Below, piece after piece: positions 1-64,000 of a stretch of DNA of 64,000 nt. The notes beneath the pieces are model-generated. The model did no database searches. It worked only from the letters and a program-made list of their open reading frames with translations, and was not told the origin of the DNA. The stretch spans positions 1 to 64,000 of the forward strand of contig OZ025747.1 in NCBI GenBank assembly GCA_964019335.1, given 5' to 3'. Within the stretch, counting starts at the first letter, position 1, and each line of letters starts with the position of its first letter. The stretch is from Diplonema japonicum (lineage: Eukaryota; Protista; Euglenozoa: Diplonemea). The position numbers and the translations under genes are program-made.

Positions 1-854
1 GGTTGCGGGTTTGCGGGTTTGCGGGTTTGCGGGTTTGCGGGTTTGCGGGTTTGCGGGTTTGCGGGTTTGCGGGTTTGCGGGTTTGCGGGTTTGCGGGTTT
101 GCGGGTTTGCGGGTTTGCGGGTTTGCGGGTTTGCGGGTTTGCGGGTTTGCGGGTTTGCGGGTTTGCGGGTTTGCGGGTTTGCGGGTTTGCGGGTTTGCGG
201 GTTTGCGGGTTGCGGGGTTTGCGGGTTTGCGGGTTTGCGGGTTTGCGGGTTTGCGGGTTTGCGGGTTTGCGGGTTTGCGGGTTTGCGGGTTTGCGGGTTT
301 GCGGGTTTGCGGGTTTGCGGGTTTGCGGGTTTGCGGGTTTGCGGGTTTGCGGGTTTGCGGGTTTGCGGGTTTGCGGGTTTGCGGTTTGCGGGTTTGCGGG
401 TTTGCGGTTGCGGTTTGCGGGTTTGCGGGTTTGCGGGTTTGCGGGTTTGCGGGTTTGCGGGTTTGCGGGTTTGCGGGGTTTGCGGGTTTGCGGGTTTGCG
501 GGTTTGCGGGTTTGCGGGTTTGCGGGGTTTGCGGGGTTTGCGGGGTTTGCGGGGTTTGCGGGGTTTGCGGGGTTTGCGGGGTTTGCGGGGTTTGCGGGGT
601 TTGCGGGGTTTGCGGGGTTTGCGGGGTTTGCGGGTTTGCGGGTTTGCGGGGTTTGCGGGGTTTGCGGGGTTTGCGGGGTTTGCGGGGTTTGCGGGGTTTG
701 CGGGGTTTGCGGGTTTGCGGGGTTTGCGGGGTTTGCGGGGTTTGCGGGGTTTGCGGGGTTTGCGGGGTTTGCGGGGTTTGCGGGGTTTGCGGGGTTTGCG
801 GGGTTTGCGGGGTTTGCGGGGTTTGCGGGGTTTGCGGGGTTTGCGGGGTTTGCG

Positions 855-856
<2 letters not shown>
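1..856 (+). repeat. Telomere-like tandem array (TTTGCGGG)n, shifting mostly to a (TTTGCGGGG)n 9-mer variant from ~520 to 856
   Basis: Directly visible 8-mer/9-mer periodicity, G-rich on the + strand, ending abruptly at a T43 tract. Telomeric function is not proven and the polarity is unexpected for a left chromosome end. Confidence 0.9.
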
Positions 857-899
<43 letters not shown>

Positions 900-906
<7 letters not shown>

Positions 907-970
907 GGGACTTGAGAAAATAAATAAAAAGGGGGACTTGAGAAAATAAATAAAAAGGGGGACTTGAGAA
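900..970 (+). repeat. About 2.7 tandem copies of the 26-mer AAAAAGGGGGACTTGAGAAAATAAAT next to the putative poly(A) tail
   Basis: Copies at 900-925 and 926-951, partial copy at 952-970. Confidence 0.9.
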
Positions 971-1629
971 TGTTTTTTTTTTTTTTTTCTTCAAAAGACA
1001 CACAAGGCACGATAAATCTTAAGAGAAAATAAAAATATTCCAAAACAGACAATCAAGTCCCAACCTGGGAGGAAGGCATGGGTTTCTCTTTTTCTTTATG
1101 GGAGGGAGAGGGGAAGAAGAAGAAGCAACTCCAAATGATAAAAATTCAAAAATAAAAATCTCAAAAAAGGCTTAAAAGAAGAAGAGGCAAATTCAAAAAC
1201 ATACTAGGGAGGAATGAGTGGGGCAGGGGGTAAAATTTAGGAGGGGGAAAGAGGGAGAATCAAAAAAGGGGAAAGGGGCAGAGTGACCAATGTCCATGCG
1301 AAAAAGCATAGAGCGGGGGAAGAAGAAAATCAAAAACAGGAAAAACACATCACCACAAAAGAAAAAAGAAAAAAAAAAAAAACGTCGACCGAGATGGTTC
1401 CACTTCAAAAAGAAAAAGAAAAAGAAAAACAGAAAAATAAAAAAAAAAAAAAAAAAAAAGGAAAAAAAAAAAAAAAATCTAAGTGGTTCTATCTAGCCTG
1501 GCCGTTGTAGCACCTGTTCCCTATTCTTTTATTTTTCCCTTTTTTTTTTTTCTCAGAAAAAAAAAAAAAAAAGTTTCACATCTTCCTATGGCGGGGGGGG
1601 GGAGAACAGCCCCCCACACCCCCGCTGGC

Positions 1630-3426
1630 CTATCTGGCCAGCGAGCCTTTGGACCTCTTCTTGTGGGGTATGTGCCCCACCCGTGCCCTCCCCGACTCGA
1701 GCTGCAGCCAAGCCACCGCACTGTTCACCGGGGCCCAGTTCTCCTTGTTGCGCACCTTGACCGTGTCCCGCACCAGGTCGTCGCCCCCCAGCTCTTCCAT
1801 CAACCTGTGCTCCGCCAAGAACTTGAACTGGGGCCCGGTCATCCCCTTGAGCCCACCCCTGCATATGTTGGCTTCGACCACGGTGCCATCCGCCCCCGTA
1901 CCCTTCAGATAGATGTAGCCACCCTCCACACAATCCGAGTCAGTACTGGCCGATCGGGCCCGGGCCCGCTTCTTGTCCTTCTTGCTCCACTTCAGCTCTT
2001 CCAGGGTGGGGAGGTCCGTGGCAACCACCTCAGGCCGCCTCTCCCTGTCTTCCTCCTTCTTCCGGGCCAACAGCCCAAGGTACCTCTCAAAGGAGGCGTC
2101 CTCGAACAACCCCGGGACCGTCACCACCGCTGACTGCAGGTCGACCTCTTCAACACCCATCTTCCGCAGATGGTCCTGGACAGTGCGCCTCGTCTCCTTC
2201 TCGCAGGGCCCCCTCCCCTCGTAGACGTCGAGGGTGACCTTCCTTCCATCCCTCACCCACGCCTTCACTTTGATCAGGTCCTTGACCTTTCCCACTGGGG
2301 CCCTTATCCTTGCGTCGCACCTCTCCAAGAACTCACGTAGTGTCACCTTGGTAGCGCCGGCTCCCGCCGCAATGCCCACTACCCCTTCCTTCCCCGGTGT
2401 CGGGTGGTGTCTGCACCCCCGGGTCTGCAACTTGACCACCCTCCATGCCGTTTCCAGAGTCCCCTTGAGCACGCCACCCTTGAAACGAACAGGTTGCACC
2501 GCCGAACACCCACACGCATACGTGATCTGGAAATCCTGGACCGTCCTCGGGAACTCGAACTCGCGGTATGTTTCCGACTTCTGCACCTCACAACCCACAA
2601 TGCGGCTGCGGCGCTCTCCGTCCGACCCACCTTCCAAGCTTGCGAAGTACTGCTTTACCATCATGTATCCAAGTCCAGCGATACCAATCTGGCCAGCCAT
2701 AGCCACCTCCAGTGGAACACCCAACGACTCGGCCTTCGCAAGAAGCATCTCCTCAGCCCTCTCCCTTCCAGGGTCCGTCCCTTCTTCAAGGATGATCTCC
2801 ACCCGGCCCTCGAACTGGATGATGAACTTGAGCAGTCGGTCCCCCGGCCTCGCCCTCAGTGGCACCATCGCTCTCGGAATTGGGATGCCCATCACCACAT
2901 CAATCGGGTCAAGCTGAACGAAGTCTCCCCCTACTTCCACCTGCTGTTCCCTTTCCGGTGCCCCGACTCCCATCAGCTGATCTCCCTCCGGCGTCTGGAT
3001 CCCACCCCTAGGTGTGTCAGGCCCCGACTGGCTGCCTCCGCTCGGTGCGTTCCCGCCCTCTTTGGTCCCTTCGGGGGCGTCATCCGCCTGCGGCTTCAGA
3101 GTCCTCCCACCGCCCTGTCTCTTCGCAGCTTGTTCCCTACAGAATTCGCTCACGGTCATCTTCCTCGTAGCAGTTGTCGCACTCTGGTCCCCCTTGTTCG
3201 AGTCCCTCTGGGCCTCCGTATCCCCCTTAGGACACTGGTCCAAGGTCTGGTTCACCGCAGCGTCAGTCGCCCCTTGTCTCTTCCCATCTTCCTGGGCCTT
3301 CAGGTCAAGCTCCCCTCCCTGCCCAGCCCTCTCGCTGGATCCTGTTCCGGCCATCTCCGTGTCTTCTCCTCCCGGCGAGGCTGCTTCGAGTCCTGCTCCC
3401 GCTTTCCCTTGTGTTCCACCCTCCAC
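1630..3426 (-). CDS. Retroelement downstream ORF (598 aa) of unknown function, probably the frameshifted C-terminal continuation of the RT-RLE protein
   Basis: Long open frame with the same purine-rich composition as the RLE ORF, which it overlaps. Adding one C near 3450 joins the two frames (..KKDLDA-PQQRKAEPVEGG..). Confidence 0.65.
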   Translation of the reverse strand: MEGGTQGKAGAGLEAASPGGEDTEMAGTGSSERAGQGGELDLKAQEDGKRQGATDAAVNQTLDQCPKGDTEAQRDSNKGDQSATTATRKMTVSEFCREQAAKRQGGGRTLKPQADDAPEGTKEGGNAPSGGSQSGPDTPRGGIQTPEGDQLMGVGAPEREQQVEVGGDFVQLDPIDVVMGIPIPRAMVPLRARPGDRLLKFIIQFEGRVEIILEEGTDPGRERAEEMLLAKAESLGVPLEVAMAGQIGIAGLGYMMVKQYFASLEGGSDGERRSRIVGCEVQKSETYREFEFPRTVQDFQITYACGCSAVQPVRFKGGVLKGTLETAWRVVKLQTRGCRHHPTPGKEGVVGIAAGAGATKVTLREFLERCDARIRAPVGKVKDLIKVKAWVRDGRKVTLDVYEGRGPCEKETRRTVQDHLRKMGVEEVDLQSAVVTVPGLFEDASFERYLGLLARKKEEDRERRPEVVATDLPTLEELKWSKKDKKRARARSASTDSDCVEGGYIYLKGTGADGTVVEANICRGGLKGMTGPQFKFLAEHRLMEELGGDDLVRDTVKVRNKENWAPVNSAVAWLQLESGRARVGHIPHKKRSKGSLAR

Positions 3427-4608
3427 CGGTTCCGCCTTTCGCTGCTGCGGGCGTCCAGGTCCTTCTTCGTCTGCTCCAGAAGGGCATCCAGCTGGTGGGC
3501 CACCGTGATTGGGGGTCCGCCTCCCTGTCCCTTCACTTCCCTCCCGGACGACTCCTCAGCTTCGGTGGTTTTTTCATTGCCGAAGGAGTCCTCTGTGAGG
3601 TCAGTGTTGGATTCAGTGTTGGGTTCGTTGTTCGCTTCCTCGTTGTCCTTTTTTTCCTCTTCGCCGTCCGGTACCGGGGGCCCTGGATCCAACTGTACAG
3701 GCCCTTTGACTAACAGCGCCCCTGCTATCGATCTCATCATGGCCGTTGACACCTCTTGGACCACGTCACCTCTTGGAGCCCGCGCAGCTATGCTCCTGGA
3801 CAGTTTCTTCGTGAGGTAGACTGCTGCCTCCCCGAACCCCCCAAAGGTCTCCATCGCGAAAGGTACAAAGGCCACGCGTGTCTTGGCGAGCTCCGCCTCA
3901 TACTTCTGGCGCTTGTAGTGTTCCGCCTTCGCCGCTGCGTATCCCGCAGTCTTCGCCGCCTGGTTGACACAAGACTCGTTCCTCGGGTGCACGATGACCA
4001 CGTCCATAGCCATTGGGCGGGAACCCCCCACCCCACCTGGGAAGAACACGTCCGCCGGGCGCTGGGACGACCCCGGGATCAGCCCCGTCTTCTCCATCGT
4101 TGCGCTCACCCCGGCCCACTGACAGTGTCTGTGGATGGTCTCCTTCACCCGGTCGTGCCTCGCAATCCTGGCGTTGCCGCATCCCTGGGCATGGTCACCC
4201 CATACGTCCATCCCCTCAGTCTTGCACCTCGGGTCGTGGCAGCTCTCACCCTGCTTGTAGACCGGAGCCCCCAACCACCACTTGATCAGAGCCCCAAACT
4301 CGTTGTCCGACAGCTGGTTGTAGAAGTCAGGCGTCGCCGTCAACCACGCTCCCGCATAGTGCATTGACTCCGACATCAACCTCGCTCTCGAGCGTGCATC
4401 TGCTTTCGCCAAGAGGTCCTCCAGCGCCTTCTCATCAAGCACCCTAGAGAGCCACCTCTGGCTGCAGATGTGGGGGGCCTTGGCCACCATGTCGGGTGTA
4501 ATCTGCATGCCGCCCTTCGTCCTGTTGAACCACTCGAGCCAGCTCCCCCATACACCCCCTTCCAGCCCATGTTCGTATTTGGGATCCAGCTCCTTGCACA
4601 GCTTCAGC
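3300..4608 (-). pseudogene. C-terminal part of a CRE-like retrotransposon protein: zinc knuckle plus restriction-like endonuclease; RT core lost by 5' truncation
   Basis: Motifs ARLMS..AGAWLTATP, CHDPRC..DHAQGC (CCHC), RHD, RPADV..MDV, KRQKY, FVPFAMETFGGFG. The ORF-track N-terminus (4609-4673) is only read-through across the repeat and flank. Confidence 0.85.
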
Positions 4609-4639
4609 TGCGGGTTTGCGGGTTTGCGGGTTTGCGGGT
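4609..4639 (+). repeat. Short remnant (~3.8 units) of the TTTGCGGG array at the element's 5' junction
   Basis: TGCGGG-TTTGCGGG-TTTGCGGG-TTTGCGGG-T. Confidence 0.95.
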
Positions 4640-6223
4640 CATTTTTCTTTCCTTTATAACTTACCTTTCTCATTCTTTGTATTTCCCCCCCCCCCCCCCC
4701 CCTGTTTTTACTGTACTTTATTGGCAGGTTGTTTTAAAAAATAACCTAACCCAACAAGACACCCCAATAGAACCAGAAAATCTGTCAGAAAAGACTACCT
4801 GATGGGCATGGCTGGCAATATTAGGGTTGAAAGGTCCCAGGATTGAGGTGAAGAAGGTGCCACCACTGACACACTGCTATTGTTGGCAAGTACTGGAGGT
4901 GAAGGAGATTGCAGCCAAGAAGAAAGACCAACTGCTATTGCTGGGCAAAGAACAAAAAAAGTGAAATAAATTCCAAGAAAAAAAAAAAAAAAAAAGCAAG
5001 TAAGAGGTAAAAGGTTTGAATACATAGGTTAAATGGACTATTAAATTCTTTTTTGATTAAGTAACCACAGCTGGGTACTTTAATTTTCAACCCATTTTGG
5101 CAACACTGGGACTAAAAAGTTTTGATTAGGAGATTTACACTTTCTTTATTAGGTTTAAAAATTAAATAGGTTCAGAAAAAAACTAAAGAATAAATTCAAA
5201 TGTGTGAAATTGTGTGTTTCCTGAAAAGTGAGTTATAAGGTGGTAGAATGATATAAATCTATCTAAATTTTCGGAAGAAAGTTGATTCCTTGAAGAAAAA
5301 AAAATTCGATTAGGTAACCACAGCTGTTAAAAACCTACTTCAAGGAGCATTTTGCTTATCATCACCCAAAATTAGGCCAAAATTCCAAAAATACCATTCT
5401 AAAATGAAGCTTGATTTTGTGATTTTCAGGTGGCCATTTAGACCCTAAGGAAAATTCCTAAAGTGATTTTTGAAAGATTTTTTTCAGTCCAAGTGGGGTC
5501 AAAACTTTCTATTGGCTGTTCAGAATTCCATTTTCAGGACCAAATTGGGTGTTCAAAAAAAATTTTTTTTTTGCCCTCCCAGTGTTGTTATGAGAATGAG
5601 TTGCCCCCCAGAAATTTTTGGATTTTTACTTACTTTTTACTTCAGAATATAGTTTAGAGATGTGTATTCCACCTAAACACCTTTCTGAACTTTTTGGTTT
5701 GCAGAAATGGGTTTATAAGGTGTTTTTAATATAAATTTCATGATTTCTGGCTATTTCCAGAAAAAAAATTTTGGGGTCAAAAATGGCCAAAGTGACCCCA
5801 AGTTTGGGGTCCCCTGGGAAAAAAAAAATTTTTTTTTGGCCAAAAATTTCCAAAAAAGTCTGTTTTGAGGGTGCTATATGAGTGAGGGTCCCTAGAAAAA
5901 AAAAAATTTTTTTTTGCCCCCCTGCCCCCCCAGCCCCCCCACCCCCCCACCCCCCTGGGTTTTTTCCTGTAACAACACTGCTCCACAGCCTGGGAGAAAA
6001 ACTGTTAAAATTTCCCTTGGAAAAAAAAGGGCATGAAAAAAGTCTTGGCATGATTTGGTATGTTAAGATTTCCAAGCCCTGCTCCCTGCTTTCCATGTGG
6101 CAGGCCCCCCAGCCCAAATAAGTACAACCCAAATAAGTGTATTCCAAATAATTCTTTTTTTTTGGAGCCCAAACACCCCCCCTCCACTGCCCAAATAAAG
6201 GGATTATTCAGGGGGCCCCTTTA

Positions 6224-6254
<31 letters not shown>

Positions 6255-6528
6255 CTTTTTTTTTTTTCTTAATTTTACATCAGCACATGGCCCACTTCAG
6301 AACTTTACCCTGGCTATGTTTCTTCATCTCGTGTCACAGGAAGGTATTGGTAGTTATTACTTATTCTTATGTAGTATGGATGGTGATACTCCACTTCTCC
6401 AGGTGCAAATGTTAAAATGAGTGACCCTATCTTTTCTAGATAAAGGTTGAACTAGGATATTCAAAGACGAAGGTATGAAGGGTGATGTCACTATTGAAGT
6501 AGTAGTGACAGTTGGAACTAAGTCAACA

Positions 6529-7046
6529 TTAGAGGGTAGGACCGCTTTGGGATTTTCTTACAGGAATAGGGGACACTGCACTACTTGTTGTCACCACTGG
6601 GTTGGTAGAGGTTGAAGAAGTAGACTGCTTGATGGGTGATGTTGATGTTGCTGTTGTTTTTGGAGGATCTGTAGTGGTCACAGAAGATCTCACTTTTGTT
6701 TGAATTGGGGAGCTTGTGGTAGATAAGAGAGATCTTGGAGGAGTGGTGATGTTGCTGTTGTTTTTGCTTGTGGCTTGCATGCAGGAGTGTGAACTAGACC
6801 AGGTGTAGGCGTAGGTGCATGCGTTGGTGCTGGAGCAGGTGTTGGAGCAGGTGTAGGTGAGGCTGAGAGCAGTGCAGAGCGGGCTAGTGCTTCTGTCAAT
6901 GGTTTAAACTCCTTTTCCTTTTCTGTAGCAAACAATGCTTCTTTTTGTGCTCTTTCTCTTCTTTGCTTCCTCAGCTCCTCTTTCCCTTTTCCAACAGCCT
7001 CCAATGCCTTGATCAATTCCTTCATATTATTTGTATTGGGTAGCAT
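6529..7046 (-). pseudogene. Degenerate Polinton/Maverick-like accessory gene: coiled coil plus FKPLTE motif, then a frameshifted Pro/Ser/Thr-rich tail
   Basis: Head-to-head with the packaging ATPase. The KEFKPLTEAL motif recalls Maverick accessory ORFs (from memory). ORFs 6690-7064 and 6529-6780 overlap out of frame. Confidence 0.4.
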
Positions 7047-7063
7047 CTTCTTTTTAAAAGACA

Positions 7064-7858
7064 ATGGTTACTATTATTAACTATGACAATCAGGTGAAAA
7101 AGACAAAACATCGTAACAGCTCTCTTTTGATGCCACAGTGGCCCTTCAGGATGGTTATGGTTGGTGCGTCAGGAAGTGGGAAGACAAACCTTGTGATGAA
7201 TCTGCTGCTTGGGAAGGACATGCTCACTTATGACAAGCTTTATGTAGTCTCTCCCTCACTTGATCAGGACAAGTATGTTGCACTCATAGAACACTTTGAG
7301 AAGTATGATGACAAGCTTGCAGAAGAGGTTAGGAAGAGATTGAAAAAGAAAGGTATTGAACAAGAACCCGAACTCACACCTACAGCTTACTTTCACGACA
7401 CGATTGATGAATTGGATATAAACACGTTTGACAAGAGCAAGCAGAACCTTGTGGTACTTGATGATATTATGTTAGATAAGAACCAAAGTGAATACATCAA
7501 TCTTTTCTCACGGGGTCAACACTTCAACGTATCTGTAATCTACCTTTCACAAGCATACTTCCGTGTGCCAAAGACCATTCGTGATAATAGTAGTTCTTTT
7601 ATTCTTTTTTCAATGTCCCCTCGTGAATTAAATGAAATCCATAGTCGTCTCTGCACTGATCGTTCAAAGTCAGAGTTTCAAGACATGTTCTTGAAGCTTG
7701 ATCGCTATGAATTCATCTTCATAGATGATCAGTGTGTTCAGCCTGAGATGAGATATCGGAAGGGTTTGGTGAGATCTTGTAGAGAGAGAGAAAGCAAGAG
7801 TTGCAAAAATGCGCACTTTGGGGAAGTGTTGCAGGCAGTCTTTTCACATACGAAGTAA
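7064..7858 (+). CDS. A32-like (FtsK/HerA) DNA packaging ATPase of Polinton/adintovirus/virophage type, probably a relic
   Basis: PFRMVMVGASGSGKT (Walker A), LVVLDD (Walker B), FSRGQHFNVSVIYLSQ, PKTIRDN, and RYRKG near 7750-7768. Sequence after RYRKGL is probably read-through. Confidence 0.85.
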   Translation: MVTIINYDNQVKKTKHRNSSLLMPQWPFRMVMVGASGSGKTNLVMNLLLGKDMLTYDKLYVVSPSLDQDKYVALIEHFEKYDDKLAEEVRKRLKKKGIEQEPELTPTAYFHDTIDELDINTFDKSKQNLVVLDDIMLDKNQSEYINLFSRGQHFNVSVIYLSQAYFRVPKTIRDNSSSFILFSMSPRELNEIHSRLCTDRSKSEFQDMFLKLDRYEFIFIDDQCVQPEMRYRKGLVRSCRERESKSCKNAHFGEVLQAVFSHTK

Positions 7859-9191
7859 ACAAATTTCTCCACATCCATAGCCTTGTGAGTCCGGATATGC
7901 TGGCATCCACCCCAGAGCTTAAGCACGTTTGCAAAGACGTTGACATGACTGTACAGAGTTTGAAAGACTACCGCAAGAACTTTAAGTGTGAAGAGAGTGA
8001 AGCCTTTGTCATACTTGTGGGTCCAAAGGCTGCTGGAAAAACCACTTCGATCAAGCGTGCTTTTGGTGGTTCGAAAGTGTTGTTTTTGGAGACAATGTTG
8101 CAAGATCAAGATGCGACTGCCAACCTCAAAACCACTATCGAAAACGCATTTCGGCCCTACTTTTCTTTTCTGTATAACGAAACGGCAAGGTCTATTCTGA
8201 GATATGCTGACTGGATGTCCCGCTCCAGGATATTTGGGACTGGGGAACCTCTGGTCATATACTGGTCACTGTCCACTAAAAAGGGTGCTGATGAGATGCA
8301 CAGTCTCCAAACGATTGCTGAGGTTGCTGCAACTAGTGCACAACAGCTCTCGTTCGACCATCCTGGTGGGAACATTGCTGTCGTCGTTGAGACCTCAAAC
8401 CCAACGGTATTGATACCTTTTCTTTAACTTCTACTTTTTTTTATCCACAGCTTGGTGTGTTGATCCCGACTGTCCACCAGACGTGCAAAACCCTGTTCCT
8501 TGACCACATGTCCTACACCAACTTTGTGAAGGCCTTTGATGCAGACCCCTTTGCCAAGAATTTCACAGCGAGGCTTGGTGGAAAAGACAAGTATAAGGAC
8601 CACCTGAAGGAGTATTACTCCTGCTTCAGCGGGAACCTCCGTGGGTTGAAGGTAGACTTCCTGGAGCCTTGTATGTCATGCAATGTGAAAACCATAAAAA
8701 TACATTCACAGTGATGGCCGTGAAGGATGCAAAGGATTTCCAGGAGAGGTTTGAAAAGAGTATGGTCAAAAAACAAACAAACGGATAGTGTCAATGTTAC
8801 AGAGGTTGAGCAAAAGAACAACAGTCTCAAACAACGCTTCATGCATGCTGGGTTGACATCTGACCAAGAAGAGCTTTGCTTGGAGATAGCCAAACAGGGG
8901 CCTGTTGGATTGGGGTATATGGATACCGTTGCTGTGCTGGACAGGGTTGATAGCATCAGAGAGAAGAAAGAAGCACTTGGTCTCCTCAGGGTACAGGAGG
9001 AAAACACGATCCGCCTTCACTACATGGTGCATGTGCACTACCTGTTGGGGAGAACCTACGACGAAGAGAAGAAAGAGTGGAAGGACAAGTCACCTGAGGA
9101 GACAATGGCAGCTTTGGAAGAGCATGGCTGGCTACCCAAGACAGTCAAGGCAGGGAGTGTATCTTTTTTATTGAGATTATTGGGTTTGTGA
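7783..9191 (+). CDS. Spliced P-loop NTPase (STAND/Crinkler-RHS-like AAA+); 5' end unclear
   Basis: Walker A VILVGPKAAGKT and a late SGNLRGL motif. Introns 8407-8450, 8671-8711 and 8760-8802 (GTAT..CAG) join three ORF-track pieces in frame. Confidence 0.6.
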
Positions 9192-9204
9192 GCACCCCCC
9201 TGGG

Positions 9205-9545
9205 TTGAAGACAGGTGCTGCCCCCACCTTCCCAGAAGCTCTGCTGTCCGGAAAGTGGGAGGCCCTGTCAGGGAACACAGGGAGGGAGACGCTCCAGCAT
9301 GGGCACCGATGGGAGGGGACGGACGCCGAGGTGCGCCCCACCACCGGCATCCCAGGGGAGGCAAAGGGGTGGGTGAGGGAGGTGGCCGCCGCCGCAGGGC
9401 TCAAGGTGGTCCCCAACCAGGTACTTGTGAATAAGTACAGACCTGGTTGTGGGATTGCCACCCACAAGGACGATGCAAGACTGGGACCGGTCATCCTAGT
9501 CTTGTTGTACGGGGCCGAGACCACAATGGTCATGAGGAAGGGGTC
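9205..9545 (+). pseudogene. Truncated AlkB-like 2OG-Fe(II) dioxygenase fragment
   Basis: PNQVLVNKYRPGCGIATHKD..GPVILVLLYG matches the N-x-Y / H-x-D core. The distal His and R-x5-R motifs are missing, and GC content drops after ~9545. Confidence 0.7.
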
Positions 9546-10355
9546 ATTTCAAAGACTTTGTCAAAAGCCAGATGCAGAATGTCATCGGATGTTCTAAATG
9601 CATCAATCCGCGTTGCTATCAACTACAAGTTTGTTCAACCTAACTTTTTTGTGAGCGAGAAGAAAGAAAAGGCAAGCCGCTCGAAAAGAGCTGAGCACCT
9701 TGGAAAGGAAGGAACAGATCTGTTTACACAGGTCGATATCTGAGTACTGTTTAGTACGAAATGTAGCAAAAAACATATGAAAAAAGACCTTTTACGAGAA
9801 ATGGGTGACTACCCTGAAGGCTGGGACTACAACTGGGACAGCACTTCGAGGAGTGATTGTGGCTGTGGCGCGGCAGTTGAGTAATGAGAGTTCCTACAAG
9901 TTGCTGCATTTATGTTTCCCTTCTCTCTCACTTCGCTTCCTCTTCGCAGGTCTGCCTATCTGTGACACGTTTTTTTCCCAGGTGCACACACACCTCCACT
10001 GTGGACGTTGGAAAAAGTTTTTTGGGTTACCGTGGACGGTGGAAAAAAAGTTCTTACATATTGTCAAAATGCTACAAGGTGCCGGTTTTCTTTTTTAGTG
10101 TTTCCTTTTCTATCTCTTGCACAGCATAAATAGCGACCTTTTTCAAATTTAGCCACTTGTTTAGGGTGAGTCTGGCCTATGGTTTGACCAATAATTCTTC
10201 CTTTCTTAGACACCCTCTGTCTTCTGCTCCTTGTTGGCTGCAAAATGTTTTTTTGGCAGTGGCATTAAATTCCTTTCTCATTCTATACTTTCAAGTTCAT
10301 GTTTCATATTTTATTCATTTCTCTTTGTTATTACACAATCCCAGTCGGAGTGGAG

Positions 10356-12830
10356 ATGGTGCTTTGGGCATCTAAAAATGTAGCAGGTGAACCAATACTT
10401 CTTTGTGTGCAGTTTGGTAAGAATGACACAGAGCCTGAGTATACACAGGAGCAGCAAGAGGAAGACTACTCTGACCTGCCTCTGACCATGTGGGTCACTG
10501 ACTTAAAAAACTGCTGGAGCACTTCATTCTTGCCAGGTATACCACAGCTGCAAATATAACAAAACACGCCAGATGCTCTAGTACAGCCGACTGATCCTAT
10601 ACTTAGTGGCCCACTGCCATATAGCTGGTTCCACTTCCAGAAGGTGTTCCAGAAGTGCTTTAGAAGCCAGAATGTGACAATGTCAATGACACCCTCTGGC
10701 AGTGAGCAAAGCACTAATGCGAGGTGCTCTGTCGAGGTGAAGCTAAACTTCGATTCTCTACAACCGACCTTCTGGAAGCCCCGACTGGAGACAGCGCCTC
10801 AGGACATAGTTAAAAAGCTTGGCATGCTGATGTACAAATGCTACAAGCAGCTTGCAAGAAAACTCAGCGGCCACAGCGGCAGTGAAGGGGAGAGCGACAG
10901 TGAGAGTGAAGTGGAGTCAAACTCCGATGAAAAGATCCCGCTGCTAGAAGTAGAGCACGACACATCCCCTGATGCTAGCAGACGGCAAAACCTAGCATGC
11001 AATACACCAAGGCGGTATAGAAAGAAAACGGCTCAACTACAAGCGCAAGCCTGGAATGGGAAGTCCACCCTCGAACCTGACCTGCCCGCACAACGGAAAG
11101 TTCAAACTAGAAGAAAGGCACCAAGGTTCGCCGCTGTCGGCACTCTCCTTATCCCCTCGCCGCGTAGGGCCGTTGTCCTTCCTACCTTTGATGACAAAAA
11201 GCCTTTTTCGCCAGGTGCACCATGCGACTCGCGGGCAGCTTCGTTCCGTCGAAGGCAACCGTCTTATACAGATGACTCGTCAATGGAGTGCATGAAGCCC
11301 TCGCACCTCACGTCAGAGGAATTCACTAAAGAAATACAGCTGCGCAGCATGCACCCCAAGAGGAACACATCCCCGTTAGTACCCTTTCAGTGGTCCGCTT
11401 CCGATGATGACGACGTCGAGAAATCTGTTGTTAGAGCACATAGTAACAGCCCACCACCTACACCACCCAAACATCCTCGGTCGCCGCAGGTTCCGCTAGC
11501 TTCTCGTCCAGCTAAGACAAGGCTATCTGTTACACCCTCCCTCACCTCTGACAGAAAAGATTCTAAAAAAGATCAGCATATACCACTTCTCAACATGGTA
11601 TGTTTGTACGCTCACTCCTTCTACCCCCTCACAGGCTGGTTTCACGGGCCGGTCGCCCATCGCGACGCCCTCACTTTCTCCAATCACGCACAACACCACT
11701 GCCTATGCACTAGACAAGATAGAAGCCAGCCTCAGCACCTTGGTATGGAAATGAATACGTCCAGAAATATACAGGTGTCCGAGCTCTTTCCTGACTATAG
11801 CGATGCTGCACAGGAGCAGCTGTGTAAAGTCGGCACATGGGAGTTCAATGCTTTCGTTTTGGCAAAGGAGACAAACCGCCCCCTTTACTCCGTCGCCTAT
11901 CTGCTGATGCATGCTACCGGTTTAGTTACTAAATTCGCTATCAACGACCTCAAACTGCAGAACTTTCTCTCCAAGGTGGAAAGTCTCTACCAACCAAACC
12001 CCTACCACAACTCCATTCACGCGTGTGATGTGACACAGGCCAGCTGGTTGCTGTTGCAGGCTTTGGTTGCGCATCCTGTTTATGAGGTGCGTCCTGTTGA
12101 CTTTTTGTGCGTCTTGCTTGCTGCCGTCGGGCATGATATTGGACACCCTGGCTGGAACAACCACTTGGAGAAAGCAATGAAGACAGAGCGTGCCATGGTG
12201 TACAACGACCTGTCGGTGCTTGAAAACTTCCACACCTCTGCATTGTTCAAGATCCTCAGCGAGCCTGGCTGCGACGTGCTGTGCAACATGCAGCCCAGCG
12301 AGATGAGCTACGTGCGCACCATGGTGATAGGGATGATCCTCTCAACTGACGTGGGGCAAAACGTGAGATTCGTCGACGAAGTACGCGACGCTTTGGTGAC
12401 AGTGCGGAATAAAGAAGACGTGCCGTGTGTGGAGAGTCTCAGGAAGTCTATTCTGTGCTTGTGTCTAAAGTGTGCAGATGTGTCGAACCCTGCAAGAGAG
12501 CGCCATGTAGCTGTGGAATGGGCAGAGCGTGTTATACAGGAATTCCATGAACAGGGCGACAGAGAGCGGCTGTTGGGGTTATCGATCACAAAGTTCATGG
12601 ACAGGTACAGTCACACGGAAACATCTACCGCAGAGTGCCAGATTGGCTTCATTTCTGGTATCGTGCAGCCTTTGTATAAGCTGATGGATTTGGCCATCAC
12701 CACTGCGGGTTCACAGATGTTGTCACTGGCGGAACCAGCGCTTGCATACCTCGCCCTCAACTTGGAATGCTGGAAACAGCAGGAACAAGAGTCGAGAGAA
12801 GTAAACCCCATATCCTTGCCCGAGCCGTAG
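10356..12830 (+). CDS. Class I cyclic-nucleotide phosphodiesterase with an N-terminal XLF/XRCC4-like head region
   Basis: PDE motifs YHNSIHACDV, HDIGHPG, LENFH, ILSTD, CADVSNP, EFHEQGD, QIGF. Introns 10537-10572, 11598-11634 and 11743-11774 restore a continuous frame from ATG 10356. Confidence 0.9.
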
Positions 12831-15615
12831 CCTTTTCTTTTTTTTAATTCTACCCCGATCGGAGAGAGATCCACATGGCCACGGCCTTGGCTGCCGCATA
12901 TGGAATGCCTCTACTGGTGATGGTGGACGCATGTCTCTGCTTTGCTTCCTTTATTTTTACAGACAGCTTTCACGTATAGACATCGCATATGCTCATCCCT
13001 AACTGTGACCATACGCGAGCTTTTAGGATTCTTCTCATTAGTTACGACCTCTGTTGTTTTTCGTTATCCGGTCTATTCTCTTTATCCCCACGCCCCTTTA
13101 CCCTCACAAACTGGGTTTTGTATTAACCCTTAGAACCTTGTTGTTGTCCATCCTCCCGACTGGAGCCGTATTTTCAATTCGTGATCAGGGTTCGAAGTTT
13201 CATTAGCCGATAAGGTTAGGGAACATGCTATCATAAGGAAGGGTACCTACCCAACCTCTACTTACCATGTTTCTCTCCCTCTGATAGTGCTGACAATTCT
13301 CTCACGTGACCTTCCTGGGTGCTGTGGCTTCGGGGTTCTGAGGATTCCAACAGGAGAAAATAAGGAAAGGGGGAGCAAGAGTGTCAGCCATTCTGCTCTT
13401 TTCTTTTTCTTTTTCTGCATTTCTTATTCTTAAAATCTCAGTACTGGGTTTTTTTTTTGGGCATTTGCGAATTGTCTTACTGGCCCAAGAGTTGTTTTTG
13501 GGCAGAGATAGAAGGACCGAGAAAAAACGAGAGGGGGAAAAGTACAGATATGTTGGGTAAATACTTTTTTCCTTTTTTGTTCACTCACACCTTTCTATTG
13601 CCCCCCCCCCCCCCCCCTTTCCAAGTCTAGTTTTTCTCTTTATTTCTGTTGTTAGTTTAGTTTTTTTATACTCTTATTTTTATCCCGAACTCTCCATACC
13701 GTAAGCTTCTGCCTTTTGAGTAACGCTCCCTTTTGCCTGCCTTTGTGTCAAAGCACTGAATAGGCATGAGTTGCAGCAGTTTATTTTTTTCTCCCTTCTC
13801 TTTTTCTCTTTTCTTGATAATGGTTTCTATCACCTGTGTTAGTCTTTTTAGGCCCGCGTGACTCTTAAAAGTTTGAACGTGGGTAACCAGAAGCGAAAAA
13901 AAAACAAAAAAAAAAAAGAAGAAAAAAAAAAACAATATACTATGGCGAAAGTAAATATGAAAAAGACAAACAAGCAATAAAAAAAAAAAGAAGAGATGGA
14001 AGGCACTCTTAATCCCTGTTGTATTTGCTGCTTTTCTCCCCTCCCCTCCCACACCTATATTTTCCCAAAGCTAAAATCAGAGCTTATTTCTTATGAAAAA
14101 AAAAATCGAAAAGTGCCGTCATAGCCGCAATGTCGGGTGCCAAATCCGAAGGGAGGCGCACTTCACCTTCTCGCGAACGCTTCCCCCCCCCCTTTTTTTT
14201 CTTTATATCTTTTATTTTTTATATAAAAATATCAAAGTATTTTCACCATTCTACGGGCCTGACAGAGGAAGGAAGTAAGAGTGAGATTTCACACCCTGCT
14301 GCTGCACTGGAACCTTGTATGCTGGGCAACTGGCATGTTGCGCACCCCTCTGTGACTGTGGACACTTGAAGATCATTCGTTATCTAGTAGGACCCCCTTC
14401 TTTGATGTGCTATAAAACGAATATAAGAAGTTAAACAATAAACAATGTGGAGTATTTGGACATTAGCACTCCCTTTTGCCCCTCTGGAGACAGAGTTCCC
14501 CCTTTTTTTTATACTGTCGATGAATTTGTTGACAAGTGCTTGTTTATGGAAGGTTCCCCCCCCCCCCCCCCCCCCCCACTGCTTTTAAATGCTAATGGAC
14601 TTGAAAATAAAAGACTCAAAAAAAATTGAATTCAAGAAGTGCTGTGGCATCTCTAATTTTTCTATCTTCGTCTTGTGTGACAAAATGGATTGGTGTACCC
14701 ATACTTTCTACTTTTCTTCTTTTGGCACCTTCCCATTCTGAATTAAGCTAATCAAAAGCGCAAAATCAGAGGAAATTAATAATCTCCTCTCATCCTCCCT
14801 TATGTCCCAATGGTACGTTAAAATACTGTTGCAATAGAAAAGCACACAGCTTTTTGCTTTCCCCCTCTTCTTTATCCGTTATGCGATTTATATTTGAAAA
14901 AAAGGGATACACTTTTCCTTAAGTTTGTTATTTTGTTTTCCTTCTTTTTATATTATAACGCTTCCTCTGGGGGGGGGGGGGGGATGGAAACAGAAACCGT
15001 CTCTTTCCATTTTCTTTGTTGTGCCGCAAGTTGTGTACCAATGTGCCCACAAAAAAAAATACTGGAACCTATGGGATAAACCAATCTGTAGGGGTATGGG
15101 AAATACAAACCTGTTATCCCTGCCAAATATTCTTTTTTAGTTTTATTATCGAAAGAGAAAAAAAAAAGAGAAGGAACGGATGAAAATCTCTTCGCGGAGA
15201 GAGAAAAAAAAAAGAAAAAAAAAAAAAAAAAAAAAAAAGGTATCAGTTCAAAATGAAAAAGAAAGAATCAATCAGAACACATACCTAATACGAGCCTATC
15301 CCACCTCCTGCACCAAACCCTGCGGCTCAGTAGGTCCCAGACCCCTCGCCTTATCCCTGGTGTCCTGCTCCTATTTTCCTGCGGTTCGGTTTAACTACGC
15401 CGCAACGCTCGGCCCTTGCCACTAAATTAGTAAATTAGTTCACTAGCTAATCACGTCAACAAACGAGCATCATAAAAAGAGAGAAAGAGAGACCCACCCC
15501 CTGAAGGAAGCAGATATCTTAGTTCAAAAAAAATCTTTTTTCTGTTTCTCCGAAGCCCATAAATACACCACGCTCACTTCGAAACAGGAGGGTCATTAAA
15601 TAAAAAGAAAACAAC

Positions 15616-17429
15616 ATGAAGAGGTGCACTAGAGCTGCGCTGGCCTCCAGGAGGGTGGCCCCCATGGCGGCCCCCACTGCCATGTCCATGGGTGCTCAGA
15701 AGATGGCTCCCGTGTCCCAGATGAGGTGTGCCTCTGCTGCTGCGGGCAAGGGTGGGTTCAAGGCGACCCCACTTGTAGGACACGTGCACTCCATCGACGG
15801 TACCATCGCCACCGTGGCCCCTGCCGGTGTGGGCGGCAGCGCGTCCTTCAACAGTGTTGTGAAGATCCAGACCTCGAAGGAGACCGAAAAGGGTGTTGCG
15901 CACGCCGTTGTCTTCAACTTGAACAAGGACGGCTCCATCGGTGTCATCCTTCTTGACAACACCGACGCTGTCAGGTCCGGCCAGCCCGTCTACGCCACCG
16001 AGGAGCTCCTCAAGATCCCCGTCGGTTTCGGTGTGCTCGGGAAGGTGATCAACCCCCTTGGCCACGAGATCCCTACCAGCGCCCTGCAGAGGTCCCGCCC
16101 CCTCTTCTCCGACGAGATCGGTCAGGTGGACGTGGCCGCCCCCAACATCATCCAGCGTCAGCCTGTCAACTACAACCTGACCACCGGGTTCAAGGTCGTG
16201 GACACCATGATCCCCATCGGCCGTGGGCAGCGTGAGCTGATCGTCGGTGACAGGCAGACCGGTAAGACCTCCATCGCCGTGTCGACCATCATCAACCAGG
16301 TGAGGGTGAACCAGCAGACCCTTCGTAAGAACAACGTGGTGTCCGTCTACGTGTCTGTCGGGCAGCGATGCTCCAACGTGGCCCGTATCTTCCGTCTGCT
16401 CGGGTTGTACAACGCCCTGCAGTACTCCGTCATCATGGCCGCCACCGCCGCCGACCCTGCTGGTCTGCAGTACCTTGCGCCCTTCTCCGGTGTCACCATC
16501 TGCGAGAAGTTCCGTGACGCCGGTCGTCACTCTCTGATTATCTACGACGACTTGTCGAAGCAGGCTGTTGCCTACCGTCAGCTGTCGCTTCTGCTGAGGC
16601 GTCCCCCTGGTCGTGAGGCCTACCCTGGTGACGTTTTCTACCTGCACTCCCGTCTGCTGGAGCGTGCGGCCATGATGTCCCCCGGTATGGGTGGTGGGTC
16701 CCTGACGGCCCTCCCCATTGTCGAGACCCTCTCCAACGATGTGACGGCATACATCGTCACCAACGTGATCTCCATCACCGACGGGCAGATCTACCTTGAC
16801 GCCAAGCTCTTCACCGGTGGGCAGAGGCCCGCTGTCAACATCGGTCTGTCCGTGTCGCGTGTCGGTTCCGCGGCCCAGAACAAGGCGATGAAGGAGGTCT
16901 CTACCGACCTTAAGAAGATCATTGCTGAGTACAGGAAGCTTGCTGCTGACTCCGTGGGTGGGCAGTCTGTCGTGTCCATGGAGATGATCAGGGGTTCCAG
17001 GTTCGTTGCCATGTTCAACCAGAAGGGGCCTTCGTACTTCCTTCACGCCATCGTGGCGCTGTACGCCTGCCTCAACGGGTACATGGACGATGTTAAGCTT
17101 AACTACGTCAAGTTCTACGAGTACCTCCTTGTGCACAAGGACCTGTCCATCCTCTACAACAACGCGCAGAACAAGTTCTTCTACATGTACGTGACCGCCC
17201 TGAACTACCTCGTCAGGTTCTTCACCCTCAAGTATGTTGATTTCTTTTTTAATGTTCTCCTTCTACACTGTACAGGCATGCCCCTCTCAAGGAGGAGCTT
17301 GACACTATGCTGAAGTCCCACACCTCGATCTTCCTGACGCACTACCAGGCCAGGATGAACCTCATCAAGTCCGACAAAGAGCTTGTTGCTCTTAAGAACT
17401 TGCTGTACTCTTGCAAGCGTGCGGTCTAA
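15616..17429 (+). CDS. ATP1: Mitochondrial F1 ATP synthase alpha subunit, euglenozoan type
   Basis: GDRQTGKT and PGREAYPGDVFYLHSRLLER, plus an N-terminal presequence. Intron 17232-17275 gives the C-terminus ..LKNLLYSCKRAV as in trypanosomes. Confidence 0.97.
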
Positions 17430-17864
17430 GCACCACACCCCTCCACACCCCTCTTTCAGTGTTCACTGGGTCCCCTTTCAGACCCCTTTTATCTTCGGTG
17501 GTCGGTTTTTTTTTTATCTTCGCATCCCCCTTATTTTTTTGCCCCCTTCGGGTTTTCCCATCTCCCTTCCCTTTGTTTCCTGTGGTACATCCCCCTTTTT
17601 TTTGGGTTGATTTTTTCTTTTCTTTTTTTTTTCTTCTCTTTATTTTTTTTACCCAACCCCCCCTTTCTCATTCAAAAGAAATCAGTGTTCGGGTTTTTAA
17701 AAATGATTAAAAAAGCAGAACTGAGGGGGGGATCAAAATGCAGCAAATAAAAAAGAATAAAGAGATCACGCGGTTTTTCTTCCCGTCCCCCCTCCCCTCT
17801 TTTTTTTCCACTGCCTTTGCTTCCCCCCCCCCTCTTTTTCTTCTTCCTGTACTCCTTTCCTTTC

Positions 17865-19333
17865 ATGTCTAACTTCATTAAGAGAACGATGAGGTCAGTT
17901 GTCAGGTCGCTGGGCCGTTGCAGGCAGTTGAAGCAGGTGAGATGGGAAGGAGGCGAATCAATGGAAGACCAGATCAAGGCCGCCTACATGGACACATCCT
18001 CCGTCTCTTTCGGGAAGGACAGGGAGCTGACGCAGCTGCAGTTTTCCATTGACAACAACACTCCAGGATCACTGTTTGATGTTCTGTTGCCGTTCAAGAA
18101 CGCAGGTATCAACCTCAGCAGCCTGACAACAAGGCAGTGTCCAGACATCAACAATCTCAAAGCTATCACCGTATTTGTCGATATAGAGGGCAACATTGAA
18201 AACCCTGAGATCAAGGGTGCTGTTGAGAAGGCCAAGTCCATTGCAGTGCACTGCCAAGTCATCAACTCCTGCACCATCCCCTGGTACGCTACCGAGATCT
18301 CCCACGTCGATCTCTTCAACAGGGGCACCATGGCCGCTGGCGAAGACCTTTCATCCGACCACCCTGGCTTCAACGACCCTGAGTACAGAGCCAGGCGCGA
18401 CTACATCGCTGCCACTGGGAAGTCGTACAAGCACGGCATGAAGGTTCCCACTGTCAGCTACACCAAAGACGAGATTGCCACCTGGGGCAAGGTGTGGGAC
18501 CGCCTGATGGAGCTCTACCCCACACACGCCTGCAAGGAATACCAATACAACTTCTCCCTCATGGTCGAAAACTGCGGCTACCGCCCTGACAACATCCCCA
18601 ATCTGGAGGTATGATGAGAAAAGAAGAAAAAGATCCCACCGATTGCAGGATATTTCCTCTTACCTGAAGTACCGTACTGGGTTCAGCATCAGGCCTGTGA
18701 CCGGGCTGCTCACGCCGAGGAACTTCTTGAACGCCCTTGCGTTCAGAGTGTTCCACTCCACACAGTATGTAAGCTAAGACTATGGCACACGGCACTAGGT
18801 ACATCCGCCACCATTCCCTTCCTTTCTACACACCTGAGCCGGATGTGGTGCACGAGTTGATGGGCCACGCAGTGCTCTTTGCGGACCCTGACTTCGCAGA
18901 GTTCACGCAGCAGATCGGGATGGCGAGTCTTGGGGCCAGCGACGACATGGTTGCGAAGCTTGCCTCGTGCTACTGGTTCTCTGTTGAGTTTGGGCTGTGC
19001 AAGCAGGAGGGACAGATTAGAGCATACGGGGCGGGACTGCTGGGCAGCTTTGGTGAACTGAAATACAGTTTGTCCGGACCTGGCAACGGTGACGAGGAAA
19101 CAGGTCCCATCTACCTGCCGTGGGAGCCTGAAGTGGCTGCCGTTACAGAGTACCCTATCACCACCTTCCAGCCGAAGTACTTTGTTGCAGAGTCTTTCAA
19201 GGACGCTACTAAAAAGCTCCAGGACTACAGCGAGAGCTTCGGTCGCCCCTTTAAGCTGGAGTACAACCCCTACACCCAGTCCATCAAAACCATGACGAAA
19301 AACAGTGAGATGTACCTCTCTGGAAAGATGTAG
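17865..19333 (+). CDS. PAH: Phenylalanine-4-hydroxylase (ACT plus catalytic domain)
   Basis: [44 protein letters not shown]. Introns 18609-18648 and 18765-18798. Confidence 0.93.
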
Positions 19334-20298
19334 ACCTCAAGCACAGGGTCCTCCTCCTTACCACCACGCGATGGGGCAGCGAAGCCTAGGGACAGGGAAG
19401 GAAGAGAAAAAGGCAAATCGAGTTATCTTGGCTTTGCTTCCCTCACCCCATTTTCCCTTTTTCATTGTTTCTCTTCTTTTGAGACTTGAAACCCGGTTCC
19501 CTGCCGGAGCATTTCTTTTGGTGATTCTTGCCGGCGGGGGTTCAAGTTTATCCCCCCTCTTTTTTTTTGTGAGTACACGAAACAAAGTGCCGAAAAGTTT
19601 TTCTTTTTTTTCCGATTTAAGTTTCTGGTAAGGAAATGGATAGAACGAACTGCAAAAAGAAAGAAACGGAATGACAGCACCAAAGCAGGAGAATGAAGAA
19701 GATGGGGACTCGGGGGGGGGGGGGGGGGAGGAGGATGATGATGTGCCAAGCATCACAACCTACAAAGATGAGACAATTAGACCTCGGTTCTTCTACTGCT
19801 TCCGGCTGTCTACTTTAAAAAAGAGGAAAAAAAAAAGAACCGCCCTTCTCAGTATGCCAAAAAGGGAGAACGATGAATAAAGAAAGAGAGGGAAGGAAAA
19901 AAAAAGAAACTTAAAAGACCCCATCGAAAATTTCACCTTTTTTTGTCCCCTCTCTTTGAGACTTTTCTAGAGCGACCTGCGCTGCCTGACGTTCCGGAGC
20001 AGAGTGAAGTGTTGTGAATTACGCCTTTCCCCCCTCTTCATCTTTCTATTTCCCCCCTTCTTCTTTGTCTCCCTTTTTTCTTTCTTTTCTCCAATTTTTT
20101 TTAAAACTAAAATCTGTAAACACAAAACGTAGGTTCACCCCAGCTGTCGGCACTCCATTCTGATGGGGCTAAGAGAGTGCGAACCAGAAAAAAGGAAAAA
20201 AAGAAAAAGAGAAGGAAAAAAAAAAAAAAAAAAAAACAAGACCCCTCACTATTATTTGTATCCTGCCCCCAAAGTCCTTACCACCACACCAAAGCAGG

Positions 20299-21348
20299 AT
20301 GGATGCCTTCGCCACATCGCTGGCCCCTCGCAATGCACTGTACCACAAGCCGTTGTCGGTCCTGAGGGGCTTCTACTCAGACGTGCTCAGCACATCCGAC
20401 GAGGCGAATGCTACCACACGCAACACAAAGAGACGGCTACCGAAGATATCAAAGAGAGAAGAAGATCAAGAGCAATGTGAAGAGCAGGTGCACAACAAAG
20501 TGGTATCCATGCGTGACGTGGGGATAGGAGGGTTCCAAGCCTTCAACGATGCAGTCGGGAGTGTGCTGATGGGCAGCACACGGGAGAATAAGTGGGACGA
20601 GGTGACGGATTGGGTGCTGCGGTACGAAGTGGAGAGCAACATCGAAGCCATCACGCAGAGTGTGCAAGGTGTCACAGACACATTGGGATCGCTGCGGGGT
20701 GACCGGAAGAGCGGGGCGGCCCTGTTTGTCCTCCACCAGCTAGTCCTGCTGCTCCTGAAGTACGTCCCGACTGTCCGTGTGCCTGCTTTTAAGGTGCTTG
20801 AAGTAGTCTTCTCGACGGTGTACCTGGCTTGCGACAAGGAACTGCTGAACCCCGACAAGAACAGTCTCGTGGTCACTGTGTCGCCCACCCGACTGGAGGA
20901 CTTGATCCAGCGTTACACGCTCATGACCTACCCCACAGCTCTGGAGGAGGAGCTGCGCGGCACCTCGCAAGAGATATCCGACCTTCGCAAGCGACAGCAG
21001 CAGCGCACCAACCAGATAGCTGTCATCGACCGTGCAGTGCTCTTTTGGCAGACGCAGCTGAAGAAGCGGCTCCTCATGGCGTGGAAGAAGTACTGCAAAG
21101 ACAATTCAAGCAGCAAGGAGGCAGCCATCAAAGCTACACAGACCGCCCTTGAGACCCAGATCCGCACCCTGCAGGGAGCTCTTGCAGCTGCACGCGTGCA
21201 GCGCGACAACGAGACCGTCGCCTATTGTGCTAAGATTGACACCTTGGAAGACGAGGCGCAGACCGCGAGGCGGCTCATCATATCCCTCAAGGAGAGGCTC
21301 CACAAGGTAGAGACAACACGAAGCTTGACCCCTTTACAGGGTGTGTAG
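20299..21348 (+). CDS. Hypothetical coiled-coil protein (349 aa)
   Basis: Long GC-rich ORF on the gene-cluster strand with a helical C-terminus; no family recognised. Confidence 0.75.
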   Translation: MDAFATSLAPRNALYHKPLSVLRGFYSDVLSTSDEANATTRNTKRRLPKISKREEDQEQCEEQVHNKVVSMRDVGIGGFQAFNDAVGSVLMGSTRENKWDEVTDWVLRYEVESNIEAITQSVQGVTDTLGSLRGDRKSGAALFVLHQLVLLLLKYVPTVRVPAFKVLEVVFSTVYLACDKELLNPDKNSLVVTVSPTRLEDLIQRYTLMTYPTALEEELRGTSQEISDLRKRQQQRTNQIAVIDRAVLFWQTQLKKRLLMAWKKYCKDNSSSKEAAIKATQTALETQIRTLQGALAAARVQRDNETVAYCAKIDTLEDEAQTARRLIISLKERLHKVETTRSLTPLQGV

Positions 21349-21489
21349 ATGTTTTTTTTTTTTTTTTTTTTTTTTGCTTCTTGTTTTTTTGTTTTTGCCC
21401 GCCTTCTTTCCCCCCCTTCCCCCCCCCCCTGTTTTTCTCTTCCGGTTTCGCGGAATCTTTTTATTCCAGCAAAGAAAAGAAGAAAAAAA

Positions 21490-22143
21490 ATGGCAGTGAA
21501 GAGAGCACAAGACACGTCGAACTGGCCGGAGATCCGTATGTACCCACCCTGTGGGCACAAGCAGTGGGTGCGTGTGAGCAGGATGGAAGGGACGGTGGTG
21601 TTCCTGCAGTGCAAGAGATGCTGGGGCCCGTGGAGGACGGATCTGAACTGGCACGATAAATGCCCTGGACATTTTTCTGGTGGGTGTATTGACGAGAACT
21701 GCAAGCATGTGCATATATTTAGGGCGAGGCCCAAGAGGAGGAGGAACCACAACAGGAAGTTCAGTGAGGCAAGCGGGTCAAGTGCTGAAGGGGCAACAAC
21801 AGGGGGCAACTCTCCCGTGACCTGCGACCTGCGTGGGGTGGTGGGGCAGGACTTGGAGAACGAGTGTGACGGCCCACCTCAGCTGTGTGAAGAGGACAGC
21901 GACGACGAGCCCTCTGTAGTGCAGCATGCTCTCCTCCCTGCGATCCCCCATTCCCCTGTGCTGCTTATGGCACAACAGCAGCAGCAGCAGCAGCAACGTG
22001 TCCTCAACCCCAGCCAGTACATCGGCAACATGAATTTCGTCCAGCCGGTTCCTCCCTTTGTGACTGCCCCCCTCCCCATTACCCACCCCCAAGGTAGTCA
22101 ACAGCCAGTACAATATGTCCGAATCCTTCCTATGACTAGATGA
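21490..22143 (+). CDS. Zinc-finger protein (Cys ribbon plus CCCH), with a Q/P-rich tail
   Basis: PCGHKQW..LQCKRC..W followed by C-x7-C-x4-C-x3-H; ATG follows an A-run. Confidence 0.75.
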   Translation: MAVKRAQDTSNWPEIRMYPPCGHKQWVRVSRMEGTVVFLQCKRCWGPWRTDLNWHDKCPGHFSGGCIDENCKHVHIFRARPKRRRNHNRKFSEASGSSAEGATTGGNSPVTCDLRGVVGQDLENECDGPPQLCEEDSDDEPSVVQHALLPAIPHSPVLLMAQQQQQQQQRVLNPSQYIGNMNFVQPVPPFVTAPLPITHPQGSQQPVQYVRILPMTR

Positions 22144-23809
22144 TCTATTTAGAGGTTTTTAACACTCACCCTCCCATTCACTCTCCCATCGAATCGATAC
22201 CTCCACGAAGTGGTTTGGTGTTTCTCCTTCTTCTCCCTTTCCATCCCCCTTTCATTTTTTAAAAAAAAAGATTTAAAAAAAATTTGTTCTAAAAAAAAAA
22301 GAGGGAGGGGGTAAAAATAACAGGTTCTTTTGTCTTTTTTTTCAAAAAAAAAAAAAAAAGCCGTTCTTTTACAACCCTCCCATCTTTCTCTTTATTTGTT
22401 TTTTTTTTCTTCTTTCACGATTTATAGTTATAATTCAGAAACAAAAAGGGGGGGGGAAGAAAAAAAAAGAAAAAGAGAAAAAAAAAAAAGAAAAACCATC
22501 CTTCCCGTTGTGGCACGCTAAAGGAAATTTTTCCAATAGCCTTTGTCGTGTTTTCTTTTTTATTCCCGAAACGGGGAACTTTCTCTTTCTTTTTCCCTCT
22601 ATGCCCGATCTAAAAAAAAGAGAGAAAAAAAAAGGGGGGGAAAAAAATCTCCCCTTTTTTTTTCAAGCTCTCAATGTGCCATCCTCCTTCTTTTTTTTCC
22701 CCCCTCTCGCCTTCTCAGTTCTACGTATTTCGGAGGAAAAAAAAAGAATTGTATTGCACCCCCACCCCCCCTTGCCTTGTTCGGTCTTCTCTCTTATTAC
22801 AATAACTTTTTTTCCCCACGTGAGTACAGATTTTTAAAAAAAAAAAGTAAAATTGAATAAGAGAGGGGGAAAAAAAAAGGATGCCACCTGTTCACATCCA
22901 TGCTTGTGCTTCTTCTTTCTTCTTAAATTTTTCTTCTTCTTTTTTTTTTTTTTTTTTTTTTTTTACATGTTTTAACCAAGCAAAAAAAGTACCTGGGGTA
23001 ACTAGGTAAAGCATCTCAAAACACTCCCATCCCACCTGGTGAGGACGGCTTGGCATGTCGCATCGGTGGTGGAGTTTAAAAAAAAAAAAAAAATGTGAGA
23101 ATAAAAAGAAAAAGAAGAAGAGCCACTGCAAACCACGCGTCGTCTTATTTCATCTATTTTTTTCTCTTTTCTCTTTTTTTGTTGCTCTTTTTTCTTTATT
23201 TTTTTTTTTGGCGGAATCGCTCCTCTTCCTCCGTCTCTTCCACCAGTTTGTGAAAAAAAAAAGGAAAAAATGGGGGGGAAAAAAAAGAAAAGAAAGGGGA
23301 GGGAAAAAGAAGTTCCCTTCTGGTGGGTCATAGCTAACACCTGTCACCTCCCCATTCATTCACCAATTATCTTTTTTTTCTCGAACTTTATTCTTTCTTT
23401 TTTCTTTCTTTTTCTTTTCTTTTTTTTTTCTTTTCAAATGCGAGATTCTTAATTTATTCCTTCCTCCCCTCCCGTCTTGATTCGCCCTTTTCTTGTTCAC
23501 CCACCCTCACATCCCCCCACTTCTTTTTTTCCCCCCGTTGCGCTGCATAATTCAGGAGGGGGAAACACCGGCAAGTGGTGTGTTTCATCACTGACTATAT
23601 TGTCGCCCAGCCGTCAGGAAAAAAAAAAAAAAAAAAAAGCGTGCAGAAGCAGGGGAAAAGAAACATACACTGAATGATTTTACGATTAGAGAAAAAAAAC
23701 GAAAAAAGGAGAAAAAAAAACAATTTTTTCTCAGCTTGAAAGTTTTTTTTTTTAGAATTGGGACCGCACGTAAAGAAAAAAAAAGAAACGGATGGGGTGG
23801 GGGGGAATG

Positions 23810-23843
<34 letters not shown>

Positions 23844-26800
23844 AAAAGGAAATGAAGTGAACATTAAAATAAGACAACCTCCCCCAACCCCCCTCTCTCT
23901 CTCTCCCCCCCTCTTTCTCTCTCTCTCGATTTTCACATTTTTTTTTTGATGTACCTTTTATTATCCATTTCCCCCCAACATAATTTGAGATGAGTAATTG
24001 AAAATGCTAAAGAAAAGGGTCATCTGCAAACACACGCGGATATTTCATCATTTATTTTTTTGAAAAAAAAAAAAAAATCCTCACCTATACCAGGGGCAAA
24101 CCTAGCAGGGTCTCCCACTGAGAATTTTGAGTGCATATTAGCAGACCCCAGTGGCATATTATAATTCTTTTTGGTGTAGTCAGTGACCCCCCCATGAGCC
24201 TTTAATGTGTTTAAACCAATAAGCCGCGATAAGCTAATTTTTTAAAGGCCCGGCCTTTTCCTTTCCCCCCCCCCCTCTCTTCCTCTTTTTTTTTTGACTC
24301 CTCCTGTCACCATTTAAAAGTCTGACAAAAAAAATCTTTAGCTCCATGTTTATTTTTTTTAATTTTTTTTTATTCACATTTTTTTTTATATTTGTATTAC
24401 ATTTTCTTAGCTTCCTAGCTCTTTAAAATTTTTTTCTCCTCCCCCCTAAATTTTCGTAGAAAACGAGAGTGAAAAAAAAAAAGAAGAAATGAAGAATAGC
24501 AACAAAAAACTCCCTCCAGTAAATCTCCTTTCCCCTTCAAACCTGCGAATTAGTCTTTTTTCTTTTTTTCTTTTTTTTTTTTTTTTTTTTTGGTACACAT
24601 CCCTTCTAAAAAAGTAAAACTGTCTTCTTTTTGCAACTTAAAATTTTCTCCTTCAGCACACATGTTGGAAAGGGGCATGGCGTTACTTTTTTTTGTTTTC
24701 TTGGTTGTCGTTTCATTACTCCCCCCCCTCACCCTTGTTTTTTTTTTTTTTTTTTTCTTCTTTTTTTTTTCTCGTCCTGAAGTGAACCTTTTGTGAGCCT
24801 GTGCAGTTGCTGCCTGTTCGGCCCTGGCTTTTTTTTTTTTATTGCTCGTGCGAAAGAAGAAAACAAAAAAAAAAAAGATTGGAAAAAAAAATTGGCCTAC
24901 TTTTTTTTCTTTTTTTTTCTTCACCTCCCCCCCCCCTCCGTTCTTGTAATGCAACAGTGGCCTAAGACTTACTCGTCTCTTTTTTTTAATCTATACTTTT
25001 ACATTTCTTGGGCATAGACTGGAGCGGTCCCAGAAGAGGGGACACGAGAAGAGGGGTGTTTTTATTTTTTAATCACACGTGTTGCCACCGGACAAGGGCA
25101 TTGACGCCAGAAAACAAGTAGGTTTCCTCAAGGAGGCAAGGTGGCGCAAAATTAAAAACGAGGAAGGAACTGAGGGAAGGATGTCTATTACATAACCATT
25201 AAAAAAAAAATAATAATAATAATAAAAAGGGGAACTTATGACCCACCTCGGTATCTTACCTTCGTAAGAGGGGAAAAAAAAAGAATTAAAACATTGTAAT
25301 ACCCTTATTGTACCCCCCATTTTTCTAAAGTCTTCGAACCAAACGAAAAAGAAAAAAGAAAAAAAACCTACACTTGTGCCATTCCCCCCCTTCCCCTCCC
25401 CCCTTTTTTTTTCATACCTTTTTTCTAAACATACTACTTTTTTTCTTTTCCTTTTTTTTTTGTTCTGTTTCCTCCCTTTTGTGGGCGGTACGGTTTTCCC
25501 CCCCCCCCCTTTTTTTTCTTTATAAATCAAACTAACCTTTTCCCTTTGCACACCTCATTGTGAATTAGCACTCAGAAGTGCTTTATTTCTCCCTTCTTTT
25601 TATTTTCTCTTTCTCCCGCGTTCATTCTGTTCTTGTGAGTAAAAACAGCAGAAATAACTCTTAACACTAGCGGGCAAATTGGGGATTCCCCCGGCTTTCA
25701 GATTTTTCTTTCTTTTCTTTCTCTCAACCAATCGTTGTTGTTGTTCACAAAGTGCAATTCTTTTTTTTTTGCCCCCCCCTTTGCTTTGTTCTCTCTTGTG
25801 AACTTAGCAAAAAAAAAAAGAAGAATGAGGGCCAATAAAAAAAAATAATTTCCCCCTTTCATATAGATTTTTGTAGTTTTTTTTTAACCCCGCACCCCCG
25901 TCCTAAAAAAAAACTTTTTTTTTTGGCCGCGATTTATATGTGTGGAGTTGTGCTTCTTTTTTTTTCGTGGAAAATGCATGGAAAAAGTGGGAAAAAAAAA
26001 GAAGGGAGGAAAAAGAAAAACAAGAATGAAAAAAAAAAAAAAAAAAAAAAAAGGTACAGGGGAAAAGGGGGGGTGGTTTTGTTCTTAATTAGCTCCCCTT
26101 AAAGGACGGTTACTGATTTAGCAGTTTTTTTTTCTTTCTTCTGAACCAGACGCGTACGAAAGACAAAAAAATTAAAATAAAAGAAATCCCAAGAATCAGG
26201 GTAAGATCAAAAAAAAGATATTTACCCTCTCCGTCCTTTAAGGGTTAATTAATTATTAAATCAAGCGGCCTAATGCATCTCTTTTCTTTTCTTCTTGTAG
26301 GCAGACCCACTTTCTGTGTATTTCCCTTTTTTGATGCAATTGTGGTAAGTCTATCTTGGAGCCTTCACCTTACCTTTTCCTCAACATCCCCCCTTTCTCT
26401 CTGTGCCTAGTGTAGTGATGACGTGATCAGAGCGTCAGTGTTCATAATCTAAATTCTCTATTTTTTTTTGAGGGGGTCAATGCTAAAAAATAAGGTTAAC
26501 CAGAATTTTTTTTGGGACCGTAAATCGACCAGCGTTTTCTTCCCCCCCTGTTTTTTTTTTTCCCTTTTTTTTTTCTCTCGTTCCTCTCTCTTTTTTTTTG
26601 TTTTGCGTACCACAACCAAGGAAAAAAAAAAAAAAAATAAAAAAAAAAAAAAAACAGGACACCTTTCTTTTTCCTCAGGAGCTTCCTTGTGGACCCTCCT
26701 GACAAGCCTCCCCCCCCCCCCCCCCTTCCCCTTGTTATATTCCTCTTCTTTTTTTTCTTCCTTTATTTTCTTCAAATTCTCATTTTCTTTAGGACACATA

Positions 26801-27968
26801 GTCCCTTTTTTGAAAAGGAACACAAGAGACCCCCCCCCCCCCCCCCCCCTCCTCCAAAATATTGGAAGAAAAAAATATGCAGAGAGGAAAAAAAAAAGAA
26901 AAAAAAATATATATACATGATGCCCCTCCAACAATTGTATCTAAGCCACCACGGGGTAGCAGTTAGTGATGTTGGAGGAGGGCACCGAGAAGGGTCTCGG
27001 GGGGGGTTTTTTTTTTCTGGTGGGCTGTTCCTAATTTTCTCCCTACCACTTTTCTTTTTTCTTCCCCCCCCTCCCATTTGAGAGTGGTCATGCAAAAATA
27101 TTATTTTCGTGCGATCTTCCTTTGACAAGCCATGAGTTGGTCGGGAAAAAAAAAACAAAAACAAAAGGAAAACCGAGAGGAATGGGGGGGGGGGGGGGGG
27201 GGGGGGGGGCGTTCCGCTGCCCTGCGCTTTTGGAACAAACCACCTTTTCTTTTCAGAAGTCCTTTTTTTTAAACGTGGCCCACCCCCCTTTTTTTGTTGT
27301 TTTTTACCAAACAACCTCGAAAAGTTCACACCAATTTAATGTCTTTCACCCCTCCCCAAATAGCATTTTTTTTTCAAAGTCACATTTGTTACTTTTGTCT
27401 TTGTTCCTCTCCCCCTCCCTTTTTTTGCCTTTTTTTTTTCTCTCCTAGCTTCTCTGAGGGGGGGAAAAAGGGAGGGGAATAAAATCCAGACGATTGTAAC
27501 AACATGACATAAAAATTTCTTTTTTAAAAAAAAAAAAGAAGGGAAGAAAGAAAAAAAAGGAAATGTCGGGGTCAAACAAATTGTACTTTACCCCTTTTAA
27601 AAGGGAAAAAAAAAAAGAAAAGAAAAACGGGGGCAAAACGATAAGAAGAATAAATGAATAAAAAAAAGAAAGAAAGAAAAAAGAATCGTGACGACAAGTA
27701 AGAGGTGATATCTACACCAACTTCTTTCTTTTTTTCTTCTTCTTTTGTATATTTTAGTACAATTTTACCCCCCCCCCCTTCATTTCCTCTTCGCTTCTTC
27801 CCTCCCGCTATTTGAGTAATAAAAAGTTTTTTTCTTGTTGTTTTTTATTCAACCACCAAACACCGAAATACCACTACGTTTTCTTTCTTCTTTTTTTTTT
27901 TCTGCATACTTTTTTTTTTTCCCCCTTTTAAAAAATCCCTTTACCCCCTCCAGCCTCCAGCCTGCAAG

Positions 27969-29612
27969 ATGACCGACCTACTCACATGGGCTGGCCTCTC
28001 CATTGCCACCATGATAGGGCCTAACAAAGCAAGGAAGATAGTGAAAGACGAAGTCAGCTCCGAGGAGGTAGTGGGATGCGCTGAGTACCTGAAGTCTGTC
28101 AAAGCGCGTGACCCACGGATGGACGTGCTAGTTGAAGGCTACGACGGTGTGGCAAGAGGAGTCGGGTGGGGTGGTTGCACAGCGGTGTGGTTCGGCATCG
28201 CCGCTGCACGGCTTGTGGAAGCAGAACAACGAGCCCCAAAGCGCTCCCTGTGGGAGCATCTTGGTACTGCCCTCGACATCTTGCAGACCTGGTCTACGGA
28301 CGCAGCATTCCTGCACTGCCCCCAGACCATGAGAGCACCGCATCCCTCCCCCCACGTCCTCGCACTGCCCACCTCTTCCGCCACTTCCCTTGCTACTCCC
28401 GTTGCTGGTTTTATCTTGCAGCCTGTCCGCCCGACCGACCTCTTGCTCGCATCGTCCCCCCCCACCCACCCCGTCACCGCACCCGGCACAGTCCTCATCG
28501 TGCTCTTCATGTCGTGCTCCGCTGCCGTCAGCACGCAAGGCGTTGTCCTCAAGCGTTCCAGCGACAGCGACAGCGAAGATGACACGGAGGGCAGTCGTGA
28601 CCCACGGTTTCAAGCCTTTCTCTCTGCGCTCAAGCGGCACAACGTGACGCACATTGTGTCCACCTGTGTGCACGGTGAGGCATGGTGGGCGTACACTGCG
28701 CTGCGTGCTGCCGGCATCTGCCTCATAGCTGACGTGCCGTTCAAAGACGTGGCAGAGCTGGCACAGCACACAAGCACCGTCCCCCTCAGCAACATGTACG
28801 GGGACGACATAGAAGACTCGGACAGCGACGGGGACCCTTTGGGGACAGCCTTGTTCCACGCATCACTATCTACCTTGCAAGGTGTGGAAGGGCGCGAGTG
28901 CTATGTCGTGACACCCACAGGAGGTACAGGTAAACTGCCCACAACTATTGTCGTCACGGGTCACGAGAGCATTTGCAAGGAAGAGGCACACCTAGTAGCG
29001 AAGGGTGTGAAGCGACGCCAAGCAGTAGCAGAGCAGGGCCACGCTGTGCCGTGTGGGGGATTCAGTGAAGTGCTGTTGGTATGCATGTTGAGGAACATGG
29101 TAAGCAGGGCCCAGCGAGAAGGGCAGCGCAGGGCCACCCACGAGGAGCACATCATCGTTGAAGAGACGGAGATGCTGCAGACCACAGGCGGAGAAGGCGG
29201 CAGCAGCGCGGTGCATTTACCATACCCGGGCACCGTGCTCCACTCTGCCTTCACCATGCTGGAGGATCTCCTCACTAGTTACCTTGCACAGCTCTTGTGC
29301 AATGCTGGCGCCACGTACACGGAGGCTCTTTCATTTACCGACCAGGCCATCGCCACTACCCAGGCATGGCTTGCTGACAACGAACGCACGCGCATCTTGC
29401 GCACTGTGAACCCCGCCAAGGCACCCCCCCCACCAGCGGAGGTTATGTATCCCACGGCCCCTCTCAATGCCTTTCTTTCTGAAGACTCACCTGCTCTCAC
29501 ACCTGTGAGCAAACTAGACGAGTGGGAGCCTGTTAGCGCTAGATGCAACATTCTGAAGGCAGGACTGGAGCTGGGCAGGGTGCTGGGACTGATTAACATT
29601 GTCCAGAACTAA
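27969..29612 (+). CDS. Divergent chaperonin-like BBS protein (BBS12-like)
   Basis: N-terminal ATMIGPNKARKIV, PCGGFSE, and C-terminal WEPVSARCNIL..VLGLINIV resemble group II chaperonin equatorial motifs; the ATP motif is degenerate. Confidence 0.5.
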   Translation: MTDLLTWAGLSIATMIGPNKARKIVKDEVSSEEVVGCAEYLKSVKARDPRMDVLVEGYDGVARGVGWGGCTAVWFGIAAARLVEAEQRAPKRSLWEHLGTALDILQTWSTDAAFLHCPQTMRAPHPSPHVLALPTSSATSLATPVAGFILQPVRPTDLLLASSPPTHPVTAPGTVLIVLFMSCSAAVSTQGVVLKRSSDSDSEDDTEGSRDPRFQAFLSALKRHNVTHIVSTCVHGEAWWAYTALRAAGICLIADVPFKDVAELAQHTSTVPLSNMYGDDIEDSDSDGDPLGTALFHASLSTLQGVEGRECYVVTPTGGTGKLPTTIVVTGHESICKEEAHLVAKGVKRRQAVAEQGHAVPCGGFSEVLLVCMLRNMVSRAQREGQRRATHEEHIIVEETEMLQTTGGEGGSSAVHLPYPGTVLHSAFTMLEDLLTSYLAQLLCNAGATYTEALSFTDQAIATTQAWLADNERTRILRTVNPAKAPPPPAEVMYPTAPLNAFLSEDSPALTPVSKLDEWEPVSARCNILKAGLELGRVLGLINIVQN

Positions 29613-29677
29613 CACACGTAACCATAGTACGAGTTGATAACTTAGTTATGCTGCACACGAGACACCACAGGATCAAG

Positions 29678-31310
29678 ATGCAAGACCCGCCACAGGTGTC
29701 GGGCTTCAAGCGCCCCTTAGTCGACCTGGCGCCGGACGTAGTGGATGAGCTGGACCTGGCATACCAGGATGTGGGGTGCAAGGAGATCACAAGCAACCTG
29801 AGGGCGGACGAGCTAATGGCACCACAGGTGGGACCAGTGCACCCTTGGAAGGCAGCGGACGCAGCATCGCGGAACACGTTCACAGGACACTTGGAGAAGA
29901 GCAACATGAACAGCTTCATGTTTGAAGAACAGTACAGGAAAAACCAAAAGACACAATTTCAAGACTGGAAGAAGAAGAAGACAGAGAGGGATCCTAAAGA
30001 CCTGCGGAGAGAATGGGAAAAACAAGAAGCGTTGCGCAAGGAGAAGGAAGAGGAAGACGGCGACGTGGTGACGAAGGGCGGCGAGGTGATCAAGGCAGGG
30101 ACCGACCTCACGGAGGCTCAGGGTGGCGTCGAAGTGACCGACGAAGACGCCGCGAAGGAAGGCCGCACAGTGTACTACGAAGAGAACAGAGAGGGCGTCA
30201 AGACAAAGATGGTCGAGGCGTGCGAAACATCCTTCGTAAGACACGTGAGCACCTTGTACGACTACCAGGGACGGAACATCATCACAGACCCTCCTGTTCG
30301 CTCAGTGGCTCCAGAGTGCTTCCCACCCAAGAAGCTTTTGCACACATACAGAGGACACAACAAGGGTGTACATATTCTCAGATGGCTATCGAAAGCAGGG
30401 CACATGTTCGCATCAGGCGGTTTGGAGGGAAAGGTGAAGCTGTGGGACGTGATGAACGAGCGCAACGTGATCCACACGTACACAGGGCACTCCATGGGCA
30501 TCAAGGACATGAACTTCAACTGTTATGGAAGCACGTTCTTGACATCATCACACGACAGGTTCATACGGGAGTGGGACACAGAAACAGGGAAGGTAAGGGG
30601 ATCATACACCAACGGTGCGCTGGCCAACTGCGTAAAATATCATCCTGACAGGGACAACCAAAACGTGTTCTTTGCAGGGTGCTCCGACAAACAGCTGCAC
30701 CAGTTCGACACCAGAACAGGAACTATCATAAGGTCGTACGACCAGCATCTTGGACCGGTGAACACAGTAACCTTCACCGACAAGGGGAGGAAGATAGTCA
30801 CAACCTCCGATGACAAAACGCTCCGTGTGTGGGAGATGGACCTCCCCGTCACCATCAAACAGGTGTCCGACCCTTCGATGCACAGTCTTCCTACGGTATG
30901 TCCTGTTTAACCACATTTTACCACGTGACCCAGGCCACGCTCCACCCCAACGGGAAGTACTTCGGTGTGCAGTCCATGGACAACCAGATCCTTATATACT
31001 CCGCTACCGAGAAATTCCAGCTCAACAAAAAGAAGCGTTTCTCGGGCCACGTCACTGCCGGGTACGCCTGCGAGGTGGGCTTCTCTCCGGACGGCAAATA
31101 CGTGTCTAGTGGGAACGCAGAGGGCGAGCTCTTCGTGTGGGCTTGGGGAAGCTGCAAGATCGTGAAGCACTTCAAATGCCACGAAAAGGTATACTATACC
31201 CCCCCACCTACACCAACTCACAGGTGCTTATGTCGCATTTGTGGCACCCCACTGAGTCCTCAAAGCTTCTAACCTGCTCGTGGGACAACACTATCAAGTT
31301 GTGGGATTAG
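29678..31310 (+). CDS. CDC40: Pre-mRNA splicing factor CDC40/PRP17 (WD40)
   Basis: [38 protein letters not shown]. Introns 30896-30933 and 31189-31223; ends ..IKLWD*. Confidence 0.93.
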
Positions 31311-31466
31311 GAGGGGGGGTTTTTTTTTCCGTTAGTGGGGTGGGCTGAAGAACGATGCATGAAGAAAGGGGGACTGTCTTCCCCCTTCTACCCTTTCCCC
31401 CCCCCCCCGTACAAAAAAATGAAGGGGGGAAAAAAAAAAACGTTAATCCCTCCTATTGCCAGGTCC

Positions 31467-34400
31467 ATGGTGATGGAGACCAACATAGATGCAATGCTGG
31501 CGAAGCTGGCGATCGCTCCCCCGAAGATGCGGTATGCAGGGAGCCAGGCAAGAAGTGAAGCAGCAAAGGAGCCACTGAGGAGGACAAGGGGAGGGCTTAA
31601 CAAAGGGGCAGTATCAGTTGTGCACATGAATGCCATGCGGCAAGTGAGGGAGGAGGTGTATCAGCTTGTGGGACCTGCGTTGGGAGTGGATGAAGCAGTG
31701 GGGGGAGGCAACGGGGGCTACACACCACAAGGCGGACGTGGTGGGTTTTCAAACGCGCCATCATCTAACTACAGTGCCCCCAGCAGCAACACACCACAAA
31801 GAGATGTGCAACCTCAAAGAAATTTCCAAACACCTCAAGTGCAGCAACAGCAGCAGCCTGCCGTGCGCCAGGGTGTGAGTAATGGAACTACTTATCCACC
31901 TCCTCAGCCAGCGCGGCTTGTGTCGTCAGGACCTGTGCCCTTCCAATCTCAGCCAGCACGGCTTGTGCAGTCCAGTTCTGCGCCGCAGCCCTTCCAAGCA
32001 TCTCAGCCAGTTGTGTCGTCAGGACCTGTGCCCTTCCAGCAATCTCTGCCACAGCCTTATCAATCTTCTCAACTCCAGCCATCCAGGCCCTCACAACCGC
32101 AGCCCTTCCAACCTTCTCAGCCGCAGCCCTTCCAAGCCTCTCAGTTTGTGCCTTCGAACCAGATGGCACAGCCGCAGCAGCCCGACACGGCAGAACTAAA
32201 GAAGCAGCTAATCAGGCTGAACAGCGAACTGAACACTGCGCGCAGTGTGCTCGACGAGGCGATGCTAGAGGACGACATCAATGAGGGGCACATAGCAGAG
32301 TTGCAGAACAAAGTGAACAGGCTGGGAAACGAGCAGAAAGTACTGCAACAGAAGATTATCCAGATCAAGAAAGGGGGACAGGGTGCACCACTGGGCGCAC
32401 CTCAGGCATCTCAGGGGTTCACAACGGAGCGTGAGCAGGGCGCACAGCAGGGGTTTGCGCAATCCTATGGGGGCGAGGGCATACCTTCGCAGCTCACTGG
32501 GGGGCAGTATCAAGGCACAGGGTACCAGGATACGAGCCAAGGAGGGCAGTACCAGCAGGAGGTCACGTCAACCCCGCTGACCGACGACGGGGGGACCGCA
32601 CTCTTGAAGTCCGGGGATGCGAGCTGGCATCGTGTAGATTCCACGAACAGCGCAACAGGTGCAGTATCGAGCAGCAAGTTCACGGTCCTACAGCTGGAAG
32701 AGGAGACAGGTCGGGACGACGGGTTCATCAAGGGTGGGAGACAAGGTGGTGGTGATGGACATTGCGGCTTACCGATGACGAAGTGGAACATGGGGGCGAA
32801 GCCCAAAAAGAACTACGTCGACCCAGAGGTGTTAAACAAGCAGCATGGCTGGAAGACAGACAAGTACCACTGGATGCCCACCGTGAAGAAGCACATGAAG
32901 GACGCCTTTGGTCTGCACGACTTCAGACCTCTTCAGATGGAGACAGTCAACGCTGTGATGGCCAACCGCGATGTGTTCGTGTTGCTGCCCACCGGTGGGG
33001 GGAAGTCGTTGTGTTACCAGCTGCCTGCGACGGTATGTCACCCGGCGGCCGTGACACTTGTGATATCCCCGTTGCTGTCACTGATCCAGGACCAGCTGGC
33101 AGGCCTCTCCGCGTGCGGTATACCAAGTGTGTCATTTACAGGAACTACATCACCAACTACTGCGAACGAAATCTATCGTGAATGGAACTCAGGGCAGATC
33201 TGCACACCGCTGGTGTACACGACGCCGGAATACCTCACGAAGAGCGACAGGTTTGTAGGGGAGTTGAAGAGGCTGTTCGAGAGGGGGCACTTCCGCAGAG
33301 TGGTCATCGATGAAGCGCATTGCGTGTCGCAGTGGGGACATGACTTCCGTCCTTCTTACTTGCATCTCAAGATGCTGAAGCAGACCTTCCGCTCCGGCAA
33401 CGCCACGATCCCCATCACTACGCTGACAGCAACGGCTACAGACGACGTGCTTGACGATGTGACGAACAACCTGGGGATGTCCAAAGCGGTGGTCTTCAAG
33501 GCGTCCTTCAACAGAACCAACTTGGCATACAAAGTGGTGAAAGGGAAGAAAGCAACGGTATTTAGAGTTCAAGAAAAAAATACACTTTTTTTTTTTTTTT
33601 TTTTTTACCCACAACAGCTATTTGAAGAGATCGCAGCGCACATAGTAGCAGACAGCAAGAAGCGCACGACATGTGGCATCGTCTACTGCCTGTCGAAGAG
33701 AGACTGTGACACGATGGCCGACAAGCTGCGGGAGAAGGGCGTCACTGCGGGGTATGCCAGCTAAAACACAACATTGCACGACATTTATTCAGAGTGTACC
33801 ACAGCGACGCGGGGGGCAAGGAGAGGGCACAGGAACTGTGGTCGCAAGACAAGCTGCGTGTGATGTGCGCGACGATTGCTTTCGGAATGGGGATCAACAA
33901 GCATGACGTGCGGTGGGTGATCCACGCAGCGCTCCCGAAGAGCGTTGAGGGGTACTACCAGGAGTCCGGCCGTGCAGGACGAGACGGCGAACGTTCTGAA
34001 GTAACGCTCTTCTGGTGTGCGACAGATGTCGGACGGCTCTCGAACCTCATGATGCGTGGGCGGGTGGAGGGCAGCAGCGCAAGCAGCAACTACTCCAACC
34101 TCGCCTGCGTCATGCAGTATGTCAACGACGACTGCCACTGCAGACGGAAGCAAACCCTCGAGTACTTCGGCGAAATGGTAGGCGACGGGTACTGCCAAGC
34201 ATCGAACTCCGAGCAGTGCGACAACTGCAACGAGATGAAGCATTACGAGCTGAAGCTGCAAGACTGCTCCGAGCACGCAGTCAACCTAACGGAGCTCGTG
34301 GCAGGCCTGCGCAACGACCAGGTCACACAGAAACAACTTGTGAGCCTGTGGCGCGGGAAGGCAGAGGGAAACCGCGGGCTGCAAAGCAGATTAAATTCCA

Positions 34401-35371
34401 ACCCACCACCACACTTCGGAGCATGCCCCACAAAGGGCACCGAGGGTATCAAGATGGACACCGCAGACCGCATCGTGTGGTGGATGATAGCAAACGACCT
34501 CCTGCAAGTGGACCTACGTGAGGTGAACGAGTTCACGGTGTGCGCATACCTGAAACTGGGCAATCCCGCAAGGATCCAAGCAACGAGGGGCGGGGTGCTG
34601 CGGTGTTTGATACCGCTAAGGGGGCCGAAGAAGAGGAAACTGGACTTCAACGCTAAAGAGAAGGAGACATCATCGGGGGCCTCCTCACCAGGACCCGGCG
34701 GCAAACTCCCGCAGGGGCTGATGCAGAAACAGATCGACATCCTAGTAGACGAGCTGCTGGAGCTGAGGAAGGAGATCGCAGAGAAGACGGGCGTGAAGGC
34801 CTTCTCCATCATCGCAACACCGAACTTACGAAAGATGGCAGATGTGATCAGCATGCCGAAGCCGATCACTGTGAAGAGCTTCATCGAACTGGAGGGTTGG
34901 GGACACGTTAAGGCGGCCAAGTTCGGGTGGGAGTTCTTCAAGAAACTGAAAGACTGGAGGTCCAGGCTGAGAGGGGACTGCACACAAGCCACCGAAGACG
35001 ACAAGCTGGAGTTCTCGAAGCTGAGCAAGGACGCGCTTCCCAAGAAGAAGGCCACCGACCCCCACATTATACAAACCACAACACCCCCTCATACGCCCAC
35101 CAAGCCGCAGCCCTTCACTCCCCAGGCGTTCAAGCCACTGCAGACACCTCCCTCAGCGTCAAAGCCCCCTACACCAGCGGCTAAGGTCGCACCTAACCCA
35201 ACCTACGACATTCTCTCAGATGACTATTGTGGTGCTGAGGACATGCACATAGATGAAGCTGCTTATGCGGAGGCCTTCAACAACTTCAACCCACCTTCCG
35301 ACACTGAAGGCCCCACACCTAAGAGGGCCAGGCCGAACCCTTTCAAGCAGTACAACAATAACACCCCGTGA
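31467..35371 (+). CDS. RecQ-family (BLM/Sgs1-like) DNA helicase with RQC and HRDC-like regions
   Basis: PTGGGKSLCYQLP, DEAHCVSQWGHDFRPSY, ATIAFGMGINK, YYQESGRAGRDG, CRR..CDNC. Introns 33558-33617 and 33752-33792. Confidence 0.95.
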
Positions 35372-35792
35372 GAAGAAGCGAGGGGGGGGGAGAAAAAAAG
35401 ATGTGCTTAGTTAGGGAAACAGCCTTTATCCTAGTGCATCCTTCTTTCTTTAGGCGATCCTGTCACATACTGCAGGCTCCCTTTCGCTTTTAAAATACCG
35501 GTTGCACGGTTGGCGCCCGTTCCCTTGCTTTTCAATTCCTTTTTTTTTTCCTCTTTACCCCCCCGCTCTCTTTTTTTTTCAAAAAAAAATTCTGAAGCGA
35601 AAAAAAACCCCCCCCCTCTTTCCCCCCTTAGAAAAAAAAAAGAAAAAGTACAGAATATTTTTTTTATACAAACTCCTTGTCCTTCTACCCCATTTCTGGG
35701 GGTTTTTATAGAAAATAAAAAAAAAAGAAGAGAAAAAAAGGCTTTCCTCCCCCTTCAATCACCAATCTTTAAAAAAAAAAAAAAAACAAAAC

Positions 35793-36677
35793 ATGGACGT
35801 TTCGGATCTTTCAGCGTTGGTGGACGTGAACAGCACAACGGGGCAGGTGTTCATCTTCTGCAACCTGATGTGGGCTGCAGCGTGTGTGCACGTGTACAGG
35901 TCAATGAGGGTCGGCGGGCTGAGCGGTAAGTACACCGACACCGACTGGGCGAGGGAGCTGGACAGAAAAGAGCAGGTGGACGTGAAGGAGTCGAGGCCCG
36001 CCTTCCACGGCGACAAGGAAATGTTCGTCCCTTACACAAAATACGAGAAGTACAGCGTGCCCGAGATGCAGAAGAAATCCGAGGACTTCTACAAGCACAT
36101 CAACAACAGGAGAACCGTCAGGGAGTACAGCTCAGAGAAGTTCCCCGTGTCCATCATCGAGGAATGCGTACGTGCCGCCGGCACAGCGCCCTCAGGAGCC
36201 AACCTGCAGCCGTGGACTTACGTCATCGTTCAGGATGACAAGGTCAAATCTGAAATCAGAGCTGTTGTGGAAGATGAAGAAGCTGTCAACTACGCAAGGC
36301 GCATGAGGGACTCATGGAAGTCAGACCTTGCCCACCTTGGGACAGACGCGCACAAGCCTTACTTGTCTGAGGCACCCTTCCTTGTCTGTGTCTTCAAACA
36401 CACCTACCGTGTGGAGGATGATGAGAGGCTGTCTGTGTACTACCCCGAGCAGTCGGTGGGGATCTCAGTGGGGATGTTTCAAAGCGCTCTTCACGCTGCT
36501 GGTCTTGTGACCTTGACTTCTACCCCTATGGGAGCTGAGTCGGCCATCCGTGAGCTTCTCGACAGACCCGAGAGCGAGCGGTTGTACCTGCTGATGCCTG
36601 TGGGGTACCCCACCAAGGATGTCAAGATACCTAATATTACCAGGAAGCCCCTTGACCAGATTTGTGTCACTGTTTAG
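35793..36677 (+). CDS. IYD: Iodotyrosine deiodinase (nitroreductase fold)
   Basis: RRTVR, AGTAPSGAN.QPW, EDEE.VNY..RM..W..DL..LGT..KPYL..AP, TLTSTP. Confidence 0.88.
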   Translation: MDVSDLSALVDVNSTTGQVFIFCNLMWAAACVHVYRSMRVGGLSGKYTDTDWARELDRKEQVDVKESRPAFHGDKEMFVPYTKYEKYSVPEMQKKSEDFYKHINNRRTVREYSSEKFPVSIIEECVRAAGTAPSGANLQPWTYVIVQDDKVKSEIRAVVEDEEAVNYARRMRDSWKSDLAHLGTDAHKPYLSEAPFLVCVFKHTYRVEDDERLSVYYPEQSVGISVGMFQSALHAAGLVTLTSTPMGAESAIRELLDRPESERLYLLMPVGYPTKDVKIPNITRKPLDQICVTV

Positions 36678-38506
36678 GGTTTTTTTTTCCCCCCCTTTTT
36701 ATTTTATTCTTTTTTTTTTCCCCCTTTCTTGCGCATTTTTTTTTATCGAACAGGCAATATGGATCATTGCCCCTTCGGGTTTTGCAAGAAAAAAGAGAAA
36801 AAAAAAATAATAAAGTGGGTGGGGTGGGGGGGCATAAACTATGTTTGCCAGCATATGTTTGCTGAATTACAACACACGAAAAAGGTATTTCTGCCTATTT
36901 CATTTGAAGGAAAAAAAAAGAGGGGAAAAAAAAACAAAATTTTAAAATATTTTGTACCGCAAAATTAATGTTCGTCTTGAAAAAAAAAAAAAAATCGAGA
37001 GAAACGAAGAAGAAGAAAAAAAGGAGAAAAAAAAAATAAAAGAAATAATTTTCTGGGTTTACACTAACGTGAAGTCTGAGTACCTAAACCCGAGGGATTT
37101 CTTTTTTTTATTTTGTTGTTGTTCTTTGATCTTCTCTTTTTTCTTCTTCTTTTTGGATTTCTCCATTCTCCTCCTCCCAAAAAAAGTTCTTCTACACATT
37201 GTGCTGAGAAATTTCGAAATTATTATCTGAAGATATCAGCTATTTGTTTCCCTCCTCTCCATTAGCTGCTCTACCGGCCTACCCTGCACCCCGGTTGTGG
37301 CTTATTATTACCCCCCCTTTTTTTCCCCCTTCTTTTCTTCTTCTTTTTATTTCACGGCTCCAGAACAACTGCCTATTCATTGAAATCAAAGAATTAAAAA
37401 AGAAATCCTTATTCTCTATGAAGGGACAAAGCAAAAAAAAAAAAAAAAAATCGAGAAAGGATCACCGAACCAGTGAAAGGGTATAAGGAGGGATGTGCAG
37501 GGTTTTTTTTTTTAAAAAAAGAGAAAAAAAAAAAGAAACTGTATAAAAAAAAAAAGAAACCATCGTAATTTTTTTTTTGTATTTTCTTTTTTCCTCCCTG
37601 CTGTTTCTACCTTCTTTCCCTTTTTTTCTTTTTCCTTTTTATTTTCCTTCCCGTTCCTTATTTTGTCCTGTTTTTTTTTTTCTCTTTTTTTTTCTGTCCC
37701 AGCTGAGGACTCACCTGTCCTTCCAGTGGGATGTAAAGGGTCAGGGTGGAACAAAAAAAAAAGTCTTTTTTTTTGGCCTCCCAGTGAGCTCTCCCATCGC
37801 CTTTATTTTATTTTTATTAAAATATCTCCCCCCCCTTCCCCTCTTTTTCGATCTTCCTTTCTCCCCCTTTTCCATTTTTTTCTTTCCCCATCTAAACGAG
37901 CCATGACTCTTCGTGAATATATAAAAAAAAAGGGGGGAGAGAAAAAAAAAAAGAGCTGTGAAGAAGGAGAGAGAGAGAAGGGGGAGAAAAAGAGAAAGGG
38001 GGAGGGATGGAGGTGGGGGTTTAAAAAAAAAAAAGCGAACCAAAGGAAAGGGGAGCAAAGTTTTAAAGAGCCACAGGGGTATTGAATTATCTGGCAAAAA
38101 AAAAAGAATTCGCTTCACTTTTCCACCCCAAGTAAGGCGTAAATGTCTTTTCTTTTTTTTTTATATTTTATTTTACTGTTGTTTTCCTTACGTGATCCCC
38201 TTCGTTTTTTTTTGTATTTTTTCCCCCCCTCCCACCCCACTCCTTCTTCCCTTTCCCCTGCCCGTTCTTTCTCTCTCTCTCCCTGCATTCTTTTTTTTTA
38301 TTTCTTCTTTACCACCCATCTATTTTTTTTTATTCCCACTTATGTTGCTGTGGTTAGTTATCCTTCTTTCCCGCCTTTTTACCATCATGAGGGGGGGGAG
38401 TTTTTTTATTTACCCCTGATTGTTTTTTTTTTTCCCCTCTTCTTTTTTTTTTTTTTTTTTTACTTTTTCTTGCACTTTCATTTCCCCCCTCTTTTTTTTT
38501 TCCCAC

Positions 38507-38549
<43 letters not shown>

Positions 38550-38570
38550 CCGGGAAAAAAAAATAATGAA

Positions 38571-39488
38571 ATGACATCAAATTCAGAGTACGGCTCATTC
38601 TATTCTAGAAGCACGGTGGTGGTGGACGATGCGACAACAGCACCTGGTGTGGAAGACAACTTAAGCAACGTAAGCGCAGGCAGCGGAGTCAGAGGTGAGA
38701 AAAAGACAGGTGTGAAGTCTTTGCAACCGGTGGTGAAAGATGATGACAGCGATGGGATGAAGCACTTACCTGCACCATATAGCGACGAATGCCCCATGTC
38801 GCCACTGGGCCACCCCGACACCTACCAAACCGAGCAGCTTCGGCAACATATAACAACCAACGTCACGCCCTTGCACGACGTCGGTCTGGCCAACCCAGAA
38901 CCCCCTCAGGGAATCATAACCAGCTCTAAAAAAAGAACCGAAAGGGAGATTTTAACAGCGAACTTGGAAAGGTATTTTTTTTTTTTTTTTTTCCCTCAAA
39001 ATTTTTTTAAAAAAAAAAGATTTGGCTTTGTTGAAACAAAGGTCCCCGCCGATGGAAACTGCCAGTTCAGGTCTATTTCGTGGTACATATACGGTACTGA
39101 TGAAAAACACGAGGAAACTCGGAAGCTTGTTATGAAACACATGGCTGCTCATAAAGAGCTGTACTTCTTCTTCATCGAAGGCGGTGAAGAAGGGTATCAA
39201 AAGTACATTAAAAAAATGTCACGAATTAACGAATGGGGTGACCACCTCACCATGCAGGCTGCTGCAGACGCTCTTCAGGTCCAAATCCGTATTGTCACAT
39301 CGCACGCTTACAAAGATTCCGTGGCGTCCAACCATGGTGGGTCCATCATTTGTGTTAAACCGCGCGACGAAACGGGCAAGGAGAGACCTTTCCTCAAAGA
39401 GGTTTGGGTGTCCTTCTGTGAAGAGCATCTGGCAGAACATTACAATCCTGTTTCGAAAATACGTGCTCCTTCCACACCTAGGCCGTGA
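38571..39488 (+). CDS. OTU-domain deubiquitinase
   Basis: PADGNCQFRSIS, WGDHLT, EHYN. In-frame 48-nt intron at 38972-39019. Confidence 0.9.
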   Translation: MTSNSEYGSFYSRSTVVVDDATTAPGVEDNLSNVSAGSGVRGEKKTGVKSLQPVVKDDDSDGMKHLPAPYSDECPMSPLGHPDTYQTEQLRQHITTNVTPLHDVGLANPEPPQGIITSSKKRTEREILTANLERYFFFFFFPQNFFKKKRFGFVETKVPADGNCQFRSISWYIYGTDEKHEETRKLVMKHMAAHKELYFFFIEGGEEGYQKYIKKMSRINEWGDHLTMQAAADALQVQIRIVTSHAYKDSVASNHGGSIICVKPRDETGKERPFLKEVWVSFCEEHLAEHYNPVSKIRAPSTPRP

Positions 39489-39818
39489 TATAGAAATGTT
39501 TTATAATGGGTTGATGGGGATATGGGGGGAGAGAGAATAATAATTTAAAAAAAAAAAATAATAAAGAGGGGTAATCTTGAAAGAGAAAGTGTCCAGGGGA
39601 CGCATCGTTAACTCAATGCTGTGAGGAAAAAAAAATTTTTTTTTTTCTCTTTTTTTTTTCTTTACGATATCAAAAAGAAGCTTTTGGTTGTGTTACTGTA
39701 ATTGTGTTTCTTTTTTTTTTTTCTTTTTACATGGCATGGGAGGGAGAAAAAAATAAATAAACAAAGGTCGGGTTTACTCCACATTAAAAAAAAAAAATAC
39801 AAAAAAAAATAACATAAA

Positions 39819-39917
39819 ATGATTAGCGAACAGCAATTGACAACCTTTGTGAACGCCGTTGCCTTCAGTGTGTTCACTTTGATTATTCTTTTCCACTACC
39901 TGGGTATGTCGCAGTAG
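39819..39917 (+). CDS. OST4: Oligosaccharyltransferase subunit OST4 micropeptide (not in the ORF track)
   Basis: MISEQQLTTFVNAVAFSVFTLIILFHYLG fits the OST4 pattern MI(S/T)D.QL...N......LI..YHY. A possible intron at 39904-39981 would instead end the protein ..GARPHRE* at 40004. Confidence 0.8.
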   Translation: MISEQQLTTFVNAVAFSVFTLIILFHYLGMSQ

Positions 39918-40128
39918 TCAGGGGCAAAAAAAAAAAGAGATAAGAAAAAAGAGGGGGGGGGGGAAATACACACACACACAGGTGCCCGACCCCACCGTGA
40001 GTAGAAAGGCTACTTCATCGCACGTGAATATCTGCCGTTTTCTTTTTTTTTCAATCTTACCCCCCTGCACTGCACCCTGCCCTTAATTAAAGAGGGGCAT
40101 CCGAGTTCTCTCAACAAGTTTTTCTTTT

Positions 40129-40159
<31 letters not shown>

Positions 40160-40290
40160 CTGCCCCCAGAACGGATTCTTTAGTGTTTTTTTTTTTTAAA
40201 CCTTTTTTTTTTCCTTCTTTTTTTTGTTTTCAAAAACAAAAAAGAAAACTTCAACGAAGGAGAAAAAAAAAACCCCTCAAAAAAAGAAAA

Positions 40291-40763
40291 ATGGGCAAAG
40301 GTGGTGGCAAGAAGGGAGGAGCAAAGGGTGGTGGCAAGAAGGGTGGAAAGGGTGGTGGCAAGGGCGGTAAGAAGGGAGGTAAGGGTGGCAAGAAGGGTGG
40401 AAAGGGTGGCAAGGGTGGCAAGAAGGGTGCCGCGGCGATCGTCGTGAAGCCGCACATGAGGCACGAGGGCGTGTACGTCTCCTCCAAGGGAAGCGAGCAG
40501 TCGCTGCTGTCCCTGAACTTGGTGCCTGGTGTTTCCGTGTACGGTGAGAAGAGGATCATGAGCGGCCCTGCTGGTGCTGAGGAGGCCGACAAGAAGGAGT
40601 ACCGAGTCTGGTCCCCGTTCAGGTCGAAGCTGGGTGCCGCCATTGTTGCCGGTGTTGACAACTGCTGGGTGAAGCCTGGTGCCAAGGTCCTCTACCTTGG
40701 TGCTGCCTCTGGTACCACTGTGTCCCACGTTTCCGATGTTGTCGGGCCCACTGGGTATGGAAG

Positions 40764-40796
<33 letters not shown>

Positions 40797-41315
40797 GCAG
40801 TTGGGTGTACGCCGTGGAGTTCTCTCCCCGTTCCGGCCGTGACCTTGTCGAGATGGCCAAGAAGAGGCCCAACGTCGTGCCCATCGTGGAGGATGCCAGG
40901 TACCCCCTGAAGTACAGGATGCTTGTTCCCATGGTGGACTGCATCTTCATGGATGTCGCCCAGCCTGACCAGGTATGAGAATTTAAAAAAAACAAAAAAA
41001 CAAAAAAAAAAAAAAAAAAAAAAAACCAGACCCGTATCCTTGCCCTGAACGCCCAGTACTTCCTGAAGAACGACGGTCACTTCATGATCTCCCTGAAGGC
41101 CAACTGCATTGACTCTACTCAGGATGCCTCAGTTGTCATCATGGACGAAATGAACAAGATGAAGAAGGAGGGTCTTAAGAGGAAGGAGAAGCTTACCCTG
41201 GAGCCCTTCGAGAGGGACCACGCGGTGGTATGTGATAAGAGGAAGGAAAAAAAAAAAAAAACTCTCACAGATTGTCGGTGTGTACCGCCCCTCAAAGGAC
41301 AAGAAGGAAGAATGA
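40291..41315 (+). CDS. FBL: Fibrillarin (rRNA 2'-O-methyltransferase)
   Basis: [51 protein letters not shown]. Introns 40755-40800, 40973-41029 and 41228-41270. Confidence 0.97.
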
Positions 41316-42031
41316 AGAAATTAAAAAAAAAGGTTTTTTTTTTCCACCCTTCTTTTTTTCTTGTTTTTTTTTTCTTTTTAAACAAACGCAAAAGGCTTAT
41401 ATAAATACACACAACACCCAAACATAGTTCACCCTTTTTATTTCTACTCCCCCTTCCCGGAAAGGAAAGAAGGGGGGGAAGAGAGAGTAAGTCAAATGTA
41501 AACTGATCAAAGGGGCTTAAAAAAAAGGGGGGGGAACACAACGGGGAGAAAAAAAGGAAGAGGAAAAAAAAAATCATTTTTGTTTTGGAAAAAAAAGCAG
41601 TGTTCTTTATATAAAATGCCCCCCCCCCCCATCCCTTTTTTTGCCCCTTTTCATTTTTTTTACGGTCTTTTTTTTTTCCTCTCCCCTACATGCCACCTTG
41701 TGGAGGGAACAACAACAACATCAGGGTATTAAAAAGATTGACCCCCCCCCTTTTATTTCTTCTTCCTTATGTTCCCCTTTTTTTCCAACTAAAATACTAC
41801 CATAAAAAACCCCCCCTTTTTTTTCTTTATTTTTTTCTCTTTCTGCCTTCATACTCCCTCTCTCTTTTTTTTTGTTTCCTCCCTTTTTTTTTCTCCCCCC
41901 CCTCCAACCCGCCTATCAATTTTCTTCTTTTTTTTTCCGTTTTTTTTTCTTTATACCATTTTTCCTTTTTTTTCTTTCTTTATACCATAAAAACCAAAAT
42001 CAACTACAGTATTCTTATCTTTAAAAAAAAA

Positions 42032-42802
42032 ATGTCGATCAGAAGAGCTCTCCAGTCGACCACGAGGATGACCTCGATGAAGAGGTTCAACACGGACTAC
42101 GCTGCTCTGGCGAAGGATATGGAGGGATGGAAGCCTGTGGATATCGTGAAGAAGGCGTTCACGGACCACAAGGAGGTGTGCATCAGCTTCAGCGGTGCTG
42201 AGGACGTGCTCCTCATCGAGCTCGCAAGGCAGGCTGGTGTCCCTTTCAGGGTGTTCTCTCTGGACACCGGTAGGCTCCACGGCGAGACCTACCAGCTCTT
42301 CCAGGCTGTGGAGGACCACTACAAGATCAAGATCGAGTACACCTTCCCCGACTCTGAGCAAACCCAGGACCTCGTTCAGAGCAAGGGAATGTTCTCCTTC
42401 TACAACGATGGCCACGCTGAATGCTGTGGTGTGAGGAAGGTCGGGCCTCTTAAGAAGAAGCTGTCCACCCTTGACGCCTGGATCACTGGTGTTCGCCAGG
42501 ATCAGTCCGTGACCAGGACCAACCTTCCCCTTGTCCAGCAGGACCCCGTCTTCAAGGGTGTTGATGGTACCCTTATCAAGTACAACCCCCTTGCCAACGT
42601 CACCAAAGAGGAGGTCTGGGCGACTATCCGTGCTAACGGTGTCCCCTACAACGCCCTCCACGCCAAGGGTTTCGTCAGCATCGGTTGCGAACCTTGCACC
42701 CGCCCTACCCTCCCCGGACAGCACGAGCGTGAGGGTAGGTGGTGGTGGGAGTCCGCTGCTGAGAAGGAGTGCGGTCTTCACCAGAAGAAGACCGACCACT
42801 GA
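42032..42802 (+). CDS. cysH: Bacterial-type [4Fe-4S] APS reductase with a probable mitochondrial presequence
   Basis: [43 protein letters not shown]; Arg/Ser/Thr-rich N-terminus. Confidence 0.9.
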
Positions 42803-43643
42803 AAATTTTTATAAAAATTAAAAAAAAAAAAAAAAAAAAAAAGAGGGGGAAAAAAAATTTCATTTTTAAATCTGAAATCCGCGTGATATTGTAAGACGCG
42901 TTTTTTTTTTTGTTGGAAAAAAAAAAAAAAGGAAAAAAAAAAATTCATATTTTTTTTTATTTCTTTTTTATTTCCCTTTTTTTTTTTTACCCTCTCTCCT
43001 CCCCCCCACCCGTTTCGCCTTTCAGTTTGCTGCTGCATCGAAAGTCAGAAGGAAGAGATGGGAATGGTGCTTTCTCTTCGATAGAGTAAGCCATGTCTCG
43101 TTTCTTTTTTTCCTCTTTTTTTTTCTCTCTCTTTCCACCCATCAATTTTTATTTTTATTTTTTATTTTTCTGAAAAAAAATCAACCTGATTGAGGAAAAA
43201 ATTGCAACAACCCTTGCTATGAGTAAGGTGTCGGAAGCTTAGAAGACAGGTATTTTGTTTTTTTTCTTCCCCCAGCAAGAGGCAGAGAAAGATAAAAAGA
43301 GAGGCGGTGGGTAAAAATATATTGGGAAGGGGAAGGGGAAAGAAAATGCACCATCCGCTTTTTTTTGTACCTTCCCCGTCTTTTTTTTTTTCGCCCCCCC
43401 CCGTACCTTCCTCTACTTCTTCTTTCTCCCTCTTCATTCTTTTTTTTTTTTGATTTGATTTTTCATTTTGATATCCTTCCCCCCTACCCCCACGCCCCGT
43501 TTCCAAAACACAGTTTTCCACATTTTTTTTTTTTGAAAATATTTCTGCTCTCCGTCCATTTTTTTTTTTGTTGCAATTTGCCGGTCGCAAGAAAAAAAAA
43601 AGAAGAAAAAAAAGCGGGGTATATAAAAAAAAAAAAAAAAAAA

Positions 43644-44126
43644 ATGGCAGCAATTACACCGATGACCGGGATGCACAACGCTAAGCTTGTAAAGGAGGTA
43701 CTCTCTGCGGATGTGGTAAGCAGGGCTGTGGGGGCTGCACTGGACACAGTAGTGGCCACAAAGGTGGCAGGGTGGTCTGGAGTGAGGTTGTCTGACGATT
43801 TGCTTGAAAACTTGAAGCGTGTAAGCGCTGCGGGTTCTTGCAGTGCTAAGCTAACGGTTGATGGGGAGTCGAAGGACTTCGACACTGCCTCTGCCTCCCA
43901 CAAAATCCACCCCTTCTGCGAAGAACAAGGCATCCAATTTTCATGCATCGAGGGCACTTGCGGTACCTGTGCGGTTGACGTCAATGAGGGCAGCAAAAAC
44001 CTGAACAGCCTTACAGATGCAGAGGTCGCCTTTTTTGGCGATGCTGAATCAGCAGGCAACAAACGGTTGGCTTGCCAAGTACAGCTCAAGCAAGGTGCTA
44101 CAGGGGTGGTAGACATTGAGAAATAG
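43644..44126 (+). CDS. 2Fe-2S ferredoxin with an N-terminal extension
   Basis: FSCIEGTCGTC..RLACQ. Confidence 0.85.
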   Translation: MAAITPMTGMHNAKLVKEVLSADVVSRAVGAALDTVVATKVAGWSGVRLSDDLLENLKRVSAAGSCSAKLTVDGESKDFDTASASHKIHPFCEEQGIQFSCIEGTCGTCAVDVNEGSKNLNSLTDAEVAFFGDAESAGNKRLACQVQLKQGATGVVDIEK

Positions 44127-44870
44127 AGAGAAGAAGGTAAGAAAAAAAAAAAAAAATTGGACGAGGTGAGGAGATTGCCCATGGAAATACCCATTATTTA
44201 TTTATTTTTTTTTTTTAAATTTTTTTTTTAAATTTTTTTTTTGTCACGTGAAAACTCGTGGGGGGAAAAAAAAAAAAAATACATAAAAAAAAAAAAAGAG
44301 AGAATGTGAAGGAAATTCCCAGGCTTTTCTCCCTCCTCCCTCCCCCCATCGTTTTCTTTATACTTCAAATATTACGGGCTAACATTTTATTTGTGTACAC
44401 TTTTTTTTTGTTGGATTTGTCGCGAAGAAAAAAAAAAAAACAAAGAGCGGAACTGCAGAGGGAAAGAAAACGAACCCCCTAAACCCTGCAGACTTTTTTT
44501 TTTTTTTTATATTACTATTCTTTCTCTCTTTCTCTCTCTGTTTCTCTCTCCCCACCAGTCTCAATCTTCTTCTTCTTTTCTTCTGACGTGGCCCAAAAAA
44601 AAAATGTCAGAAAATTAAATTAAAAAACAAAGAAGAACAAATAAAAACGACAAAAAAGGGAAAGAAAAAAAAAAGAAAGAAAAGAGAGAAGAATAACAAA
44701 ATATTAAAAAAAAACCCCCCCCTCCCCCTCCCCACCCGATAAAACTACAAAATCAAAAAATATCACTTCACACCAATACAGGATCTTTTTTTTTTTTTTT
44801 TTTTTTTCCCTTCTCCCTCCCTCCTTTTCTTTTTTTAACACAAAAAAAAAATTATTTTTTTTTCAAAACA

Positions 44871-45806
44871 ATGACATTCGGGCTGCAAGAAAAGGAGTGC
44901 CACATCACCATCAAGGAAGACGAGAAACTGGGGGTGAGGTGGGAGGCTGAACCAGCAACGTCAAACGTCATCGTGGGCAGAGTGGTCCCGGACAGTGTAG
45001 GCGAGAAGGCTGGCATCGAAGCAGGCATGAAACTCGTCAGCATTGACGGCAAAACAGTAGATGGGACAAGCGATATTGAAAAACACATTGGGTGGCTGAA
45101 GCTGAAGGGCGAAGGGGTCATAACCGTAAGAAGATCTGCCCCCATCGCACTCCCCGTAACACCTTTGTTCGGCCTGCTATCAGAGATGAACAGTGTAGAA
45201 TCCACAGGAAACTCTCAAGACGAAGACGACACCACTGTTAACTACAGGTTCGCAATGTCAAACAACACAAGCGAGGCGGACGACCAGTCCTTCTGCTCTT
45301 CCATCAACGACTGTTGGAACGCGGAGACGTCGCCGGAAAGTTCAGTTGTCAGTTCATCTTGCAACACTTCACCTGAGTTCTCCTTGAACACTCGGTGCAA
45401 AAAACCTAGTTTGAAGAAGAAGAAGAAGCCTTCGCTTGCTTCCCTTATCGACAATGCTAGTTTCGAGATGCCAATGTTCAACGGTAGTTTTTCTGATCCG
45501 CTGGCTCAGAAGGCGCGCAAGGTTAAATCTTGTGAGCTCTTTCTGTCCACACTTGACGAGGAGGCGCTCAGCCAGGCGCCATCCACGCCTCTTGTTACGT
45601 GTGATGTTAAAGCAAACTCGTTTAGTGCACCGTCCCCTATGCATAATATCACTTCGATATTGAAGGGGCAGGGTACTTCACGGATCAGACGTTCTGTGTC
45701 TGATGCTGTGAAGCATACAACTTGGGCACCGGATGTCACTTCGCCCGCTTCGCGGACTGGGTCCTTTCCTAGCAGGGACAGGGCTTGTGCTGTGGGTTGG
45801 AATTGA
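44871..45806 (+). CDS. PDZ-domain protein with a disordered Ser-rich tail
   Basis: KLGVRW..IVGRVVPDSVGEKAGIEAGMKLVSIDG. Confidence 0.75.
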   Translation: MTFGLQEKECHITIKEDEKLGVRWEAEPATSNVIVGRVVPDSVGEKAGIEAGMKLVSIDGKTVDGTSDIEKHIGWLKLKGEGVITVRRSAPIALPVTPLFGLLSEMNSVESTGNSQDEDDTTVNYRFAMSNNTSEADDQSFCSSINDCWNAETSPESSVVSSSCNTSPEFSLNTRCKKPSLKKKKKPSLASLIDNASFEMPMFNGSFSDPLAQKARKVKSCELFLSTLDEEALSQAPSTPLVTCDVKANSFSAPSPMHNITSILKGQGTSRIRRSVSDAVKHTTWAPDVTSPASRTGSFPSRDRACAVGWN

Positions 45807-45823
45807 AAATTGGGAAAAAAAGA

Positions 45824-45859
<36 letters not shown>

Positions 45860-46829
45860 TAGTATAAAAAAAAAATTTTTTTTTTTATATTTTTTTCTTG
45901 TTCTGGTTCCGTTGAGTTGTTTTTTATTTTCTTCTTCTTCCCCCTCCCTTTCCCCCCCTGTTTTCTTTAAAAAAAAAAAAAAAAAAAGAAAAAAACTAAA
46001 AAAAAAACTCTTTTTTTTTTATCCATTTTTTTGTCTTTTTTGTTTTTATTTTTTTTTATTTTCTCTCCCCTTCTCTTTCTCTTTACTTTTTCTGTCTGTG
46101 TTTTTTTTTTTCTTCTTCTTCTCTTCTTTTCTTTATTTCTTTTTTTTTATTATATTTCTTTTCTCTCTCTTTTTATTTTTTTCTCTTTTTTTTTCCCCCT
46201 CTTCTAATGACACTGTCCTTGCCAGGCCGTTTTTATTTATTATCTTTTGGATTTTTTTTTCTTTTTTGCGTATTCCTTCTTTTTGACGTGCTTTTTTTTG
46301 CTTTAACCTTAATACTATCTTCCCCCAGAGGGCAGCTTGTGATGATCAGTACTTTTTTTTTTTTTTTAGAACCAGCCACAAGTTTGAATCAAAGATAGAA
46401 AAAAAAAGTTTTACAGCAAGAAAACAAAAAAAAAATGGAAAAAAAGAGTAAAAAAAAATATCCAAAAAGAAATTTTTAAAAAAGAGGGCGAAAACAAAAA
46501 AAAAAAAGGAAGATTGGCGGTGTTTGTTTCTCTTTATTCCTCTTCTGTGGTTCTCCTTAAGAAATAAAAATCAAAAGCAGGAGGCGGAAAGGCGCTGAAC
46601 TAAGAAGAGGGGGGAAAAAAAATAATCCAATAATAAAAAAATGTAGGTGTTTTGTCTCGAAAAAAAGAAGGGTGGGTTCTTCTTCTTTTATGAAAGTAAA
46701 AAAAAAAAAAAAAAAGCACCAAACAAAGTCAAGAGTTGGTGAGCACAAACGCAAAGAAACAAAGAAAAAAGTTTTTGCGTTAAATTCTTGTCCTGAAGGA
46801 ATTATGCCGAGTCATATAATAATAGTCGA

Positions 46830-46972
46830 TTTTTTATTTTATTTTTATTTTTATTTTTATTTTTATTTTTATTTTTATTTTTATTTTTATTTTTATTTTT
46901 ATTTTTATTTTTATTTTTATTTTTATTTTTATTTTTATTTTTATTTTTATTTTTATTTTTATTTTTATTTTT
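46830..46972 (+). repeat. (TTTTTA)n microsatellite
   Basis: Perfect hexamer run of ~140 bp. Confidence 0.95.
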
Positions 46973-47952
46973 TAAAATAAATGTCCTCCCCCCCCCCCCC
47001 CCCTCCCTTTTGTTTGTTCTAAGAGGTCTCTGCAGGAGACTACAGGGAAGTTGGTGCAAGAGAGAGAGGAAATTTCTTTTTAAAAGAAACCGAAGAGGCA
47101 GGAAAAAAGAAAGAAAGAAGGGGAGGGGGAATGAAAAAATAATGTTTATAGAGTCAGGATTGGTGAGCCTCTCTCTTCTTGTCTTCCGCTTGCACTCTAT
47201 TACTTTTTTTACCCGTTTTTTTCCCCCCCTTCTTTCCAGAATAAATTCTTCTTCGGTCGGTTTCTTTTTAGAATTGGATATTCCTCTTTTTTCCTCTTTT
47301 TCCTCCTAACTTTTTTTTTATTGTGGGTAACCAAAACAAAATAAAATAAAATCTTTTTTTTTTCCAGGGAACCGCCAGGCATACTTAACAGTGGCAGGCG
47401 ATTTTCTACAGAAAAAAAAATATAAAAAAAAATATACAAAGTGAAGAAAGGTGGGAGCGAAATAAATAAAAAACAAAGAGAAGAAGACTAGCTTCTTCTT
47501 GAGTTCTCTTTAGTTTTCTTTTTTTTTTCCTCCCCCCTCCCATCTTTTTCCATTTACGTTTATGCCTCCTTGTGTTACTTCCCTCCTGCTAGTTCCGGCC
47601 TGCATTCTGACAAAAGAAGCAGATTCGAGGGAAGGGGAAAGAAAAAAAAAAGAAAGGCGAGGAAAGGAGAGAAATTTTTTACTTCTGAGTTACATTGCGC
47701 CCTCCTTTCTCCCTTTCCTTTTCTTCCCCCCCCCCCCCCTTCACCCTCATTGTACTTCCCTCAGCCCCCCTCTTTTTTTTTGTAGATTTTGACTTAGCTC
47801 TATGGCTGCTTTGTTTTAATTTATGGAAAAAAATAAAAACAAAACAAAAACAAAAACAAAAATAACCCCCTTTTTTTTTCTATCGAGACAAACCATAATA
47901 TTTTTTTTTCTCCCTTCTGGGTTGCCTGTATGGTGCAATGCCTTGGGAGGGG

Positions 47953-47988
<36 letters not shown>

Positions 47989-48158
47989 TTCTTTCCCTTT
48001 TCCTCTTGTCCCCCCTTCATTGGGCCCTTTCACAAGCCACTCACGTACTTATTTCTTTTACTTTATCTTTGAAAAAAAAAAAAGAAAAAAGAAAGGGAAA
48101 AAAAAAAAAAAAAAAAAAAAAAACACACACACAGCTAAACCTTTTTTTTTTTTTTAAA

Positions 48159-48800
48159 CCCTTATCAGCCCAGGGGGGGTTGAATTGATTTTTGGATTTT
48201 CCCGATTTTGGTCCCTTGTTGGCATGGGTCGGACATGCTGAAGACTTGAGGTTATGTTTTGGTTCGAGGTACCAAACTCTTCGCCCACAGGTAAGGTAGA
48301 TAGGTGCACATCTCGTCTGTCCGACCAAGCAAGGTAGACCAGGCCAGCGTTGTTCTGATACGTCACGCTACCTGCTTCCATGGCACTTACATTGGGCAGA
48401 CCCCGCCTATTTTTGCAAATCGCTCCACAGCAGTGTATCCCCACGCCCTTCAACTCATGGAAGAGCTGAACACCGCTATACATACTCCTTGTCAGAAATA
48501 GAGATTCACCAGACTCCGCCAGATAGGGGTGCCTCGTCACCGGCAAACAGGTCTAAAAAGCCTAAATGAGGCTGGGGGCTGTCCCCAATACGTTCGTTGT
48601 GTGCTGGCTTGTTGATTTTGATAAGGGCCTGCGAGTGACTCAAAAAGAAATTCATAGGGAAAAAGTCAAGAGAAAATCAGGAAAATACCCATATTTTGGG
48701 TGTCACCCAGTGTCTCGGTACCCCGTTCTAGGTTGAAGCTATGAAGTTTCAGATGGATACAAATAGCGCATTTAACGCAGATTTTCCAAATCTTTCCATT

Positions 48801-48833
<33 letters not shown>

Positions 48834-48905
48834 CATGGAAACCGGTCCAAGACTCAGGTTTGGATGGACACAGGGAACAACACCCCCCATTAAGGCGGAT
48901 AAGGG
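48159..48905 (-). mobile_element. Internally deleted piggyBac-type DNA transposon
   Basis: TIRs CCCTTATCAGCC (48159-48170) and GGCGGATAAGGG (48894-48905), flanked by TTAA(A) and TTAA. Internal minus-strand transposase relic LFHELKGVGIHCCGAICKNRRGLP..WSDRRDVHLST. Confidence 0.85.
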
Positions 48906-50573
48906 TTAAACGAGGAAAGAAAAAAAAAGAATGAAAGAACCCACAGCATCACTCCTGGGAGAGCTTGTAGGAATGAACAAGACACCGCACCTTCCAGTTC
49001 CCCGCCACCACCACCACCAATGACTCTCCACATTTTTTTTTTTTTTTTTTTTGAATATTATTTTCCCTCTGAGAAGTTCCACTCCTCTTCTCGGTGAGTT
49101 TGCCCCATTGTCCCTTTTTTTTTTTATTCCCCTTCTAGTAAGGGGAATAGTTATCAAAAACACAATAAAAGTTGTTGCCGAATCCCTTTTTTTTTTTTTT
49201 TTGAATCCTTCAGAAAAAAAAAAAAAAAAACATTAGAGTAAAAAAAAGGGGGGGGGGAGAGGTATGAGATCACTCTGGGTCCACAAGTAGGTGCACCGGA
49301 GGCTCCTGGTGGCTTGTGTCAAAAAAAAGTGGTTTTAAACTTGTATGCATCATTGGGGCACAACATTCTTAATTGAGTATTTCCCCTTTTTATCCCCCCC
49401 CCAAAAAAAAAGTTCGCAGGGAGAGTGTTCCAAAAAAATTTTCTTTTGATATTCCCACCCCTTATTTGTGTCCTCCATTATGGCGAAACTTTTTTTTTTT
49501 CCCTTCATTTTTTTTTTTTTTTTGTGAAACGCGACATGTTCCCTTTTCACACGCCTACTTTTGCACGGGAAAAAAAAAAAAAGAGGGGAGCAAGATTTTA
49601 AAGGTAAAACTGACCGTAAAAAAAAAAAAAATGGGGGGGGAAGGGGAGGATGCTATTATGAGGGGATTTAAAAAAAAAAAAAAAAAGAAGAAACCAGAGT
49701 TGTATTGGAAAACAATCGCGTTTTATTAATTTTTTACGGGGAGGGTTTTTTTTTTTTTTTTTTTCTTCCCCAACCCTTTTTTTTTTCTTTTTTATTTATT
49801 AGAATGCAACGATTTGGTTTTTTCTTTTTTTTTTGTTTCCTCTTTTTCCCACCCTTCTTCCAAATATCCCCTCTTTTTTCTTAAACTGCATAGTAGGTGA
49901 ACAAAAAAAAACTCCCCCCCCACGCACACACTCTCAGTACGGCAAAGCAATGAATACACACAGACCTATAAGTCAGGAGAAAGGATGGAAAAAAAAAAAT
50001 TAGATGTATCATACATAAAAAAGATTTATTGGGGGGGGTTTTTTTTTGCCTGCTTTTTTTTTTCCACTGCCCTTTTTTTTGTCTCACTCTTGGGTAGTTT
50101 TTTCCTTTTTTTTTCCCCCCCTCTCCCCCTTCCTCTTCTCTCCTTCTCCATTTATCTATTATTATTATTATTTTTTTTTTTTCGTTTTAACACTTTTTTT
50201 TTTGTCGGCCGTGAACGAAGTAAGTTTTTTTTTGATGAAAGTAAATAGTACCCGGGGGGGGGGGGGGGGTTAACAGATTAACACAGAAAACTAATTTCCT
50301 TTTTGAAAAAAAGGAACCTACAGCCTATGAGGTTGGGGTCTGCAGTATTTGAGGATGGGTGGCAAATGTAACTCTTGAAAATCCAATCAATTTAGGAGCT
50401 CCTCCTCCCCTCCCCTCTTCATCGTGTGTTCAGCTATAACCTCTGGATGCCACGGACGTTAAAAAAGAATGAAACTAAAATTGGTTTTTCTATATTTGCT
50501 AGAACGGGGGGGGGAACCAAGTCTGTCACCAAAAAAAAAAGGGTGGAAAAAAAAAAAGAAAGAAAAAAAGAAA

Positions 50574-50604
<31 letters not shown>

Positions 50605-52470
50605 CACCTGGGTGCAGAGAAAGAAGAATGCATCATGCCCACCCCATTCCTGCTCTCTCTCTCTCTCTCTCACCTTCCCATTCTTTTTTGTTTTTTTTTA
50701 AAGAAAAAAACAAAAGAAGGAGGAAGTTGCGGCAGAAACCATCATTTTGCCAGTGGAAAAAAAAAAAAAAAGGTAGAGAAATAAAAAATAAAATAAGACA
50801 GGAGGAATAAAAGGGGAAGGGTAAGGACAGGGAGTCCATGGGTGGCAAGAAAAAAAAAAGGAAAAAAAAAAAAACCATCCCCCTTTTTTTATTGGTATGA
50901 ACGAAAAAAAAAAAGAAAAAAAAAAGGAAAGTAATTCACCTTTTCTCTTATCTTTTATTCAGTTATTTTTTTTCTTCATATCCTGTAAACCAAGAAAACC
51001 GAAATTTCTCCCTAAGCAGGGCCCAGTAGGGATGCATAGTAGGGCACCCCGTGTGGAATTTCTTCTTGGTTTGTGCAGCATTTTATTTTTCTTTTAATTG
51101 TTTGCGATAACTGGTGTATTGGCTTTTATTATTTGTCTTTTCAAGTATGTTATTATCTTCTTCTTTTTTATTGTTTGTCTCTTGTTTCAATGGTGAAATG
51201 AATAAGACGAGTGATGTTTAAAGGGGGGGGGGGGAACCCCTCTCCCTTTTTTTTTTCTCTAACAGAAAACCTCTCCCCAGACATACTTTGTACACTATCA
51301 CCTTTTTTTTAAAAAAAAGAAATTCATGCCTATGATGTTGGTGGGGGGGGGGGGGGGGGGACGGGGAAAGAAAACGAAAAAAAAAAAACGAAATTAAATA
51401 AACTCGGAGGGCAGCCTTCGATGGCTAACGCCTCAGTTTGCAAAATAAAGTGCAATTGTGGGTTGTGCTAAACACCCCATGTTTTTTTTTTTTTTTTTTT
51501 TTTTTTTCCCGGATGCATTACTGTTTTTTTTCTTCTTTTTTTTTTCTTTTTTTTCAGCGTTAATCACATTTGACCAGTACTAGGAATATGATGGCAGTCC
51601 AGTTAACAAAAAGTGAGACATAGAAAAACAGAATGTAAAACACAGAAAAAAAAAAAATAAAAAAACGAGAAGATATTTTATGCACTTTCAAGGGATCATC
51701 AAAGTTCATTTCCGAAATCTTTTTTTGAAATTTTTTTTAAAAAAAAATTGTTGTTGTTGTTTCTTCTTTTTTTTTTATCCACTCCGCAAATTTTTTTCTT
51801 TGGCTTGTCCGGGTTTCTTTTTTAACGGAAAAAAGAATAAAGAAAACATTTAAAAAAAAACGAAAACGAAAAAAAAAAAAAAAAAAAACGAAAGTCTGTT
51901 TATTCCTTTATTTAATTTTTAACCTTTTCATCTGTAAAATCCAAAGGAAGGGAAGAAAAAAATGTGCAATGAGGGGTGCCATATTTACAAAAAAAAAAAA
52001 AAAAAAAAAAAAAACGGCCCTTTTCTGAGAAAAGGTTTCCGGTCATGGTCCTTCATCCCTCTTTGTTTTCTTTTACCCCCCCTATTTTTTCTTTTTTTCT
52101 TCTCTTTTCTTTTTTCAAAACCCCCCCTATAAGAAAGAAGAAGGGGGTAATAAAGTTTTTTTTTCAAAAAAAAAAGACCTAATTTTATTTCGTTCTTCAT
52201 CATTATTTCTTCACTCCTATGAGGGCTCAAAAGTATCTACTTTTTTTTTTTTAAAAAAAAACCTATGATTCTGACCCAAGACGAAAACGGACGGAAGCAC
52301 TTGAGGAGTGAGTTGATGAGAAAATAAAGTTAAAAAAAAAAAACTACATATGTTGCCCGAAGAGCCATTTACCCTGGTACACAAATGAGTCCTAAATACC
52401 TCTAGTGGCACGGGTCACACGAAGCTTGGAAGGGCGATAAAGCTATTTATCTTCTCTACTATGATTATGC

Positions 52471-52486
<16 letters not shown>

Positions 52487-52565
<79 letters not shown>
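52487..52565 (+). repeat. (CA)n microsatellite
   Basis: Perfect dinucleotide run following a poly-C tract. Confidence 0.95.
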
Positions 52566-52567
<2 letters not shown>

Positions 52568-53620
52568 TTTTTTTTCCCCCCCTCGCCACACTCTGCCTTC
52601 ACAACGAGCGTCGCTTCCCCCCCACACACACCAATGACACAGCAAATAACTTTGTTTGTGTCTCCCCCCCCCCCCCCCAGGCACACATGTGGTGGAATTT
52701 TTTTTTTTTGGAATTTTGTTTGCCCCAAGGCAAAACACACACTGCGGTTTGATTTACAACAAAAAAAAAGTGCTTTGGGGCAAAGATGAGAGACCATATC
52801 TGTCGTTTTTTTTTGGTGAGCCTTACCCCCCCCCCTTTTTTCATTTTTCGCTATCAGTTTGCAGGTTTCCCCCCCTCTTTTTTTTGCATCAGCTCCCCTT
52901 GTTTTTTTTTTTTTTTTTTTTTTTATATCTAGGGTTCAAATAAATGGGGTAGAATCGAAATGTTGGCAGGAGCCAGCATCTTTTTCTTCTATTTTCTTTT
53001 TTCCCTTCCTCTGTTTTTTGTTCTTTATCCTCTCTTCTTGTTTTTTTTTCTGGGCTGAGCAGCCTCTGTTTCAAAACCGGGCATCCAGCCTAAAGAGAGA
53101 GTGCATAAAAGGAGGGGTGTCTCAAAAATTTTACGGAAAACAAAAAAAGAGCGAAGACGTGAACGGCAGTTGTTCAATATCGCAAAGAAAAAAGAAAGAA
53201 AAAAGGGGGGGGGGGGAGGATGGTAGGGAGGACCTTTACATTAGGATGCTCAAAGGATGTTGAGCCAGCGACAACACACGTTACAAAATGATCTTTTTTT
53301 TTTTTTTTAAATCTTACGCGGCAAGGCAAAATTTGACTATTCCTGGGTTTCCCTCTTCTTTTTTTTTTCTCTTCTGCTCATTTATTTTTAATTCTTTTTT
53401 ACAAGAAGAAAAAATGCGAGATCGTCTAAAATCTTTTGTTTTTTTTTCCTCGATTTTTTTTTTATTTTATATTTCCTATTGGTCCTACTTGCGCAAAACT
53501 TATAGCCAGGTTCTTTTTTTTTTTTCTTCTTTGACCAGTTGCCTATTACTCGCTCCATTTTTCCCCCCTTCTTTTTTGTACTAAAAAACTATTCATTAGT
53601 TAGTGCAGTTTGCATTGTCT

Positions 53621-53663
<43 letters not shown>

Positions 53664-54294
53664 GCCTGTGTGCACAATTGCTATGAATAGTTGCCTTTTT
53701 TGTTTTCCCTTTTCACTTTGCGAGGTTTTTGGGAAGGATTTTTTTTTTTTTGATTTGTAAGCCGTTTTGGCTGACGCGTCTTTCAAAAAAAAAAAAAAAA
53801 AAAAAGAGAGAGAGAAGGAGCATGGGAGAAGACAGGAGGAAAAGAAAAAAAAAAGGTAAATAATTTTTCCCTTCTTATTTTACCCCTCCCTTCTCTCCCC
53901 ACCCCCCTCCTCTGCTTGTTGCTGTTCCCCCCCCCTCTTTTTTTAAATGTTTTCTTTTTTTTCGTCTTCTTCCCCCTCGTCTTTTCTTCCCCCCACCCAT
54001 CCCCTGAGAAGAAAATGGGGAATAAAGAGAAATAAAGAATGAGCTTTTACCCCCCCCCCCTCTCTACCTTCCGGTTTATCTAGGACCGGAAAAGAAGGGT
54101 AGAGAACAAGGTAGCGATTTGAGAAGTAAAAACGACTATGTCCAACCCATACTCCCCCTTTTTTTTCCCTATCCCCTGCCCCCGCCCCCCCCTTTTGCCC
54201 TTTTTATTCTTTTTCACATCTTGTTTTTTCCTCTATTTTCTCTAAGCCCACCACAGTTTCAAAAACCTCATTTTCTAAAAGAAAAAAAAAAAAA

Positions 54295-55509
54295 ATGGCC
54301 CTTTTCAAGAGCATCGAGGTAGGGGCGATGAGCCTGAAGCACAGGATTGCGATGCCGCCTCTGACGCGTCTGCGGGCGGTGAAGGAGACGCTTGCCCCTG
54401 GGCCGAGCATGGTGGAGTACTACTCGCAGCGGGCGTCCGAGGGAGGCCTCTTGATCACTGAGGCGACATGCGTTTCCGTGGAGGGGGTGGGGATCCCGTG
54501 CACACCGGGGATCTGGACAACGGAGCAGGCGGCCGGGTGGAAGAAGGTGACGGACGCAGTGCACGCCAAGGGGGGCAAGATCTTCGTGCAGCTGTGGCAC
54601 ATGGGACGCGTGAGCCACGAGTCGTACAAGGAGCACCCGCTGCTCGCGTCGCGAACGGGCGTCATGGCACCGTCTGCGGTGGGGTGGGAAGGCGGGGAGG
54701 TGCACACGACCAGCGGGATGCAGCCTGCACCGGTACCTCGCGCCCTGACAACAGAGGAGGTGAAGGAGCTGGTGGGGACATACGCAAAGTCGGCGAAGCT
54801 TGCAGTGTCTGAGGCAGGCTTCGACGGGGTGGAGATCCACTCGGCACACGGCTACCTGCTGGACCAGTTCCTGTGCTCGGCAACGAACAAGCGCACCGAC
54901 GAGTACGGCGGCTCTGTCGAGAACCGTGTGCGCCTTCTGCTGGAGGTGGTGGAGGCTGTGAGCGAGGCGGTGGGGTCCCAGAGGGTGGCGGTGCGCCTGT
55001 CGCCGACGACCGCGGACTCGATGACCTACCACGGGGCAGTGGACGAGGACCCTGTGGGGACCTACAGCACAGCGGTGGAGGGGCTGAACCGCTTCAACAT
55101 GGCGTACCTCCTCCTGTCGGAGCCGCGTTGGGACTTCGGGAAGTACGACGACAACATCGAGAAGGACCCTGGGTTCCAGACACCGCTTGTCAACGGTGAT
55201 GTCTACCGCAAGATCTACAAGGGAGTCCTCATGGGGGCGGGGGGCTTCACCCCGAAGACTGCGGTGGAGGCCTTGGAGGAAGGGACCTACGACATGATAG
55301 CCTTCGGGCGCTGGTTCATCGCGAACCCCGACCTTCCCGAGAAGATCCGCACGGGTGCTCCCCTCAACAGGTACAACCGTGACACCTTCTACGCCCACAC
55401 CGAAGTTGGCTACACCGACTACCCCACCCTGGAGCAGCGCAAGAACGGCACCACCAACGGCTACAACACCATCGAGCAGGGTGCTGTCGGGGCCACTCTC
55501 AAGAAGTAA
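54295..55509 (+). CDS. Old Yellow Enzyme / alkene reductase (NemA/OPR-like)
   Basis: MPPLTRLR, QLWHMGR, GFDGVEIHSAHGYLLDQF, NKRTDEYGGS, FIANPDL, TFY..GYTDYP. Confidence 0.95.
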   Translation: MALFKSIEVGAMSLKHRIAMPPLTRLRAVKETLAPGPSMVEYYSQRASEGGLLITEATCVSVEGVGIPCTPGIWTTEQAAGWKKVTDAVHAKGGKIFVQLWHMGRVSHESYKEHPLLASRTGVMAPSAVGWEGGEVHTTSGMQPAPVPRALTTEEVKELVGTYAKSAKLAVSEAGFDGVEIHSAHGYLLDQFLCSATNKRTDEYGGSVENRVRLLLEVVEAVSEAVGSQRVAVRLSPTTADSMTYHGAVDEDPVGTYSTAVEGLNRFNMAYLLLSEPRWDFGKYDDNIEKDPGFQTPLVNGDVYRKIYKGVLMGAGGFTPKTAVEALEEGTYDMIAFGRWFIANPDLPEKIRTGAPLNRYNRDTFYAHTEVGYTDYPTLEQRKNGTTNGYNTIEQGAVGATLKK

Positions 55510-55621
55510 ATGAACGGATGGAAAAAAAAAAAAAAAAAAAAAAAAAGGAATGAGCGATGTTGATTCGCTTTCTTTTTTCTTCCCTTTTTTTTACTTGCTA
55601 TTTTGATACATTCTTACATCC

Positions 55622-55658
<37 letters not shown>

Positions 55659-56188
55659 ATTTCTATAATTTGGCAATTGTAAAGAACTGGGTGGGGAAAA
55701 AGAAGATGGGAAGAAAAAAAAAAGAGAAGAGTGGAGTTCTCCCCTTCCTATATCACAAAGAACAAGGAAAGGCTGTCTATAAGGGGGGCTGTTTAAGGTC
55801 TCCAAAAAGGCAGCACTCTTTTTCTTTTTCCACTTTCTTTCTTTTTTTAAGGGATATTTACCCTTAAGAACATCGCCTTCCCCCCCCCCCCCCCCTTTTG
55901 TCTTTAACGCATCAAAAAAAACTTCAAATGTTTCCCATCTAACTTATTGAAATTTTGCTTTTCTTCCCCCCCCCTCCCTGCAAAAATTTCAATGAATGCT
56001 ACTCGAATACACTGCAACGTATTCCTCCCCGTTTTGTTTCATTCTTCCCGTTCTTTCGTTCCAAAAAAAAATTTTTTTTCTTTCGTAACCTTGTGGGTAC
56101 AAATTTATTTATTTTTTATTTTATTACCACCCCCCCCCTTTTTTTTCTTTTACACCGCGAAGGGACAATACACTAAAAAAAAAAAAAA

Positions 56189-57304
56189 ATGTTCACAGCA
56201 TCTCGTAAAGTCCTGAACTCTTTAACTGACGTGGTGTGCTCCAAAGTTATGACCCGGCACAAAAAGGTTAAAAAGGACGCCCCTTTCGGACTGATCGAGA
56301 AGGTGAAGACCGAGATCATCAGAGACATCAGAAAACTAATAGAGCAAGGCGGCACCCCGGGAACGAAAACCTTTCAAACGAGCCTCTGGGTTATGGAGAA
56401 CGGCGGTTTATCCGTCAATTCGGACATAATGAAGGAGTACGACAAGATAACCCCATGTGACATAGCTATCTACACAAAGTACTTGGAAATCTGCAAAAAC
56501 ACACGATCGGGCCCGACCGCCGTGAAAACACTGAAAACAATGCATGGGAAGGGGCTTATTCTGACATCAAACACACTTATTACAATTTTCGACTCTTGCC
56601 GGTACTCCGATATTTTGGTCAAGGATATCTTAACACATCTGGACGTTACAGGAAACCGACACCTTTTAACCAGCTACGTCTTTGTCTCGGTGTTGATCGC
56701 TTGCAAAACATTTCGCTACGCCTTTGATCTGGCTCAGAAAAACAAGAGCATCATTGGGACAAGAAGCCTTCTAGCGTTAATGAGCAGGGCCCTGTCGTCC
56801 ACAGAAAATACCACTCAACACGCCGAAGGAGTTGAAAAATTACGAGCAGATTTAAACATTCACTTCGAAAAAGACCGGAACGTCAAAACCAGCACGCGGT
56901 ACTTCAACACATATATCACTATTTACAAGAACGCTGGTTTGTACGACACGGTTTTCCGGGTTTTCAGCGAGCGTGCTGGATGTTTCAACCCCGACACTGT
57001 AACGTATAATTTGCTTCTTGTTTCAAAAGTCAAGCTTTCTGACATTCATCATGACACTTATTTTCGCGAAGCTGAGGAGTTTTTTGCCGCGATCCCCAAG
57101 AATCTTGTCACGGTGCCGTCCTTCACAGCGATGATGTCGCTCTACGCCAAGTACCCCAAGCAGTGTACACGGGCAGCCGTCAGCTTACTTGAAAAATTTA
57201 AAACCACCACTGGGCGGGACATCCCCCCCAGCCCGCTGCTCAGGGAATACGAGGCTGCGATGGGTTTGAAAATATCGGCACTTCTATCGAGGCCGCGACG
57301 GTAA
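56189..57304 (+). CDS. Divergent pentatricopeptide-repeat (PPR)-like protein
   Basis: IYTKYLEIC, YFNTYITIY, PDTVTYNLLL, SFTAMMSLYAK. Confidence 0.6.
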   Translation: MFTASRKVLNSLTDVVCSKVMTRHKKVKKDAPFGLIEKVKTEIIRDIRKLIEQGGTPGTKTFQTSLWVMENGGLSVNSDIMKEYDKITPCDIAIYTKYLEICKNTRSGPTAVKTLKTMHGKGLILTSNTLITIFDSCRYSDILVKDILTHLDVTGNRHLLTSYVFVSVLIACKTFRYAFDLAQKNKSIIGTRSLLALMSRALSSTENTTQHAEGVEKLRADLNIHFEKDRNVKTSTRYFNTYITIYKNAGLYDTVFRVFSERAGCFNPDTVTYNLLLVSKVKLSDIHHDTYFREAEEFFAAIPKNLVTVPSFTAMMSLYAKYPKQCTRAAVSLLEKFKTTTGRDIPPSPLLREYEAAMGLKISALLSRPRR

Positions 57305-57393
57305 AAAGGTTATTCTTTTTTTTTTTTTTTCTTAGATCCATTTCTCATTACAAATTTATTCCCCTTACTTCGCGGCTTCTCTTTTTTTTTTTT

Positions 57394-59941
57394 TCTGCTG
57401 CTGAAAGAGGTGATCGGTAAGAAAGCGGACAAGGGGGCATGCGGCGTGGACGGCTGGCGGATTGGTGAGTTGAAGCGCCTGCCGGCTCCGATCCTACAAG
57501 CGTTTGCGGACCTCTTCAACTTGATAGAGGAGACGGGCGAATGGCCGATGCAGGTCACGACGGCACTCGTATCCCTCATCCCAAAGGGGGAAGGAACGGC
57601 ACCTCTGGATCACCGACCGATCACAGTGACCAGTACCATTTACCGGCTGTGGGCAAGTGCACGACTGGTGCAGGTACTGAAATGGCAGGAGAGGTGGATC
57701 ACACCACGACAACATGGTTTCAGGCCTAAACACAGCACGACCTCGGCGCTGATTGACTTATGCACGAAGCTAGAACTGGCACTGGTGGAGGACGAGCCGC
57801 TAGAAGGACTTGCATTGGACTTCAGGAAGTGCTTCGACCTGGTCCCGCAACAATTGTCGCACGAACTGATGCTGGCCCTGGGACTAGACCCAGCAATCGC
57901 ACGAGCACTCCAAGGAATGTACGGGCAAATCTCGAGGAGATTCAAGTTCCCCATAGGAATAGGGGCCACCTTTAAAGCAACGAATGGGATACTCCAGGGG
58001 TGCCCGCTGTCGGTGATCATTATAAACGCCTTACTGGCGGTGATGATCAGGACAATCGAGAAGGAAGCACCTGGAACGGAGGTTCTGTCCTATGCAGATG
58101 ACACGTACCTTCTGGCAGAGTTGGAGAAGACCTTGCAGGCTGCGGTAAACGGAACTTTGGAGTTCTGCGGACTCACTGGGATGAAGCTTAACCCGGAGAA
58201 AACGGTAGCGTTTGGCACGAAGAAGGGCTTCCGGTCAAAAGTGCTGGGTGATAGGACAGTAACACAGAAAGGGAGAGAGGTCGCAGTCCCCTATAGAACA
58301 GTGACGTCGTTCAAGGCACTGGGCGTGATGGTGTTCACGAACAGGACAGGAACGACGTGGAACGAGCCAGCGACGGAAGCGGCCAACAAGCTAGACCGGC
58401 TGGGAGGGACAAGCCTGTCCTTCGAAACAAAAGGATACCTGATTGGAACATCGGTCTTGCCGTCGTGCCTCTACAGCAGCCCGTTCTCCCCTCCGAGTGA
58501 TGAGGCGCTGAAGAAGCTAACAACGAGAGTGACCTGCAACCTATGGGGGCCTCACTTCCGAGGACGATCGCCTGCAGCGGTGAATACGGTTTTGCTGAAA
58601 GGACACATCAATGACCCGTTGTCCTACGTCATCTGTCACTCGCTAAAAGTGATATCGAGCGCGCTGGAAAGGACAGGTCTTGGACAGAGAGTGCGACAAA
58701 TAGTGCAGAGGTACGGCTCACAGAGGACCCCCCTGGGACCGGTGGGGAATCTGATATGCAGGTGGATGCCGAGAATCGGATGGGACTGGGAGAAGATGGA
58801 AATAGCCACAGAACTTGAGTGGCCCAAGCGAGGAAGCGCCTTCAGGGCGGCTGTAAGGGCAGCCAGGAGTGCGACACTAGCAACGGAACGGAAGACGGTC
58901 AGCGGACTCGGGGAAGGAGCAGATCCCAAAACGAATGACCTCTGGAGGACAGCTAAAGATCGCCATCTAGCTTTCTGTATCAAGAGGGTAATTGCGGGAG
59001 GGATCCCCTACCTAAGTCCGTATGCCAGAGCAGGACCAAAGTGTGTACCCCCCACGAAGGAGGACGACGAGTCCGAGGGACGGAGCGAAGAAGAGGAAGA
59101 TCAAGACGAGCCAGCGGCGCATGAAGGACAAGACGAGTCGGGATTTGAATGTGACCTCTGCCCGACCAAGCATGCGGACACAGTAACACTGCTACGCCAC
59201 CAGCTGTACGAGTGCCCGCCAGCACGAGAGGAGCTGATACGGGAGGAGATGGAACCACTGCGCGACAGGACGGGATGGCCGCTCTGCCTCGAGCTGCATG
59301 CCATCCTACCAAGGGGGAACGGGTTCGAACACCTGGAGAAGCTGCAGCGATACCTGGCAATGGTGGTGGAAAAGCGGGACGAAGGGCTGATGCAGGCAGA
59401 AGGCGGCAACAAGAAGCTACCATGGGAGCGGGAAGTGACAGGCAAAGTGACCCCGGTACCGACGACAGCACAGCTGGGGACAGTGGTGGGACTGCTGGAG
59501 CAATTCGGGGAACCACTACTGGAATGGATGGGAAAGCTGCGATGGGTGGAGGGCGACACCGACTCGGAGGTTTCGGCAGCTGAACTTGCACTCGACTTTG
59601 AGGAGACAACCGGAAAGTCACTGGGAGTCTACAACATGCAGAGGAAGGCACGCAGAATCAAGCTGTTGGTGGAGAGAGCCAACGCAGTGTGCAGAACGAG
59701 ACGGATAAGACGCCCCTTCCCTGCGGACGGGGCAAAGAGGGTCAAGTCGCTCACAGCGATCGGAGGCAAGGCTGCAATAGGCTTTAACAGGAGACCGATC
59801 TTCGCATCAAGACAGACAGCGCAAAAGCTACAGGAGTTGAAAGGGACATACAAGAAAGAACGCGTGTCGAGACTACGAAAAGCTTTAAAGGCGACAATAG
59901 GAACGAAGGCTATGCTCCAGAAGGGGAGCATTAATAGATAG
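57394..59941 (+). mobile_element. 5'-truncated non-LTR retrotransposon (RT plus zinc knuckle), a family distinct from the element at 857-4608
   Basis: ACGVDGW, LIPK, RPIT, QHGFR, DFRKCFD, GILQGCPLS, YADD, CDLC..H..C. The frame is open for 843 aa and starts right after a T-run; the 3' boundary is uncertain. Confidence 0.9.
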
Positions 59942-60087
59942 GAACTCACACCACAAGAGGCTGTCCTCGAGTGGGATTGTCTTTTACTATGAGTTTTTTT
60001 TTATTTCTAGACATTAACTTGGATACACTTATGTTCAAAGAAAAAAGAGAATATTAAAAAAGAAAATTTTGTACAATATTATAAAAA

Positions 60088-60975
60088 ATGGAAGCAGACA
60101 GTAAGGTCATCCTCGACAAGATGAAAGCACAGATGTGCAGGGACGATGCCGATGCGGAGGACGAGGAAGAGGAAGAAGAAGATGACGAGCGGTCGGACCT
60201 CATAACTATAGAAACTCTGCTGGACCTCCTCGACGACATGGGTACAGAGGAACAGGTGAAAAGCAGGCAAAAGATGAAGCTGCTAAACCTATGCATGCGG
60301 GAGTGCCTGGAAACAAGCTTCGGGGAAGTGATCGCACCCATAGCCGTGGGACACGGCTGGACAAGCGGCCGGTTCCCTAGGATAAGCCTCACATTGGTAA
60401 GATCCCTTTGCGAAAGGATCAGAGAGGCTCTACAAGACCTGGAAAATATGGAGGATCAAGAAGAAGAACCCCCTGTGGATGGTATCGACACTAATATCCT
60501 TGAATCCCTGAGCGGGGTCATGCGGGAGATTTCGGAGCAAAGGGAGCAAGTAGCCGGTGTGGCAGAGCAACTTATGTCTGTTGGTGATGAGATTGAAAGC
60601 CTTAAAGGTGAGGCAAGTTCTGATGACAGTCCCGATCGTCTTCTTTCTCTAATGGCACGGCACCCAGGGTGTGCGATGTCTGCACACCTTGTGGCGGTTC
60701 AGAAGGATTTTGCAAAATCGATAACTTGTCCTCTCCCCACTCCTGCCAAGCACCCTTATCCCGGGTTTGATGGCTCGAACGATAATAATGTGTTCACCTC
60801 GCACGACCCAAGGGGCGGGCTCCATGCAGCCAAACCTTCCATCCTCGACAAGATTAGACAGAACTTCAAACAGTACCTCTGCATCGTGGTGATCGTCGGC
60901 GTCATGAACTACCGGAACCTCTCTAGAATGGTCGAGATGCTGTCGCAGGACAAATTTGCGAAGGAACAGGAATGA
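60088..60975 (+). CDS. Hypothetical acidic coiled-coil protein with a C-terminal hydrophobic segment
   Basis: 295-aa ORF, ATG after an A-run, YLCIVVIVGVM near the C-terminus. Confidence 0.7.
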   Translation: MEADSKVILDKMKAQMCRDDADAEDEEEEEEDDERSDLITIETLLDLLDDMGTEEQVKSRQKMKLLNLCMRECLETSFGEVIAPIAVGHGWTSGRFPRISLTLVRSLCERIREALQDLENMEDQEEEPPVDGIDTNILESLSGVMREISEQREQVAGVAEQLMSVGDEIESLKGEASSDDSPDRLLSLMARHPGCAMSAHLVAVQKDFAKSITCPLPTPAKHPYPGFDGSNDNNVFTSHDPRGGLHAAKPSILDKIRQNFKQYLCIVVIVGVMNYRNLSRMVEMLSQDKFAKEQE

Positions 60976-61137
60976 AAAAAAAAAAAAAAAAGAAAAAAAA
61001 AACTCCCTGTTTAACTAACCCCTCCCCCCCCTCTCTTACTAATTTTTTTTTCCCCCTCAAGGCGGACCATACAATTAAAAAAAAAAATTCCTTTTTTTAA
61101 AAAAAAAGGGGGGAGGGGAAAATAAAAAAATAAAAAA

Positions 61138-61941
61138 ATGGGGGGCCATCAAAGCACCCCTGAGCCTGCCACTCCAGGTGAAGGGTCTCCTAATTCGCAT
61201 GACATGAACGAGATGACGACAACACCGGGGCCGGGGTCGAGGGGGAGCAGGTTTATGTCTATGAGTCCCACCCCACCACCGACATGGGGTGCTCCTGGGG
61301 AATATGTTGTTGGGCAGAAATACGGGCAGTGCTGGAAACCGGGGTTGGTGGGGCTGGTGTACTTAAGGAAGAAAGTCGTGTTTCACCTGCCCCCCAAATC
61401 ACCTGGTTCCACTACGACGGTGAGGCAACCGTCACCCAGTGCCGACAACGAGGCACGTTGCCCCACAGAGCAGCAAGTTGTTGCTTCCCCCCGTATGCTA
61501 AGATCTGCCATGAAGAACAAGCGAAACGGAAAGATCAGGCACAAGGTCAAGCCGTCAGGTTCATTCACTATGGAGCACCGTACCCTCATTAAAAAATTTC
61601 ATTCGAAAATGCTGCTTCGCCACCTGTACCTAGGCGGCTATCTGGGTGAAACTACAAAAGAGTTCCTTGAAACCGAAAGGGTCTCCCGCCTTCGTGTTGT
61701 GGACGAAGAGGCTGTTGGGTGGACGTTGCTGCTGGAACAGTTCAGCGTCGCCCGCTTTAAAGAAACGAAAAAAAAAGAAAAAGAGGAGAAAAAACTCGCC
61801 GAAGAAGAATCCGCCAAAATCGACAAACGCTTCAAGAAGAAACAACACGCGACAAAAGCAGCCGCTGACGACATGGCACAGACAGCCCTGGACCTGGTAG
61901 CATCCATCGAGAAAGCGTTCCATTCCGAAAAACATGTTTAG
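61138..61941 (+). CDS. Hypothetical protein (267 aa), possible N-myristoylation start (MGGHQS)
   Basis: ORF on the cluster strand, ATG after an A-run. Confidence 0.65.
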   Translation: MGGHQSTPEPATPGEGSPNSHDMNEMTTTPGPGSRGSRFMSMSPTPPPTWGAPGEYVVGQKYGQCWKPGLVGLVYLRKKVVFHLPPKSPGSTTTVRQPSPSADNEARCPTEQQVVASPRMLRSAMKNKRNGKIRHKVKPSGSFTMEHRTLIKKFHSKMLLRHLYLGGYLGETTKEFLETERVSRLRVVDEEAVGWTLLLEQFSVARFKETKKKEKEEKKLAEEESAKIDKRFKKKQHATKAAADDMAQTALDLVASIEKAFHSEKHV

Positions 61942-62019
61942 ATTTTTTTTTTTTTTTAAATAAAAAAAAACAACTTTCCGACCCTCATTAACAGCAAAAA
62001 AAAAAGAAAAGAAAAGAAA

Positions 62020-64000
62020 ATGGGTTTCAAATCCGAAGGTTTGCTGGCAGGTTTCATCCTGAACGCCATGCTTGCACCGATCCTGCTCATTCTATCGTAT
62101 TTTCTCCAAAACAAGAACAAGCTTGGTTCCATCCTTCTCTGGAAGGTGTTCAGACCCCTCAGACCCGACGAACCGCCAACTTTTTTCAACTTTGGAGGAT
62201 GCGGCGATGGCGAACGCAGCACCGTCATGAAAACCATGTTCAGACTAAGCGACCCATGGCTCCGAAGGATTCAGGGTGACGAGGTCAACCTGTACCTTTC
62301 TTACTTAAAGCTCTGCATGATGATGTTCATGCCGGTCGGCTGCATAGTACTCCTAACTCTGGCCCCGTTAAACGAGTCCTCCGATTATCTTGAAAAATAC
62401 ACGGTTTTCGAACTGGAGGAGAACTACACACCCGGTGTAGGTGACTGGACCTCAAGGAACATCGATTCGAAGTCCTCGAGATGGTGGGGTGTCTTCATCC
62501 TGTCGCTCCTTGTAACCGCTGAAATGTACGGTCTCATCATCAACCTGATGCACCAGCTCCGAAGGGTTAAAGCGCGTCAACAACCCCGTAGGACAGCGGA
62601 GATCAAGAAGGTGTACACCATGGAAAAAGCGAAGGAGAAGATCCCAGCCGATTTCCTCGATCTCATCGAACACATTGAGCTCCCGAAGCGTCCTGTTGAG
62701 GGGATGATGGAAACCATGGAAAAACGTGAGAACGCAATTGCACAACTGGAGCACTTCTACGCCCTGTGCGAGAAGGAAGAGATCACAGGCGAGGACCGTT
62801 TCACCCACGAGGATCTCCTCATCAAGACATCGTTTTGCTGCGGTGACAAGGTAAACGCGATCACGTACTGGAGGAACAAGGTTGACACTTACCACGAACG
62901 CCTCGTCGAGTTTAAAAAACTTGTTGAAGATCAAGGCTCAATGGGAGTCGCATACGTAACCTTCAGGGAACCAAGAGACTGTGCCAGATTCATCATGGAG
63001 GTCAACACCGGTCCCCTCAACACAGCTTGGTTCGCACCCATCGCGAAGAACATCATTTGGGAAAACGCAGAAGTGGGCACGATATCATACTATGCAAGGT
63101 CGTTCCTGACAATGGTGGTGTTGTTTTTCGCAGTGTTGCTTTGGGGTGCGCTTGTTGGTTTCCTTGGATCCATCGATGAGTTCAGCAAGTACATCCCAGG
63201 GTTGGACCCCATTATTGAAACAAAACAGGAAATTCGTGACGCTGTTACAACATACGCGCCGATCATCGCATTGGCAGTGCTGATGATCTTTTTGCCGAGG
63301 ATAATGAGGGCTTGGACTCAGTACATCGAGGTGGTCCCAGACAAGACGGAACGCGAGCAGAGGGTGTTGAGGAAACTGTACATTTTCCTTCTCATCACAG
63401 CTGTTTTGTTGCAAGCGTTGCTGCAGGGAGCGGGAGACTCTCTGGACGTGCTGTTCGAGATGAACACAACGGAGATGATCGCAACGTTCACAAACATGAT
63501 TGTCCCCACTTCAGGTTACTTCGCTGTTACTGTGTTGCAAGCTGCTTTCGGCGGGAATCTTATCAGAGCAACTCGTATTGGTGATGTTATCGTGAGTCCT
63601 ATTCTTGCGATGTTTGCACTGACGCAGAGGGAACGCGACGATGCCTACAGCAAGCGTCCGTTTTACTTCAGCGAGGAGTACAGCTTCACGATGCTTGTGT
63701 TTTCCTTTGCTATTCTGTTCTCAGTTAACGTTCCCTACATTCCCATCCTTGGGTTTTTCTACTTTGTGCTGAGATTTTTGGTGGACAGGGCTACGCTTGC
63801 AGACGCGTACCCGGTGTGCAGAGACTCTGATTTACGTATGGTCCCAACTGTGGTGAACTTTATTACGACGCTTCTCTTCTTGGTCCAGTTCATGGGTGTG
63901 ACAGTCCTGTGTCTTAACAAGGAACGATGGGATGTGTTTTACGTGTCGCTTGTCCCGTGCGTGATGACATTGTGCCTAGTTGCATGGGTGTGGAAGGCAG
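62020..64000 (+). CDS. OSCA/TMEM63/CSC1 mechanosensitive channel; runs off the window end and is absent from the ORF track
   Basis: Manual translation from ATG 62020: N-terminal TM, GDEVNLYLSYLK, GVAYVTF, APIAKNIIWEN, then multiple TM segments. Confidence 0.85.
   Translation, partial: MGFKSEGLLAGFILNAMLAPILLILSYFLQNKNKLGSILLWKVFRPLRPDEPPTFFNFGGCGDGERSTVMKTMFRLSDPWLRRIQGDEVNLYLSYLKLCMMMFMPVGCIVLLTLAPLNESSDYLEKYTVFELEENYTPGVGDWTSRNIDSKSSRWWGVFILSLLVTAEMYGLIINLMHQLRRVKARQQPRRTAEIKKVYTMEKAKEKIPADFLDLIEHIELPKRPVEGMMETMEKRENAIAQLEHFYALCEKEEITGEDRFTHEDLLIKTSFCCGDKVNAITYWRNKVDTYHERLVEFKKLVEDQGSMGVAYVTFREPRDCARFIMEVNTGPLNTAWFAPIAKNIIWENAEVGTISYYARSFLTMVVLFFAVLLWGALVGFLGSIDEFSKYIPGLDPIIETKQEIRDAVTTYAPIIALAVLMIFLPRIMRAWTQYIEVVPDKTEREQRVLRKLYIFLLITAVLLQALLQGAGDSLDVLFEMNTTEMIATFTNMIVPTSGYFAVTVLQAAFGGNLIRATRIGDVIVSPILAMFALTQRERDDAYSKRPFYFSEEYSFTMLVFSFAILFSVNVPYIPILGFFYFVLRFLVDRATLADAYPVCRDSDLRMVPTVVNFITTLLFLVQFMGVTVLCLNKERWDVFYVSLVPCVMTLCLVAWVWKA

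Follow-up and report, generated by a model that had tools for sequence, protein, structure and literature searches.

The first 4,639 nucleotides of the window, the 64,000-nucleotide stretch at the start of Diplonema japonicum contig OZ025747.1 that was analyzed here, are a chromosome left end carrying a dead, 5′-truncated retrotransposon copy in an octamer array (Table 1). The copy lies on the minus strand and retains 3.7 kb of a ~9.3-kb non-LTR retrotransposon; it is recognized as 5′-truncated because other copies extend upstream of position 4606. Its two ORFs are a single ORF broken by the 7-bp deletion after 3447, with an additional in-frame 1+17-bp deletion near 3764-3776, where the alignment to Logan contigs has loose ends (3764/3776). 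The 3′ UTR ends in a 26-bp tandem unit, with 2.8 copies here (899-970) and 1-17 in other copies of the element. A preliminary description had placed an RLE-type retroelement within a telomere-like array, with the same repeat on both sides, a CCHC knuckle and a restriction-like endonuclease (RLE). This is borne out: octamer arrays lie at 3-859 and 4609-4639, both junction sequences read exactly as first given, and the CCHC and RLE motifs, located at 3831-4241, are all conserved in alignment with relatives from four other taxa. The junctions are those of the assembly; public runs were covered as short Logan contigs, in which no read spans 856/857 or 4608/4609. An Rfam search gave one chance match only. 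The octamer remnant of the window falls exactly at one edge of a dispersed repeat ~1.35 kb long.

Table 1. Features at the left end of the window (positions in the window).
Feature	Position	Strand	Remark
Telomere-like array	1-856	+	63 TTTGCGGG + 35 TTTGCGGGG units
Poly(A) tail, A43 (T43 on the top strand)	857-899	-	Directly abuts the array
A/T-rich 3′ UTR	900-1629	-	
C-terminal part of polyprotein: low-complexity linker and ~420-aa orphan domain	1630-3426	-	Downstream of the endonuclease
Polyprotein segment: linker, CCHC, RLE motifs	3300-4606	-	Residues ~1827-2260 of intact copies
7-bp deletion after 3447	3440-3450	-	Splits one ORF into two frames
Restriction-like endonuclease motifs	3831-4160	-	RHD, RPADV, D, K, ETxGG
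CCHC motif	4179-4241	-	C-x4-C-x11-H-x3-C
5′ junction	4607-4608	-	Two extra bases, GC, between element and upstream octamers
~3.75-3.9 octamers	4609-4639	+	Centromere side of insertion; remnant of array base
Subtelomeric flank	4640-5988	.	Member of ~1.35-kb dispersed repeat family; at least 40 copies, 83-96% identity

Tandem Repeats Finder describes the 8-bp array at 3-859 as (TTTGCGGG)n with 103 copies and 97% matches, and its 9-mers are restricted to the proximal part (470-848). The array cannot be put down to chance, since the genome contains 5,552 occurrences of the 32-mer made of four octamers and none of a reversed control. This 32-mer lies on the + strand at contig starts and on the - strand at contig ends. 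Octamer arrays start at base 1-24 in 10 of the 14 left ends examined and close all seven of the right ends examined, always in the same orientation, and the genome listing of the 32-mer adds four further contig ends with like-oriented arrays. No TTAGGG array is present in the assembly. Because the top strand of the terminal array is G-rich, the strand whose 3′ end lies at the terminus reads CCCGCAAA; the top strand carries TTTGCGGG at left ends and CCCGCAAA at right ends, whereas in the canonical arrangement it is the G-rich strand whose 3′ end points outward. The 3′-terminal strand at D. japonicum ends is thus C-rich, the reverse of canonical polarity and, to our knowledge, of every telomere described. 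The repeat nevertheless shares terminal position and addition to broken ends with telomerase-type repeats, the termini in both respects being those of the assembly rather than of reads. A metagenome scan for four octamers gave nothing informative, its 28 matches being short interstitial microsatellites of unrelated contigs.

Intact copies of the element are ~9.3 kb long, begin with the spliced leader (SL) and encode a single ~2,800-aa protein with AlkB, OTU, C2H2-type zinc fingers, reverse transcriptase (RT), CCHC plus RLE and an orphan C-terminal domain. These features were read from natural copies, without a consensus or repaired copy. In natural full-length copies, Pfam detects RVT_1 (60 bits), 2OG-FeII_Oxy_2 (51 bits) and OTU (47 bits), and the zinc fingers were recognized by residue patterns; Pfam and PDB sequence searches with the window ORFs alone gave no matches, so that the domains are visible only in the full-length copies. 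No Pfam model matches the CCHC/RLE part. For the orphan domain, there was no Pfam match, an Atlas search was empty, a search of 1.84 billion representatives matched solely the same species' own protein, and a single-sequence AF2 model was unusable (pLDDT 38). A protein search found 447 RT-RLE relatives. The RT domain, followed downstream by CCHC and PD-(D/E)xK motifs, places the element among RLE-type LINEs, as do the lack of LTRs, the poly(A) end, the variable 5′ truncation and a 17-bp target-site duplication in one copy. From these motifs, the polyprotein is predicted to have endonuclease activity.

The SL at the head of the element is the product of trans-splicing of the element's own RNA; the element is transcribed, trans-spliced and polyadenylated. 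Across 26 copies, a 3-kb ORF segment is >99% identical with only 80 variable sites, shared variants fall at codon positions 1/2/3 in the ratio 3/3/14, and the frame is open over the last 1,000 codons in 20 of the 26. As judged from these sequences, the family is young and probably still active.

The genome holds at least 40 near-identical copies, almost exclusively at contig ends. Minus-strand copies lie within 12 kb of coordinate 1 in 23 contigs, with no plus-strand copy at low coordinates, and plus-strand copies occur at high coordinates in 14 contigs; there are three exceptions to the pattern, and seven plus-strand copies were placed at contig ends by their cut-off flanks. Element heads, recognized as SL followed by GTC, show the same distribution, the 14 on the minus strand all <80 kb from the contig start and the 13 on the plus strand at high coordinates. 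The poly(A) end always points toward the terminus and is continuous with the CCCGCAAA strand. The tandem SL RNA genes, in which GTA follows the SL, have other locations; no mapped copy coordinate coincides with the positions found for them. The family is therefore telomere-associated, keeping to chromosome ends and to one orientation as expected of telomere targeting, and the repeat homing suggested by the preliminary description, for which copies scattered through the genome or sitting at SL RNA genes would have been contrary evidence, extends to dozens of ends. That description missed the clustering at the proximal edge of arrays, the SL head and the 9.3-kb length.

Junctions tabulated across copies do not support the earlier proposal of a fixed cut at the octamer's TTT. 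The window junction, A43|CCCGCAAA, and two A7|CCCGCAAA junctions fit the TTT register; A10|TCCGCAAA, A33|CGCAAACC and ...CCAACG|CAAACCCG lie off it, and four copies have 13, 17, 18 or 57 nt of non-repeat DNA between poly(A) and array. Poly(A) tails are 10-63 nt long across other copies. In the C19 copy, the filler is a 17-bp target-site duplication, which indicates that priming there began in non-repeat DNA; this is the one clear duplication, the other short fillers standing without a 5′-flank comparison. Together with variable poly(A) length, variable 5′ truncation and SL at the 5′ end, it belongs to the hallmarks of retrotransposition seen across copies. In 13 copies with a readable 5′ flank, octamers upstream span 0-31 bp (31 bp in the window, 10 bp in the C48 copy, absent in the other 11), versus 100-1,100 bp downstream; the 5′ flanks of C37, C105-right and others lie outside this survey, as do internal copies of the element in C81, C53 and C107. 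Insertions thus sit at the base of the array. Insertion into long arrays should leave long upstream tracts, and since none are seen, boundary targeting, deletion of upstream repeats or nearly lost telomeres must be invoked. In C75 and C105, octamer read-through has been copied ahead of the poly(A).

Chromosome ends also record loss and repair. Copies without their 3′ ends are joined directly to octamers, two of them with 2-nt microhomology, indicating that repeats are added to broken ends, and some new copies directly abut an older copy at its eroded 3′ UTR or poly(A) tail. The poly(A)|octamer junctions could equally arise by repeat addition to a free end, an option that the preliminary description overlooked. 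Telomerase is probably the capping enzyme. A probable TERT gene, the candidate on C41, matches Telomerase_RBD at 28.4 bits (cut-off 25; 24.2 bits on a partial ORF) and has a T motif and motifs A, B′ and C read by eye; PDB and word-index searches gave no match to it.

The explanation we favor overall, and regard as likely, is a boundary-targeting RLE retrotransposon that inserts at the octamer base and is later eroded and re-capped. The polyprotein would nick DNA, most likely at or near the boundary between subtelomere and array, and reverse transcription would be primed from the 3′-OH of the G-rich strand. Priming from this strand would make the sense strand continuous with the CCCGCAAA strand and direct the poly(A) toward the terminus. 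The geometry requires a G-strand 3′-OH as cDNA primer, and in this respect the G-rich strand named in the preliminary description stands. A second, staggered cut ~13-18 bp away would then give a short target duplication. The cut position would not be fixed within the octamer, with the array base or very short arrays as target, and ends would later erode into elements until octamer addition, probably by telomerase, re-caps them.

A strict nick in or next to the octamer TTT, anywhere in the array and with TTT pairing to the poly(A), is improbable. Many RLE elements are site-specific (PMC4640811), which counts for such a nick, as do the window junction TTTGCGGG|T43 and the two A7|CCCGCAAA junctions; the other registers, priming sites 13-57 nt within non-repeat DNA in four copies (one with the target-site duplication) and the fact that no copy has >31 bp of upstream octamer count against it. 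Rather less unlikely, though still doubtful, is that copies are added only at nearly or wholly lost telomeres, with a G-strand 3′-OH some tens of nucleotides or less from the chromosome's physical end as primer and telomerase extending the poly(A) with octamers, which would make the element a back-up device for end healing. Such capture near the end accounts for the lack of upstream octamers, or their span of <32 bp, in all 13 of 13 copies, for the varying register of poly(A)|octamer junctions and for copies joined directly to eroded older ones; octamer addition to arbitrary 3′ ends is demonstrated, and the 13-18-nt fillers would represent the last stretch of the G-strand. On the other side, direct signs that an insertion met a physical end are lacking, a conserved endonuclease would be superfluous, and the orientation is opposite to classical priming from a terminal 3′ end as in the Drosophila elements.

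Spread mostly by subtelomeric recombination or break-induced replication of blocks of element and array, instead of by repeated retrotransposition, would account for ORF identity >99% and for arrays rearranged by internal deletions and fused fragments, and exchange of this kind is documented for fungal MoTeR arrays (PMC7367193). Copies nevertheless differ in poly(A) length, number of 26-bp units, 5′ truncation, flanks and read-through segments, and the SL heads and the one target-site duplication show RNA-mediated events. As the main route we consider recombination quite unlikely, but the near-identity of copies could be due to it in part. It is very improbable that the octamer arrays are an internal satellite at assembly breaks and not telomeres. 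Their polarity is opposite to that of all telomeres we know of, and the termini rest on the assembly, not on reads; against this stand the constantly oriented arrays at the left, right and additional ends listed above, an assembly free of TTAGGG arrays and broken elements capped by octamers at arbitrary points.

The family has its closest counterparts in MoTeR1 of Magnaporthe oryzae, FoTeR of Fusarium oxysporum and Cnl1, which likewise have RT followed by RLE; the likeness is one of architecture and placement. Fungal CRE-group elements are confined to chromosome ends in one orientation, form head-to-tail arrays and carry tandem repeats within the element (PMC7367193; PMC12857005), all of which the D. 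japonicum element shares. An insertion of MoTeR1 one repeat from the telomere/rDNA junction is on record (PMC7367193). In both systems, the 3′ end of the sense strand is continuous with the C-rich telomere strand, which implies that the G-rich strand primes. Since repeat polarity is reversed in D. japonicum, its element has the same orientation to the repeat strands and the opposite one to the chromosome end, so that the 3′ end faces the terminus here and the 5′ end in fungi. The two accounts cited mention no poly(A) tail for the fungal elements and describe telomere-like repeats at one terminus of MoTeR1 (PMC7367193; PMC12857005); the D. japonicum element, in contrast, has a poly(A) tail and an SL head. 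Adjacent MoTeRs are parted by telomere tracts, whereas adjacent D. japonicum copies usually are not, and the polyprotein is 2.5 times larger than the fungal one, with AlkB, OTU and the orphan C-terminal domain.

The trypanosomatid elements SLACS, CZAR and CRE1/2, of the CRE clade, share euglenozoan hosts, RLE architecture and N-terminal zinc fingers with this family. NCBI gives the label 'SLACS 132 kDa protein' to a relative in D. papillatum, with 46% identity across 58% of the query, and this label is the one pointer to possible CRE-clade membership. They insert into SL RNA genes, whereas D. japonicum copies are at contig ends. R2 has RT and CCHC/RLE in common with the element, as well as read-through RNA able to supply target-matching 3′ ends. 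Sequence similarity to R2 is weak (E about 1e-7) and limited to the RT, where three solved R2 proteins match; its target and size are different, and so are the added domains. SART1 and TRAS1 of Bombyx mori, LINEs specific for telomere repeats, share poly(A), fixed orientation and 5′ truncation, and SART1 reads toward the chromosome end as does the D. japonicum element; both are members of the R1 clade, cut precisely in TTAGG by means of an APE-type endonuclease and insert throughout arrays. Telomere targeting is described for SART1 (PMC7265360). Head-to-tail LINE arrays with eroded terminus-facing ends are shared with HeT-A, TART and TAHRE of Drosophila. The Drosophila elements have their poly(A) joined to the terminal 3′-OH and facing the centromere, and their 5′ ends erode; in D. 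japonicum, the poly(A) faces the terminus, the 3′ ends erode, and the elements occur alongside a simple repeat and a probable TERT. Priming at the terminal 3′ end in the manner of Drosophila was rejected, because all ends examined show the opposite orientation.

Insects, fungi, Giardia and green algae are known to harbor telomere-homing retrotransposons; in the literature searched, we found none described in diplonemids or any euglenozoan. Diplonemids belong to the most abundant protists of the sea. Within one 62-Mb genome, insertion, erosion and re-capping have occurred naturally dozens of times, and the family thereby allows tests of how the telomere base is located by an RLE element, whether it is drawn to telomeres that are short or lost, and how ends heal. 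It also frames a separate puzzle, a telomere repeat with reversed strand polarity. We tentatively consider it possible that a C-rich 3′-terminal repeat and a LINE, integrating where repeat and subtelomere meet or at nearly lost telomeres and then re-capped, keep the ends through an interplay of telomerase and LINE. If true, such end maintenance would be the mirror image of the Drosophila arrangement.

Element copies cluster at contig ends in a single orientation. The D. japonicum assembly (62.5 Mb, 132 contigs), in which the window forms the left end of contig C100, contains at least 40 copies that match the window copy at 97–99% DNA identity. Using the 3′ half of the element as the mapping query, minus-strand copies were found <12 kb from coordinate 1 on 23 contigs, and 14 contigs have plus-strand copies at high coordinates, 7 of these copies being placed at contig ends by cut-off flanks. 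No plus-strand copy was seen at low coordinates among the mapped 3′-half matches. The exceptions to this distribution number three (C115 at 68 kb, C81 and C53). Contig C115 has further copies at its true end and an interstitial 96-bp octamer tract just distal to the internal copy (L007:898-993, ~67.5 kb from the contig start), which may be a former telomere turned internal or a scaffolding join. Element heads (spliced leader followed by GTC) are distributed likewise, with 14 on the minus strand, all <80 kb from the contig start, and 13 on the plus strand at high coordinates. Stretches within 12 kb of a contig end make up only ~5% of the genome, so this clustering is not due to chance. The sense strand always points to the terminus, and it forms one continuous strand with CCCGCAAA.

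Features of the window copy, the full-length polyprotein and the junctions with octamer arrays (a slash marks the junction)
Feature	Location	Strand	Details
8-bp tandem array	window 3-859		103 copies, 97% matches
T43 run	window 857-899		directly after array
Poly(A)-tailed element copy	between octamer tracts	minus	
3′ UTR, 730 nt, A/T-rich		minus	ends in 2.8 copies of 26-bp unit
Second ORF	window 1630-3426	minus	
Upstream ORF	window 3300-4673	minus	overlaps second ORF
Restriction-like endonuclease motifs RHD, RPADV, D, K, ETxGG	window 3831-4160	minus	upstream ORF
C-x4-C-x11-H-x3-C (CCHC)	window 4179-4241	minus	upstream ORF
Second octamer tract	window 4609-4639		3.9 units
AlkB-type 2OG oxygenase	polyprotein domain 1		51 bits
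OTU protease	polyprotein domain 2		47 bits; C2H2-type pattern on each side
RVT_1	polyprotein domain 3		60 bits
CCHC/RLE module	polyprotein domain 4		
Extension C-terminal to endonuclease	polyprotein domain 5		~700 aa
3′ junction	window		A43/CCCGCAAA
3′ junction	C105 left		A10/TCCGCAAA
3′ junction	C21		A33/CGCAAACC
3′ junction	C84, C9		A7/CCCGCAAA
3′ junction	C40		A7CCAACG/CAAACCCG
Capped 3′ truncation	C79		...GTGCC/CGCAAACC
Capped 3′ truncation	C84 right		...AAGC/AAACCCGC
Capped 3′ truncation	C118		...T12/CCCTGAAACCCGC
257-bp fragment	C75		joined directly to octamers
Doubly truncated copy	C13		joined directly to octamers

Natural full-length copies measure ~9.3 kb from head to A-run and carry a single frame, 2,826 codons long, in which codon 25 is the first Met. 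The window copy is 5′-truncated, because all other matching copies run on upstream of window 4606, and its two ORFs are a single ORF in other copies; it has lost 7 bp after 3447, and a further deletion, of 1+17 bp, is in frame. At the 3′ end of the element (window 899-970), the number of 26-bp tandem units ranges from 1 to 17 between loci, L033 (the C105 left end) among them. Neither window ORF searched alone matched Pfam or PDB. Conservation of all the CCHC and endonuclease motifs is seen when relatives from Symbiodinium, Ephydatia, Plutella and Diplonema papillatum are aligned. For the RT-RLE segment 447 relatives were found, with identities of up to 40%, including a D. papillatum protein labelled SLACS-like and dinoflagellate, sponge and moth proteins; solved R2 proteins match only weakly. 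The sole match to the globular part of the post-endonuclease extension among 1.84 billion representatives was the same species' own protein, the Atlas returned no match for the extension, and its single-sequence model was unusable (pLDDT 38). The ~420-aa orphan domain after the endonuclease corresponds to window 1633-2892 (minus strand), where this poor AF2 model nevertheless suggests repeated beta-beta-alpha modules.

Intact copies start with a 38–39-nt sequence (e.g. L036:9745-9782:-, L038:9913-9950:-). Because this sequence elsewhere precedes GTA, in tandem genes ~350 bp apart, it is identified as the spliced-leader exon, which makes a trans-spliced, polyadenylated mRNA the transposition template. 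The spliced leader of D. papillatum is 39 nt long (PMC10161547). Just inside the polyprotein ORF start of full-length copies are three CCCGCAG heptamers (L036:9615-9660, minus strand), each differing by one base from the CCCGCAAA telomere unit. They recall the telomere-like repeats at MoTeR termini and may be chance occurrences in GC-rich coding DNA.

The last 1,000 codons are open in 20 of 26 copies, and a 3-kb stretch of the ORF has only 80 variable positions. Variants common to at least two copies fall 3/3/14 at codon positions 1/2/3; singletons are spread almost evenly. This pattern fits selection on the lineages yielding new copies, with neutral decay once a copy has inserted.

The flank at window 4640-5988 is not unique DNA, being a ~1.35-kb dispersed repeat with at least 40 copies at 83–96% identity. 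Its edge coincides with the octamer remnant, and 15 nt of it (window 4712-4726, plus strand) match the spliced leader in its 3′ part. Word depth in public runs X1 and X2 reaches millions at window 4444-4791 versus 1e5 over the element, the peak likely arising from octamer, poly(C)-run and spliced-leader-like words. Should X1 and X2 derive from RNA, the element would be well represented in them, although they provide short contigs only, from which expression cannot be read.

The window array includes 63 TTTGCGGG and 35 TTTGCGGGG units and every 9-mer is proximal, a shift from 8-mer to 9-mer toward the proximal side; the C21 array has an extra variant, CCCGCGCAAA. At the terminus the 3′ end belongs to the CCCGCAAA strand, so the polarity of these telomere-like octamers is reversed (window 1-856), as it also is at L004, L008, L012, L013 and L027 and at right ends L005, L010, L017, L018 and L021. 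We found no reversed telomere-repeat polarity in the literature searched, no mention of telomeres or transposons in the published D. japonicum YPF1604 assembly paper, and no (TTAGGG)4 in the whole assembly. A metagenome scan for four octamers was uninformative, its 28 matches being short interstitial microsatellites of unrelated contigs.

Junctions between copies and arrays place the insertion site. Downstream octamer arrays span 100–1,100 bp; on the 3′ side, five copies run into other sequence and three directly into the next copy. Four copies have non-repeat DNA between poly(A) and array (13 nt in C37, 17 nt in C19, 18 nt in C105 right and 57 nt in C31). The 17 nt of C19, the final subtelomeric sequence in front of the array, also lie directly upstream of that copy's 5′ end and thus form a target-site duplication. 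Octamer read-through ahead of the poly(A) in C75 and C105 right indicates that their source copies sat in arrays. Among 13 copies with a readable 5′ side, upstream octamer sequence amounts to 31 bp in the window and 10 bp in C48, and the other 11 have none, adjoining varied non-octamer DNA or remains of older copies (the eroded 3′ UTR for C9; an A-run or poly(A) for C93, C13 and C75). Together, the upstream octamer lengths and fillers place insertions within ~-57 to +31 bp of the array's proximal edge. The cut position in the octamer is not fixed, which contradicts the preliminary description's proposal of a cut at the TTT of the octamer; its suggestion of priming from the G-rich strand agrees with our reading.

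The copies most likely arose by target-primed reverse transcription from a G-strand 3′-OH at the array base, with a staggered second cut, after which the chromosome end would erode and be re-capped. The main alternative, less probable overall, has copies inserting where a telomere is nearly lost, with the array then re-extended from the poly(A); it accounts as well or better for the variable register and the absence of octamers upstream. Element orientation excludes priming of the classical kind, from the terminal 3′ end. Recombination surely reshuffles the arrays, but it cannot account for the private tails, truncations, spliced-leader heads and target-site duplication.

Several copies lack 3′ ends and have octamers joined on directly. 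These copies, cut off at arbitrary 3′ points, lie at L018:5100-5200, L021:4960-5040 and L030:200-260 and as distal copies in L031 and L034, and they bear the signature of repeat addition. The C79 and C84 right cap junctions have 2-nt overlaps, which look like repeat addition onto broken or eroded 3′ ends. The added strand is CCCGCAAA, because only the strand ending 3′ at the terminus is extendable. A divergent TERT candidate with a 1,086-aa open frame is present on C41 (L039, G000:C41:532474-535800; match C41:533974-534300), and its putative telomerase RNA partner would have a template of the UUUGCGGG type. Telomerase_RBD scored 28.4 bits (cut-off 25) in one search versus 24.2 bits on a partial ORF, where RVT_1 scored 24.5 bits, below its 29.6-bit cut-off. 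Inspection by eye picked out motifs T, A (AYDxI), B′ and C, and neither PDB nor the word-index protein search gave matches. The candidate is a probable TERT.

The fungal MoTeR/FoTeR elements and the diplonemid element have in common an RT-RLE core, confinement to chromosome ends, head-to-tail arrays and a sense 3′ end continuous with the C-rich strand, and one recorded MoTeR1 insertion lies a single repeat from the telomere junction (PMC7367193, PMC12857005). They differ in that MoTeR/FoTeR 5′ ends face outward; adjacent MoTeRs have telomere tracts between them (PMC7367193, PMC12857005). The diplonemid element is like MoTeR/FoTeR relative to the repeat strands and inverted relative to the chromosome end.
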